A stretch of 61,428 nucleotides of DNA from NCBI GenBank assembly GCA_045837725.1, contig JBEWZL010000207.1, forward strand, positions 1-61,428, given 5' to 3'. The DNA is from Vermamoeba vermiformis. Lineage: Eukaryota. The translations under genes and the position numbers were made by a program. Numbering within the stretch: the stretch's first letter is position 1; every line of letters starts with the position of its first letter. Positions 1 through 61,428 of this stretch are shown here, piece by piece. The notes beneath the pieces were generated by a model. It was not told the origin of the DNA, ran no database searches, and saw only the letters and a program-made list of their open reading frames with translations.

Positions 1-316
1 GATTGATATGCTGACATATCTCCTTGGCATGAAGGCTGCAATCGGACTTCAACAAGGCCCAAATCAGTGCTTCGATTAGCTGTTTCTCTTCGTCAGAGAA
101 CTTAGAATAGCGATGCCCGCCCCACTTCATTGGGTGGAAACTGTCATCAACAACCTTTCTCTTCCAGTACTTGATTTGGTCTCTAGAGAGATTGGTCACC
201 CGACAAACGAGCTTCGCCGGGTAAGTCAGTGCAGCAGCCCCTCCGCAAGCTCTTCGAAGATAAAACTCCCGCAGTTTACGAAGTCGTTGATGACTTGCAG
301 ACTTGTTGTTATTCAT
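1..316 (-). mobile_element. N-terminal part of an IS630/Tc1-mariner-like transposase (runs off the window start)
   Basis: Not in the ORF track. ATG at 316 opens a stop-free frame to base 1: MNNNKSASHQRLRKLREFYLRR...PAKLVCRVTNLSRDQIKYWKRKVVDDSFHPMKWGGHRYSKFSDEEKQLIEALIWALLKSDCSLHAKEICQHIN. This is an HTH, a GGxRxxK linker and a second helical unit, as in IS630/Tc1-type N-termini. The DDE domain is not in the window. Confidence 0.55.
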
Positions 317-467
317 TCTGTTGAAAGTAAGCAATTAGATTTGACACGTGGCGACTTTAAATAGAGTTTCCTGCTTTCATTCAAATTTCAGTAAGATCTA
401 TCGGAGATTTCTACAGCGAGGAGTATCTCTTAAATGCTTACGTGTCATCGATAATTGCTAATGCAAC

Positions 468-1610
468 ATGTTAAGCGCAACAACACTTGCCTTGCAAGCG
501 TCACAACAATACAAGCACATGAAGGTCAGAGCTCCAACTCCACGACGTTCAGACTTCAGTTCACAGCATGACTATGATCAAGCCATGCTAAGTTACTACC
601 AAAAGAAGAACCAAGTTCACGCCTACAATCTTCGTCAAGACCAAAAGAGACTCGAGTTCATCAGCAATGGCTTGGCACAGGGAGAAGCCTTAGTCAACAA
701 AGTGAAGCTCAAGCGTACTGCTAGCCAAATGAGTGATGATGTGGACCAATTGAACGATGTCCAGCTCGAGCGTAAATCAAAACGTGGCCGTCCTTCAAAA
801 GTGAATTCAATCGATGTACCAAAGGCAGGCACTCCTGCAGGTAAGTTAGTTAGTGCATATATTAGTTAATAATTGAAGAATTGAAATTAGGTATTCAAAA
901 GGCTGCGCAGTTTTTCACTACTAATTGCCGAACTGCTAACCCACGATTCAATTCTGAGGCAGAAGCAGAGCAGGCAGCCACGGTAAATAACATAAATATT
1001 GTTGAAATGCAATTAACCATCGAATAGAAGCTATTTAATAATTTGAACAAAACGAACGCTGCAATAATTCACATAACTGACGATGACGGAGAGCTAGACT
1101 TACGTGGTCAACTTCCAGGTAAGCAAAATCAAATCCAAGCATTTCTAATTAAAATTCAGACCTTGACCTTGCCAACGAAGTCGAATTGCCTGCACAACAG
1201 GTGTCAGTAGCTCCGTCAAAAGTGTTCGTTAAGAATGAATTCAGTGCTCGACACAAAGTCAGCTACGACTTTTGGCTCAAAGTATTACCTAGCGAACTGC
1301 ACTGCTATGCTGATCAACTTGCAACAAGTGGTATTCATGATAAGCATCTAATGGGACTCGACAGCACGATTATTTGGCAATTGACGAACGATTTCTCTCT
1401 CTGTTGCGAAGTCAAAATTGCTGTGGATAACTATAAGTACGTAGTGTTATTTATAATTATTTGTACTTACGACGACGCACTAGGCAATCGTTGAGCTTAA
1501 ACCAGTTCAACACTAATAATACTAACGTCCGTCCGGTACCACCCGTACCGCCAGCACCAGGTGATGAAAAATCACTTCCAAGTACTCCAGTACTACCAAA
1601 CTATCCATAA
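468..1610 (+). CDS. 5-exon hypothetical protein with an AT-hook and a SAM-like domain
   Basis: Exons 468-840, 891-982, 1028-1118, 1160-1436 and 1484-1610 join in frame across GT-AG introns. KSKRGRPSK AT-hook; FWLKVLPSELHCYADQLATSGIHDKHLMGLD has a SAM-like pattern; Pro-rich tail. Confidence 0.65.
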
Positions 1611-2164
1611 ATGCTCATGTTCTCTCCGCTTGCTCGCTCTCCTCGCCGATCGCTCGCTCGTGACTTTCTTCGTTTTTTTTGTTGTAGTTTTGGTATTCAT
1701 GTTGTTGTATACATATATTTACGTTTAAAATAAAGGTTAGTTCCGGTGTTGTCTCAAATCAGTCACGACAAAATAATTTAACGAACACATCCGTCGATCT
1801 GCGTGCATCCGTTACTGCCGTAATTCAGGCTTGATTTATTTAATTTTAATTAATTATAATTATAATTATTTACTGTTAAAATGTTTAATTAATTTGTTTA
1901 TCGTTGTTTCTAATTCAACTTTTTAATGAAATTGAAACTTACTTTTAATTTTACGAGTTTTATAAACAATTTTCCGGGGGGATTTGAGCCCGGTTAACAA
2001 TAATATAACATATTTATTTGAACAAAAACTAAAATTTGAAATTGGTACGAGCACAAAGCTCGATCCAATAAAAAAGTTAATTTTCAAAATTTTACTTTGA
2101 TTAAAAAACCGAAATTGTTTTTGATGAATGATTATTTTGTTATTTAATAATAATGAAAAACTTA

Positions 2165-4450
2165 CCGCATTCCAGGGGTCTACCTGATCACGCCACGGGT
2201 TTTCACGTCGTCCACGAGCTGTGAGTAAATCCCGCAATGGAACACGACTGGAAGGTGTTAGTGCACGATCCGAAGACATTGGCGGCCCGGAACTTGCGAA
2301 AAGAAAGTGAGAGGGACTTTCAATCGCGCCAGAAATTTACGTGTCACCTCTATAAGAATAATAAAGTATTATTCTCGTGTATTGCGTGTAATTTAATAGA
2401 TAAACATAATCCGGATAAAATACGAGTGCCAAGCTCGATCCAAGTTTACATTAACTTCAAATATTTAATTAGGGATGTAATATAAATTTAATCGGGGGCA
2501 CTAAATTTAAAATAATCTTACCTTGAATAATCTCGGTCTCTGCACCGAGTTTCGTTTGATTCTTTTGATCTCGCATCGACTCGCGTGTAGCGACGCTGAT
2601 CGTCGTTGGCCGTGTGTATACTGTCAATAATAACTACAGACATAATAATTCGACCGTTGCGATCTGATGAAATCGCATCTGTGGTCGATCTCTTCGTCAT
2701 ACTATTTTTAGTTCGCGAAAGATTGGTCAAAAATAATTCAAATTGGCCAATCTATCATTTATATTCATAAATAAATATACAATAAATGACAGACAACAAA
2801 GCTTTCAGTGCTCCGCTAAGTCAGTCCCGTGCTATCAAACTAGAATTAATTAAAAGGTATCAAGACATATATACGCTTTAAACTTACTTTTAATCGACGC
2901 GTTGTGTTAATTTGTCAGATCGAGTTCGTTTCAATCTGTGTTAACAAAAACAAGTTATTCAGATGTTGTTTTTACGATATTTAAATGTATTAATACACTT
3001 ACCTGGTCAAACCGCGGCCAAGACACGTGAGATCAACGCGTATTCAGAGTCCACTGTCGAATCTGAATCTAAGTGCATGAATTTGAGCGCCGTTAGATCG
3101 CGCACCGGATTCACGTGAAAGAAGCACGCAACACTTCAACTATTCTAAAAAAAGCTAAGTACAATTAATACGTAAAACAAGATTGTTACCTTTTCGCATT
3201 CAATGCGTACCAAGTACCTGACGGAGCGAATTTGAGCGTGGTTTCGTGAATCCGCTGAAGTTACGGATTCGATTTCTCAGCAGGATTGTCAATTTCAATG
3301 AATCTGTATTAATAAATTATTAGGGCCCATAGGTGCAATCGCATTGTATTACTTACGGTCCGTCACTGCTCATACATAAGTAAAACTGATCGTGTCAGAT
3401 CGCGCGTTCAGCATCGGTCAAAATAGCTAACGCGCTCTTACCTAAAATAAAACCGATATCAAACAGATATAATATGTGTAATCAACGCGTTTTACTTACT
3501 GTTAGCTCAATCGATGCGCTCTATCAACTTTTCATTAATTGGGTCTCGATCCGCGAGCATCCAATGATCTCGTCCGTGTAAGTCCTAAATAAAGTAAAAT
3601 TAGTAAAAATAGATTAAAATAGACAATTATAACGGATTGTACTTGTCTTGATAGCAATCAGTGCTCTTCACTAAACATTTAACGGATCGAGTTGGGTTAG
3701 GGTCGGATCTCGTTAATTTTTCTGGGGCTTGCATTGGCTATTTCTAAGCATGTGCCGCGTTAGTATTGATCGATATCTAACGCTGGGAATACTTACAGGC
3801 TATTGTTTAATCAACTATCGAAATTGTTACGGGAAGATCGGGTTCGAGATCTGTCAGAAACCTAAATAAAACGTTAAAATAAAATAACAATATAATAAAA
3901 TATTTAACTACTTAAGCCTAATTCACTGGTCATCGAGCGATAGACTTCGCACTCTTTTAGATCTAGAACTCGCGTGTTATGACGTTTAAATTATTTGACA
4001 GAAACTATTAAATATGATAGAAAATTAAAAATTGAAATTAAGATATTGATACATACGGGAAGTATAAAAAAATATTACCTTGAAAATTATATCGGCCGAG
4101 ATTCGTGCAATTCTTGATCTTGCTCATTGTCTCGCGCTGCAACGACGCTGATTGTCGCTGGACGCGTGTCCACTATCAACAATAACAATAATAATAACTC
4201 GACCCTTGTGGTCGATCTGATGCGAATCTAACTTTCAATCCAAATACCTCGCGCTGAACGGTCGTTGCAACCGGTTGGCGCTCACTGACAGTTGTTAATT
4301 AACAATATTAAATTAAAATTTCGACCCTTGTGGTCGAACTAGTGACTGCCAATAAATTCTGGCACGTTCAAATGGCTGCTGGCTTCCGTGCACCAGTCCG
4401 TATCCAAGTAACTCGTGGCTTCTGTCGCCATGGCGTTACTGCTGAGTGTT
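2165..4450 (-). other. Multi-intron minus-strand unit without a coherent ORF (spliced lncRNA or decayed gene)
   Basis: Regularly spaced AT-rich GT..AG intron-like segments on the minus strand (2350-2521, 2840-2887, 2936-3002, 3145-3189, 3304-3356, 3442-3499, 3585-3642, 3744-3796, 3862-3911, 4005-4078). The exon 3003-3144 has stops in all three frames. Outer limits are approximate. Confidence 0.45.
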
Positions 4451-5390
4451 AGCTAGAAGAAATTAATAATGAAATAATATAATTCACGCCTTTGGGTTGA
4501 ACTTTGAGTTTATTTAACGCCACGAATCTATTTTGCACGGAAACGACCAGTGTGGATCTTAAGCATTGTTAAACTAAATAAATATTAACTCGTACGTGAC
4601 AGGTAAATATTATTATAGCGAATGAAAAGCGAAAAAAGGTTTTGATTCGCGTAAACGGTTTCAAAAATTCAACTCAGATTTGGGCGGGAGGGTAATTTCT
4701 CAATAACGCAAGCAGCTACAGTAATGCTGTCTCGTGCGCTGTGACTGACATACATAATTACAGAAATAGCAGGCCACCTTGTGCCAAGGAGACAAATTGA
4801 TTACTTTTTGATCGTTGAAGGAAAGCAGCTAAATCCTTCGATAACCACCGAGGAGCAAACACGAGCAGTTACATGCATGGTGTTTGAATGACAAAAATAA
4901 CAGTCGTTAAGCCCATTGCACCACCGTAACCCTGCGCACAAACGGCGAAATCACACGCGTGACATGAAAACTCGGCCGAAAATCCAAAGAACAAATCTTA
5001 TTGGTCGGTTGTTAATGCAAGATTTCCTTTTCGGTTTCATTATTTCACGTTGCAACCATAACCACAACACATTAATTTTATTTATTCACCACAATGTAGC
5101 AACAAAGATTTTATTTATTCTTAAATTACATACGAATGTGCTCCGTAAGTCTATTATGCTCTGGCAACGTGGTGCAATCTCGACAAAACTCCAAGTGCAG
5201 ATCGTTCCTCCGTTTGCTCATAAAATCTGGCTAGTAAGTTAAGCAGTGCCTCATCGCAAGTAGTGACAGCATGATTGTAACTACGAGTCTCGCTCGTGCC
5301 GTCACTAGTTACGAGTATGGACCCCAATAGAGTCACCTTCTGCCTGCCTACTAAATTGTAAGTTATTTTGAACGTGTAATTTGTTGTTAG

Positions 5391-5852
5391 TTCGTGACCA
5401 GCACAGTCACGAAGTTTTGGACTATAATATTTTTTTTCATTGTCCGGAGACGATCTTGCAGGAGTGAATTTTATTTGTTCGTGACCGGTGTGGTCACGAA
5501 GTTTTGGACTTTGGAATTTTTTCTTACATCGTCTCCCGCTGGAGACGACCCTGCAGGACTTTGGTTTTTTTTTACATCGTCTCCCGCTGGAGACGACCTT
5601 GTAGGACTTCGTTTTTTTTTACATCGTCTCCCGCTGGAGACGACCTTGCAGGACTTCAATTTTTTTTTAAGCTCGTGCCCAGTGTAGCCACGAAGCTACA
5701 ACTTAATTTTTGTTACATCGTCTCCCAATGGAGACGACCTATCAGGACATCAGTTTTCTGAGTTCATGTCCGAGTGGTCAGGAAGTTTTTGCATTATAAT
5801 TTTTTCAGTTCACAACTTAGTTTAAGTCGTCTCCTGTTGGACCTGAAAGACT
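5391..5852. repeat. Array of ~10 palindromic hairpin units with ~47 bp period (types A and B), each followed by a GGACT-like motif and a T-rich tract
   Basis: Type A TTCGTGACC-loop-GGTCACGAA at 5391 and 5478, degenerate near 5671 and 5762. Type B TCGTCTCC-loop-GGAGACGA in units starting 5526, 5574, 5621 and 5715, degenerate near 5438 and 5826. Confidence 0.9.
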
Positions 5853-5944
5853 TTATTTGTTCAGCTCATTATTCTAACTCTTCATATTTAGTTTTGTATA
5901 AAAATTGTATGTACAATTAATAAAGTCCTTTAACTACTTGTGCC

Positions 5945-6120
5945 TTACTCATTAGTGCTCAGCAACTCTCATTAGCACTCGGCAGCTCTTGTCAGTGCTC
6001 AGCCACTCTTGTTAGCGCTGGCGACTCTCGTTAGTGCTGGCGACTCTCGTTAGTGCTCGGCGACTCTCGTTAGTGCTCGGCGACTCTCATTAGTGCTTGG
6101 CAACTCTGGATAGTGCTCAT
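5945..6120. repeat. Tandem repeat, ~20-bp unit GTTAGTGCTCGGCGACTCTC, ~8 copies
   Basis: Directly visible; variants differ mostly by CG>CA/TG changes and 1-nt deletions. Confidence 0.9.
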
Positions 6121-6433
6121 TAGCAGTTAGCATCTCATGCAAGTTCTTCAGGTCCTTGGCTGAAAACTTCAGAAGTTTTTCTTGGTCATATGTTACTTTT
6201 GGATAGTTTTTAGGGCTAGCCCTGTTTGGCCAAGCCCTGTAGTATATATGAATAGGCTTCGGCAGGCGCAATGTCATATTGCCCTTGGGAGAGGACTTCT
6301 TGGGACCTTGGTTCGTAGCGCCTTGGCCCTTGGGGCTAACGTTGGTGTTGTTGCCTGCGCCCTTGGCCAGGGGTGCTGACTTGGGGCTGGGAGTCCCGGC
6401 TGCAGCTAGTTGATCGAGCTCGTTGGCTGACAT
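6050..6433 (-). CDS. Hypothetical low-complexity (P/K/S/G-rich) ORF embedded in the repeat block; possibly a decayed TE gene
   Basis: ATG at 6433 (MSANELDQLAAAGTPSPKSAP...). The C-terminus runs into the 20-bp array. A diverged copy of the IHIYYRAWPNRAS-coding segment lies at 7526-7566. Confidence 0.3.
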   Translation of the reverse strand: MSANELDQLAAAGTPSPKSAPLAKGAGNNTNVSPKGQGATNQGPKKSSPKGNMTLRLPKPIHIYYRAWPNRASPKNYPKVTYDQEKLLKFSAKDLKNLHEMLTANEHYPELPSTNESRRALTRVAEH

Positions 6434-6533
6434 TTGACGGTGGGTGTTGAAGTTTCGGTTGTTGTTGTTACTGTTACAAAGCAAGAGTTAGCAATGAGCA
6501 TTTTACACCTTGAAGCTAACATCCCGATTGACT

Positions 6534-6731
6534 GCGGATCGGGGTGGACCCAGACCCTTCCTGATTCGCCGCAGATCGGGGTGGACCCAGGCCCTTCCTG
6601 ATTCGCCGCGGATCGGGGTGGACCCAGGCCCTTCCTGATTCGCCGCGGATCAGGGTGGACCCAGACCCTTCCTGATTCGCCGCGGATCGGGGTGGACCCA
6701 GACCCTTCCTGATTCGCCGCGGATCGGGGTG
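6534..6731. repeat. Tandem repeat, 37-bp GC-rich unit GCGGATCGGGGTGGACCCAGACCCTTCCTGATTCGCC, 5 full copies plus a partial
   Basis: Units start at 6534, 6571, 6608, 6645, 6682 and 6719; a degenerate copy lies near 6987-7010. Confidence 0.95.
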
Positions 6732-7230
6732 AAAATGAAATTTCGCCCAAATATGGCAAGGTAAGCCACGTGCACTGCGACTTGTTGTGCTCTGTGTTAT
6801 GAAGTAATTAAAAATGACTAAGATTCGGTTTCTCGATTCTCTCAAAATTGCCTCCCTGCCTCCCTTTTGAAGGAGGCTTTTTATTTTTCGCCTCGCCTGG
6901 ATTCGAACCTGCGCCTTCAAGGTTTTACAGGAGTTTGGCACTATTTCCCGATTCAGAGTCTGCCAGGAGCCCAGTTGGCCTGGTATCCTGATTCGCGACG
7001 GATCGGGATCGGGATTTTTCTTCCTGATTGGCGCCCAATTGGGATGTTTTCAAATTTTGACCAAAGCCAATAACTTTTTTCTGTGTTTTTCATGAAATTT
7101 ACGGGCTTTTTATTTTTACATCGTTTTTGCTGGAAAATACAAGTTTTTAAATATTGCCCTTTTTCGACAAAAACACCTATTCCTATATCCCTAACTCCTA
7201 GGAAACAGTAATATGTCAGTATTAAATAGA

Positions 7231-7314
7231 TCGTCTCCGTGGTGGAGACGACCTCCTAGGACTTTGTTTTTTTTTTAATAGATCATCTCCATGACCACCC
7301 TTACATGGAGACGA
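7231..7314. repeat. Two further type-B hairpin units, same orientation as the 5391-5852 array
   Basis: TCGTCTCC-GTGGT-GGAGACGA..GGACT plus T tract at 7231; TCATCTCCATG-ACCACCCTTA-CATGGAGACGA at 7283. Confidence 0.85.
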
Positions 7315-7624
7315 CCCTCGCAAACTTTATTGTAGTGGATTGTACTGATTAGTTTATTGTAGTAGCCAACTCATAGCAACCCTGCAACCTGCCAAACCAG
7401 TCAAAGCACCCTCAAACCTGCCTTGTTACACCTGCCCTGCCTGGAATTGTTTGTCAAGCCAATTTTGTAAATAAACAAAGTTTTCATTAGTTTTTGCAGT
7501 TTTTCATAGGAATTTTATATTTGTCAGGCTAGCCCTATATGGCCAGGCCCTACAGTATATATGAATATTATAAACATTAGGCTTGTGATAATTATAGTAT
7601 AAATAAATATTCAAACGTTAATTA

Positions 7625-9642
7625 AGGGCGCAGTCAACTTGCCGTTTTCGCGGTTCAAAAAAAAAATTGAAAGACTAAAATTTCTATGGAATTTCTTCAT
7701 TTTATTTGTTTTATTCCACATCACACTCGTTAGCGTTATTTTGAATATTATTCGTGCAAGAAACACAACGGCAGCGTGGAGAGCATCCACGACCAGCCTT
7801 GAAGCAAGAACAGCGGTGATTTTTACACCCTGTTTTACAGCCGCACTTCTCGGCTGTTTTGTATTTGTATTTTTTGTTTTTGTTTGGATTGTGGTTTCGC
7901 TCGAGCTTTTGCTTTCGCAAAGCGACTTTCTTTTGGCGTACACTGGCCTTTTTTTTATGCTCTGCCACATGTTGCTGGGATTTGTCAGCAGATTCTAGGC
8001 AGCGATTAAAATATGGAGAAGATTCGAAGCCACAATGCTCGAAAATGTCTCTGATCCACCGATTTTTCAGCTGGCTATTTAATAATCCAATATCAGCACG
8101 GGCAGCATAACTGCGTAGGTAATCTTTTCGTTTTTCGACGGATGCAGCAATGCAGTTATTGATACTCTCTAGGTGATTGGTATTGAAGGCGTGTATGTAA
8201 CTCGCACTACGAGATGCTGTTACTCGAATAATTTCTTCAAGTTCGGCAATTGCCATGAGAGAAGTAAGTCTTCCTAAGCAAATCTGGTCAGATTTAAATT
8301 CGTTTCTCCACCACTAACCTTTCAAATAAGGCATTGTATGCCAACACTTATCGTGTATACCACGGCAGTGATCTACAAATTGTCGGATGCTTGCTTCAAG
8401 CTCTTCAATTATTGTTGCTTCCATTTGTTTGCCGATCTTGTCCCGTGCTGCATTTGCCGCTGTGTAGAGCCATTTCTTCCCTCTCGTAGCAATATTCTTT
8501 GCCTCTGGATATCGTTCCTCGAGATTGCGTAAGTGAATGACAAGATTCTTTGCAGCATGGCTCAGGCACTGAAATTCTTTCGCATTAGGAAAGTGTTCGC
8601 GGATGAGCTTTGACATTGAAGCGTCGTTATCGTGAACGTAAGAACCAATAACGAAATGCTCTTCTTTCATCATAGCAAATACCTGCTCTGCTCCCCATCC
8701 CTCCATAGAACGAGCTGAACCGCTGTACTGCTGGAATGGTGTAGCTGAATTCCGCTTCCGCTGGACATGCACTCGCCACAAGATCTTATTAGACTCGAGA
8801 TCAGTTATTGTAACAGTGCATTGCTCGGAATTGAAGCCTCGCGGATTTGTCCACCTGCCATCAATTGCCACATCTAAGGCGACGGATCCTGCACCAACTC
8901 GCTTTAGATGGGTTTGTCTCTGCCTCACCTCTGCACGATGAGAAGCCCAGAGTTTGGAGGCATAGTCTTCAATCTTCATAAGATACTGCCGTTGCTTCCT
9001 ATAGAACTGTTGTTTACTTGGTGGTGTCAGATCCAAAAAAGTGAAGAACCATGAGGTTTGTTGGTAACTCAAACGACTTGCAAGGGTTGCCAAGATGAAT
9101 TTTTCATTAATTGAGGCAGTTCTACCACATATTTCAGCAGAATCAAACAAGATCTGACGCTGGCACGTAACGCACTTCCAAGAAAATCGAGCAACACAAC
9201 CAAAGTCAGAAATATTGTAAGAAGTGAGAAGTCCACCACAGGTGCAACGCAAATGTTCGCAAATAAAGTCAACCAGCTTGTTTTTAACCAAGATCGTGCA
9301 GCTTGAAGTAGCGGATGTAGGGTCTTTCATTCTCGGTTGCTCACAGGAGTTGAGCAGTGAATTAATTGGTAATTTTGAGGGACTTTGGAGTTGCTGTAGT
9401 GGATGCTCAGCATTAAATTTAAGCATCCACTTTTGACAGCGTAGCTGATGTCGTTTGAGAGCATAATTATTGCTAAAAACCTTTGGAGAGCAAATACAAG
9501 TTTGTTGCATCGTTTACTGTGATGTTTGAATAAAGACGCGACACAAATCCGCGAAAAAAGGTGTGAAACAGCACGTGAATAGCAGAAATTTCTAACCACT
9601 CACACAACGGCAGTTAGAAAATTCGCACATGCACTGCGCCCT
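7625..9642 (-). mobile_element. ~2.0-kb DNA transposon (Kolobok/Mutator-like) with 10-bp TIRs
   Basis: AGGGCGCAGT at 7625-7634 and its reverse complement ACTGCGCCCT at 9633-9642, each flanked by TTA (7622-7624, 9643-9645). The TIRs tightly enclose the transposase gene. Confidence 0.75.
7711..9510 (-). CDS. DDE transposase, Kolobok/Mutator-like, ~584 aa, 2 exons
   Basis: Exons 9510-8319 and 8273-7711; 45-nt intron GTTAGT..CTGAC..TTAG. Motifs VAIDGRW..PRGFNS (D), SARSMEG, YVHDNDAS (D), CLSHAAKN (CxxH), HCRGIHDKCWH, NTNHLESINN (E). N-terminal C2HC zinc finger; C-terminal CGCKTGCKNHRCSCFKAGRGCSPRCRCVSCTN (tesmin/TSO1-like CXC). Confidence 0.88.
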
Positions 9643-9688
9643 TTATTGAAATAACAATAAGAATGATGATGAAATCTCATCGATCGAA

Positions 9689-10445
9689 TTACCCCCATAA
9701 GGGTAATTCTTCATACAATCTGAACGTAGTGTACTGAGGATAGCAATCAAAGAGACGATAAGGACCAAAGCAGTGACCTTTGCAAACAGCTTCATTAGGA
9801 CGAAGAATGCCAAGTTTGCGAAGGAGTTCAGTACGATAGATGCACCAGTTACGCTCCATGTTAATGTAGTGAATCTCCCAAATGAGGTGAAGTGGATTAT
9901 AACAGTCCTTGTTATGGCAAAGATGAGAGAGATCAACACTAGAACGGAGCCAATACTTAAAGACGACAAAGAAACCAAGATCGTCTTTCTTGTACAACCA
10001 TTCTTTCTGTTCAATTACTTTAGCAACGTGAGACAATCTAAGGTACTTAGTCTTCTTCTTGTTCTTGATCTCGTGCTTGTTAAAATCAACAACACGACTA
10101 ACAGAGATGTAGCCATTGTCATTCTTTGAAGCAGATCTAACTTCAATGACATTGCAATTACCAGCTTTACGTGCATCAGTGTCATCTAATTCAAACGAAA
10201 TCTCATTCAGTAAAAATCCCCTATAAGAGAAAAACAAGAAACATACTCTGATCTCTAAGAACTCTGCGATTGAGCTTGCGGCGATAGACTTGCTGAAGAG
10301 AAGTAAACTTGAAGAAATGCGGCAGATCTGTCGACGGTCTGTCCTTCTCTTTGTCATAGATATCAGGACCAAGACTTGCAGGGTCAATCTCTCCCAATAA
10401 TTGGAGATAATTAGATAAAGTTACTCTAGTGTATTGAGTAGTCAT
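9689..10445 (-). CDS. His-Cys box (His-Me finger) homing-endonuclease-like protein, ~231 aa, 2 exons
   Basis: Exon 10445-10247 joins exon 10185-9689 in frame across a 61-nt intron (GTATGT..TTAG). Contains SHLCHNKDCYNPLHLIWEIHYINMERNWC, an upstream C..NGY motif and downstream C..H..C residues. Confidence 0.88.
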
Positions 10446-10505
10446 TTGATTTTGTGTTGAATCATTTGACTTAAATCAAATAAAATTGCAGCGAGAAATT
10501 TGGTG

Positions 10506-10535
10506 GGATAACTTAGCCGATCAGTTAAGTTATCC
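10506..10535. other. Inverted repeat/hairpin with a perfect 10-bp stem, 60 bp upstream of the endonuclease ATG
   Basis: GGATAACTTA-GCCGATCAGT-TAAGTTATCC. Confidence 0.8.
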
Positions 10536-10585
10536 TTCTTATAGTATTGCTAAACCAAAGATTTATTAATTAACAATATTGGAAA

Positions 10586-12462
10586 CTAATTACAAAATTT
10601 AGGCATGTTAAACAAACTTTTGGAAAGGACCTTTTTCAAACTCTCTACAATGTGAAGCATTGGCTCATGATTTTTATCTGTTGATTGGAGCCACTCGTGA
10701 TTTAATGCTTCTTTAAGAGAAATTCGATCTGAAGACTGATTCGCTAATAATTTGGATATAAAGTCACGTGCTAATGGTGTCACAGCTTCAGGATCTGAAA
10801 ATTCGAACGGTTTACTCAGGCGTCGAGTTGCATTTACCATGATTCCAAAATCAAATTGTAAATGCTTGACGTGAATTAAATCGTGGATAAATGGAAGACG
10901 ACCAGTCATTAACATGTGTGCTATCCAACCTAATTAAATAACATTTTTAAAATTAATCAGCTCATAAATTAACAGAGTATAACAGATCATCTCTGATACT
11001 TACCAACCACAAACGAATAAGTCTTTTCAGTGCATTTATCACCGTTGAACATTTCAAGCGAGGGTATGAAAGACTTTGCAGAGTCAGCATTCAGTTCCGA
11101 AAAATGAAACAAGGCCGACAATAATTTAATCTCAATCTGGTAAGAAAAAAGAATTATTAACGCACAGTTAAGTTTATACGATTATTAGATCGTTATTAAT
11201 ATTATGCATATTGAAATAATTTAAAACGTACTTTATCATTCGGCAGCAGATTTGCAGCCAGTAATCCGTAATTGAACTGGTACGAAAATATTTGATGGTC
11301 ACAAAGCCATTCAGCGAGCAACAATATTTGTCTCGTTATATCTTGCACCTATATTAATAGATGAAACGTTAAATAAGCGGAATTCCAAAACGTGAAACGA
11401 TCTGACATCAAACTTACGTTGGCTTCAGTGATGAGGTCAGGCCGTTTTAATAGTATTTCGGATAAGAATCCATCTGTTATTTCGCTAAATAATAACATAC
11501 GATGGGACTGTCTGGTGTAGAAGAGATTTTGTACGGCCAGATTCGGATGTCGTTGATCTTTGAATTGAAGTTCGAAGTCGATCAAAAGGTGTTCAATGTC
11601 CTCTGGTTTGATGTGCACCTTAAAAGTAAATAAATGTTGTCCTATAGCAACAGGTGGGCTCCCAGGAATATTCTAAAAAGGAAAAATTAATTTCGGAATC
11701 GCTATGCGGGTAAAACTTGCCAAAAAGAATATAATTCAATCGATATCTCGTTACATCAAATTAAAGAACGCGATATGCTATTATTGCTGTTGTTGACTTA
11801 CGGCCAGTTGGATTCGCTGGATCGAACTTTGGTCGGAAAGCGTTTTGATTTGTTTTTCGAAGCGGGAAATATTCTTTTCGTCAATAAAACAAGCAGTTAA
11901 ACGTGACAAGAATAACGAGAAATAATCTAGGAGAAATATTCGAGCGTTATTAAATTTTAACGATTTAAAGCCAAGTGCCACTTACCTGTATCTTCTTTGA
12001 AATATATCGACGAGATATAATACTGCTTGCACATAAACCTCCAAAAATCATTACTCTTAAAGACACCGTTCCAGTACTTGCTGAGCAGTTGAAGCCTGAA
12101 TTTTCTATTTAGCAAATTCTTCTTTCGGTTTTATCAAATCGAGTCTTCGTAAAAATAATATAACAGCAATTTAATTAAATGATGCTTAAAAATACCTTAT
12201 AATGACCAATGGAGGTAGCGCAGCGTATTTTAAAATCTCGAATAATATTTCTTGTGGTAGTCGCGCGAGCCACTCTTCTTCCCAATGAAAAAGCCTATAA
12301 TTGCTAATCGTTATATTATTTTAAACGGAATATCCAAATTTTATCGTTTAGCGAAACAGATTCACGTAAAGACTTGTTTTCTTACCCGTCGTTCACGGAT
12401 TCGTTTTCCTGGTTACTGAATTTCTTTTTGTTGGTACGTAGACCGTTAGTAGTGTTTCCCAT
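10586..12462 (-). CDS. Multi-exon protein with an F-box-like motif and a degenerate (pseudo)kinase domain
   Basis: LARLPQEILFEILKYA near the N-terminus; kinase-fold segments HPNL, MLMTGRLPF, ARDFISKLL..DRISLKEALNHEWL; HRD and DFG motifs not recognisable. Confidence 0.65.
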
Positions 12463-12906
12463 ATTAAATATTAAGAATTGATTGAATTGAGGTGCTCCGT
12501 CGTTCTGCTAATTGATTAAATTTTGTCGGCACATTAAAATCTCATTATAACAAACAAATAGAAATAGAAACGTCGTTTATATAAACGGATTACTGTTGGC
12601 TGCAGAAAATGTATGATATGACGGCAGTTTCATTACATTAGCGACGTACGAGTTGTCATCATTTGGTGACCTTCCTACAATAAATATACACGCTTTATTT
12701 ATTACATAATAGACGGACTCTCCGAGAAGATAGCGAGGAATAATCGTTCCGTACTTCATGCACGACTTTCTCAATTAGCGATTGCTGAATAGCACGTATT
12801 ACGTAATAAGATGGCATTGGAAAATCTCGCGTGATCGCGCCAACCAACGCGAATGAGAAATATGGTTGTTAAATCAAGAGTAATTTATTTATGGTGAATA
12901 TCGATC

Positions 12907-15900
12907 TTAATTCAAGCGATATTGTACACTAGTGGTTGGAGTACCAGAAGCAGTACCTCCACTGATGTATTGTGCACCTTTACTTGAGGTGCAAGCAGCT
13001 GTAGTACGAGAAATGCCAAGCACAGCAGTCGGAGTAACTCCATCGGAAAGAGTTGCGCTGGTCACAACAGAGCTGTACAGGCCTCCCGTTCCAAGAGAAC
13101 CGCCCCACATTGAAAGCTCAGCACCAGTGCCAAGGAAACAATAGCCGGCACCAACAACGCTTGCAGTGTAACAATTAGTGGTGCACGCAACAGCGGCAAA
13201 GCTGAGAGCACCAGTGTTGGTAATAGTGGCCACTCTGTAGTCGTTTTGCACCACGTTGCTAGCGCTAACGCCGCCCGGAATGTAAATGTTTGTCTGACCA
13301 GTGGGGATATTGCTCGTGTCAGCGGATGACAAAACAGCGGCACCTGACTGAGTGCGGGCAGGAACTCCGGAATCAACTTGAGTCCAAGCAGCATTGTTGG
13401 GAAGTTCGGTAGCCGTGGTGAAGTCCAAGGGTAACCACTAAAGAATTCATTAGCTCATATTAACAGCTTCATAAAATAGTAGAGTTTCATACCTCGTACG
13501 AAGAAACAGCTGTGCTTCCAGATATGGTGCCAAAGAGCGCGAAGACAGAATACGAAGTAGTGCTGCCTGGAAGGGGACCACTCACTAATGAGAATCCAGC
13601 ACGTCTATTGTAGAGCAATTAGAAATCCGATACGAACAACACAATAAATATGACGTACCCTGTGTTAAGAGTTGGAATAAGAGTATCGTCCCAAACACCA
13701 AGAGCACCTAACATCAGCGGCTTGTTCGAACTAATTCCGCCTTCTAATATATTCAATCAAATTAGTTAACTTAATCTTATAACGATATTGAATAGGACTT
13801 ACGGAAGTCATCAAAATAGCTATTGCCATTGGCAGTATCGTACAAAACCATGGCGCTTTGAGGGTCGTTAGCATTCTGAGTTCGGTAGATGCTGCACTAT
13901 CGTTAGTACACCAACAAGCGAAAGCAACGGCAATGCTACTTACTTGTAATGATCAACATGCGACACGCTGCTCCAACGCAATAACACAGCGAGGTATTGA
14001 CCGGTATTTTGAGGGAATCGCACTGCCATTGGGGTGCTGCAAAGTGATTCTCCCAAAGGATTCTTTGGGTCCGTATCATCGTGCACGGCACTGACACAGT
14101 AGTAGTACACACCTCCTGTTTGAGGAGCGGTGAGCGTATCGGGGATGACTTGGAGATTAGCCTGGGCAACAGGTGCACTTGATGGCGGCATAATATACGC
14201 GCGGTACATGTTGTTTCTGATGTTGTTGTTGTTATCAATGCCACCGCCGAAGTATACAAAGCTAAACAAAAGGGTTAGCTTACTGCTGTCTCTTCTTATG
14301 GTTATCTAACTTACCTTCCAGCAACAGCAGCAGAACCCAAACGCACTCCGTTTCTTCGAAGAGTGCCAGCAGCATTGACGAAGGGAGCCACAACACGACC
14401 GTACTCGTCGATTGGAGCATATTCAACTGTATTTGTGACACTGCCTCCAGTGGTGGTGCCTCCGAAGACGTACAAGAAGGCGTTGTTTGGAGTAGGACGC
14501 ACAACCGCAGTAGCATGAGCGGAACGCGCGCGGTTCAGCGCTAAGCTGGCAATATTCGTGCTGTCAGGGGTCCAATTAGCACCACCGGCATTAGACTGCA
14601 CACGAACGTAAGAATAACGTGTTTGGATATTCTCGGCGTTGACTAATATCACAACGCAACTCAATGGGCCCGTTGCAGTAGTGAGATCAAATGTTGCTGT
14701 GATAGACGTGGCAGTCACTGTGTTGATCGCGCTCGAAAAAGTAGCAGTGATCGATGAATTGTAGAAGTTAATGCAACTGGCAGTCAACGTGATGGCGGTG
14801 GAAGTGCCGAAGTTAGTGCCCGTGACTGCAACGTTGTTGGTAGCACCAGCAGTCCATGATTCAGGAGCAATAGAAGAGATTGTCGGCATCGGGTTGCTTG
14901 ATACGACGAACCCATTAGGCAAGTAGCCAACATCGCCAGTGGGGTTAATCACATAAACATCGTAAACTCCCACAGGGATCACAGTACCAGCTGAAAAACA
15001 AATATTAGACATTGCTCGAGAAATCACTTCGCGTTGGACTTACTTGTATCAGGTACGTTAGCAATCAACTCCGTGGTACTGAATGAGAAGCTGGTAAGCT
15101 CGATTGAAGTGATGTTTGACTGAGTCAAATAAATGCGAGGAGCACTAATGAAATTGACACCAGTACTAAGTGCCTTGAAGCTGACAGGGACAGGAGCAGC
15201 ACCGGAAGTGATACCATTGGGGTAGACTGACAACGCTATGTTCGAAGCACCGGGACCCACAAGGAATGCGCTGTGCATAATTGCAACACACCCGTCAGGA
15301 TTGGTCAAGCGAACATCGTAGAAGCCAGCATCGAGACCAGCAGGGATAATCACACGGATACGATTGAAGTTATTGTCCCAAGCAGGTCGGGTGCCCAAAG
15401 CCAACGACACATTAAAGTTCGTTGCGGTGCTCATCAGCAACACTTCAGTTGGGTTCTGATTGTTGCGCATGTTCTCAGTGTAGAGGAAACCTTGCACGGA
15501 AATCTTGTTGTAAACGTACTCGGGCTCAACAGAGACGATCTTCACTGGAGCACGGACGACGACAGTTTGGCCTGCGGCAAAGCTTACAGAAGACGTGCAC
15601 GTAAAGCCATTGGTCAACTGATCAATAGTTAGTTTAAATGTTAATGTGATGAACAAGATCGTACTTGGAATCCGTAAGTGCCAGGGTTCAACAACGAGAG
15701 TGCACCTCGAGAAAACGCCACATCCATCAGTGTACTGTTGAAAGACACGATGCTACCATCAGCTGTTTGCAAGCAGTCCAAAGTGTTGCACTGACTGACC
15801 AAGGTAACAGTTGGGGCGCTGAAGAGCGAACCAGCAATTGACACATGAGTGTCGCCATCATCGCGAGCACAAATAGTAGAAGGTGCGACTGATGTTAAAA

Positions 15901-17866
15901 CAGGAGTGGCCACAATTTCAACCACATTAGTCGTAACATAACTTTATACCAATCGTTAGTCATTGTTAAAATGATTATTTCAACCGACTTACTTGCAATC
16001 ATAGGGTGCGGGGTTAGTAATGTTCACGGCAGAATCTCCAAGGGTCATGTTGGAAGGAGTGATCATGACAACGAGCTTCAAGCACGAAGTAACGTTGTGA
16101 GTATAAATTGTTGCTGATGTGCAGCCCAAGCTTTGAGTGATTGGTGCCACGTTGCCACCAACAGTAACAGTAGGCGCTACTCCATCAATGAAAAGAAAAC
16201 CAGGGCCAGAAATGGTGAGGGGGACATCACCCAACTCGTTACAGAATCTGGGAGGTGAGGCAAGGTCAACAATAGGTGGAGCGGTGATGACGAGGTTGTC
16301 TAGTGATGACATGCACTCAGAGGAGACAATCGGATTGGAGAAGTTGATCATCTGCGAGAAGGGACCTTGGGCACGAATAATCGGAAGTTGAGCGGGAATT
16401 TCGAATGTAACAGTTTGGCACGTTGAAATGTCATTGTTTGACAAAGCGAGTGCGCTGCACGAAGACAGTTCAAAGTCATTCTATAATCACGTTAGCAATG
16501 AGAAGTCAATCAGCGGCACGAAGGTACTTACATAAGCGGTGTTGCCGACGTAAACAGTACCGGTGATATTATTGACGCTCAAGAAGCCATCGCCATTGAT
16601 TGTAAGCTTAGTGGGACTGTTAGAAGCACAGACCAATTGGGGTGTGACGCTTTTGAGCTGCGGGGCATTGGTAATTCTAAACTGGACGGCCGAAGATGTA
16701 GCACAATCGGCGGGAGAGGGATTCGAGATAGAAACAGAATTAAGACTTTCCATCTCACTAGGGATGAAACTGAACGTGAGAGTGCGGCAGCTTCGTGCAA
16801 CGAAACCCTAATTCGCGTTACTTAGTGGATCGTTACAATCAGATGTGAGTGGACTGTGCTTACCTTAGCAGGAATGTCTTCGCAATCAGATAAGAAAACG
16901 TTCAATAGTGAGGGCGAGAGGTTACCAATAGTAACCTTTGGAACGGCGTCACCCAACGACAAGAAGAACCTTCCGGATACAGTTGCATTAACTGGACGGG
17001 ATGAGTTACAAAAGATAGGAGGGTCGACACGATATGCGATAGGAGCAGGTACCAACGTTAATAAATCCTCTCTAACCGATGAAAATTAGTATGGTGGGTG
17101 TTGAGGATTAATGTTTTCTAAAAAAAGGAAAAATCTCCGGAGATTTGTGATGAATACATTCTGGCCAATTTAATTCAAAAAAAATTACTAAAAATGGCAG
17201 TGGTGCGTAACTTACCGGTCGTCGAAACAAGGGACACGAGGAGCAGCGGTCGGATGTGGGGGTGTTGGTAACGGCAAGACCACTCGTACTCGTTGAGCAA
17301 AATACGTTTGATTGAGAGAATTACGAGGTACTTTTGCTTTGAGGATTGAACACCTGTAAGTAAAGATTAAAAATCACGTACGTGCCAAACTTAAAATAGT
17401 TGCCGATAAACAAATCGGTGGAACTATCCATTACATTGAATTAGATACTTACAATTGAGCGTGCTGACTTCTGAGAGGAAAGTCCGTGCAATTATCAGTA
17501 CTTTCGTCTGTCAACCCGTAATAGGACAAGTCAGGCAATTCATCGTTGTACACCATGAACGGCCATCCATTTACGAGCACCTCTTTGTCTGTTGAAATAT
17601 CGTTAGAATTATCTAACAATAAGTAATACGAGGGTCTTACCTGCATAGAAGGGGCAGATGATCGAGGGAGAAACGCTACTGAGTGACGGTTTGTCGATCA
17701 GCTTCACGTAATAGCTTTGTTCTCCAGCATCACACGTGTAAGTCTCAGGTAGCGTCAGGACAACGGCTAAGATGACTCCGGATGCAACGAGACCGGCGGC
17801 GACTGAGATCCATACAGCGGCCGTAATTGGACCTAATGATGGTAAACCTTTAGCCTCAGCACCCAT
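12907..17866 (-). CDS. Large multi-exon membrane-anchored protein with IPT/TIG-like repeats and a C-terminal Kelch-like propeller
   Basis: N-terminal TM segment (AAVWISVAAGLVASGVILAVVLTL); repeated P.(I/L)..V.P..(C)....(L/V)TI.G..F units and YDV..TNPDG; Kelch-like ARSAHATA..FLYVFGG, YIPGG, YISGG. Confidence 0.75.
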
Positions 17867-18724
17867 TATCGTATTCGAGAGTTGAGGTTACAAGTAAATA
17901 AATTAGTGAATAATAAACGCAACTCCTGAACCGTTTATATTTTTGTTGCGCGCGTAGATGATTGGGTAACGTCTGAAAATGGAAGTGGCCGTGTAAAGAA
18001 TTGAAATTCGCACTTCCAGAATGTCTCGATCCTAAATTTAGACAATTAAACGGCTATTTAATATCTATTTAATTTACCAACTCGAGTTAATATACCAACG
18101 ATCGTTGACTTGATTCAATGTAAAGTAACAAATTACAGCAGATCATTACAACTCCAATATTATTTACGAGCACGGAGTTACAATTACTCTATACTTTTCC
18201 ATTTAAGGAGTACGAAGAGGTAATAAATTGAAACGCTGTACAAAATTAAATTACCTCGTTAATGAAAAGGTCGTGCAACAAACGTTTGTTCACCTATCGC
18301 CAGCCATTAGAATAATCGTCAAAACCTCTAAATGTAAGTTGTTTGAGTCTTGTGTAGAATATATTTTGCAAGCATGAAATCGATTTTCAATTTTTAATTA
18401 AATTTAATTTTAACCGACATTGAATTGATTGTCTTGCCGAAGATATTGAATTGCAGGAAAATATGAAATTATTGACAATATTTTTATGCTAAATAAATAA
18501 TCCTAACCTCCAAGCAAATCCGGAGATGCGTTCACGCCACAACTGTATTTTTGAGGTTCCAGATGTAATTCTTTTTCACTTAACCTCTGACGGTCGTTCT
18601 TTTATGTTATACATACTTATTGCACGAGATTTTGGTGATTAAATTAATTGTTGTGTTGTTGCGGTTCGCTAAATCAATAGCCGTTACAATACAAGACCTC
18701 AGTCGAAGCAATTTTGCATTAACT

Positions 18725-21317
18725 ATGGAAGACGACACCAATGGTAAGTTGAATCGCACAATTAGCCAAAAGGTTGCTACCTTGAACGTTGTCTAAATTT
18801 GTAAAAATACTCGCTAGCGGCCTACGCTTTATTAGCAGGCGCAGGACAAGCAGACTTTATAGAAGACGATATAAGGGATCACGAGGAAAATATTACGCTC
18901 GACGGCTATGACGATCAGCCGTTTTCAGGATCACAAATAAACTCAGGACCAAATCACATGGGGTAAGCGACAGCTAGTAAGAAAATGCATATATAATACA
19001 AATTTTCAATTTAAGGTATTATCCAGCGAAACCGAAAAAGAACTGCCTGCAACGAATCCTGGGACTCATCCGTCCGTGGATGCTTGGGGCACTGTTAGTT
19101 AATATTCTGTTATTTGTATTATATAGTAAGTAATTCATTAATTGACAATAGATTTTTAACTTTTCTTCAGTCGTTTTCAAATTTGTTCGGGAAGAAACCA
19201 ACTGGAGCGAGCTGCCAGCGCATAAATGGCTATTATTTGGCATATTCGCCTTCAACAGCTATATATTAATCCGAATTGCCACCCATTTCCTCAAAGTCCT
19301 ACTCGAGGCCTTATTCTTCACGTCAATTTTCTTCTTTTACATTTACGGACTCGGCTGGTCAGTTGCAGTCTTGCTGTGGGGTAAGTCCGTTGCTAGTCTA
19401 CGCTTTGGCACAAAACTCACTACGTTATTAAGATTTTGTCTGGTGGTTTGCGCTGCGACCCATCTTCTTAGAGCCACTACCAGACCTAACATGGGTACGT
19501 ACCCAAGGATATTTCATATTTAAATATGAGTACTAATGCCCGCCTAGACGCGACTAGAACAAGCCTTTTTCGTCTTCTTGGCAGTGGCGATTGTATTCAT
19601 CATCAAAACGACGTTGGCACAATTCGTTATCGGTTAGTCTCGCAATTAATTGATGGCGAATTAATTTAATCCGATTTTTAGGACGCTTTAACAAAGCGAA
19701 TTTTTGGAAGAAAATTAGCCACGCAGTGTTCAAAGAGCGCGTGCTTCAAGTTTTACTCGCTGGAAGTAACGGTCAAGCTGTTACCTACGCCGCCATTAAG
19801 CAACGATACAGTGGCATAATACCCAACTTTAACGTATGGTGGTGCACGATACTAATAATTTACTGATAGTTTCATTCAGCTGACGGATCTTCAACAAAAT
19901 ATCGCAATTAATGCCAAACTGAAGGCGATGAGAAAAGGAAACACGTTAGGTCTCATTCCAACAAAGAAAAAGAGTGTTGAGGCCCTAGAAAAAGAAATAA
20001 TAGCCACAGCAGACGCGATATTCAATGTTCTGGAGAGCAAACAAAAACGTGGGCACGTGGAAGCTGATGACTTCAAATACTTCTTTCTCGACGCCAAGAC
20101 GCAGGCCAAAGCGTACAAAGTGTTCAAATTGCACGACAGACCCGAAGATATTTTGACGAAGCATGACTTTGAGCACGCCGTGAGAATATTATTCCGAGAC
20201 CGAAAAATTCTTGCAAAGACTCTTCAAAACAGACAAAGGTACGTTCAATACACTAATGATTTATTAATAACAATTGTTTTAGCATATCGGGTGTGATCAT
20301 TACGACTATGGACTCCATTGCTTGGGTGGTAGTCGCTATCATTAGCTTGTGGATCTTCGACGTGAGCTACATCTCGTCACTCGTGCCACTCGGCACAGCA
20401 CTGTTAGCTCTGTCATTTGTCTTTGGAAACTCAGTCAAGAATGCATTTGAAGCCTTTTTGTTCTTGTTCTTCGGTAAGTTAAGCATAGAATTTGTCGGTT
20501 TGTAGTCACTTACGATGGTCCTTTCAGTGAAAGCATATGACGTAGGCGACCGCATAAGCATCGATGGTGAAACAGTAATTATCTCAAAGATCAACTTGTT
20601 GAGCACCTTCGCGTACACTACCGGTACCTGCATAACCATATAACTGTCAATTTACCGTCTAATATCTGTTACCAGACGGTCGAAAGATCATTATTCCCAC
20701 TCGACGTCTTTCAGAAGCAACCATCGTCAATCTCCAACGAAGCAGGAATCACGTGATCAACATTTCGGTGAATATCGGTTTCAAAGCGACGATTGCGCAA
20801 TTGAACGAATTGAAGCAGACAGTAGTCGATTACATCAAAGCAAATGCTAAGGTGAGATAGTAATTCCACGTGATCGTGAATTATCGACTAACTTCCTCCT
20901 AGCTCTTCAACGGTGAACTATTCTTCGCTCTGAAGAACATTGAAGACCAGACGAAGATGCAAGTAGACTTCGCAATCGAGCTCAAGGGAGTCACTTGGGC
21001 TTCACCTTTGAAGTACCTGAACGCGAGAACTGAATTGCTGAAGGTTATACAACAAGCCCTGAGAACTATCGATCAACCGACGCCGAAAATGCTCGTAAGT
21101 TTGGACAAGAAGAATAACTGAGGCCACAATGGCACTGTCGTTTTTTTGCCCTTCGAGGTAGATATGTTGTGATAAGCGAAAGTCCCATTGGACCACATGC
21201 AACCAGCGCTTTGTCAGTTACGGTGCTTCAGATCCGCAAGCATTTATGCCAATGAACATGGCTGCTGATGACCTCGACGAATACATTGCAGAAACAAAAA
21301 TATCTTTCATTAAATAA
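18725..21317 (+). CDS. MscS-family mechanosensitive channel (paralog 1)
   Basis: GTALLALSFVFGNSVKNAFEAFLFLFF|VKAYDVGDRI.IDG..V.I.KINLLST; DGRKIIIP; RSRN. The 3' end is either TGA at 21121 or, via intron 21095-21161, TAA at 21317. Confidence 0.88.
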
Positions 21318-21363
21318 GGGGATTTGCATATTAAGGTCATTTACTTTCGAGATCAATTACCAT

Positions 21364-24273
21364 TTAAGCGGTCCATTGATCCAACCAAGCCAACACCGTG
21401 TCGTACCACATGATGCTGTTCTTGGGACGCAAGACCCAGTGATTTTCTTCAGGGAAGAACAACATCTTCGAAGGAATGCCTTGGCGTTGCAAAGCAGTGA
21501 ACACGCCGAGGCCTTGAGTGATGGGCAGACGATAGTCGCGACCACCGTGAATGACAAGCATAGGAGTCTTCCAGTTCTGCACGTACAACGCAGGGTTGAA
21601 CTGCTCGAAGCCAGTCATGTTAACCCAAGGCAAGCCTAACAGAGGATTAGACGCGCCGTTCGCAATAGGATTACTTTCGGCATCACTTACTGCCAAACTC
21701 CCAAGTAGGGAACCACAACTCATCCGTCTCGAAGAAGCCAGCACGAGTGTCGAACAAACCATCGTGCGTGACCAAGCAGCGGAAACGATCAGTTTGACCG
21801 GCGATCCAGTTGATCATCTGAGAAGGGAAGGTCAGATCAGCTTGTAAGGTCTATGGATACTTACGAAGCCACCATAGGAAGCACCGAGGGCACAAACATT
21901 AGCTAAACAAGAACTCGTTAGGCAATGACTAATGACATAAAATGAGTCTTACAAGGATCGACCCAATCGTAGTTCTTGAGGACAAAGTCTACACCGCGCA
22001 TGATGTCTTGGAAAGGAGCACCACCCCAGTCACCGCTCACACGGTCAGTGAATGCTTGACCGAAGCCAGTGGAGCCGTGAGGGTTGATCGTCACGACACC
22101 ATAACCACGTGCCAAGTAGAGTTGAGGGTTCCATCTGTAGCTCCAGTCGTTGTTCCACGAGCCTTGAGGACCACCGTGAATGAGCACGGCCAAAGGAACA
22201 TCTCTGCTCGCAATCATCGTTAGACAAAGACCTCCGAGTAACTGGGTATTGGGTCTGACTTACTGAGCGTTGTTGTTGGGTCTCCAGATCCAGCCTTGGA
22301 CTTGCGAGCCATTCCAGCCTTGGAAGTAGAATGATTGGCCTTGAGGGAAAGCGTACTTGCTAGCCAAGTTGTAGTTGAGGAACGTCAATTGCTCGGGTTG
22401 TCCTCCAATTTCGCCAGTCTTTGAAATAGCAACGGTGAACATATCAGTGGGGGCATTCCACGAGTCCATCAACAAGACAACAGCGTCGTAGCCCATGACC
22501 GATGCTACAGCCATTTGTCCGTGCCAGTTGCCGTCGGTCAACACGCGAGTAGCCTGTCACCAAGGAATTAGTAATGAATAATTGACGGAGTGCCCGTAAT
22601 AGACTTACGGTTTGGTTGCCAATGTTGATCAAGAACAACGCATGGTTGCCATCGTCGTCAGCATCAGCGTACAACGAAGAGTCATCAATGCTCCAGGCCA
22701 GAGCTGTGGTCTGTTAGTCGTCGTTCAAACTTTGCTCAAACAGCGCACTTACATTCGGGAGAGCGGTCCCAGCTGTCGCAAATGCGTCTGTTGGTTTGCT
22801 TGATGCGGTTGAACAAAGTGATGTGCAAGCGGTCAGCTTCAAAACCAGGGCGGTCCATTGTCCTACACGGACTAAGTAAGTTTTCAATAAACTGGATAAT
22901 AGGAGCTTACAAATAAGCAATGGTAATGCCGTCGTGGCTGTAGACAGGATTTTGAGCACGAGCCTTGTATGGTTGCGAGATCCAGTTGATGTGCACGGGA
23001 TTGTAAGCACTGAATTGTCAGTTGTGAGTACGAGTAATGTGACGTTAGAAGATAGGTTAGACGTACTCGACAGTATACACTCTCCAGCTAGTGTTCCAAG
23101 CCTCTTGGTTGTCATCAACGGCAGCGGTGAATGCGATTTCAGAACTGTCCGGAGAAATGTCTGGAATTCGATTAATTAGCGGTGTTCCACAACTTTTCAA
23201 GGAGTCCTTACCAAACTGTTCTAAGCCACCGAAAGGAGGAACAGGGCTGTTGAGTCTGAGTCCTTGGAGCAAATCGACAGGAGGAGTCGAAGGAGCAGAG
23301 CGGCCAATACGACGTAAAATTTTGTCAGCTGGATGTGCAGGGGTGCGAGCTTCAGTCACCTCAGACAAGTCCAATCTGAAGAGGTGAGAGACCTTGCCGT
23401 CATCATACACGTCCCAGTGACGAACGAACCTACATACTTGATAAGAAGCTAGTAATATTTGAGGTTGCTTACAATTTGGTAAAGATGAATCCGGTGTTGG
23501 ATCCACGAGCAGCAATCTCTGCATCACGAGTAGCAGTGCAGTTCAAATCAGGGCAATCAACGTACACACGTGCAGTGAACAACAAGTAGTCACCTAAAAG
23601 CGGATATAAGCTCGAGTGAGTGATTAATATTGTGTATAGAATTACCGCTCGGAGACCACTTCAAGTTGTCAATATCAACGGGCAAATCAGTTAATTGCGC
23701 GGGAGTCTTATCCGAACCGTCAAGACCCATCATCCAAATTTGAGTTGAGCCTATTGTGTTCACACGCGAAGTCAGCTTCGAAACTTCCTGGCTGAATTCT
23801 AATTACCTGATCTGGTCGACAAAAATGCGACAACGTCGCTGCCAGGAGAAATAACGGGATTGTAGTCGCTTTTACCAGCTGTAATTAATATTATTAACAA
23901 TTTTCTGATTTTTTAGAAGATATTTTATGGTAAAATTACCAGGGGGCATAGTTAAGGTTGCTTCAGTGCTGTTGTTGTAAATAATTTGCAAATTAGTGGT
24001 TGATTTATCGGTGGCTTCATCCTATTTATAACAATTAGTGTTTGAAATTGGTTTGACATCCAAAATATTGCAGATTAGCTTCAAGAGTTTCCACGAATAA
24101 AAGTACGAAAATAAAATTACCCAATGTTTGACAGCGTAAACAACTGAGGTGGTTGTGGCTGCGTATCCAGAGAATCTGTTCAACGAGTGCAGAGCATGGC
24201 CATCGAATACGGCCATGGAGCCTAAAAATAGTCCAAGCAGAACTACGGCCAATAAATAGACGTGTTTGGCCAT
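21364..24273 (-). CDS. Secreted S9 family peptidase (dipeptidyl-peptidase 5-like)
   Basis: Signal peptide; propeller segments; IHGGPQG, GASYGG nucleophile elbow, HGGRDYR, FPEENHWVL. Confidence 0.92.
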
Positions 24274-24430
24274 GGCTTACAGTTCAAAAAAAAAACAAAA
24301 TGTTCTTGTGCACGAAACTTCTCTTTGCCCTTCAGCACCGAGCGCACACGTGCTTTTACAACAACATTAGATATTATCGAATATACATTTTATGGGTAAC
24401 TGTACAAGGTTGTGTTCAGCAGACAGGGAA

Positions 24431-25794
24431 TTAGTCGTCTTGTGCACCAGCGTCACTGTGCGCGTCATTAGCACCGTCAATGAGCTCATTATCTTCATCC
24501 TCTCCTTTTTCTATTAAATAAATCATTAATATAAAAGCGCGCATTAACTCAGTGAATAATACATACCTTGCTCGATAACCATCTGATCTGCACCAGTAGC
24601 TGCTTCGGAGTCTTCTAGCCGCTCAGTCGAGGCATTGACATCAACTTCCTGCTCGGCTTCTGCGACGTATTGTGCTTCAGGGTTTATAATGTCAAACTTG
24701 AGAATTGGTTCTTCGTCTGTTGGTGCCCACCACGACACCATGCCCATGCCTGACTCGTACGTGGAGGCCTGTCAATATGTTAATCGATGACACTGGGACC
24801 ATGATAACGACAGATAGACGTACAGTAATGATGATTGGTGACACGAGGGCGTTGTCTGCGGTCGCGCCAGACACGTGTTCACCGGTCGCTGTATTATCAC
24901 CTGCGGCAGCGGCTGCGTTGGCTGTTGTAGTAGCAGCAGTAGGTGCTGAGCTCGGTGCGAGGGACTGGTTGTTAGTGGGATTGAGCATCAACGACTTGAC
25001 TGAAGGCGGGTTGAACTGGACACTTTCAACTCGACACCTGCACTCACTCGTTAGCACGAGCTCATTATTCTATCGTATTTTTATGTGCGCACCTGATGAG
25101 TTTTTTGGCCTCCATAACTAACTCGTGCTCGCCATATTGCCAAACCCATTTGCCGTCGTCACTAAAAGATTGTTGGCACGTGTTGGACGAGATAAAGATA
25201 TTTTATACGTACAAGGCAGAAGGATCGGGTAAAAATGAAGCGGGGATGTAAATGTGCTCGAAGAATTTGATGGAAACTAGCGTCGTTAGTATTTCTGGTA
25301 TTATTCTCGAAACTGATCGGATCTTCAACGCCTTACCTCGAATGTAGTCTTGAGTGCATTCTTTAATTTCTCCTACTAATATTTCGCCCAAAAAAGGCTT
25401 AAACACGATCATTCTGAACTTAACTCTCGTGTGGCTGCAAAACAAAAATCAGCAATTAATTCAAAAACTAAATTGCCAAAAAATGCAATAAATTGCTTAC
25501 ATATACTATAATTATTATGGGGTGATTTTATTAATTTTTTTAACGTACCTTCCACCGTCTCCTGCCATAATAATGCCATCTCCGACATCCACAATATCGT
25601 ACAGCTTTATACATAATCCAATGTTTTCTAGTACCTACACAATAATTAATATTCTCATCGGTGAGTTGATTTGACAGCCATACTCTGTTAGAATATTTTT
25701 TGTTGATCTGGAACTGGATCGCCTCCAACTCCTTCGCGTCGAACTCGCTGGGAGGAATTCGCACGGTATCTTCAATGAGGGCGAGTAAAAACAT
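24431..25794 (-). CDS. RPC8: RNA polymerase III subunit RPC8 (C25)
   Basis: MFLLALIEDTVRIPP..INKKYSNRV; FRMIVFKPFLGEILVG.I; FFEHIYIP; RCRVESVQF; GMGMVSWW; acidic tail and an Ala/Thr-rich insertion. Confidence 0.9.
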
Positions 25795-26098
25795 AAAAGT
25801 TTTGGATTGTTGATCCTTTGTTGTGCGAGCAAGAGCGACTGCGCCAAAATAAGCTAAAATCTCCATTTATCTCCCAATTTCATTTCGGGCCGTAAGTTCC
25901 GCAACGCCGTTTTCGGCAATTCTTTGCTTTTATTTAACGCTCAATACGGTGAACTATAGCGGACGTCCCGAGCGTCACTACTTTCAGCTGGTGAACAAAC
26001 TAATTTTGGCAAACAATCGTGCCAAAGTTTGAAATCCCAAAACTTAGCTGTTGCAAAGTCACTTTTGAATCAAACGACCACAAAAGTCCACGACAAAA

Positions 26099-29000
26099 AT
26101 GAGGCACTCTCTTTTGTTGCTGGTGGTATCGTTAATAGCTGTGGTTTACTACGCGTGTGCAGGTAAGACGCATCTGATCTATCAGAAAACAAAAATTAAG
26201 CAACGAATAATAATTTATTTTATTTTCGCAGCTGCGCCGCAAGTAGTAAATGCTGACTACGAAGTAAGTTTCAACGCCAAAGTATTATTCCACGCGCAAT
26301 ATGTAACAGTTAATTTCATAGATCAAGACCGCTGTAATTGCGGGAACGGAATATAAATCAGCTGTATTTAATATCGACTTCGACCAAGACATTTATCTTC
26401 TGGAAAATTTCCCCTGTCCATGCGGTAGTTGCTCATCGACGAATTTGCCCGCCGTTAATGAAACAGGTTACAACATTTCGTCATTGGCTCTTAACACGTG
26501 GGCAGAGGTACTTTATATATGATTCATTATCTTAATAATATCGAATCTTAATCTAAATTGGTTCACACCTGTTATGGATTCTGATCGTTACACGTGTCTC
26601 AGGACGAACTTGTCGGCACTGGCTCAATTAAATACTACAAATTTACCATCGACAGTACGCAGGCGTGCCATAATATCTACGTCGAAACGGAAAGTCTAAC
26701 GGGCTTCATTGCCGTTTACGTATCCAGCCGAAGGTAAGCAATGTGTTCTCATTGTCAAGTAGATCGGATACAGCAACGTTAATTCACAATTAATTTCTTC
26801 TGCTTTCGGTTTATTCAATGACATTCATTCGAATCATTTAATGTGATAGATTAGAGGAGGGGACACGATATGAAACCTGAAACTAACCACGTTTGTTATC
26901 CAGAGTTCCAGTCACAGACGATTACGATTGGTATCGCCCTGTATCGGGCAGACGCTACCTGCCTCTTTGCAATTCGCACAGCGCCTTCGGAGTGGGAACT
27001 TACTACGTGGGAGTGCGCGCCAACAATTTTTTCAACGTTTACAACCGCTACAAGGTGCGCGTTGTGACGCAAAGCACCGGAACCTGTCCTCCTACAAGAA
27101 CAATGCCGTCTATTCCTACAGGTAAGCGTTTTGATTCAGTAATATCTACCGACTTTTTCCTATTTTGGACAATTTCCAGTTTTAGATCTCTGAAAAATTT
27201 TTTCGATTGCTTGGTCAATCGTTATAATCGCCGCTTTAACGGGTAGTTACGCATCTTATAATTTTTCCATTCGAATCAGATTATCCAGCATCGTTCCGGT
27301 GGGTTCAAGATGGAATTCCAATCAATAATTTCGCTCAGCCCGGTGTCTATCATTATTATGGCTATAATGTGGAGACTCCTTGCACTAGATTCGCTGCATC
27401 TGTCCATAAGAACACTAGTCTTGTCGGTGACGTGGATATATACGTATCAACTTTGAACCACGATATTGGCTTCCGTCGCAATCTTGATTTTAGAAACGAT
27501 TGGCTGTCGAATTTGGACGGTGAAGATTCGGTCACCTTTTATCGCTGCTCTGAGACAGTTCCATGGACCATTTTCATGGCTGTTACTGCTTATGATTTGG
27601 AGACTGGTTACGACATTGTTGCCACTACACGTGAGTATACTATTGACAAGTCTATAAAAGGTACTGCCTTCTAACTAATGTATACAGAGGACTCGACATT
27701 CATGTACACGGACATTAATTCTATGCAATTGAATTCGCCGCAGAACCATCTTGCTCGTAAGTGCCAATTTGCAACCCAATTTAGGTGTTAATATACTTAT
27801 GCATTCAATAGGTACATTCCGTCTTGAGTGCAGTGACCCCAACGTTGCGGCAAACGTTGAAAGATTTTACTGCGAGTTCCCTGCGTACGACCGTTGTTTG
27901 ACTGACGCAGGCTTTTACTGCTGTTATCCAATGTACCCCATTGCAGCTATCGAGACCACTAATCCTTACTGGCCTTGGAACGCTGCCAATTCTCGCATTA
28001 GATCCGTCGCTCAACTTTCATGGTAAGTATAAACTTTTCCTTAGCTGAATTGTTGCTGATCGTTCTTTAGGGCTGATGAAAACTACCAAATTGATTGGAT
28101 TCGCAATCGCATTTCTTTTGCTCTATTGATGTCTACGAGGTTTGAAGACGACTACTTCAGATTCGTTCAATCAGATGACCTTTCGAGCTGTAAGGTCGTG
28201 TGGTTAGGATCAATCGTCAATCAACAGGGAGAGGTACAGTCACCATATACGCCCATAATAGGCACCGGATCTAATGCATTTCAGGCTATTTCAACGGATA
28301 CCGAGTTCAAAGCCAAGGATTTGCAATGCACCAAATCGATTGATACTTTAGTCCACGAGAGCACGACAATCATCGAAGACATGTCACAATCGACCGACTA
28401 TTTGGAACTCACCAAGTCACACTTTAAGATTAATTTTGAGTACTTGAAGGAGGATTGGGGAGGTTGCAACAAGTTTGTTCTTAATTTTGGTGAAAGCACC
28501 ACTCAAACTCTTGTCATACCCGACATTCGTGCTTGCACGCACTTCCCGAACACGACCTCGTGGAGCGAAGACCCTTGCTGCAACGCTGAGTAAGTACCGT
28601 GAAATTAGTTTGGGCTTTGATGCTAACGAAGATTTAGGTTGCAATTCGAGCAATGCTGTGCTGCTCAAAACTTGGACTTGTCTAACACGGTAATGACTGC
28701 CAATCCTAACGCCGATGCCATTACAGCGAAGTGCTACACTCCTTCGTGCACCAAGAAACAAGTGCTGAACTTGGCGTCATTGCAGAAGGGCATCAATGAC
28801 TTGAATACAGGTACGTCTACGACTACTTCGTCGCGCTTGTGCTGATCATCTCTAGGTTGCACTGCCAACTTTATTCAACAAGCAGACCCTACCTTGGTAG
28901 ATTCGCTTTCAAGCTTCGTTCGCGATTGTCAAGTGCAAATTTGGGGCGAACAACTCGAAGGTGTCAAGTGCTCCAATGACAGCGATTGCTACAGCAACAA

Positions 29001-32000
29001 CTGCAACAAAACTTTTGGCATTTGCACGCAGGGCATTGAAGAGACATTGTCGTGCCTCGCCGACAAAGTGAATCCCATCGTTGGAAGATTTTTGTTCAAC
29101 CAATGGGGCATCTTGGCAAACGTTACCAAGGACCTTTTGGTCGAGCAGTTGCGCACCCGATTTGTCATTTCGAATCAGTGCACTGGTCCTACTTCGATCA
29201 AGTACCGTGACAACTACTGGTGGAGCAGAGACGAGGCCACGTGTTCCGATGACTGCTTGGTCAACGGTCTCGAAACTCACTGCTTGGATACACTTTGCCC
29301 CATTCTTCCTGTTTGCGATTATCAACAACTCGGCTTGTGTTATCGTAGCTGGGTACGTACATGCCGTGGTTGCCGTGAGATATCCTCTTCTAACATTTTT
29401 AATTAGTACTTCACTCAAGGCAAGGTTGGCAACTGTTTGAATGACAAGACATGCAACTGGTTGTCCTGCGCAAACAAGACAGCTGCACAATGTGAGAGCG
29501 ACTGCAACACGTTTACTGCAGATCATTTCTGCGGTGACTGTCGCTCTGGCACTTACCCGTGCAAAGAAATGACTGACAGAACTGACAAAACTACGTGCGA
29601 CACGGGAGTTTGCAGTGTAGACTCGTCTATTCCTCCTGATCAATGTGCGAACTATGGTTCTTGCACTGCTCTCTGCAGTGGCGGTGCTTGTCTCAACAAG
29701 ACTGCTTGCGAAAGCAGCGGAACAGTAAGTTGAACATAACAATCTTTAGGCTCGTCTAACGCACTTCGTTTAGTGCTCTGATCTGGCATTGTTCGCCAAC
29801 TTTATCAAGGCCAAGCCCGCTGCTACTGGCGTTTGTTTGTCACATTTCGTGTTCTCTTTGGACGGCTCTGCTGTGTGCGACGAAGCTTCACAGCTCCAAA
29901 CTGATGTCGGTTGTGCTGAGCTTTCAGTAACCCAAGGTCAGTGCACTGGTGCGAATCAACGCTGGTGGAATTTTGCCTCGTCAGCTCAGCAATGCTCGTT
30001 CACCGTCTGTCAAGAGACTTACAACGGCAACCGCTTTAACACGTGGAAGACTCCAGCGGAGTGTCTATCAACTTGCGGTGGAAAGTCAGTTGACGTGCTT
30101 ACTTGGACACCGGTATGTTGTCTCGTAGCTGCATTACTCGTCGTTCTAATCGGAGTGCGTAGGGTCAATGGTCTCAAGGCACAGTGCAGCCATTAGTTTG
30201 GTTGCCTCGTCAATATATTACTGTCAATTCGCTAGGTCAAATCTTTGACTTCATTTCATTCCGTAGCGCAATCAACAACGCCATTGTCAATAAGTTGGCA
30301 TTCGCTTACACGACAGAAGCACTGTGCCGTTACGACTCCCTTGTAAAGGCTGTGAGTTACATCGCTTGCGACTGCAACTCAGACATTTACGACGGTGACT
30401 GTGCTCACGGTGACATCTCTGCTTCGTACTTGGTCGGAGCCCTGGCTGCTTGCCCGTACATCGAGTCATCTTTGAACGTACGTGCTCGTGTTATATTACT
30501 TGAAATTTAAGTATGTAACCTTTTCATAGGCACCTCCTGCCTTCCTCACGGTATTCTCGAACACAATTTCTCAGAACTCCTTCTGCAAGGCCGTACAACT
30601 CGATCGATTGCCCGCAGCGTTCTTCCAAGTCGAAACGACCCTCGCTTTGTCTTCAGAGATTTATCAAAAGAGACTGTTCAACACTTTCTCAGTCGTTAAG
30701 AACGATCAAGGAGCTACGATTGGTCAAATCGTGACTGACGGCATCAAGATCCGTATTGACGACAGCTCCGCTATTGCCAATGAATTCGAGCTTTGCATTC
30801 AAATCAACGATGACATTGGCGTCTACAACGAGTACACTGAGAACGGGTTCGCAGTGTTAGAGTAAGCCTTGCGTTCTTTAGTACATCGAGAAGTTAATTA
30901 ACCCTTTCTTAGCGAATCTACCAATACTATTTACTCGACAAGTTTCGATATCACGCGCAACGGCAATCAGATCTGCGCTCGAGTTTTCAACGGCACATTC
31001 TTTGGTATTGCCCGCATGGAGTCCTGGGAGGAAGAACAACCTTTTGACGAGCAACAACAGCAAATGAAGTGGGTTGGTGTCGCGTTCTATTTCCTTGGTG
31101 CAGCCTTTGGTGTCTTCCAATTGATTATTATTGCTATGCACCATACCAACCTCCGCCGTACCCGCACTAAGAAGATTATCTTCTGCGTGTTCACTCTTGC
31201 ATTCTTGTTGCGTAAGTTTTCCAAACTACTAATTTAATTTATTTTAATCCAGATCAAACACAAATTTAAATCTGGAATCGCGAACATTTCATTTTCGTAC
31301 ATTTTCGACCTTGTAAACGAAAAGCGGATTAATAATTATTACTTCTTTAGTCCGAGGCATTTACTTCACGTTCCCGCCTTCATTGCTTGCGGATTCGTTC
31401 GTGATCCAGTACTTGCTGTTCGAGTTGCCGCAGTTCATGTTCTTCTCGCTCTACACCATCATTTTGTTCTTGTGGAACCAGGTCTTGATTCGACAATCAG
31501 TCGTCTCCAAGGGCCGCTCCAGAGGTCGCATCCGTCGAGCATTGATCGGTTACCTCGTTGCCAATGCCTTCATGTACGCAGTGTTCGTCGTCTTCTTGCT
31601 GATCTATCGATTCTGGGATAGCGCTACTGAAGTCTGTCTCATCGATATCTCCACTGCTGCGACACAAGATCGCTTCTACATCACATTGGCCTATCGTATT
31701 TTCATCGCCGTTGTCTGCTTTGGCGTCAGTTTGGCGTTCATGATTCAAGGCATCAAGTTCATAGTTGTAAGTACCACTGCAGTGTACACTATACACCCAA
31801 CAAGTGCTAATTGCATGTTGTACTTCAGATCTTCCGTAAGAGCAAGATGGTGAACACGTCGGGCAAGAAGAGTCGTGTCAGAATTTTGATCACGTTTGTC
31901 GCCGTGCTATGTACGGCGTTATTCATTGGCCGAACAATCGTCTTCTTGTACGCAGCTGTCACGGGCAATCAAGTCGTCATTATCATCTTCGTCTTGTTCG

Positions 32001-32533
32001 AGGCATTGCCTTGCTACGGTACGTTACAAGTCTACTGTCTCATATAGCTCTCCATTACTAACGCACTGTTCTTAGCACTATTGTACTATTTGCGTCCGTT
32101 CAACTTCAAAGACATCCTTGGCGTGAGTGGAGACTCCACTACTCAAGGTAGTTCAGCGCGTGGCGTCTCGATGAACTCTGCCAAAGAGTACCCTTACTCT
32201 AACACCACGCACACAAACAACGCGTCGACTACCAACGATACCGATCGTCATACGGATGGTGAAGAGTACCCGAGTGACTCTGATAGTGAGATGGATACTG
32301 CTCGTACGGGCACACTGCGCAGAAATTCCACAGCTGTGCCTCCTGCAGCGATGGAAGAGGGCTTGACGAACAACAACACTCTGCCAACACCATTGCCCAT
32401 GGACATCAAGAGCAGCTCAGAGCCTAGTCCCTCCGAGAGATCTTCGTCTTCGAACGATTCAGATGACGAGAACTCTTCGTCGTCTTCATCGAGTAGCAAA
32501 CAAGACAGTAGCCAATACTCTTCGTCAAACTAA
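26099..32533 (+). CDS. Very large multi-exon receptor-like protein: signal peptide, Cys-rich ectodomain, C-terminal multi-pass (THH1/TOM1-like 7TM) region, Ser-rich tail
   Basis: Signal peptide MRHSLLLLVV; GDVDIYVS motif; many Cys repeats; hydrophobic helices at 31070-32100 including ELPQFMFFSLYTIILFLW. Confidence 0.75.
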
Positions 32534-32690
32534 ATAATAACTACAACCTAATGTAAATTTTGTATTTAAGCGCGTTTAATTAAATTCCCTATTAAATTAT
32601 CTTCTTTAAGAGTCCTTCTAACGACACCGACGTCGTTTCATCGGCAGCAACTTATCGGGAGATAAACTTATTGAGAGCGCAGGGCTTTGT

Positions 32691-34531
32691 TTACAAGGTA
32701 AAAACAGAAATCAAAGCAATGATCGTTGTTCCAACAAACGATGCACTGCTTGTTTTTCGTGAAGGAGTATTCCCTGCGCTTGGTGTTGCAACGGAGCCAG
32801 GAGCATCAGCGATGGGAGTGTCTACTGGAATGGCAACAGGACCAGTCGTGCAAGTGAAGCCATCACCACTGAAGCCAGGGTTGCACCTGCACGAGTATCC
32901 GAACATCTCTTCAACACACACAGCGTTCACGTCACACTTGTTGGCAGCGGGAGAAGAGCACTGGTCGCCGGGAATGAACCAAATGTCTTTTCGACTAGGA
33001 ATATGAGCGGGAGTGCTTAAATAGCCACCGACAATGTACGTGTCACCGTTGAAGTTTCTCGAATTTGTTGCTGCAAAGCTTGTCGTGCAAGGGTACTTCG
33101 AGCCAGGCTGACGATAGTTTACATAAGTACCGTTGGTTTCGAGTACGTTAATGCTGCCGTAGCCAAGCTTCCATTGCTTCAAGCTCTTGCTGTACACCCA
33201 CACTTGATCGCTAGCCCCAGCTGTTCCGTTGTCATTGAATGTGGTACCAGGGACAAGCAACAGAGTACCGTCCATTCGGTCCACCAACAGCGAGCCTTGC
33301 GAGGCGCCCGGATGGTTGTCAGCATGAAAATCAGCAGATACTGATACAGAACGAGCTTTGAAAGTATCAGGGCCGTACTCAAGCTCGTACTGTCTCGTGC
33401 CACTGGTGTCAAAAGTCCACAAGCTGCCGTAGTCGCCCGTTCCAGAGGCACTTTGGCCCCAACCACCAAACAACCAGACACGATCATTCTCGTCCATAAA
33501 ACAGCCCGCAAGTTCAGTTCCACCGTAGAATGTTGCATTGTGCGTCCGAGTGATGGGAAAAGTGCTACCGTAGATAAAGTTCCAGTTCAGCGACGTAGTG
33601 TTGAAGTGCCACACGCTGTTTGAGATGCCGTAGTAGTTGTAGCCGCCAAGGAGCCACAGGTTGTTTTGCGTGTCAGCGACCAAACAATGACCTTCGTACT
33701 GACCAGGCCACACGTCTTCGCCAGCTTGACCAGGAATAGCACCTTTACTCGGGAGAGTATTCGACGGGTGCTGTCCAAACACTCTCATGAACATCCACGA
33801 AGTCGTGTTGAACATCCACAACTCGCCGTTGTACTCGTACGAATAGAGCCACAGATTGTCGTATTTATCCACAGTCATGCCACTGTAAGCGATACCACCA
33901 GGATGATTGTTCTCGTCAGGTACACCAAGGGTACCGGCTTGGCGTGGATTTTGGACGACCGGGTCGTTGGATGCGGTGCTGCTGTTTCCCCACACGTAGC
34001 GATATTGGTCCGTCTTCGGGTTGTAATTCCACACGTTGAACAAAAATGGCTGATCCATGTAGGAAGCAATACGATAGTTCATACCGAACATGATCCAAAG
34101 GATGCCCTTTGAATCCATGGCAGTAAGTGGCACGTTTCCACGAGGACCAGCCCCGTTGGTGATAGTAGACCAAACACCCTTTTCGGCGCTATAGTCTTCC
34201 ACGATATCGGCCGGTGAAGCTGAGAATGTTTATCAAATTAGTTTACGTTTTGCAGTGCAATTAACAGACTTTATATGGTAAAAGGTAAGCTGCGTCGGGC
34301 CATCCAATTTAACGCGTTGCCTCAACCAGAATACTATTTTTAATCTTTACAAATTTTTAAATAATCTAAAAAAGCGTTTTTGGTTACACTACTGAAATCT
34401 ATATAATTCATCCGGTAGTACTTACAAAGGTCAGTATTGGAGGGAGAAATCCAGATGGGCTCGTAGGAAGTGGCACTAACCATTCCGTAAAGAATGAAAA
34501 TAGCGCTCAAAGCTGCGAGATAACGTTTCAT
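32691..34531 (-). CDS. Secreted Kelch/galactose-oxidase-like propeller protein with EGF domain, Pro-rich stalk and probable GPI signal
   Basis: Signal peptide; repeats LWLLGG, VWLFGGWG; EGF CDVNAVC...YSCRCNPGFSGDGFTC; hydrophobic C-terminus. Confidence 0.8.
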
Positions 34532-35020
34532 GGCTTGTAGTTGCCCTTGCAAAAACAATAATCAGTAAATGCACAACGAGACTTGTAGCTCTGGCCTGCC
34601 TAAGAACGCTGAGGTCAAGTTTTAAAAACTATTTTCAACGATTCCGCAGGTTTAAACTGAAAAGACCAAATTTGGAATTTTTGTACCGGATAATTTTTAA
34701 CCGACCAATCCGATTTGAAGCTGTTTTTTCTGAGCTACTTCCTATAAACGTTGAATCATAAGTACATTTGAATGACGCTGCAATTCTCCGCCACGATCAA
34801 GTTACCTATGGACGGCTGCGATGTAAAGTCGGAGCAGTTCATCCATCCGCCACCATCGAAGAAAGAAAGCTAGAAACTAAATTGTAACAATTTGTTATTG
34901 CTTAGAGTAATATTGTATGCCGAAGATCCAATACCAGGACTGCCATTTTTTTTTTGATTTTCTTTCATTGGCAGCGAAGTTTTTTGTTCAACAGCTCCTT
35001 CATAAATATTAATTACAAAG

Positions 35021-37716
35021 TTACAATGCCGCATTCGCAGCATGCTGGGACGCATTATTATTGTTATTAACCACGAGGCCGATTGCTTCTTTAAAGACAG
35101 CTACTTTCATTCGCGGTGCCTTAATATTCAACACAGCCGATGCGTCTTTGATCACTCGCACGAGTTCACTGCGCGCATTGAGATATTTTGTCGCTGAAGA
35201 CCACGTGATGCCGTTCAATTCTACGGCCACATCGATCTGCAGCTTAGTTTGCTCTTCAATAGATTTGAATGCAAAATACAGATCGGGACAATAGACCTAT
35301 AATTGCATATATAAGCTCACCTAGTATCCATATAATTAATCTAGACTTACGTCGCGTCGCTCTGCGATGAATTTTTGAATGATTTTTCTGAGGTCGTCCA
35401 ATGCATCCGTTGGTACTGCATTATCAACTACCAGTGCTAAATTGACCACGTGATTTCTGCTGCGTTGATAGTTGATCAGTGTGGCTTCTGACAGCCTTCT
35501 AGTAGGTATTATAATCTTTCTTCCATCTGCCAAATGAAAATTCAATTAGATCCGGATCCCAGTTTTGGCTTCAGCAGTTATAATAATTTTAATAATAATG
35601 TTACCCGTAGTATATGCATAAGTGCTCAACAAGTTGATCTTTGAAATGATCACTGTTTCTCCATCGATTCCCATGCGATCTCCAACGTCGTACGCTTTCA
35701 CTGAAAGAAATGAATTCATTAACACGACTAAGTCAATTATATGACGTATAATAACGTACCAAAGAACAAGAACAAAAACGCTTCGAATGCGTTCTTGACC
35801 GAGTTTCCGAAGACAAATGACAGGGCCAACAGTGCTGTGCCGAGTGGCACCAATGAAGCGATGTAATTCACGTCTAATATCCACAAACTAATTATAGCGA
35901 CGGCGATCCATGCTAATGAGCCCATTGTCGTCACAATAATGCCCGAAATACTAGAAATGAATTATTAGGCACTAAATTTTCATCTCTTGTTTGACTCATG
36001 TTACGTACCTTTGTCTGTTTTGAAGAGTCTTTGCAAGAATTTTTCTGTCGCGAAGAAGAATTCTGACCGCAGATTCAATGTCATCACGTGTCAAAGTGTT
36101 GTCGTTAGCGCGGTCATGCACTTTGAACAAACTATATGCCTTGGCCAATGTTATATGATCGCTAAAATACTGTTTGAACTCTTCAATCGTCACGTGCTCC
36201 TCTTGCGCGAGATTTTGTTCGAGAAGAACTGAATTCTGAGAATTTTCATTCTTCGCTGCGTTTCGGAGATTTCTAAAAATAACATCTGTCGTTTGTCCGA
36301 TCTCCCTTTCGAATGCTGATACGCTCTTTTTCTTTGAAGGCAAAAATCCTAACGAACTGCTCTTACGCAACGATTTCAACTTGGCATTGATCGCGATATT
36401 TTGTTGCAGATCCGTCAACTAAAAACAAACTTTGATTAATCCTCTTAATAGGGATTGATATAGGTGTTAGTACTATTATAGACAAGTGTTACGTACGCTA
36501 AAAGTTGGAATTATTCCGCTGTATCGCTTTTTGATCTCCGCGTAATCGACGGTGTTTTGCACACGTGCATGACCGTTCAACAACACCTGCAGCACTCGCT
36601 CTTTGAACACTGCTTTGCGGACCTTCTTCCAAAAATTGGCCTTATTGAATCGTCCTATTAGCATAAATTAGCACACGTCAATTTGGTTGAGAACGTGACG
36701 GATCAGAGCAGATCTTGCATTGGTTACCTATCACAAACTGAGCTAATGTCGACTTGATTATAAACACCACAGAGATCGTTAAGAATATCCAAAACACTTG
36801 CTCGAGATGATACTACAATACAACTCATATTAATATTTGTTTAGCTGTTGATGGGTATGAAATTTCACGTACGTAAGTCACGCTGTCAACGGGCTTCAAC
36901 ACGGCTGGCTGGATTAAAAACCACCAGAAAAAATCTGCAAACGGATTATAAGCTGGATAAATATGGTAAAAAAAGCATAGTGACACATACCCCAAATCAA
37001 TAATGCGACAGGCCAGCCCAATCCAGAGATGTAAAAGAAGAATATGGAGGTGAAGAACAAAGCCTCCAACAACATTTTAACAAAGTGCGTGGCAATTCTG
37101 ATGACAATGTAGCTGTTGAATGTAATGATTGCAAATAACAGCCACGTGTGCGCCGCTAGCATGCCCCAAAATAGATCAGGTTGTACGAAATAAAAAATCA
37201 CTAATAATAGCATGTTAATATAGAGGTATGTTATATATGTTTTTAATAGGCTTACTATAACCAGCGAATAAAATGGCGTTGAGTAATAAAACTAAAATCA
37301 TCCAACCTCGAATTTGACCAATTAGCTTTGCACCGCATGATTTTTTCTCGATTTTGTAGTCGCTATATAAATATTAATATTACCGCAGATGAAGTAGAGC
37401 ATTAATGGACTTACCTCAATGAACCGACAGATCGGTTCTTTTTGTCATTTGGGTTAATAAGGAAGGTAGTTTCATGATTGACTGAACCAATATCGGGCAC
37501 TAATATTCTCGATTATTATTTGATTATTCGACGCGCGGCAAATAAATAAAATTTCGAAAATAACGTATTTCGAAAAAATATTAGTACGGTAGTACATTAC
37601 AGGACAATCGTTCTAACGTAATTTAATTTAAGGATTTTTCGTATTAACTTTCTCAGCTATCTTTCATGAAAGTTGTTGTGGATTTGCCTACCTGCTGGGT
37701 CTTCAATGATTTCCAT
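35021..37716 (-). CDS. MscS-family mechanosensitive channel (paralog 2)
   Basis: Same motifs and matching intron positions as 18725-21317 (SLVPLGTALLALSFVFGNSVKNAFEAFLFLFF, DRKILAKTLQNRQ). Confidence 0.88.
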
Positions 37717-37845
37717 ATTGCTTAAAATTATATATATAAGTATACGTGTATATTATTTCATCTCGTGTGCATCAGAGTTGCGCTTAGTACTGAAAAAACC
37801 AATTTTCAAACTCAACGGTTTTTTTGCACAGAAGAACATATCACT

Positions 37846-38631
37846 ATGGCTGATCACGTTAAAAAAGAAGTATTTGTCGAGGGCGGATCGTTCTACGATA
37901 ACGTCAAGGCTCAAGTCGAGGCCGTTGTTGAAGGAGAACCAGATTTCATTGCGAATGTCTCAAATATCTCGGCAATTTTATTCGAGCAGCTAAATAAGAA
38001 GAAAAATAACTCTATTAACTGGGCCGGCTTCTACTTTTGGAAAAAAGATCAATTGGTGCTCGGACCTTTCCAAGGTATTTTCGAATCTTCTACTGCCCCG
38101 CTCCGTCTGAAAGTTGAACACCCATCTTTAATTTTACTTTTTATTATTATTAGTATTATACAGAAATTTAAATTAATTATGGCTAAATTTGCTCAGGCAA
38201 AGTCGCGTGCATCCGGATCCCACTAGGCAAGGGAGTTTGCGGCACGTCAGCGCAAAAAAGAGAAACTATTGTACGTTAAATTATTTACATATGTGCTGTA
38301 CTAATATAATTAGTTGGTGCCTGATGTTCATTTGTTCCCTGGACACATTGCTTGCGATTCTGCATCCAACTCCGAAATTGTCGTGCCTATTTTGAGCTCA
38401 AACAAGGTAATTATAGTATTAATATCATAGCATAATAACATGACTGTTAGGAGCAATTGATTGGTGTATTAGACATTGACTGCTTGGTGACAAATGGATT
38501 TGACGAAGAAGACAAAAAGGTACGGCCGTACAACAACCTATTACAAATTAGTAATTATAACAAATTCATTAATCAAGGGCTTGGAAGAGATTGCGGCTGT
38601 TGTAACCCGAGTACACGAGCATCAAGAATAA
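37846..38631 (+). CDS. msrC: GAF-domain free methionine-(R)-sulfoxide reductase
   Basis: [58 protein letters not shown]. Confidence 0.92.
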
Positions 38632-38693
38632 AAACAAGATCTGTAAACTACGTCGTCAAAACACACAGGTATTTACAAATAGATCATCATGCA

Positions 38694-40663
38694 CTATGCC
38701 TCAGCATTTATTGGTCTTAATTTCATCCACAACCCATTCTGACAGTACAACGTGATCGCCATGTCAGGCACGGGTGCTTTGATCCGCTTGTCCAGCGGTC
38801 GTTTCAATTCATAGTGCGAGACTAACATGGCAGTGATCAATTTCAGCTCTAAGAACGAGAATTGTTGACCGAGACATTTGCGTGGACCGTAACTGAACGG
38901 GAAATAGATGCATTGAGATTCCGCTTGCCTAGCCAATAGAACGTTAGAAACTATGTTTTTTAATCTAATGTATATTTGTTTTCAACGTACGATAGTGTAA
39001 TGTCATTCCATCGTTCAGGAATGTATGACAGCGGATCCGACCAATACTGCTCATTGCGTTGAATGACCCATGGACTAGCGAGTACTTCAGTGCCTGCTGG
39101 TAGATGGTAATTGCCAATACCGAAGCCCTCTGGTGATACAACTCGACGATTAAGAATTGGAGCACTAGGGTAGAGTCGCAAACATTCCTGAAGTAGGTGT
39201 CAGATCCGGTTTGACACGTGTCAATAATATTTACCTTGATAGCGTTAGCAGTGTAATTTAACTGATCTAAATCTTCTTTAGTGAGTTCTTTGGGCTCTTT
39301 ATGTTGCTTAACACCCTCAAACTCGTTTTTGATTTTCGTTGCTACATCCGCTTCGGTAGCCAAAATGTACGCCATCCAGCTCATAGCACTAGCCGTAGTA
39401 TCATGTCCTCCCTATAATATTGGCATTAGTGTCATATTATATGCACGTATTATCGTACCATAATAGCAGTGACCATTTCGTCCTCAACTTCTTTGTCGCT
39501 CAAGCCAAACGACGATTCTGCTTCGATCATAACGTCGAGCAAAAATCTATTTTAATAGTTAGTATGTTATATAATAATGCTATAATAAGTACCTCTTATT
39601 GTTTGCCGATTTAGCGAGTTTTTGTTGTTTTAAAAGTTGTTTTCTTTGTTCGATTTTTTCTCTGGCAACACGGCGCACGCTTTCAACTTTTTGATGGTAA
39701 TATTTGCGTGGAAATTTCGCGCGAATTGGAATAAATTCAGTGCATTCTTTTTGCATTTCAGAGAGGACCTCTAGAATGTCATAAAAGATGCCCGACGATT
39801 TTGACTCGATCGCGTTGAAGTGAGATCCAAAGGCCAATATTCCGACATTATCGAGCGTTAATTTTGAAAACTCTTGTTTGAGTTCTAAATTTTCATTTGC
39901 AGCGATGGATCTGTTCCATTGACCAAACATTGTTTCTACACGGATCCAAAAAATGGTTAGAAATAACTTATGAATGCTATTATATCGTACCTATTCTCTC
40001 TACAAATAAGGGTATCATATCACTAAACTGATAGCTTTGAAATGCTGGTCCTGCCAGCGTGTGATGACGACGCCATGTCGCGCCTGGAAAATTGTTTAGT
40101 TTTGAACTTGAACAATAAAACCAGGCTATATATACCTTCGCTTAATAACAAGCCATCACCTAAGAGTGGTTTCATAACATTTGCAAATATTCCTTTTTCG
40201 AACTTGTCTAAAAGTAAAAGCTTCAAGTCAGATGTGTCAGATAAAATAATGTTAAAGCGTACCTTTTGACGAAAATACGGACTTAACAAGAGAAACATCA
40301 TTTACTATGATAAATGGTCTGTGACCGACCCAAAATAACATGACTCCATCGCTAAGAAATAAAGTGTTAATTTTGCTAGGCTATAATGATTTAATATTTC
40401 TATTCTTACCTATTAAATTGCTTGGACGTATTATACAATAATTCTAAAATATTTTGGCGCAATAGTGACAAAGCATTGCCAAATATTGGAAGCGGAAAAG
40501 GCCCAGATGGTGCTGGGTTTGACTTGGCTAATTTAAAAACGCGTCTGTGGACATAAAAATATGCCTAAATTATTTCAATTAACTAAAATGGCTTTAAGGA
40601 CGGCATTAATAATCTTACCTGGGACAAGCCGAGGCCTAACACGAATAGCCATAAAATCAACAT
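38694..40663 (-). CDS. Cytochrome P450
   Basis: GHDTTA I-helix, ExxR (ECLRLYP), PERW, heme motif FSYGPRKCLG, N-terminal anchor. Confidence 0.93.
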
Positions 40664-41009
40664 ATATGCGGCGCACGTTAAGCGATGAATTGTTGTCGTA
40701 TATATAATTTTGGTAGTATTAATCGTTGCATTGCAAGTCAATTTCTTTTTGCGCGGTGTTGTGTTGAGATGTCAATTAGTTCTCTACTCGACCGTTTCGT
40801 CAACAAGAACTAACCCGCAGATAGCATACTATTGGTGATACATGCGAGCAAATAGAAAGATATCGCGACTGCAGAGGATTATGTAGAAAATTCCGGCAAA
40901 AAAAGCTTAAAATAGCCGATCGGACCCTCGGCGAAATTCTCTCACTGGTGCCAGAAGTCTCTCCTGTTTGTTTTATTATTCATAGTACTCACAGCTACCA
41001 CCATACACA

Positions 41010-42554
41010 ATGCGCTCCTGTTTGACTCGAGGAAAGAAAGACAAGAGAAGATTAGCTTACTCTGACAACAATCCCGAAGCTTCTCGCGCAGCCCACGATG
41101 AGCTTGCTATGGAAGAACAAGCCGGTCGATTAGCTAAGGAGAAACATAAGAAGTACGTTCGCAAAATAGAAGAGAATCAACTCCGATCGAATTAATTATT
41201 AATTGTTTACTCAGGGGAGGAGCTTATATTAAGAGTATGGTTTACGGTGGCCTTGACGGCATTATTACTACTTTCGCTGTAAGTATTTATCAAGATTTAA
41301 TATTAATATTTCGTCGCGATCTTGTGCGGATTTGGAGACACAAATTTCTCTTTTCTCCAGAAATGCTAATTTAATATCGATCATGAATAGCGAATAATTC
41401 TTAAATTTAAATCATTTTAATAATAAGTCGATCGAGAGCACCAGATTTGGCGCAATTTTTACCTATGACACAAGTCATCTAATTAGCGCTAATTTAGACT
41501 TGATATACCGCTAAACTTGTTAGAAACTCTAATTTCTTATTATTACTAGGTCGTTGCAGGAGTTGCAGGCGCAAATATGGCTAGCTCGACGATCTTGATT
41601 TTAGGTGCAGCCAATTTAATCGCAGACGGCTTATCAATGGGTGTCGGAGATTTCTTATCAAGCAAAGCAGAGAATGATTTCAAGATTATGGAGCGCAGAC
41701 GAGAGCTTTGGGAGTGCGAGAATTATTTGGACGGCGAAAAGGCGGAAATGGTCGATTTATACATCTCAGTACGTATATGATATTAGCAATATTTTACATA
41801 CCATTTCATAGTATATTTTAGTGATTTGTGTCCAGATCGACGAACAAAAATTTAGATCCAAAATCTTATTTTGTTTCAAAGACCGGAAAATTGATTATTA
41901 ATGTTTAATATTATAGCGAGGCATGACTAGAGAAGATGCAGAATTAGTTATTGATGTGCTAGCAAAAAATAAGCAACATTTTGTGGATATTATGATGGTC
42001 GAAGAATTAGGCATTATGCCGTACGATCCGAACGACAATCCCGCAAAAGACGGTAAATTTCGTTACTATATAACTCCTATTATAGTAATCTAATGTATGC
42101 ATCTATTTTTAGGCGCTATTACCTTCGCTGCATTTGTAGTTTTTGGTTTGATTCCTCTTTTGGCTTATATTATCGTTGCTATTATTGGCGGTGATGTTAA
42201 TGGTACGTATTATAACGCATATTATACGCTTAATATAAGGACGTCCTTGTATTAATCTGCCACCATTTTTAGCGACTGTTGGATTTGATCTGCCGTTCAT
42301 TTTGGCTATTATTTTGACTGCTATTACTTTATTTGGTTTGGGCGCCATTACAGTACGTATCGCTATAATAATACAAACCTTATACGGCCTATTCTAATCA
42401 AATTATTTTGCAGAGTCGATTTACGGTACAAGCGTGGTGGAAATCAGGATTATTTACGTTAATTAACGGTGCAGTCGCTGCCGGTGCTGCATATGCAATT
42501 GGTTATGCTATCGATCTTGCTGTTAGATCTGGCGACACTTCCGTTACAAACTAA
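41010..42554 (+). CDS. VIT1/CCC1 family vacuolar iron/manganese transporter
   Basis: YIKSMVYGGLDGIITTFA, ANLIADGLSMGVGDFLS, RRELWE..NYLDGEKAEM, MMVEELG. Confidence 0.92.
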
Positions 42555-42954
42555 AAAGTTTCTCGAGCGGATTTTTCGTTTCCACGTCTTAAAATGGATT
42601 TATGACGTGGTTTTTGTTTAAATTTGTTAATACTATATAGCCAACTCGATTGTTTATTAGTAACAGTATTTGGATAGAATAAATTGTAGAAATTTACTTC
42701 GAAGTCTTCAGATCTGGATGTAGCGCTTAATTTCAAATCAAAAATTCGTGTTATCAAATATTTATTTTATTATTAGTAAGTATTATCAGGCTATGTCAAG
42801 TAATTGTTAACAATTGACAAGATCCTAATTGAAAATTTTGACATCGCTCCACTAATCGCTATGCTAGCGAATATTTATTACTAAATAAGGTAATTCAATA
42901 GAATAAATAAGAAAATTTACATTATGAAACGTAATTTCATGCCTGGAGGGTTGT

Positions 42955-43702
42955 TTAAGCGCGAGGCTTCCATCGGAGTGATTTGCCACGCTTCAAAAAG
43001 GCAATAATGAATACCGCGGACTATAATAATGTAATGTTAATGATAAGGTACAATTATTTTATAATTTTGAAGCGGATCTACTTACGAAAATACCGAACAA
43101 AATAAAAGTGACGATAATGTCTGCATAGCTGGGTTTTTCATTGGCAACAAGTTGAATGAACCATACAGCAATAGCAACGATAGATAAACTGACGCAAATA
43201 ATCATACCAATACAGCACTAAAATTGCAAAAATTAAGGAAAAATATTTTCATGAATGACAGGTGCGGATCTATGTGAAATTATGTTGTAAGGTATGTGTT
43301 GATTATAAGGATACGACAAAAAGCAGTGTGAGAGGGAAACATCCCCAAGATCCGATTGCGCCAGCGACGCAAGCAATGATTCCGACCAGATTGCGGATCC
43401 AACCAAGGGCACCACCAATGATAGCAACGCCAATAATAGAAACGATCTTAGATATAAATAATTAGCAAGGAAATAGGTCTGAAATGCTAACCGAATATTT
43501 TCAAAAAAATTCAGAAAATGGAAAAATATTGCGTAAATTATTGCAAAACGTTGATTTTTAAAATAATAAGCTTTTAATTACTTACAATTGCAGCGACACA
43601 CGTAATAAATAATACTACACCCATTTTAGTGGTTTCATATCGCTTGTGAGCTGGCTTGTTGGGCTCAGTCAATCTTTCCTTATCTTCTTTTCTGCCGCTC
43701 AT
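42955..43702 (-). CDS. Small multi-pass (about 4 TM) hypothetical membrane protein
   Basis: Four short exons with GT-AG introns encoding hydrophobic helices; starts MSGRKEDKERL, ends KRGKSLRWKPRA. Confidence 0.55.
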
Positions 43703-43854
43703 ATTGTCACCGTGACTATATTAACTTAGTGTTGTGTTGGTGTAGTTAAATAAATAAAGGGAAATTAAGCGCAGAATATCCCGAAAGATTTTCTCCCGAG
43801 ACACTCGTCTTAAATTCCGCCAAAATATGTGACATTACGACATATTTCTCAATA

Positions 43855-44810
43855 ATGGACGTGCCTAAGCTGCTTTTCTATTATCCGTTAGTATATTTGA
43901 GTTTCAATACGCATGGACCACGTGGCTGAAAAACAAGAAGCTGGAGATCACGGATTTAGCTTAGTTTCCGTTTCAAATGGAAAATTTACTTTGTTTCACC
44001 GGTAATATTTATGTTTATATTAAGCAAACCATAATGTATTTATTTTATTTATTTTAGACCGAAAGTAACAGCTTTAGAGCATCTGAAGTCGACTGGGTGC
44101 ACTCACATCGCCACATTACTCAGTAAATATTATCGAAATATTTTTCAATATTCTTATCGATTATATGTAGCTGAAAAAGAAGGAGGATTAAAACTTGGAG
44201 ATGCGGTTAAGAAAAGTGGTTTAACTTTTGTTTGGCTGCCTATTCAAGGTGCAGATTTGCCGACTAGAAACGACATCGAGTCTTTTCACGATAAAATCAA
44301 ACAAATAGCGCGATTGTTGGCAGAAGAAAAGGCATCTGTTCTAATCCACTGCTCAGGTAATTCAAACAGAATTAAACCAGCTGAATAGTATATCAATAAG
44401 TAACGGAATTATTTTAGCCGGTTTACATCGCACTGGCATGGTGGCAACGTGTTTACTACGGTATTTAGGCTACGACAAAGAAGACGCTTACAACTTAATC
44501 AAACAAGCTCGCGAATTAACAGGTAAATATAAATGTTATAATATATAAATATACTGATACGATCATAGCACGAGAAGTTGGCGAGCACCGTGTAGCTCTT
44601 GGACAGATCTTCGTGGACATTTTTGGCACGATCCATTCACCAAAATCAAGCGAAGAATCAGCGTTATTTTTAGAAGAGTACAACAAGCTTATAGCTAATA
44701 TAATGGGCAATAAGAAGACGCAAGATATGCACGCGAAAGAATTAAGAAAACAAGCCAAAAAGAGTGCCGAACAAAATACGAGCAGTAACGAGCTAACGAA
44801 CAACAATTGA
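43855..44810 (+). CDS. Dual-specificity/tyrosine protein phosphatase family protein
   Basis: VLIHCS|AGLHRTG (CX5R) across an intron; WLPI..ADLP loop. Confidence 0.85.
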
Positions 44811-44908
44811 GCAGTAAAATATTTATTACAAATTAGATAAAATATTTATTTTATTTGTTACAAGTTAGATCTACTGCCAACAAGTACTAACTTGCTAACG
44901 AAAGCACA

Positions 44909-46095
44909 TTACATAGCCTTGCGCAAATTGACGACAACATCCCCAGCTTTTTTCTGTGCAAATGAACATTAAGTCACTACTATATTAATAATGATATGCT
45001 AGTATATTAATAATGATATGCTAGTATACTTACAGCGACTGCGTTGACGACAAATGTAGGGACGCTTCCCTTCGGATCAAGCTGGAAGATACGAGTGAAC
45101 TGACACTTGTTAGGATCGCCATCGACGCCTTGCATAATCAATCCAGTCACGACGAGGGAGCCTCTATATATATAAAGTATTGTTAGTATTCATCGATTAG
45201 TAAGGTACCAAAAGTTGTTAAGATCTGGTCATGAACAACGGATCGAGTTTTTTTACCTGACGCGTTTGTCGACGACAGGTTGGTCTTTGTAGTTAATAGA
45301 GTACATAAGGATGACAATACCGCCTTTGCCATCAAAATTCTTGACGGTGTGACGCACATAGGTAAATTCGCGATCTGAAACGGGGAATGAAGGTGACTTA
45401 AAGGCGCTGTATTCGATGGTAGTATTCTCATCAATTCCTAAATAATAATGCTTTAATATGAAGCCGAAAAATGATTTTTGGACGTACGTTGAAGTTCCTT
45501 AAATTCCATCAGATCTTGTTCGACAGACTGACGGTTCTTAAGATCGCCAAGATAAAATCCAAAGCATTTCTATATAACCAAAGAGTAAGATCATGCTTGG
45601 AGAATCAGATTATCGCGACCGATCCATTTTTAAATCAATTTACTGACCTCCGGACTTCCGTTAATTGAACCACTGGACTTAACCAAATTGATCGACTCGC
45701 CGGGCATTGGCTTGGACAAAATTTTAACGTCTTTATGGCCCTCAACTGAAATTCAGTTAGACAGGACTAAATCCGATTTACTAAATTTCAAAATTGCAAT
45801 TTTGGAGCCAGAAAAATCCTGCAGTAATTTAATTAAATTATTACCGTTGTAGGCGACCTCTGTCCATCCACTATCGCTCGCAAGCTCATCCATAACAAAT
45901 TTCATTTTTTTGTCAGTTAGTGCTTTGAATTCTAACACATATCAAGATTAGTCGAGTTTCTTTTGAGCATTATTAATAATATTATAGAAATTAGGTTTCA
46001 ACTGATAAGTAATGCATTAACTTACCTTCCGGAGTTTGCGGCGACTCTAACTCTGGATAGATAGGTACCTCTGGCTGCTTTCCCCAACCGAACAT
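44909..46095 (-). CDS. START-domain lipid-binding protein
   Basis: FPVSDREFTYVR, RGSLVVTG, QLDPKGSVPTFVVN; six exons. Confidence 0.85.
44981..45024. repeat. Exact 22-bp tandem duplication inside an intron
   Basis: TATATTAATAATGATATGCTAG occurs twice in tandem. Confidence 0.9.
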
Positions 46096-46269
46096 TTTCT
46101 TTTAATACGTTAACTTGTGCTTGTTGAATCAAAAAATGAATAATTATGCAACTCGGAAAAAAATCGACCTTAAAAATTCGCAAAACCTTTCCAGGTCGTA
46201 AAAACAAATTGCGCGCTTCCTATGATTATACGTATTTATTGTACAAGGCAATTTTGGAAAAACTACTCT

Positions 46270-48638
46270 TTATGAGAGGTCAGGGTATCTTCGTTTCTTA
46301 TGGAACACGCGTTGTTTGAGAGCAGGAACACTCACTGCAAGAACAATGAACACGAGTGTCAGAAACACTGCGCCACCGACAATCACAACTGGTAAGAACC
46401 AATCCGGCAAAAGGGAGAGGTTTGTTACTGGTGCATTTGGGTTGTCTTGACCAGGACCATTGTTGCCACTAGCCCCCGGTCCTTGGCCTATATTCTGTCC
46501 TGACGGTGTTTGACACTGATTCTCTAGCACAATCGTCGCTGTCACTAGTGTCGGCTGATAGTTCAGTTCAACTTTGAGCTTGTTGCAATCATCGCTCGTC
46601 TGATCGTCGTAAGTAATGTCTTTGAACTCTCCACCAGTCCAACAGCTGTAATACGCGACTACAATCGTCTGGTTGATGAGTTGATTTACATTTGTTAAGT
46701 CCAATGTGCCGTCAAACTGCGCACACGAAGTAATGTTGAGCACATTGACGCCATCGACTTTGAGAATAGAGTCCGGGAACATTGTCAAGTTGCCGTTCAC
46801 TGTCAGCACGTCAGTAATGACAAGGATCTCTGTCGGTTGAATCACAACATCTGTCAGCGAACAGTTTGTCAGAACAAACTTCAGCTTGGCACTGCGAACC
46901 AATGCACACAAGTCCACGCCCATTTGTTTGCCGTAGTTGGCTTTCGAGTATGGGCTGGTTGATAAGAGCTGATAATCCATTCGTGAAGGATCGACAAAGC
47001 TGACGTTGTCCAAGGAGTCTTCGAAGATCGTGCCAACGCTCGGGAACTTAGACTTGAAGAAGGGATTGCCAACAACCATGACGTTGTCACTCCACGTTAA
47101 TTTATCCGCAGGGAGCAAGTTGTAAATTTTATCTGCAAGTGTCAGAGTGATTCCATAAAGACCAGCAGAAGCAATATTTCGCTCAGCAGTCACGTCAACG
47201 TCAGTCGCGTTCACTAGGAAGAATGATATAAATGAGGACATGACGGTAGGATCTCCAATTATCGTATTTTCGGAGAAATTATACGAAGCCATTCCTGCTG
47301 CCAGATAAAAAGGCGTGCTTGTAATATTCGCAAAGAAATTTCCGTAAACCACAACCGAACTCGTTGGTGTATTCGGAGTTGATGCATCTAATGCTAGACC
47401 TAATTGTGCCAGGATTAAAATCAAAATGCATTTGGAAAATTTGTACCGGACTCACCACGCGAACAGGTATCAAAATAATTGTTTGTGATTGTAATATCCT
47501 CCATTGTTCGACAACCAATGGCGTCACTTATAACACCGTCTGCAGGACTCGATGCAGCTACATTACAATTCGTCATTACTTAACTAATAATCGTAAATGC
47601 TGCATTTACGTACCAATATAATTACTATCGAACCATACTCTGCTAGTGCCGGGTGTGAAGAGAAGTCCGAAATAATTCAGCACACTAATAAATATTAGCG
47701 AAAACTTCAATTAATAACCGATTACGTACTCGCTTTTCTTTTGGAAATAGTTGAAACGAATTTCGAAGTCTGATGTTACTGCAGGAACGTCGGCGGTCAT
47801 AAAAAAGGTATCATAATTATCGAAATAATTATTTGTAACCTTAAGAACATGGCAATCCACAATCATTGTACCGAAAGACCGATCTGAAGCAAAAAATTAA
47901 TTTTATTATCTTTCCTTCCGAATAGGTTGATAATTTGTTTCATCTGCTTACCTTCAATATACGAATTCATGAAGGCAATATGATTGCCAACAAGGGTTAG
48001 AGTGTAAAAGCCGGCCGATTGTGCCTGTAAATACTTGGAGTAGCATTGGTCCACAATAATATGGTCTGAGGTTGCAGAGGTTTGAAACAAGGAAAAATAG
48101 GTTATGTTTTGTGGCGCTATGAAGTACAACCCAACAAAACGGTAACGAGATCCTAAAACGCAGGTAAATTTTCGGAATCCGTTACGAGCACGACTTTCAA
48201 TGCCTTACCTTGCATAATTGTGACTCCGCCATCTAGCATTGGCAAATAAGGTGCATATAATGGCGATATTCGAACTCCGGGGGGCGGCAGCAAACTCAGA
48301 TTCGCATTTCGGATTGTAATGTAATCGTTACTACCTTGAGGAACATCGATAGTAAATTCAGGATATAATACTCCTGGCTGAAGGCAGATAATATCACCTA
48401 AATACACGAAATTTAGTTTTGTACCGGCGATTAATAATCAATTAATTTTAAAATTACCTGGAGAGGCGCTACTAACTACTTGCTGCAATGTCTCTGGTGT
48501 AGGATTACTCGTGCATGGCTTTGTGCGGTACGAGTGGTCATCTGCTTCGGTGTAATACGTTGTGGGCAAGCCAACGGTCAGATCGACAAAGAAAAAGGCG
48601 AAGAGAACGAAAACAAGCTTATAGCTCCTTGTTATCAT
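46270..48638 (-). CDS. Type I membrane protein with a right-handed beta-helix (pectin-lyase-like) ectodomain
   Basis: Signal peptide; GDIICLQPG, YITIR...LPPPGVRISP; SFVDPSRMDYQLLSTSPY...MGVD; C-terminal TM followed by KQRVFHKKRR. Confidence 0.7.
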
Positions 48639-48787
48639 TCTTCTAGCCTGCTTCGTGGGCTATCGAACGATTGACAAAAAATAATTAACGACGAAAATGA
48701 TAATCGCCTAATTTGGAAGTAAACCTCATAAGGGAAGTTAAGTTAACATAACAGAAAATTGGACGATTAATCTATTATTACCTAAAT

Positions 48788-50803
48788 TTACATTACAATA
48801 CAGCAACCGACAGATGGTCCACCTTCTCCTTTGAGCGGTGTCGTTTCTAAAAATGAAAGTTAGAGAACCTAGATTACAATCAGTAAATACAAGTAGTCAC
48901 AAACCTCTTGCTCGAGCTTTAGAAGGAGACTTTGAATCAACCAGAATAACATGCTCTTGCGCACCGGCACTTTGTCCGCTACTCATATTTGTCGCAGGAA
49001 CAGGTTTGTTCTCGGGTTCTGGCACGGGCTCGGGCTTGACCTCAGGAGGAGGGACCACTTCAGGCGCTGTTGGTGCAGGACTAATGCGTACAAAAACATT
49101 AGGGTCTAGGTCCTCCGGTCGTTGGCTAGCAGGAGACTGCGGGTTAGAGCGTGGAACAGCCGACTCCCATGCGGACTTGTTGACATTGCTGTTACTCGTG
49201 TTATTCGCTGCGTGATCGCCATTGCCGTTGGTCGCTGACTGCTCGGGACTGGCTTCCGTGTTTTGCTGTTGAGACTCGTTTGGCTCTTCTGCCTTCTTTG
49301 TTTTCGTTATTAATTTTAACTGTGACTTGACAGTTTTGAAAGACATCTGTACTATTGTTAATTAACCGTCACTTATTATGCATCATACATTGTTCTTACC
49401 TTGGCACTAGCACAATTTTTGACCCAAATGTGGTCCATAAGCTCCTCGGCTGAGGCACGTTTTGTCGGATCTTTAACGAAGCATCGTTGCAAAAAGTCGA
49501 CAAGATCTGACGGTAAGTGTTCAGGCAATGGAGGCATATCATCCTAATATACTTAGTACTAGGCTCTTACAATAAATATCGCTACGTACTTTGACCATCA
49601 AGAATATTGCGTGCATTTGATCGTGTTCCCAATATGGCGGATGACCCGTTAATAATTCAATCACTGTACAACCCAAACTCCTATTTAAAACATCTATTAG
49701 CATATAATACTATAATGTGTCATCATTGGTATATGCAAAACAATTTGCCACAATAATTACCAGATGTCAGATGCGCTCGTTGTTCCTGCAGCTTGAACGA
49801 CTTCAGGGGCCACTATATTAATAAATCGTTAATATTCATGCGTATAACTACTCTCGCACAAGCAAAACATACTCCAATAAGGCGTGCCAACAATCGAGTA
49901 CCGTTTTTCAGTTTCGTCTTTCAACTTGGCTGCGGCACCAAAATCGGCCAATTTGACTTCTCCTTCTTTGGTAATCAACAAATTTGCAGCTTTAATATCA
50001 CGATGAACAATTCCTTTCTTGTGCAAGTAGTCTAAACCTTGCAGCACTTGCGCGACGAACTCTCCAACCAAAAGCGGTGGAAAAGACGTATATTGCTTCA
50101 TTAAATTCAATAACGATCCACTATCTACATATCTAATAAAAAATATTATATATAAGCCTTATAATTAGTTTTTGAACGTACTCTAAAATCAAATAAATAT
50201 TGGCTTTGTCTTCAACAAATCCTTTAACGGCCACAATATTCGGATGCTGTAATCCCGATAATAAATCTAACTCGGTCTAAATATAGAACACTGTTAATAT
50301 TAAATTCGACTATGTAAATTCAAACGTACCGTTACAGCTTTCAATTGATCTGCTGACATTTCACCTTTGCGAAATTTTTTAATTGCAATTAATTCGCGTG
50401 TATCGATATTCAAGCCTTTATGAACAGTTGCTGCGCCTCCTTTGCCAATTACATCACCAATTACCTAACGTTTAAAAACGATTCAATAATATTGCAACAA
50501 AATATTCAATAGAAGAATTTAAACTGCTGAATACTGCAGCATATATAATATTAATAACGTTTTTATGCTTAATTAGGGACTTACGTATTTTTTGCCTAAT
50601 TTTTTGTATTTTTTCTTTTTGGGTTCGCCGTATTCTGCGCCAACTTTGATGGAACTGTTGGGCGATAGTATTTTAGGAGATCCTCCATCACTAGACACTT
50701 CGCCATTATTATCTTGCTCGTTGTCTGAGCCTTCTAGCTGAGGATCTGAAATTTCTAGCAGCGATCCGTCGGTTATTGTTGAACTTGTTGTACTTTCACT
50801 CAT
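48788..50803 (-). CDS. STE-group Ser/Thr kinase (Cdc7/Cdc15/SepA-like catalytic domain) with C-terminal CaaX
   Basis: [38 protein letters not shown]-type, [18 protein letters not shown]; last exon ends GCCIVM-stop. Confidence 0.88.
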
Positions 50804-51330
50804 TTTGCACAATCATATATCTGATAGTAAATATTAAAGTATATTAGCAATGCTAAGGCTACTAAATGAAGTATAAGACCAGTTACAGATTTGCAACGGA
50901 CAACCCAAGGTTGAAAAATATTTAATACACTACTAATATTTAATATGCCGATATTAAAATGTTGCTACAAGCTTACCAATATTTACAAATATTTTGAAAT
51001 TGAAATCCTGGATGTTGAAACACTGAAGGACGACCGTGTTAGCGTACTAGCTAATATTCGCTGAAAATATTAACAATATCGATTGCGAGATCAATATTTA
51101 CACGTGTGTTACGTTGTTTGAAACACAGAAAAGATACGATTTGTTTTAAACTTTTAGTCAAGTTATTTTTGCGAGCTGTTGAACACGAGCACCTGTGCTT
51201 GATGTTAAATATTTTTGGCCTGTTAAATAAACAACGAGCAACCATCTTACAGTGCACGAGCCTTTTCGCTAAGAACAGATCAGCAACCCAACAATCCAGT
51301 TTGAACGTCAGAACGAATTTCTACACCATC

Positions 51331-52310
51331 ATGAGCAGTAAAAAAGGAAAATCAGTAATAAATAACAAAAGTAATCCCAAGGGCGCGAAGAAGGGCAAAA
51401 CAGAAAATGAAAAAAAGCTTCTTGATCCTACACCGAAGAGAGCGCGTGCAACAAAAGCAAAAGTTGAGACTAAAATTGAAGAGTAAGACTATTTGCTACT
51501 TTATAGCAAAAACCTTGGTAGATCCGCGGTCAAATCTGACGCAAAAACACGATGTCATTTAGAATAACCACTTTTTGTAGGGAAAATGAATCCGATACGC
51601 AAGAAATAATGAATAAAGCCACCAGTATCAACTCGATAAATTCCTCGAAAAAGCGCAAGCGATCCAGCAACGAAGACGACGGCGAGTTCACCCCAACGAA
51701 AAAGCAGAAGACAAATAAGAACAGTTCCAATGCTACTGATGTACCCACTCCTATTTTCTTCGACACCCCAGCGGATCTGCGAGTCTGGTTTGAAGAAAAC
51801 GCGTCGACCGCGACGGAACTCATCTTGGGCATGCGCAAGCGTGCTTCGGGCTTGCCTAGTGTTAATTGGCACCAAGCAGTCGGTGAAGCACTGTGTTTTG
51901 GATGGATTGACGGCAAAGCCAATGGCATTGATGAATTCACGTACCGACAACGATTCACGCCACGAAGACAAGGCTCAATATGGAGTGCAGTCAACATATC
52001 CCGTGTTGAAACACTAATAGCGGAGGGTAAAATGACACCATCCGGTCTCGCCGCGTTTGAAAAGCGAACAGAGGCTCGTTCGAAGATCTATTCTCACGAG
52101 CAAACGGGCCCAATCACATTTACACCAGAGCAAGAGGCAACGTTCCGCGAAGAAAAAGACGCGTGGGAGTTCTTCCAGAAGCAACCGCCTGGCTACAAGC
52201 GAAGAACTATTTGGCACGTGATCAGCGCGAAGCGAGCGGAGACGCAGCAGTCACGACTGAGCAAGCTCATCGAGGCCTCAGTGCAATTGAAGCGATTGAA
52301 CATGTTTTGA
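51331..52310 (+). CDS. YdeI/OmpD-associated family protein with a Lys-rich N-terminal extension
   Basis: FFDTPADLRVWFEEN, EALCFGWIDG, RFTPRRQGSIWSAVN, GKMTPSGLAAFE, AKRAETQQSRL; one intron 51483-51580. Confidence 0.88.
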
Positions 52311-52521
52311 AGTTATCGTTGCAACGTTATAGCTAACCTCCGCGTGATCCAACAGCTTCCGACCGCACCAGGTCGTCGCAGCGACTCTGGTTTTCTTCGA
52401 GATCCATTAGAAATTTAACCGAAATCCGACAGAAAAATGGAATAAACAAGGTTTTTCTTTCCTCGCTAGTCCCAGTTGTATTAGCTAAGTGTGAACAAGC
52501 GAGGCAACAAGCAAATTCAGA

Positions 52522-55322
52522 ATGGAGAAGGTAAGTGGTCAAGTGACCGTTTCACGTGGCTCTTACGTCACCACTACTGGTGACTAGCGTCTTATTCAAT
52601 TTAATTTCTCTTCGTATTCTTTTGTGGTTAATTAAGCAGTTAATTTTTGTCCTTGCTTAAGTTTTTTCTTCGTTGTCTTTGACTCGCGGATGGTGAAGGA
52701 AAATTTTCATTAACTAAATTAGATAAATTATTTAAGGCCTACCATTGCTTGTGCACGATATAAATAACATTGAACAGCTTAATAAAATCGTAATTCTTAT
52801 TTTAGAACGTTTTATTGATATCGATCCAATTCTAATCTGCGGTTTTGGCAGGCCAACGAATACAAGGACAAGGGCAACGAGTTTTTCCGCAACAATAACT
52901 TCGAGGAAGCTGCAAAATGGTTCAGTGAAGCTATTCAGCTTGATCCCAACAACCAAGTCTTGTACAGCAACAGATCAGCTTGCTACGTCAAGATGAACAA
53001 GTTGACCGAGGCTCTCGAAGACGCCAACAAAACTATTTCATTGAAGCCCGATTGGTCAAGAGTAAGTCATTTCTGAGTCAAATCCAGACGTGCGTCGATC
53101 TGATCAGGCTTGCGTTGCGTAGGGTTACTCGCGTAAAGCCGCCGCTCTTCACGCTATGCAGAACTGGCCTGAGGCTCGCGAGGCTTATATGAAGGGTCTT
53201 GAACTCGAACCTAACAACGAACAATTGAAGAAAGGTCTTACTGAAGTCATGCAAATGATGCAAGGTGGAGGTAAGATCCGGATCTGCTCGTCATGTATTG
53301 TACTGTACACGTCTAATACGCGCACGCTATAGACGAGCTCATGAACATGGCACGCAGAATGATGGATATTTTCAAGGGCGACGTTGTTGCTAAGGCCAGA
53401 AGCATCCCTGAAGTCGCTCCTCACCTCAACGAAGCCGACTTTATCGAGCGTCTGCACCAAATCCAAGCCAACCCCAACTTATTGTCAAAGTAAGTGTTGG
53501 TATTAAGGTATTATGGACTCGCGCAAGTGACTGACAACGTGCGTGCCAACAGGTATTTGCAAGAGGACGAGCGAATCAAGAAATTCGTTATTTTCTCTAT
53601 GGACAGCCTCCAGGACTTGTTTGGAGGTAACCCTGGCTCGGTAAGTAGCGTTCTCTATTAAGCAAACTACTCCCATAATTGAGTTTCGGCGGATGTAGCT
53701 GATCGGTTATTTGCCTTCTAGGGACCTATGGACGCTGAACCTACTACGCCTGCACCTCAACCTGCAGCGCAAGCACCTAAAGCGGAACCACCTAAACCCG
53801 CTGAAAAGAAGGCTGACGAAGTAAGTACTAGGACGCGAGCCGGATTCGCGATCTAACGGTTATGTTATTGCTAAAATGATGGCAAATATTTCTTCACTTT
53901 GAGTTGATTCCACGGTAACCGTGGAAATTGAAACCAACTTCCTAAAACTGAAGCAATAACATAACTATTTTTTTTGTTTAATTTCCCCCCGTGCACATCT
54001 AACCCGATCTGACGTTTGTTTTTACAGTCTGAACTCACTCCCGAACAAAAGCAAGCCGTCGAATTGAAAGAGAAGGGCAACGACGCTTACAAACACAAAC
54101 GATTCGATGAGGCCTTGAACTTCTATTCACAGGCCATCGAGCTCGATCCCAAGAACATGTTGCTCTACACTAACAAAGCTGGTACGTACAAGCACTTCTT
54201 TAAAACAATCGACTCGCAAGTGGGTCTAATACAGTCTTTCTTAGCTGTTTACTTTGAAATGGCTAAATACGACGAGTGCGTTGCTGAGTGCCAAAAGTCA
54301 ATCGAAATTGCCGAGGAAATGCGCAGTGTGCCGTTCAAGAACATCGCTCGTGCTTATGCTCGCATGGGTAATGCTTACTTGAAGCAAGAGAAGTTTGTTG
54401 AAGCTATCAAGGCCCTTGACAAGTCATTGCTCAACGACCGTACACCTGCTACTTTGGAGCTGAAAAACAAGGCTGAGAAGTTAAAGGAAGAAAAAGAAAA
54501 GCGCGAATATATTAACCCCGAGCTTTCACTTAAGGCTAAGGAAGAGGGTAACGATTACTTCAAGTAAGTAACCGAGAAAAAGTTGTCATGATCCGGTACC
54601 TTGATCTGATCCGCGATTTTTCTGCAGGAAACAAATGTACCCCGAAGCAGTTAAATCATACACAGAGGCTATCAAGCGCAACCCTTCTGATCCTGTCAAC
54701 TACAGCAACAGAGCTGCTTCATATACCAAGTTGATGGCTTACAAAGAGGCTATTCGTGACTGCGACGATGCCATCAAGTTGGATCCTAACTTCGTCAAGG
54801 CTTACATTCGTAAAGGCCACGTGCACTCGCTCATGAAGGAGTACGCTAAGTGCTTGGAGGTCTACGAGGCTGGTTTGAAGGTTGCCCCTGACAACACCGA
54901 ACTGAAGGCTGGCATTGAACGCACATTGATGGTACGGGACTGAGATAGTTTGGTTTCAATACGATACTAACATTTTCGTGTAGACTATTAACAGCCAAGC
55001 TCAATCTGGTCAAAGCGATGAAGAAACTTTACAGAAGGCTATGGCTGATCCGGAGATCCGCGTAAGTACTTTGAACAGTGATGACATGTTTACAGAGGAC
55101 TAACAGTTGTTATCCTTAGCAAATCTTAACGGACCCTGCTATGCAAAAGATTCTCCAAGACATGCAAACTGATCCTCGTGCCGTTCAAGAGTAAGTACCT
55201 CGATCTGTTGCATTAGTGTCGCCTCTTAATAACGTGCTTTGTCCTTTAGTCACATGTCCAATCCTGTCGTCAAGGCCAAGATCAACAAGTTGATTGCAGC
55301 TGGTGTTATTGGTGTTAAATAA
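52522..55322 (+). CDS. STI1: Hsp70-Hsp90 organising protein (STI1/HOP)
   Basis: Three TPR clusters ([34 protein letters not shown]) and DP domains ending [14 protein letters not shown]. Confidence 0.95.
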
Positions 55323-56289
55323 GTTTACTGTTAGGTGTTATTTTTCATCTTCTAGTTGACCCAGTTTAGACAATAAAGCTAAAAAAGTCAACTAAAAGAG
55401 TTGTGATTGGTGTTAGGGCCGATGAGACTGTGATGTGCGCCCATATCCCAATTGGAGATAGGTGATTCGGTGCTAGTCCCGTTCGAGAATTTGGGACAGG
55501 GCAGGCGCGCGCCTGTAGGGTGAATTGAAACGCTCTGATTCGTCGGTTTTGAAATTAAAGAAACTTCGTTTGTAGTGCACTATTAATTCATCTTGCTCGT
55601 GAAACTCACTATGTTGAATATTTACTTTGAGTAGCCGGTAGGGGTTTTTCGGCTAAGTGAGTAGGATTTTCGGAGTTGGTGAATCCACGTTGATCTGCGA
55701 ATGTAGTTGAGTGTAGTCATGGATCTCGCAAATTCTACCAGAAATACCATACCAAAACACAAACTTTCCGTAGCGGCCCTATGGCGCTCTTTGGCGCTGT
55801 GCAGATCCACGCGGATCGGATCTTGAGGGTCGCTTTTTCGCGGTTGAAACGCAGGCTGATGCATTTGGTGGCGAAATCTCGTTCAAGCTTATTGTTCGAC
55901 CACATGCAGGCAATTGCATCATCTGTAACAACGCTGCTATTGTTTCATCCAGATCGAAGCTCAAATCGTTCGAAAGCGCTGTTTAATGCTGCCGTTTACG
56001 GGAGGCAGTAGAATAAACATTAGAATACACAGTGCACGGCAATGTAACACCACGCGCGAAAAGAGTTCGCGCTAGGCGACATATCGCCTGAAATCTCGCG
56101 AGATAAAAACACTTTGTATCGTTATTTATTGTACGCTTTTACTCTTATCAATAAACACAACTTACCGTTATTATTCTGACGGTTATTCTACAGGCAAGAA
56201 GCTTCGATTTGCCACTGGCGACCGATGCACTTCCATTTTTGGATCCAAGACTAATACGCCATTGGTCAGCATTATTTTAAGAGCGACCA

Positions 56290-58320
56290 ATTGAATCAAT
56301 AGGCACCTCCTTCGGGCAGGCGACAAAATGGCAGAAAATCTTACGAACGGCTGCAGCAAAAGCGGCTGCTAGTTTATTCAAGTTTGACATTTGCGGTACA
56401 ACAACAGCGGTCCTTGCCAAATGGTACGTAAACAATTTAGATCGACATCTTGATCCATTAATAACATATTTTAACGGATTTGTGGATCTAGGAGTATATT
56501 TCTTGGGGATTCGATACTCTACCTAAAGAAATTAAGCAATTAATATTTTCATTCACGGATTTGGACTTGCTAACCGTTTTAAGGTAGTTATTACAGCAAT
56601 AATTACCTCATAATATTTGGTAATTTATGATACAATTTAGAGCGCAATCCGTGAGCACAGAGTTCAAAAAATTATGTTGGGCTTGGCTGCGTACTTTCGA
56701 CGCTGTTATCCCCAATCAGAAGCAACGAACCCGCGTTATAGAAAAATTTATCGACCAAGCTACTCCAAGCTTAATAGAACGGATTCTTTTCTCACGTAAG
56801 TGCGAAGATGCGGATCTGTCAATACGGAAAAACAGAATTAATTTGAGCAATTTTCATAGAGTGGGAGAATCCTGTCGCATCAGCAGTAGCTATGATAGAA
56901 AAATACCCTAATTTGGAGCGAATAAACTTCAACTACCTATTGGAAAGCGAGGGCTACAACGACATCCGGTACAACCTGGTCAAACTCAAACAACATCACA
57001 AACTGAACGAAATTGGATTTGGAGGGGGCTATTGGAGCCGCGAACAGTTCGGGTTTACGCAGCTGACTAATGAATGGGCGAGTCTGGCAAAAATTACACT
57101 TGACAAGGCGTACCATCGCGGCGGGACTATTGGCGCTAAAATGGTCGTGATTGGTGCAACAGATGGCACTTTGACATTTTTGACGCTTGAAGAACATTTC
57201 AGGGAAAGCACTCTTCAAATTCACTCGGTTAATAACACTCACAAAGGCTGCATCAATGCAATATGGTGCGAACCGCCAATATCTTATTCTGAAAAAACCT
57301 ATACTTGCATTGCATCAAGTGTACGTAGCAAGATCCGTTAGTTTTGATCTCGATCCAGGCCTGAATTGTATACACATTCTAACCCCTACACTAGGATGGA
57401 ATAGTCACTTGTTGGTCATGTGTGAATGAAGAGCCAGTGTTAAACCACACATTGTCATTTCCAGAGTCAATTTTGTTTGTCAGCGAGTACGCGAGCAAGT
57501 ATATTTTGGCAGCTGGCGAACGAACACTTTACGTCACTGATATTGATTCGGGCAATATAATGCAGCAGATCGAGGTCGACGATGATATTACAGGTACGAA
57601 GGTATTCGCAGCGTGCAAGTTTGCGTTTGACACTTGTCACAACACGTAACATCAAATTTTTTTTCGAACTCATTTTTGTCTTAGGATTATTCAGCCTCGA
57701 TCAAAAATCTGCTTTATCGACAACAAATGGGCTTTATACTCTCGAACAAGAGCAATTAGGCAAGGACCGCCTTCAAAAGGTTGCAGATGCACCGTATCCA
57801 AATATTTGGCTCAGTCCAGATGTATCGTGAGTATCCTATTAACAAGTTAATACCTTAATATCATATCAATATTCTATTTTTAGATTGAGAGTGACCGTTA
57901 AGCCAACTGAAATTGAGGTGTACTCACACGAGCCTAATTCACCCGCAGTGCGGTATAACATTAGGACCGTAGCTAATGGCGAAGGCGATATTAAGTTCGA
58001 TACGAGACCTCATTTATCGAGATTTAATCCAGTGAGATACTGGCTGACAACGTCGACTGGATCTCGGTTGATCACCTACGTAAGTCTCAGTCAAAATACA
58101 AATATGAGGGCATTGATACTCATCGTTACATTAGGATTTGGCCAGTCATTGTTGCTTCGCGCAGTTGTCTCCGGAGTCTACTGAGACGGGTTCAGAACTT
58201 CCACCGCAATGCAATTCGTTTTGGTACTCGTCTTGCGGCAATATTTTGTTTGGTCTATTCTCAGACAATACTTTGCATTGGTGGTTCCTTTATTTGAATC
58301 ACCGTTCCACAGAGTAAGAT
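56290..58320 (+). CDS. Hypothetical multi-exon protein, possibly with WD40-like segments; boundaries uncertain
   Basis: Series of plus-strand exons flanked by GT-AG introns; VVIGATDGTLTFL..HKGCINAIW resembles a WD repeat. Confidence 0.4.
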
Positions 58321-58664
58321 AAAATGAATAAAATTTAACTTATTCTTTAAAGACCTTTTTTTGGCCAATTCATTACAACGTTATTATTACAATAGCAACA
58401 CAGCTGTACTATTTGTATGTCTAATTGAACCTCAACGCGCTAAAAATAACTCTCAGCGGTAAGTTACTTGGCTGCATTTTCGATCAGCACCAAAGAAGAC
58501 TTAAATTTTATTATATAATTGTCCAAAATATTTTAAATAATTAATACTATTTTTTTTACTATCCATCCCATGTTTTCAGGCAATATTTTGAATTGAATTA
58601 AATTTTAATTTTATTTTCTAGCCTTTATTTTAAATTTACGGTGGATCTAACTTATTATAGAATT

Positions 58665-59819
58665 ATGTCAGAATATGTAAGTGTATGCATCGATTTTGGC
58701 TCTCACAAAGTCAAATCCGGGTCAATTGGCGATTCAGACCCGCGTTCAGTTATTCGATCCCTAATAGGCTCACCACTGCACAGAGTTGGTATGTGGGGCT
58801 CAGGCACCAGAGATAATTATGTTGGCGATGAAGCACAAGAACATCGGTCAATTTTGTCGTTGCGACATCCGATCCACCGAGGTCAAATTGTGGATTGGGA
58901 CGATTTTGAACGATTATTTGCGCACGTGTTAAACAACGAACTTCGAGAGCCTGCTCCAAATGCTATATTATTAGCCGAGCCTAGTTTCAATTCACGCCAG
59001 CAACGCGAAAAAATGACGATGTACATGTTCGAGAATTTTAACACCGATAACGGCTACTTAGCGCCTAGTCCAATCTTGAATTTATATGCATCTGGTCGTA
59101 CGACAGGAACAGTGATCGAAGTAGGCGATGGATTGACGCAAGTAGCATCTATAATGGAAGGTTATCTGATCCAAAGTGGATGTGCGCGGTTGAATACTTT
59201 GGCGGGAAGTGACTTGGACGAGTACTTGTTGCGATTATTGGCACTGTATAGTGATATTCATATGGACAATACTATACTCAATAGAGACATTGTACGAGAG
59301 ATCAAAGAGAAGATGTGTTACTTGGCCACATCCAGCGATAACTTCCACGAACTGAATAAGGAAGCCACGCAGCGTTCAGTGCATCAAGAATATGAAATGA
59401 GCGATGGAAAGAAGATTAAAATAGCTAACGAGATGTGGCAGTGTCCCGAGGCCTTGTTCAACCCCAAAAAGTACCTCGAAAGAGATATTCCTGGAATTCA
59501 CCAGCTCCTCGTAGATTGCATTCAGAACTGCGCAACTGATACTAGGAAACATTTATATAGCAATATCATCGTTAGTGGTGGCACGACATTTTTACCCAAC
59601 TTTGCAACACGATTCAAAAAGGAGGTCGAAGCGTTAGTGCCGCACAATTCGTCGGTCAAAATTGTCGCGTCTGAAGACCGCAAATTTTCCACGTGGATTG
59701 GCTGTTCTATTTTAGGATCGATGGGGCACAGTGACTTCTATTTGACGAAAGCTATGTACGAAGAAAATGGACCTTACGCAATGCACGCACGTCTTTGTCA
59801 AATGGTTAAATATGAATGA
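58665..59819 (+). CDS. Divergent actin-family protein, intronless CDS
   Basis: CIDFGSHKVKSG, YVGDEAQ, HPIHRGQIVDWDD, LYASGRTTGTVIEVGDG, CPEALFNP, NIIVSGGTT, WIGCSIL. Confidence 0.92.
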   Translation: MSEYVSVCIDFGSHKVKSGSIGDSDPRSVIRSLIGSPLHRVGMWGSGTRDNYVGDEAQEHRSILSLRHPIHRGQIVDWDDFERLFAHVLNNELREPAPNAILLAEPSFNSRQQREKMTMYMFENFNTDNGYLAPSPILNLYASGRTTGTVIEVGDGLTQVASIMEGYLIQSGCARLNTLAGSDLDEYLLRLLALYSDIHMDNTILNRDIVREIKEKMCYLATSSDNFHELNKEATQRSVHQEYEMSDGKKIKIANEMWQCPEALFNPKKYLERDIPGIHQLLVDCIQNCATDTRKHLYSNIIVSGGTTFLPNFATRFKKEVEALVPHNSSVKIVASEDRKFSTWIGCSILGSMGHSDFYLTKAMYEENGPYAMHARLCQMVKYE

Positions 59820-59999
59820 AGCTCTTGTTTCATATGTATTTTGTATGTATAATAAATATAATTATGTTAATTAAGTGTAGTTTCAATGTTCGATCGAACT
59901 TTACAAAGCAACATCCGTGTTGTAATTGTTAGTAATTCTAGAATAGGCGAACATGTAATATTCTGGAACTTACGAGATGATTTTTAAACGTATTTCTAG

Positions 60000-61428
60000 A
60001 TGCTTCCAATTCGAATTGTAATTTGTTCCGAAATTATTCTTGTTTGCCAGGTTCACAAGTGCCAAAAATTAAACACGGAATTGAATTACAAAATCTACTA
60101 CGAGCATTTAGACGCATACCATAAAGCACAGTTAATTGTTACAATGCAGAACGAGCACGAGTGGATTCCGATCGTTGCTGACACTTTTTCGACACCTAAC
60201 TACCGCCCTTACCAAAGCGAAGCGTTTGAGCATTATTTCACCGTTACTTATGAGAATGACAGACCAATCAAGCTTCTTCGGATCGACATCCAGGATAGAT
60301 TTTATTTAAAAGAATTTTCATTAATTTACTTGGATACTGGGGAGACCATTGAAGGTATAACGGATCATGTTATAATTAATGGATATTATTTTAAAGTTTA
60401 ACCTTCGTAGGAACCGAGATTGGCGATAAATTTCTTTTTCGATTTGTTTGGGCAGCGAAGAAAGGAAACTACAAGATAGCATCACAAGGAGGCAAATACA
60501 GATGTATGTGACTACCTTATTTTAGTATTATATAATGACATTGATACACAGATTCTATTTTCATGCTCGAATCCACGACGAAGTTGACGCGTGAGCCTAT
60601 TTGTCAAGCCCGAAGTCCGTTTGATATGCTCGTCAGTTGGCCTACCAAAGACAAGTCGCTATATAAGCTTGTATCATATAGAAAAGTTGGTGCAACAGAT
60701 TGGGAGTAAGCATTTTAAACCGCGGTACCGATCCATAATTCTAATTATTTTGGTTTAATGTAGAATGGCCAACCAGTCTTTAGGGTAAGAAAATAACTAA
60801 GAGTAATACTATTATTCACTAAATTTCATAATGAATATACCACAGGAAAGTCCATATTGAAGTGGATCCGACATCCGCATACGAAATCAAAACGAAGCTC
60901 GTTGTGGCTGATATGTTTGAAACTGAATACTCTCCGACTATAGAAACATCAGCTCATCAAGATTATTATAACTTAGATGATTGCAAACCGGATCTGGACT
61001 TTTTACAAACGACTCTACTATTCGAGCTCAGATCAAGAATACGGCTTAGTCAGTACGTATAATATCATTATAATTTCAACAATTCTTCATTATATAACAC
61101 AATTTTAGCGTTGCTATCATATTGAGATACAAGCCGGCAACGGCCGAAAACTGGATCTACGATGCAAAAGATCCTCCACAAAAAGACGGAAAATGGAGAC
61201 AACCACAGCGTATCATTTGGGACATTGGACGCAACTTATACGATCTTTTATCGGTGGATAATGGTCTGACTATTGACTGGCAGCTGATATTCAGAAACAC
61301 TAAGACGGGTCAAGAAGCCGGATCTACCGTGAAAACATTAGAGCTGCAAAAACGACACAAAATTCAACGAGGAGAATATTTGCAGAAGAATTTGGCTGTT
61401 TTCTGCGATTCAATTTGGAAAAAGCTGT
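60000..61428 (+). CDS. Hypothetical multi-exon protein, 3' end outside the window
   Basis: Several open plus-strand exons separated by GT-AG introns; no recognisable motif; start uncertain. Confidence 0.4.

Follow-up and report, generated by a model that had tools for sequence, protein, structure and literature searches.

Contig JBEWZL010000207.1 of Vermamoeba vermiformis (assembly GCA_045837725.1) carries, head to tail on the minus strand, a gene for a DDE transposase (ATG at 9510) and a gene for a His-Cys box nuclease (stop at 9689-9691), an arrangement confirmed by reading. The locus raises the question of whether both genes move as one element, where such an element ends and to which superfamily it belongs. 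The original prediction had described a composite element with a Mutator-type 9-bp duplication. The window analysed is the whole stretch of 61,428 nt, positions 1 to 61,428 of the contig on the forward strand.

Presence and absence of the block

Both genes lie in one TTAA-flanked presence/absence block, missing from other haplotypes of the same organism, since both states are found among the Logan contigs of DNA run X1, from this organism. A contig of 2,906 nt spans 7615-10520 with 0 differences at a depth of 265.9 and carries both genes; a joint from 7621 to 10471, present in two contigs with a summed depth of 1,099, omits 2,849 nt, and four letters (TTAA) fit either side of it. The empty-site alleles that the original prediction had recommended looking for were thus found; X1 may be the sample from which the window was assembled. 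The whole block has 2,845 bp (7626-10470) with TTAA on each side, and the insertion site reads TTAATTAA. The flank bins showed depths of about 1,200-1,500 (1,377 in bin 10340-10556); the block-bearing share of the DNA at the locus was about one fifth, and the remainder was the clean empty site. The block was present at the depth of a single haplotype and no second copy of the transposase or nuclease gene was detected in the window by tblastn, so that co-mobility is seen at most once. The features at the borders are the following:

7622-7625, no strand: left TTAA target-site duplication of the whole block (4-letter overlap at the empty-site joint)
10471-10474, no strand: right TTAA target-site duplication of the whole block (empty-site joint)
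10464-10481, no strand: unexplained 18-bp pseudo-palindrome over the right junction, ATTTGAC-TTAA-ATCAAAT (6 of 7 arm positions pair)
10506-10535, no strand: hairpin between the kinase stop and the block (RNA fold -12.1 kcal/mol, z -3.8, 0 of 200 shuffles folding as well)

Of the 456 TTAA sites in the window, only 4 have arms that pair as well as those of the pseudo-palindrome. At its outer right end (...TTTGAC) the block has AC at 10469-10470, that is R-Y and not the Y-Y of 5'-RR..YY-3' termini. Inverted or direct repeats above the level of shuffles were absent from this end and from the ends of the nuclease cassette; the same shuffle test gave p 0.15 for the genuine 9-nt inverted repeat of the transposon, which is convincing solely by its position at the termini.

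The 9-mer pair TTATAGTAT, proposed as the borders, does exist at 7592-7600 and 10539-10547, but the empty-site joint places both copies in flanking DNA. The hairpin was likewise correctly described, with a 10-bp stem and 3 nt from the right 9-mer, but it belongs to the flank and not to the element. The host gene noted just to the right of the pair was recovered as the C-terminus of a protein kinase, ending at 10586. The CpG retention said to distinguish both genes from the adjacent repeats turned out to be a weak contrast, with observed/expected ratios of 0.93 in the transposon, 0.72 in the nuclease cassette, 0.82 in the repeats at 6000-7300 and 1.14 in the whole window; CpG is low only in the 322 bp at 7300-7621 (0.29).

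Characterization of the transposon

The canonical element has 2,016 bp (7626-9641), inverted repeats of 9-12 bp and one gene for a 584-aa DDE transposase. Its left end reads TTAA followed by GGGCGCAGT from 7626 and its right end ACTGCGCCC up to 9641 followed by TTTA, with GG at 7626-7627 and CC at 9640-9641; the inverted repeat AATTAAGGGCGCAGT / ACTGCGCCCTTTATT is located at 7620-7634 / 9633-9647. Its features are:

7626-7637, plus strand: left terminal inverted repeat GGGCGCAGTCAA, 5'-GG terminus (repeat search, reading)
7711-8273, minus strand: transposase exon 2, stop at 7711-7713, with the last catalytic-E motif NTNHLESINN and a C-terminal Cys-rich domain of CXC/tesmin type (reading, PF03638)
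8274-8318, minus strand: predicted 45-nt spliceosomal intron, GTTAGT..TTAG, phase 1 (restores the frame)
8319-9510, minus strand: transposase exon 1, ATG at 9510, with N-terminal zinc-binding motifs and the DDE core with its CxxH motif, CLSH (PF20700, reading)
9630-9641, minus strand: right (inner) terminal inverted repeat GGGCGCAGTGCA, CC-3' terminus on the plus strand (repeat search)
9642-9645, no strand: inner junction TTTA, one letter off TTAA (reading)
10566-10569, no strand: TTAA next to a second element of the same family in another haplotype, which ends in ...TTGACTGCGCCC (X1 contig with a loose end of 255 letters just before 10566)

TTAA duplications and 5'-RR..YY-3' termini define the Kolobok superfamily (Kojima and Bao 2022, Mob DNA, PMC9587614, cited throughout from part of its text). 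Judged from its sequence, the transposon is an autonomous DNA transposon of this superfamily, targeting TTAA and predicted to be active. Instead of the 9-bp duplication of Mutator type that had been proposed, the duplicated letters are the TTAA at 7622-7625 and 10471-10474, and the GG..CC termini fit Kolobok. Membership of the Mutator/MULE superfamily was rejected, with 18.3 bits against PF10551 (cut-off 27.6), 11.9 against PF00872 (Transposase_mut; cut-off 21) and a 4-letter overlap rather than one of 8-10 bp. The caveat of the original prediction that the short inverted repeats enclose the transposase only still stands, and the outer right end bears no such repeat.

The transposase matched PF20700 with an E-value of 7.2e-31 (107.9 bits, cut-off 26.5) and, with its C-terminus, PF03638 (2.9e-5). 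PF20700, for which no literature naming it was found, also matches the transposases of two metagenome loci, L007 (6e-59) and L009 (7e-61), that resemble the KolobokP lineage of animals. With KolobokP-like transposases as tblastn queries, 8080-8241 was matched at E 0.012-0.02; direct BLASTP and hhalign comparisons (probability 0.2%) were not significant, and the core of the MAFFT alignment with these proteins was unreliable. A word-based protein search with exon 1 revealed no paralogue (one cluster, its own, among 1,984 candidates of near length, and 0 of 149 at shorter lengths), and no relatives were found in public viral contigs (5 pattern matches).

The second element listed above ends in the same 12 nt as the left repeat at 7626-7637, followed by TTAA, and an X3 contig breaks at 10566 too. 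A 253-bp indel was also seen at 7274-7526, and the intergenic stretch takes many insertions.

Characterization of the nuclease gene

The nuclease gene occupies the rest of the block:

9646-10470, minus strand: nuclease cassette, 825 bp, outside the inverted repeats and inside the presence/absence block (joint, 2,906-nt contig)
9689-10185, minus strand: nuclease exon 2, stop at 9689-9691, with an I-PpoI-type His-Cys box / His-Me finger domain (PF05551)
10186-10246, minus strand: predicted 61-nt intron, GTATGT..TTAG, of an uncertain model (gene model)
10247-10445, minus strand: predicted nuclease exon 1, ATG at 10445, 25 nt inside the right border of the block (gene model, no Pfam match)

The identification of the product as a His-Cys box nuclease was corroborated by a match to PF05551 (6.2e-11, 43.1 bits, cut-off 27) and by an alignment to I-PpoI (1evw, 1cz0, 1a73; 1.5e-7) in which the active-site residues are kept (S97, H98, C100, C105, H110, E114, N119 and C125). 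Candidates for the second zinc site (C..H.C) were recognized by reading, and 15 columns are invariant across 10 relatives. An AlphaFold model of exon 2 had a mean pLDDT of 56.2, with residues 1-74 below 50; the I-PpoI chains ranked 1-4 when this pLDDT-56 model was compared with the PDB by Foldseek (E 0.07-0.72), which is only suggestive. The gene is intact and its product is probably active. Both genes had been described as intact with a single intron each: they are intact, but the introns are predictions, and for the nuclease, a model with a 22-nt intron and one with an intronless ORF that starts at an internal Met are alternatives. The gene seems to have no promoter of its own, because its ATG is preceded by only 25 nt of the block. 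Downstream of its stop, the TTTA at 9642-9645 together with 9646-9647 reads AATAAA on the minus strand. RNA run X6 had 0 reads over 6000-12500 and is no test of expression or splicing, because the kinase gene in that interval has no reads either.

The only nuclease paralogue in the protein collection was P0002, 84-85% identical, apparently frameshifted and with no detectable transposase partner. No relatives were found in public viral contigs with an alignment query (35 pattern matches) or in public genome contigs (31 pattern matches), and none of the 10 longest of 84 HMMER matches to the nuclease contained a fused transposase domain. The half-site motif TTAANTSAAAT, defined post hoc, occurred 3 times where 1.07 occurrences were expected, a count reached in 9 of 100 shuffles, and 34 times against 24.9 when one mismatch was allowed; neither excess is convincing.

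In 5 of 13 metagenome loci that encode nuclease relatives, a PF20700-type transposase lies beside the nuclease, L010, L011 and L013 being counted on the basis of tblastn likeness to L007/L009. The layout is convergent and KolobokP-like in L007, L009, L011 and L013; in L010 only the first 79 residues of the transposase are present, 1.1 kb upstream of the nuclease ORF and divergent. The relative in L002 is free-standing between host genes, and no transposase occurs within 10 kb of the relatives in L003 and L008. A quick tree with weak support placed the nuclease among free-standing relatives, apart from the KolobokP nucleases.

Comparison with known systems

Among known systems, KolobokP of animals comes closest; the cited part of PMC9587614 reports it from 7 animal phyla only. 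The original prediction had correctly named it as an animal Kolobok with a His-Me nuclease. Both systems have a Kolobok-type DDE transposase (with the same PF20700 in the KolobokP-like L007/L009), a separate ORF for an I-PpoI-like His-Me / His-Cys box nuclease, a TTAA target, and internal copies of short inverted repeats in a composite-like layout. However, KolobokP is bounded by long direct repeats of about 450 or 660 bp that each contain inverted repeats of their own, and the present locus lacks these terminal repeats: no direct repeat longer than 26 nt was found among the 20 largest of 59 families in 7000-11200. The CCHC zinc finger of KolobokP between the first and second catalytic D is also missing from the locus transposase; by reading, a single Cys lies between AIDGRW and HDND, where L007 has C..C.NH..C. 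The KolobokP nuclease is encoded downstream on the complementary strand, in the internal region, whereas that of the locus is encoded upstream on the same strand, outside the inverted repeats. Finally, the locus is about 2.8 kb and single copy, and KolobokP is larger than 4 kb, multicopy and multimeric.

Plain Kolobok elements (superfamily of Kapitonov and Jurka, summarised in PMC9587614), with hosts that include Naegleria, diatoms and trichomonads, share with the locus the TTAA duplication, short inverted repeats with 5'-RR..YY-3' termini and one DDE transposase gene, whose C/DxxH motif is read at the locus as CLSH. In contrast to them, the block runs 829 bp past the right inverted repeat and includes the nuclease gene, and the transposase has a C-terminal domain of CXC/tesmin type (PF03638), of which no mention was found in the cited part of PMC9587614.

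With I-PpoI and the His-Cys box enzymes of rDNA group I introns, the nuclease shares PF05551, the motif SHLCHN..C.NPLHL.WE....N..RNWC, the catalytic His and Asn, and the zinc ligands. The cleavage site of I-PpoI has TTAA at its centre (PMC9587614), and the same four letters border the block on each side and form the middle of the pseudo-palindrome at its right junction. Unlike those enzymes, the nuclease is encoded by a free-standing gene between the kinase gene and the transposon, with no rDNA nearby and apparently not in a group I intron, and has a predicted spliceosomal intron, a 66-aa N-terminal extension and some 20 additional residues ahead of the second zinc site.

The analogy with TnpB/Fanzor (OMEGA) drawn in the original prediction concerns an accessory nuclease gene travelling with a DDE transposon, but target recognition here would be by protein and not by RNA, and the His-Me finger and RuvC folds are unrelated. 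The original prediction saw a possible role of the nuclease in cutting empty or excised sites so that the element is copied back; a review of 2026 (PMC13565253, cited from part of its text) argues that restorative homing of this kind is nearly out of reach for nucleases guided by protein, except where the insertion target is fixed.

Origin of the block

The composite proposed originally holds insofar as both genes belong to one presence/absence block, but its borders and superfamily were wrong. The best explanation, to which we give about an even chance, is that the block entered the site as a unit, the nuclease gene having been captured or transduced, with co-mobility plausible. The Kolobok transposase would have used the canonical left end together with a non-canonical one lying to the right of the nuclease gene, and such end pairing would have captured or transduced that gene; the result would be an independent, perhaps nascent, parallel to animal KolobokP. 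Mobilisation of the block in one step is the most likely reading. KolobokP excision usually removes 1-5 flanking bp (PMC9587614), and therefore the clean TTAA of the other haplotypes fits a site that was never occupied. Kolobok lineages repeatedly carry accessory nucleases, according to the same source, and the five metagenome loci with a PF20700-type transposase next to the nuclease gene are a further precedent for such a pairing. Against entry as a unit stand the complete canonical element at 7626-9641, which leaves the nuclease out, the paralogue P0002 without a transposase partner and the outer right end without an inverted repeat. The apparent lack of a promoter for the nuclease gene, the single-haplotype depth, the grouping in the quick tree, the non-significant BLASTP and hhalign comparisons with KolobokP-like transposases and the possible identity of X1 with the assembled sample also count against it.

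That the nuclease helps the transposon is doubtful; otherwise it may be a selfish passenger making staggered, TTAA-centred cuts as I-PpoI does. A more specific version is unlikely: a Kolobok outside the animal KolobokP lineage would have taken up a His-Cys box nuclease independently, and this nuclease would recognise the pseudo-palindrome at 10464-10481, which would exist only at the right junction of the element itself. Cleavage would be shared, with the canonical left end cut by the transposase and the right end, which lacks a repeat, by the nuclease; the pair would leave, or be copied between the several haplotypes of this genome, as one unit. If true, the nuclease would help its transposon as TnpB/Fanzor help theirs, but with target recognition by protein.

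Two separate TTAA-duplicating insertions at the same TTAATTAA site, of the nuclease cassette as a small mobile homing-endonuclease gene and of the Kolobok in one copy of the cassette's TTAA, or in reverse order, are rather improbable; adjacency would then be accidental or target-driven. The stretch is insertion-prone (the 253-bp indel and, in another haplotype, the same-family element at 10566), only the transposase lies within the canonical inverted repeats, P0002 has no detectable transposase paralogue beside it, and among the relatives that of L002 is free-standing and those of L003 and L008 have no transposase within 10 kb. Moreover, I-PpoI leaves 4-nt TTAA 3' overhangs (PMC9587614), and ligation of a cassette cut likewise would restore TTAA on both sides. 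Nevertheless, the cassette has neither inverted repeats nor other recognisable ends, no mechanism is known for its TTAA-duplicating insertion, and, with 7.4 TTAA sites per kb, two independent events would hardly abut exactly. No contig with the cassette only or the transposon only was seen, a weak argument since only one haplotype carries either part.

It is less probable still that the nuclease gene is older resident DNA at whose edge the Kolobok inserted, both having been lost from other haplotypes in one deletion or aberrant excision from the left end of the transposon to the next usable TTAA. The left border of the missing block is exactly that end, the 4-nt overlap could be microhomology, and the unusual pseudo-palindrome could mark a repair product. 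However, the identical clean joint is shared by two different contigs with about four fifths of the depth, so that the empty state is commoner and probably older; KolobokP excisions usually damage the flank (PMC9587614), and the inner junction is TTTA and not TTAA.

A joint that is not allelic, but a paralogous repeat copy or an artefact of contig building, would leave the borders not established and is very unlikely. The left flank matches other contigs for only about 57 nt (7565-7621) before diverging, the left region is repetitive, its depth rising to 4,375, the joint has 42 letters on its shorter side and Logan contigs are short; yet the depths add up (266 + 1,099, close to the 1,377 of bin 10340-10556), and the joint coincides exactly with the end of the transposon and has TTAA on either side, which a random paralogous join would not predict.

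Finally, a Mutator-type composite bounded by the 9-bp repeat and the terminal hairpin is extremely improbable: the 9-mers and the hairpin exist and the family name of PF20700 is 'Mutator-like', but both 9-mers lie outside the empty-site joint, the left one by 21 nt and the right one by 68 nt, and, as the original prediction had itself allowed, the match could be chance: among 20,000 random pairs of 100-nt stretches separated by 2.95 kb, 4.2% have a direct 9-mer in common. The window contains this word 5 times, where 0.45 occurrences would be expected, and the contexts are unrelated.

Significance

To our knowledge, no eukaryotic transposon lineage other than KolobokP has been described with a protein-guided nuclease of homing-endonuclease type. 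KolobokP is still presented as the example of such a transposon in the 2026 review, with the role of its nuclease awaiting experimental confirmation (PMC13565253). If the two genes were merely neighbours, the result would be an ordinary one, an intact low-copy Kolobok beside a selfish nuclease gene. The locus lends itself to testing through its small size, its two intact genes and the fact that both its occupied and its empty allele are known. If the block did enter as a unit, it would be a second association between a transposon and a homing nuclease, with a different architecture, and Kolobok transposons, which insert at TTAA, and I-PpoI-type nucleases, which cut around TTAA, would have been paired more than once.

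Genes of the Block

Two intact genes lie head to tail on the minus strand, as the original prediction had described. Their features are as follows:

ATG at 9510 to stop at 7711-7713, minus strand: transposase gene, 584 aa, two exons, intron predicted
9510-8319, minus strand: transposase exon 1, matching PF20700
8318-8274, minus strand: predicted transposase intron, 45 nt, GT..AG, the removal of which restores the frame
8273 to stop at 7711-7713, minus strand: transposase exon 2, its C-terminal end a CXC/tesmin-type Cys-rich domain
ATG at 10445 to stop at 9689-9691, minus strand: nuclease gene, second exon matching PF05551

The PF05551 match of the nuclease was 6.2e-11 (Pfam). Compared with all PDB sequences, the only matches of the nuclease at E < 0.1 were to I-PpoI chains (best 1.5e-7), and these chains made up five of the eight sequences listed up to E 1. 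The alignment with I-PpoI showed that the motif SHLCHN..C.NPLHL.WE....N..RNWC is kept entire (H98, C100, C105, H110, E114, N119 and C125); since the active-site residues are kept, the nuclease is probably active. It is a member of the His-Cys box family that is not intron-encoded, and by analogy with I-PpoI its cleavage around a TTAA would be staggered. The nuclease intron is a prediction only (61 nt, 22 nt, or none), and the structure model was poor except for the active-site core. No more than 25 nt of the block lie upstream of the nuclease ATG, a point against the nuclease being part of the transposon.

Occupied and Empty Forms of the Locus

Contigs of public runs were compared with positions 6000-12500 of the window, including those of X1, a DNA run labelled with the organism of the window and perhaps made from the very sample that gave the window. 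An RNA run matched with no reads anywhere on this 6.5 kb, the neighbouring kinase gene included. The occupied form was represented by a 2,906-nt contig of X1, which matched 7615-10520 with 0 differences at a depth of 265.9. Two other X1 contigs, with a summed depth of 1,099, represented the empty form and join 7621 to 10471, skipping 2,849 nt. Four letters at this joint fit either side, namely the TTAA found both at 7622-7625 and at 10471-10474. Both genes are therefore within one TTAA-flanked block, 7626-10470. The depth of the flank bin 10340-10556 was 1,377, near the sum of the occupied and empty forms; judged from the X1 depths, roughly one fifth of the DNA at the locus has the block, and the rest is a clean empty site.

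The 9-bp direct repeat and the hairpin that had been proposed as borders of a composite element, as well as the short inverted repeats, were present where described. However, the TTATAGTAT copies and the hairpin are outside the block, in DNA common to the empty form, and are not its borders. A 9-mer is shared by chance in 4.2% of comparable window pairs. An argument from retained CpGs proved weak, as the window averages a CpG o/e of 1.14 and the block reaches only 0.72-0.93.

The word TTATAGTAT is over-represented, occurring five times in the window (7592-7600, 10539-10547, 25503-25511, 38411-38419 and 49707-49715) against 0.45 expected from shuffles, in unrelated contexts.

Assignment to the Kolobok Superfamily

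The left end of the element reads TTAA followed by GGGCGCAGT... from 7626, and its inner, right end reads ...ACTGCGCCC up to 9641, followed by TTTA. Kojima and Bao (PMC9587614) recognise Kolobok by a 4-bp duplication specific to TTAA and by termini of the form 5'-RR..YY-3', and they include Naegleria, diatoms and trichomonads among its hosts. Exon 1 of the transposase matched PF20700, 'Mutator-like transposase', at 7.2e-31, and the transposases of two loci like KolobokP, an animal Kolobok lineage with a His-Me nuclease, score about 1e-59 with the same model. The motifs AIDGRW, HDND, CLSH (CxxH) and NTNHLESINN, read in the translation, are those expected. Neither direct BLASTP nor shallow profile comparison gave a significant match with the KolobokP-like transposases, so what ties the transposase to Kolobok is the Pfam model together with the termini and the target. 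Assignment to Mutator was rejected, given that the classical MULE and Transposase_mut models of Pfam were below their cut-offs on the transposase and that the target is TTAA with GG..CC termini. The element is placed in Kolobok instead.

Mobility of the Family and Neighbouring Indels

From 10566 on, one X1 contig follows the window; its preceding 255 letters are different and end in ...TTGACTGCGCCC, immediately ahead of the TTAA. The last 12 of these are the terminal letters of 7626-7637, and the subterminal sequence differs. A second member of the family is therefore present in another haplotype at the TTAA 10566-10569, 95 bp from the block, and is probably a non-autonomous relative. A contig of X3, an aquifer metagenome, also breaks at 10566. 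Pieces of the transposase gene of 151 and 235 nt, with 0 differences, are carried by X3 and by X4, a drinking-water metagenome, respectively.

Left of the block, the 253-bp stretch 7274-7526 is skipped in other X1 contigs and constitutes a second haplotype-specific indel, with joints from 7273 to 7527 (depth 524, two contigs), 7253 to 7527 and 7274 to 7527. Tandem arrays with units of 48/95, 20 and 37 nt are located at 5446-5757, 5948-6118, 6534-6731 and 7220-7275; X1 joints at 7272-7275 go back by 46-49 nt, and contig depth at the arrays, up to 4,375, indicates high-copy repeats of variable copy number. Over 6000-12500, X1 contigs identical to the window had depths of about 176-492, and diverged alternatives, with several differences per 100 nt, summed to about 1,000-1,100. 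Such a pattern points to a sample with several diverged haplotypes or a mixture of strains.

Possible Association of the Nuclease with the Transposon

In favour of an association, the block is present or absent as a single TTAA-flanked unit, with a canonical transposon end as its left border, and accessory nucleases are described in PMC9587614 as carried repeatedly by Kolobok lineages. Among 13 metagenome loci encoding nuclease relatives, five (L007, L009, L010, L011 and L013, on metagenome or WGS contigs) have a PF20700-type transposase beside the relative, confirmed by Pfam in L007 and L009 and judged from tblastn likeness to these two in the others. The nuclease ORF and the transposase are convergent in L007, L009, L011 and L013, which is the published KolobokP layout; L010 holds only the first 79 residues of the transposase, divergent from the nuclease ORF. 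The contigs of L011 and L013 each have the same sequence at both ends (127 and 111 nt; periods 3,892 and 3,854), a pattern that tandem or circular copies would give.

Against it, the canonical element 7626-9641 is complete without the nuclease, and the outer right end of the block has no inverted repeat and terminal letters wrong for Kolobok. No other copy of the block was found within the window, and the block is at single-haplotype depth. In L002, the nuclease relative is flanked by ordinary host genes. The only nuclease paralogue among 5.8 billion proteins was P0002, 84-85% identical over the domain; this collection yielded no transposase paralogue among proteins of near or shorter length. 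P0002 (163 aa, from a 35,305-nt contig) stops 18 residues early and, over its N-terminal 60 residues, looks like a translation of the window's nuclease gene in the other frame; it is likely to be a decaying copy. A quick tree of 75 domain sequences, based on a short alignment and with many open forks, placed the nuclease with P0002 and P0005, another relative, in a 22-row clade (support 90) that held none of the sampled KolobokP-like loci and stood apart from KolobokP nucleases.

Origin of the Block

Judging from its family membership and the two insertions seen, the transposase would cut out DNA with GGGCGCAGTCAA-type ends and paste it into TTAA. That the block moved as one unit has about an even chance of being correct; the transposase would then have used the canonical left end together with a non-canonical one lying past the nuclease gene, and the inner TTTA would be a remnant of an older flank. 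Two separate TTAA-duplicating insertions are a less probable, still credible, explanation.

The inner junction (9642-9647) has TTTA, not TTAA, giving AATAAA on the minus strand 43 nt after the nuclease stop; a one-letter change from TTAA to TTTA possibly created this candidate polyadenylation signal.

That the other haplotypes lost both parts, through a deletion or an aberrant excision, is unlikely. The identical clean joint occurs in two different X1 contigs, which hold most of the depth, and KolobokP excisions are reported (PMC9587614) to take away 1-5 flanking bp; it is thus more likely that the empty state came first and that the block, as a whole or in its two parts, was inserted into the window's haplotype. 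A non-allelic 7621/10471 joint is quite improbable and keeps some weight because the left flank agrees with the other contigs for just about 57 nt before they diverge and the joint is marked 'between: not known'.

The right junction (10464-10481) reads ATTTGAC-TTAA-ATCAAAT, an 18-bp pseudo-palindrome with six of seven arm positions paired; of the 456 TTAA sites in the window, just four have this degree of symmetry. It fits I-PpoI-like staggered cutting around TTAA and may represent either a site of the nuclease or a scar left by repair. A broader half-site motif failed to hold up in window counts. Restorative homing, the role suggested in the original prediction, is according to a 2026 review (PMC13565253) close to impossible for an enzyme guided by protein, except where its target is fixed.

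Of the known systems, KolobokP comes closest. It has long terminal direct repeats and a CCHC zinc finger after the first D, whereas the locus lacks the repeats and its transposase, as read, lacks the finger; the genes also differ in order, in strand and in where they stand with respect to the inverted repeats. Because these three defining features of KolobokP fail, the transposon is filed as Kolobok but not as KolobokP. If the association with the nuclease is real, the locus would be a variant of the known Kolobok-nuclease pairing, with an architecture unlike that of KolobokP.
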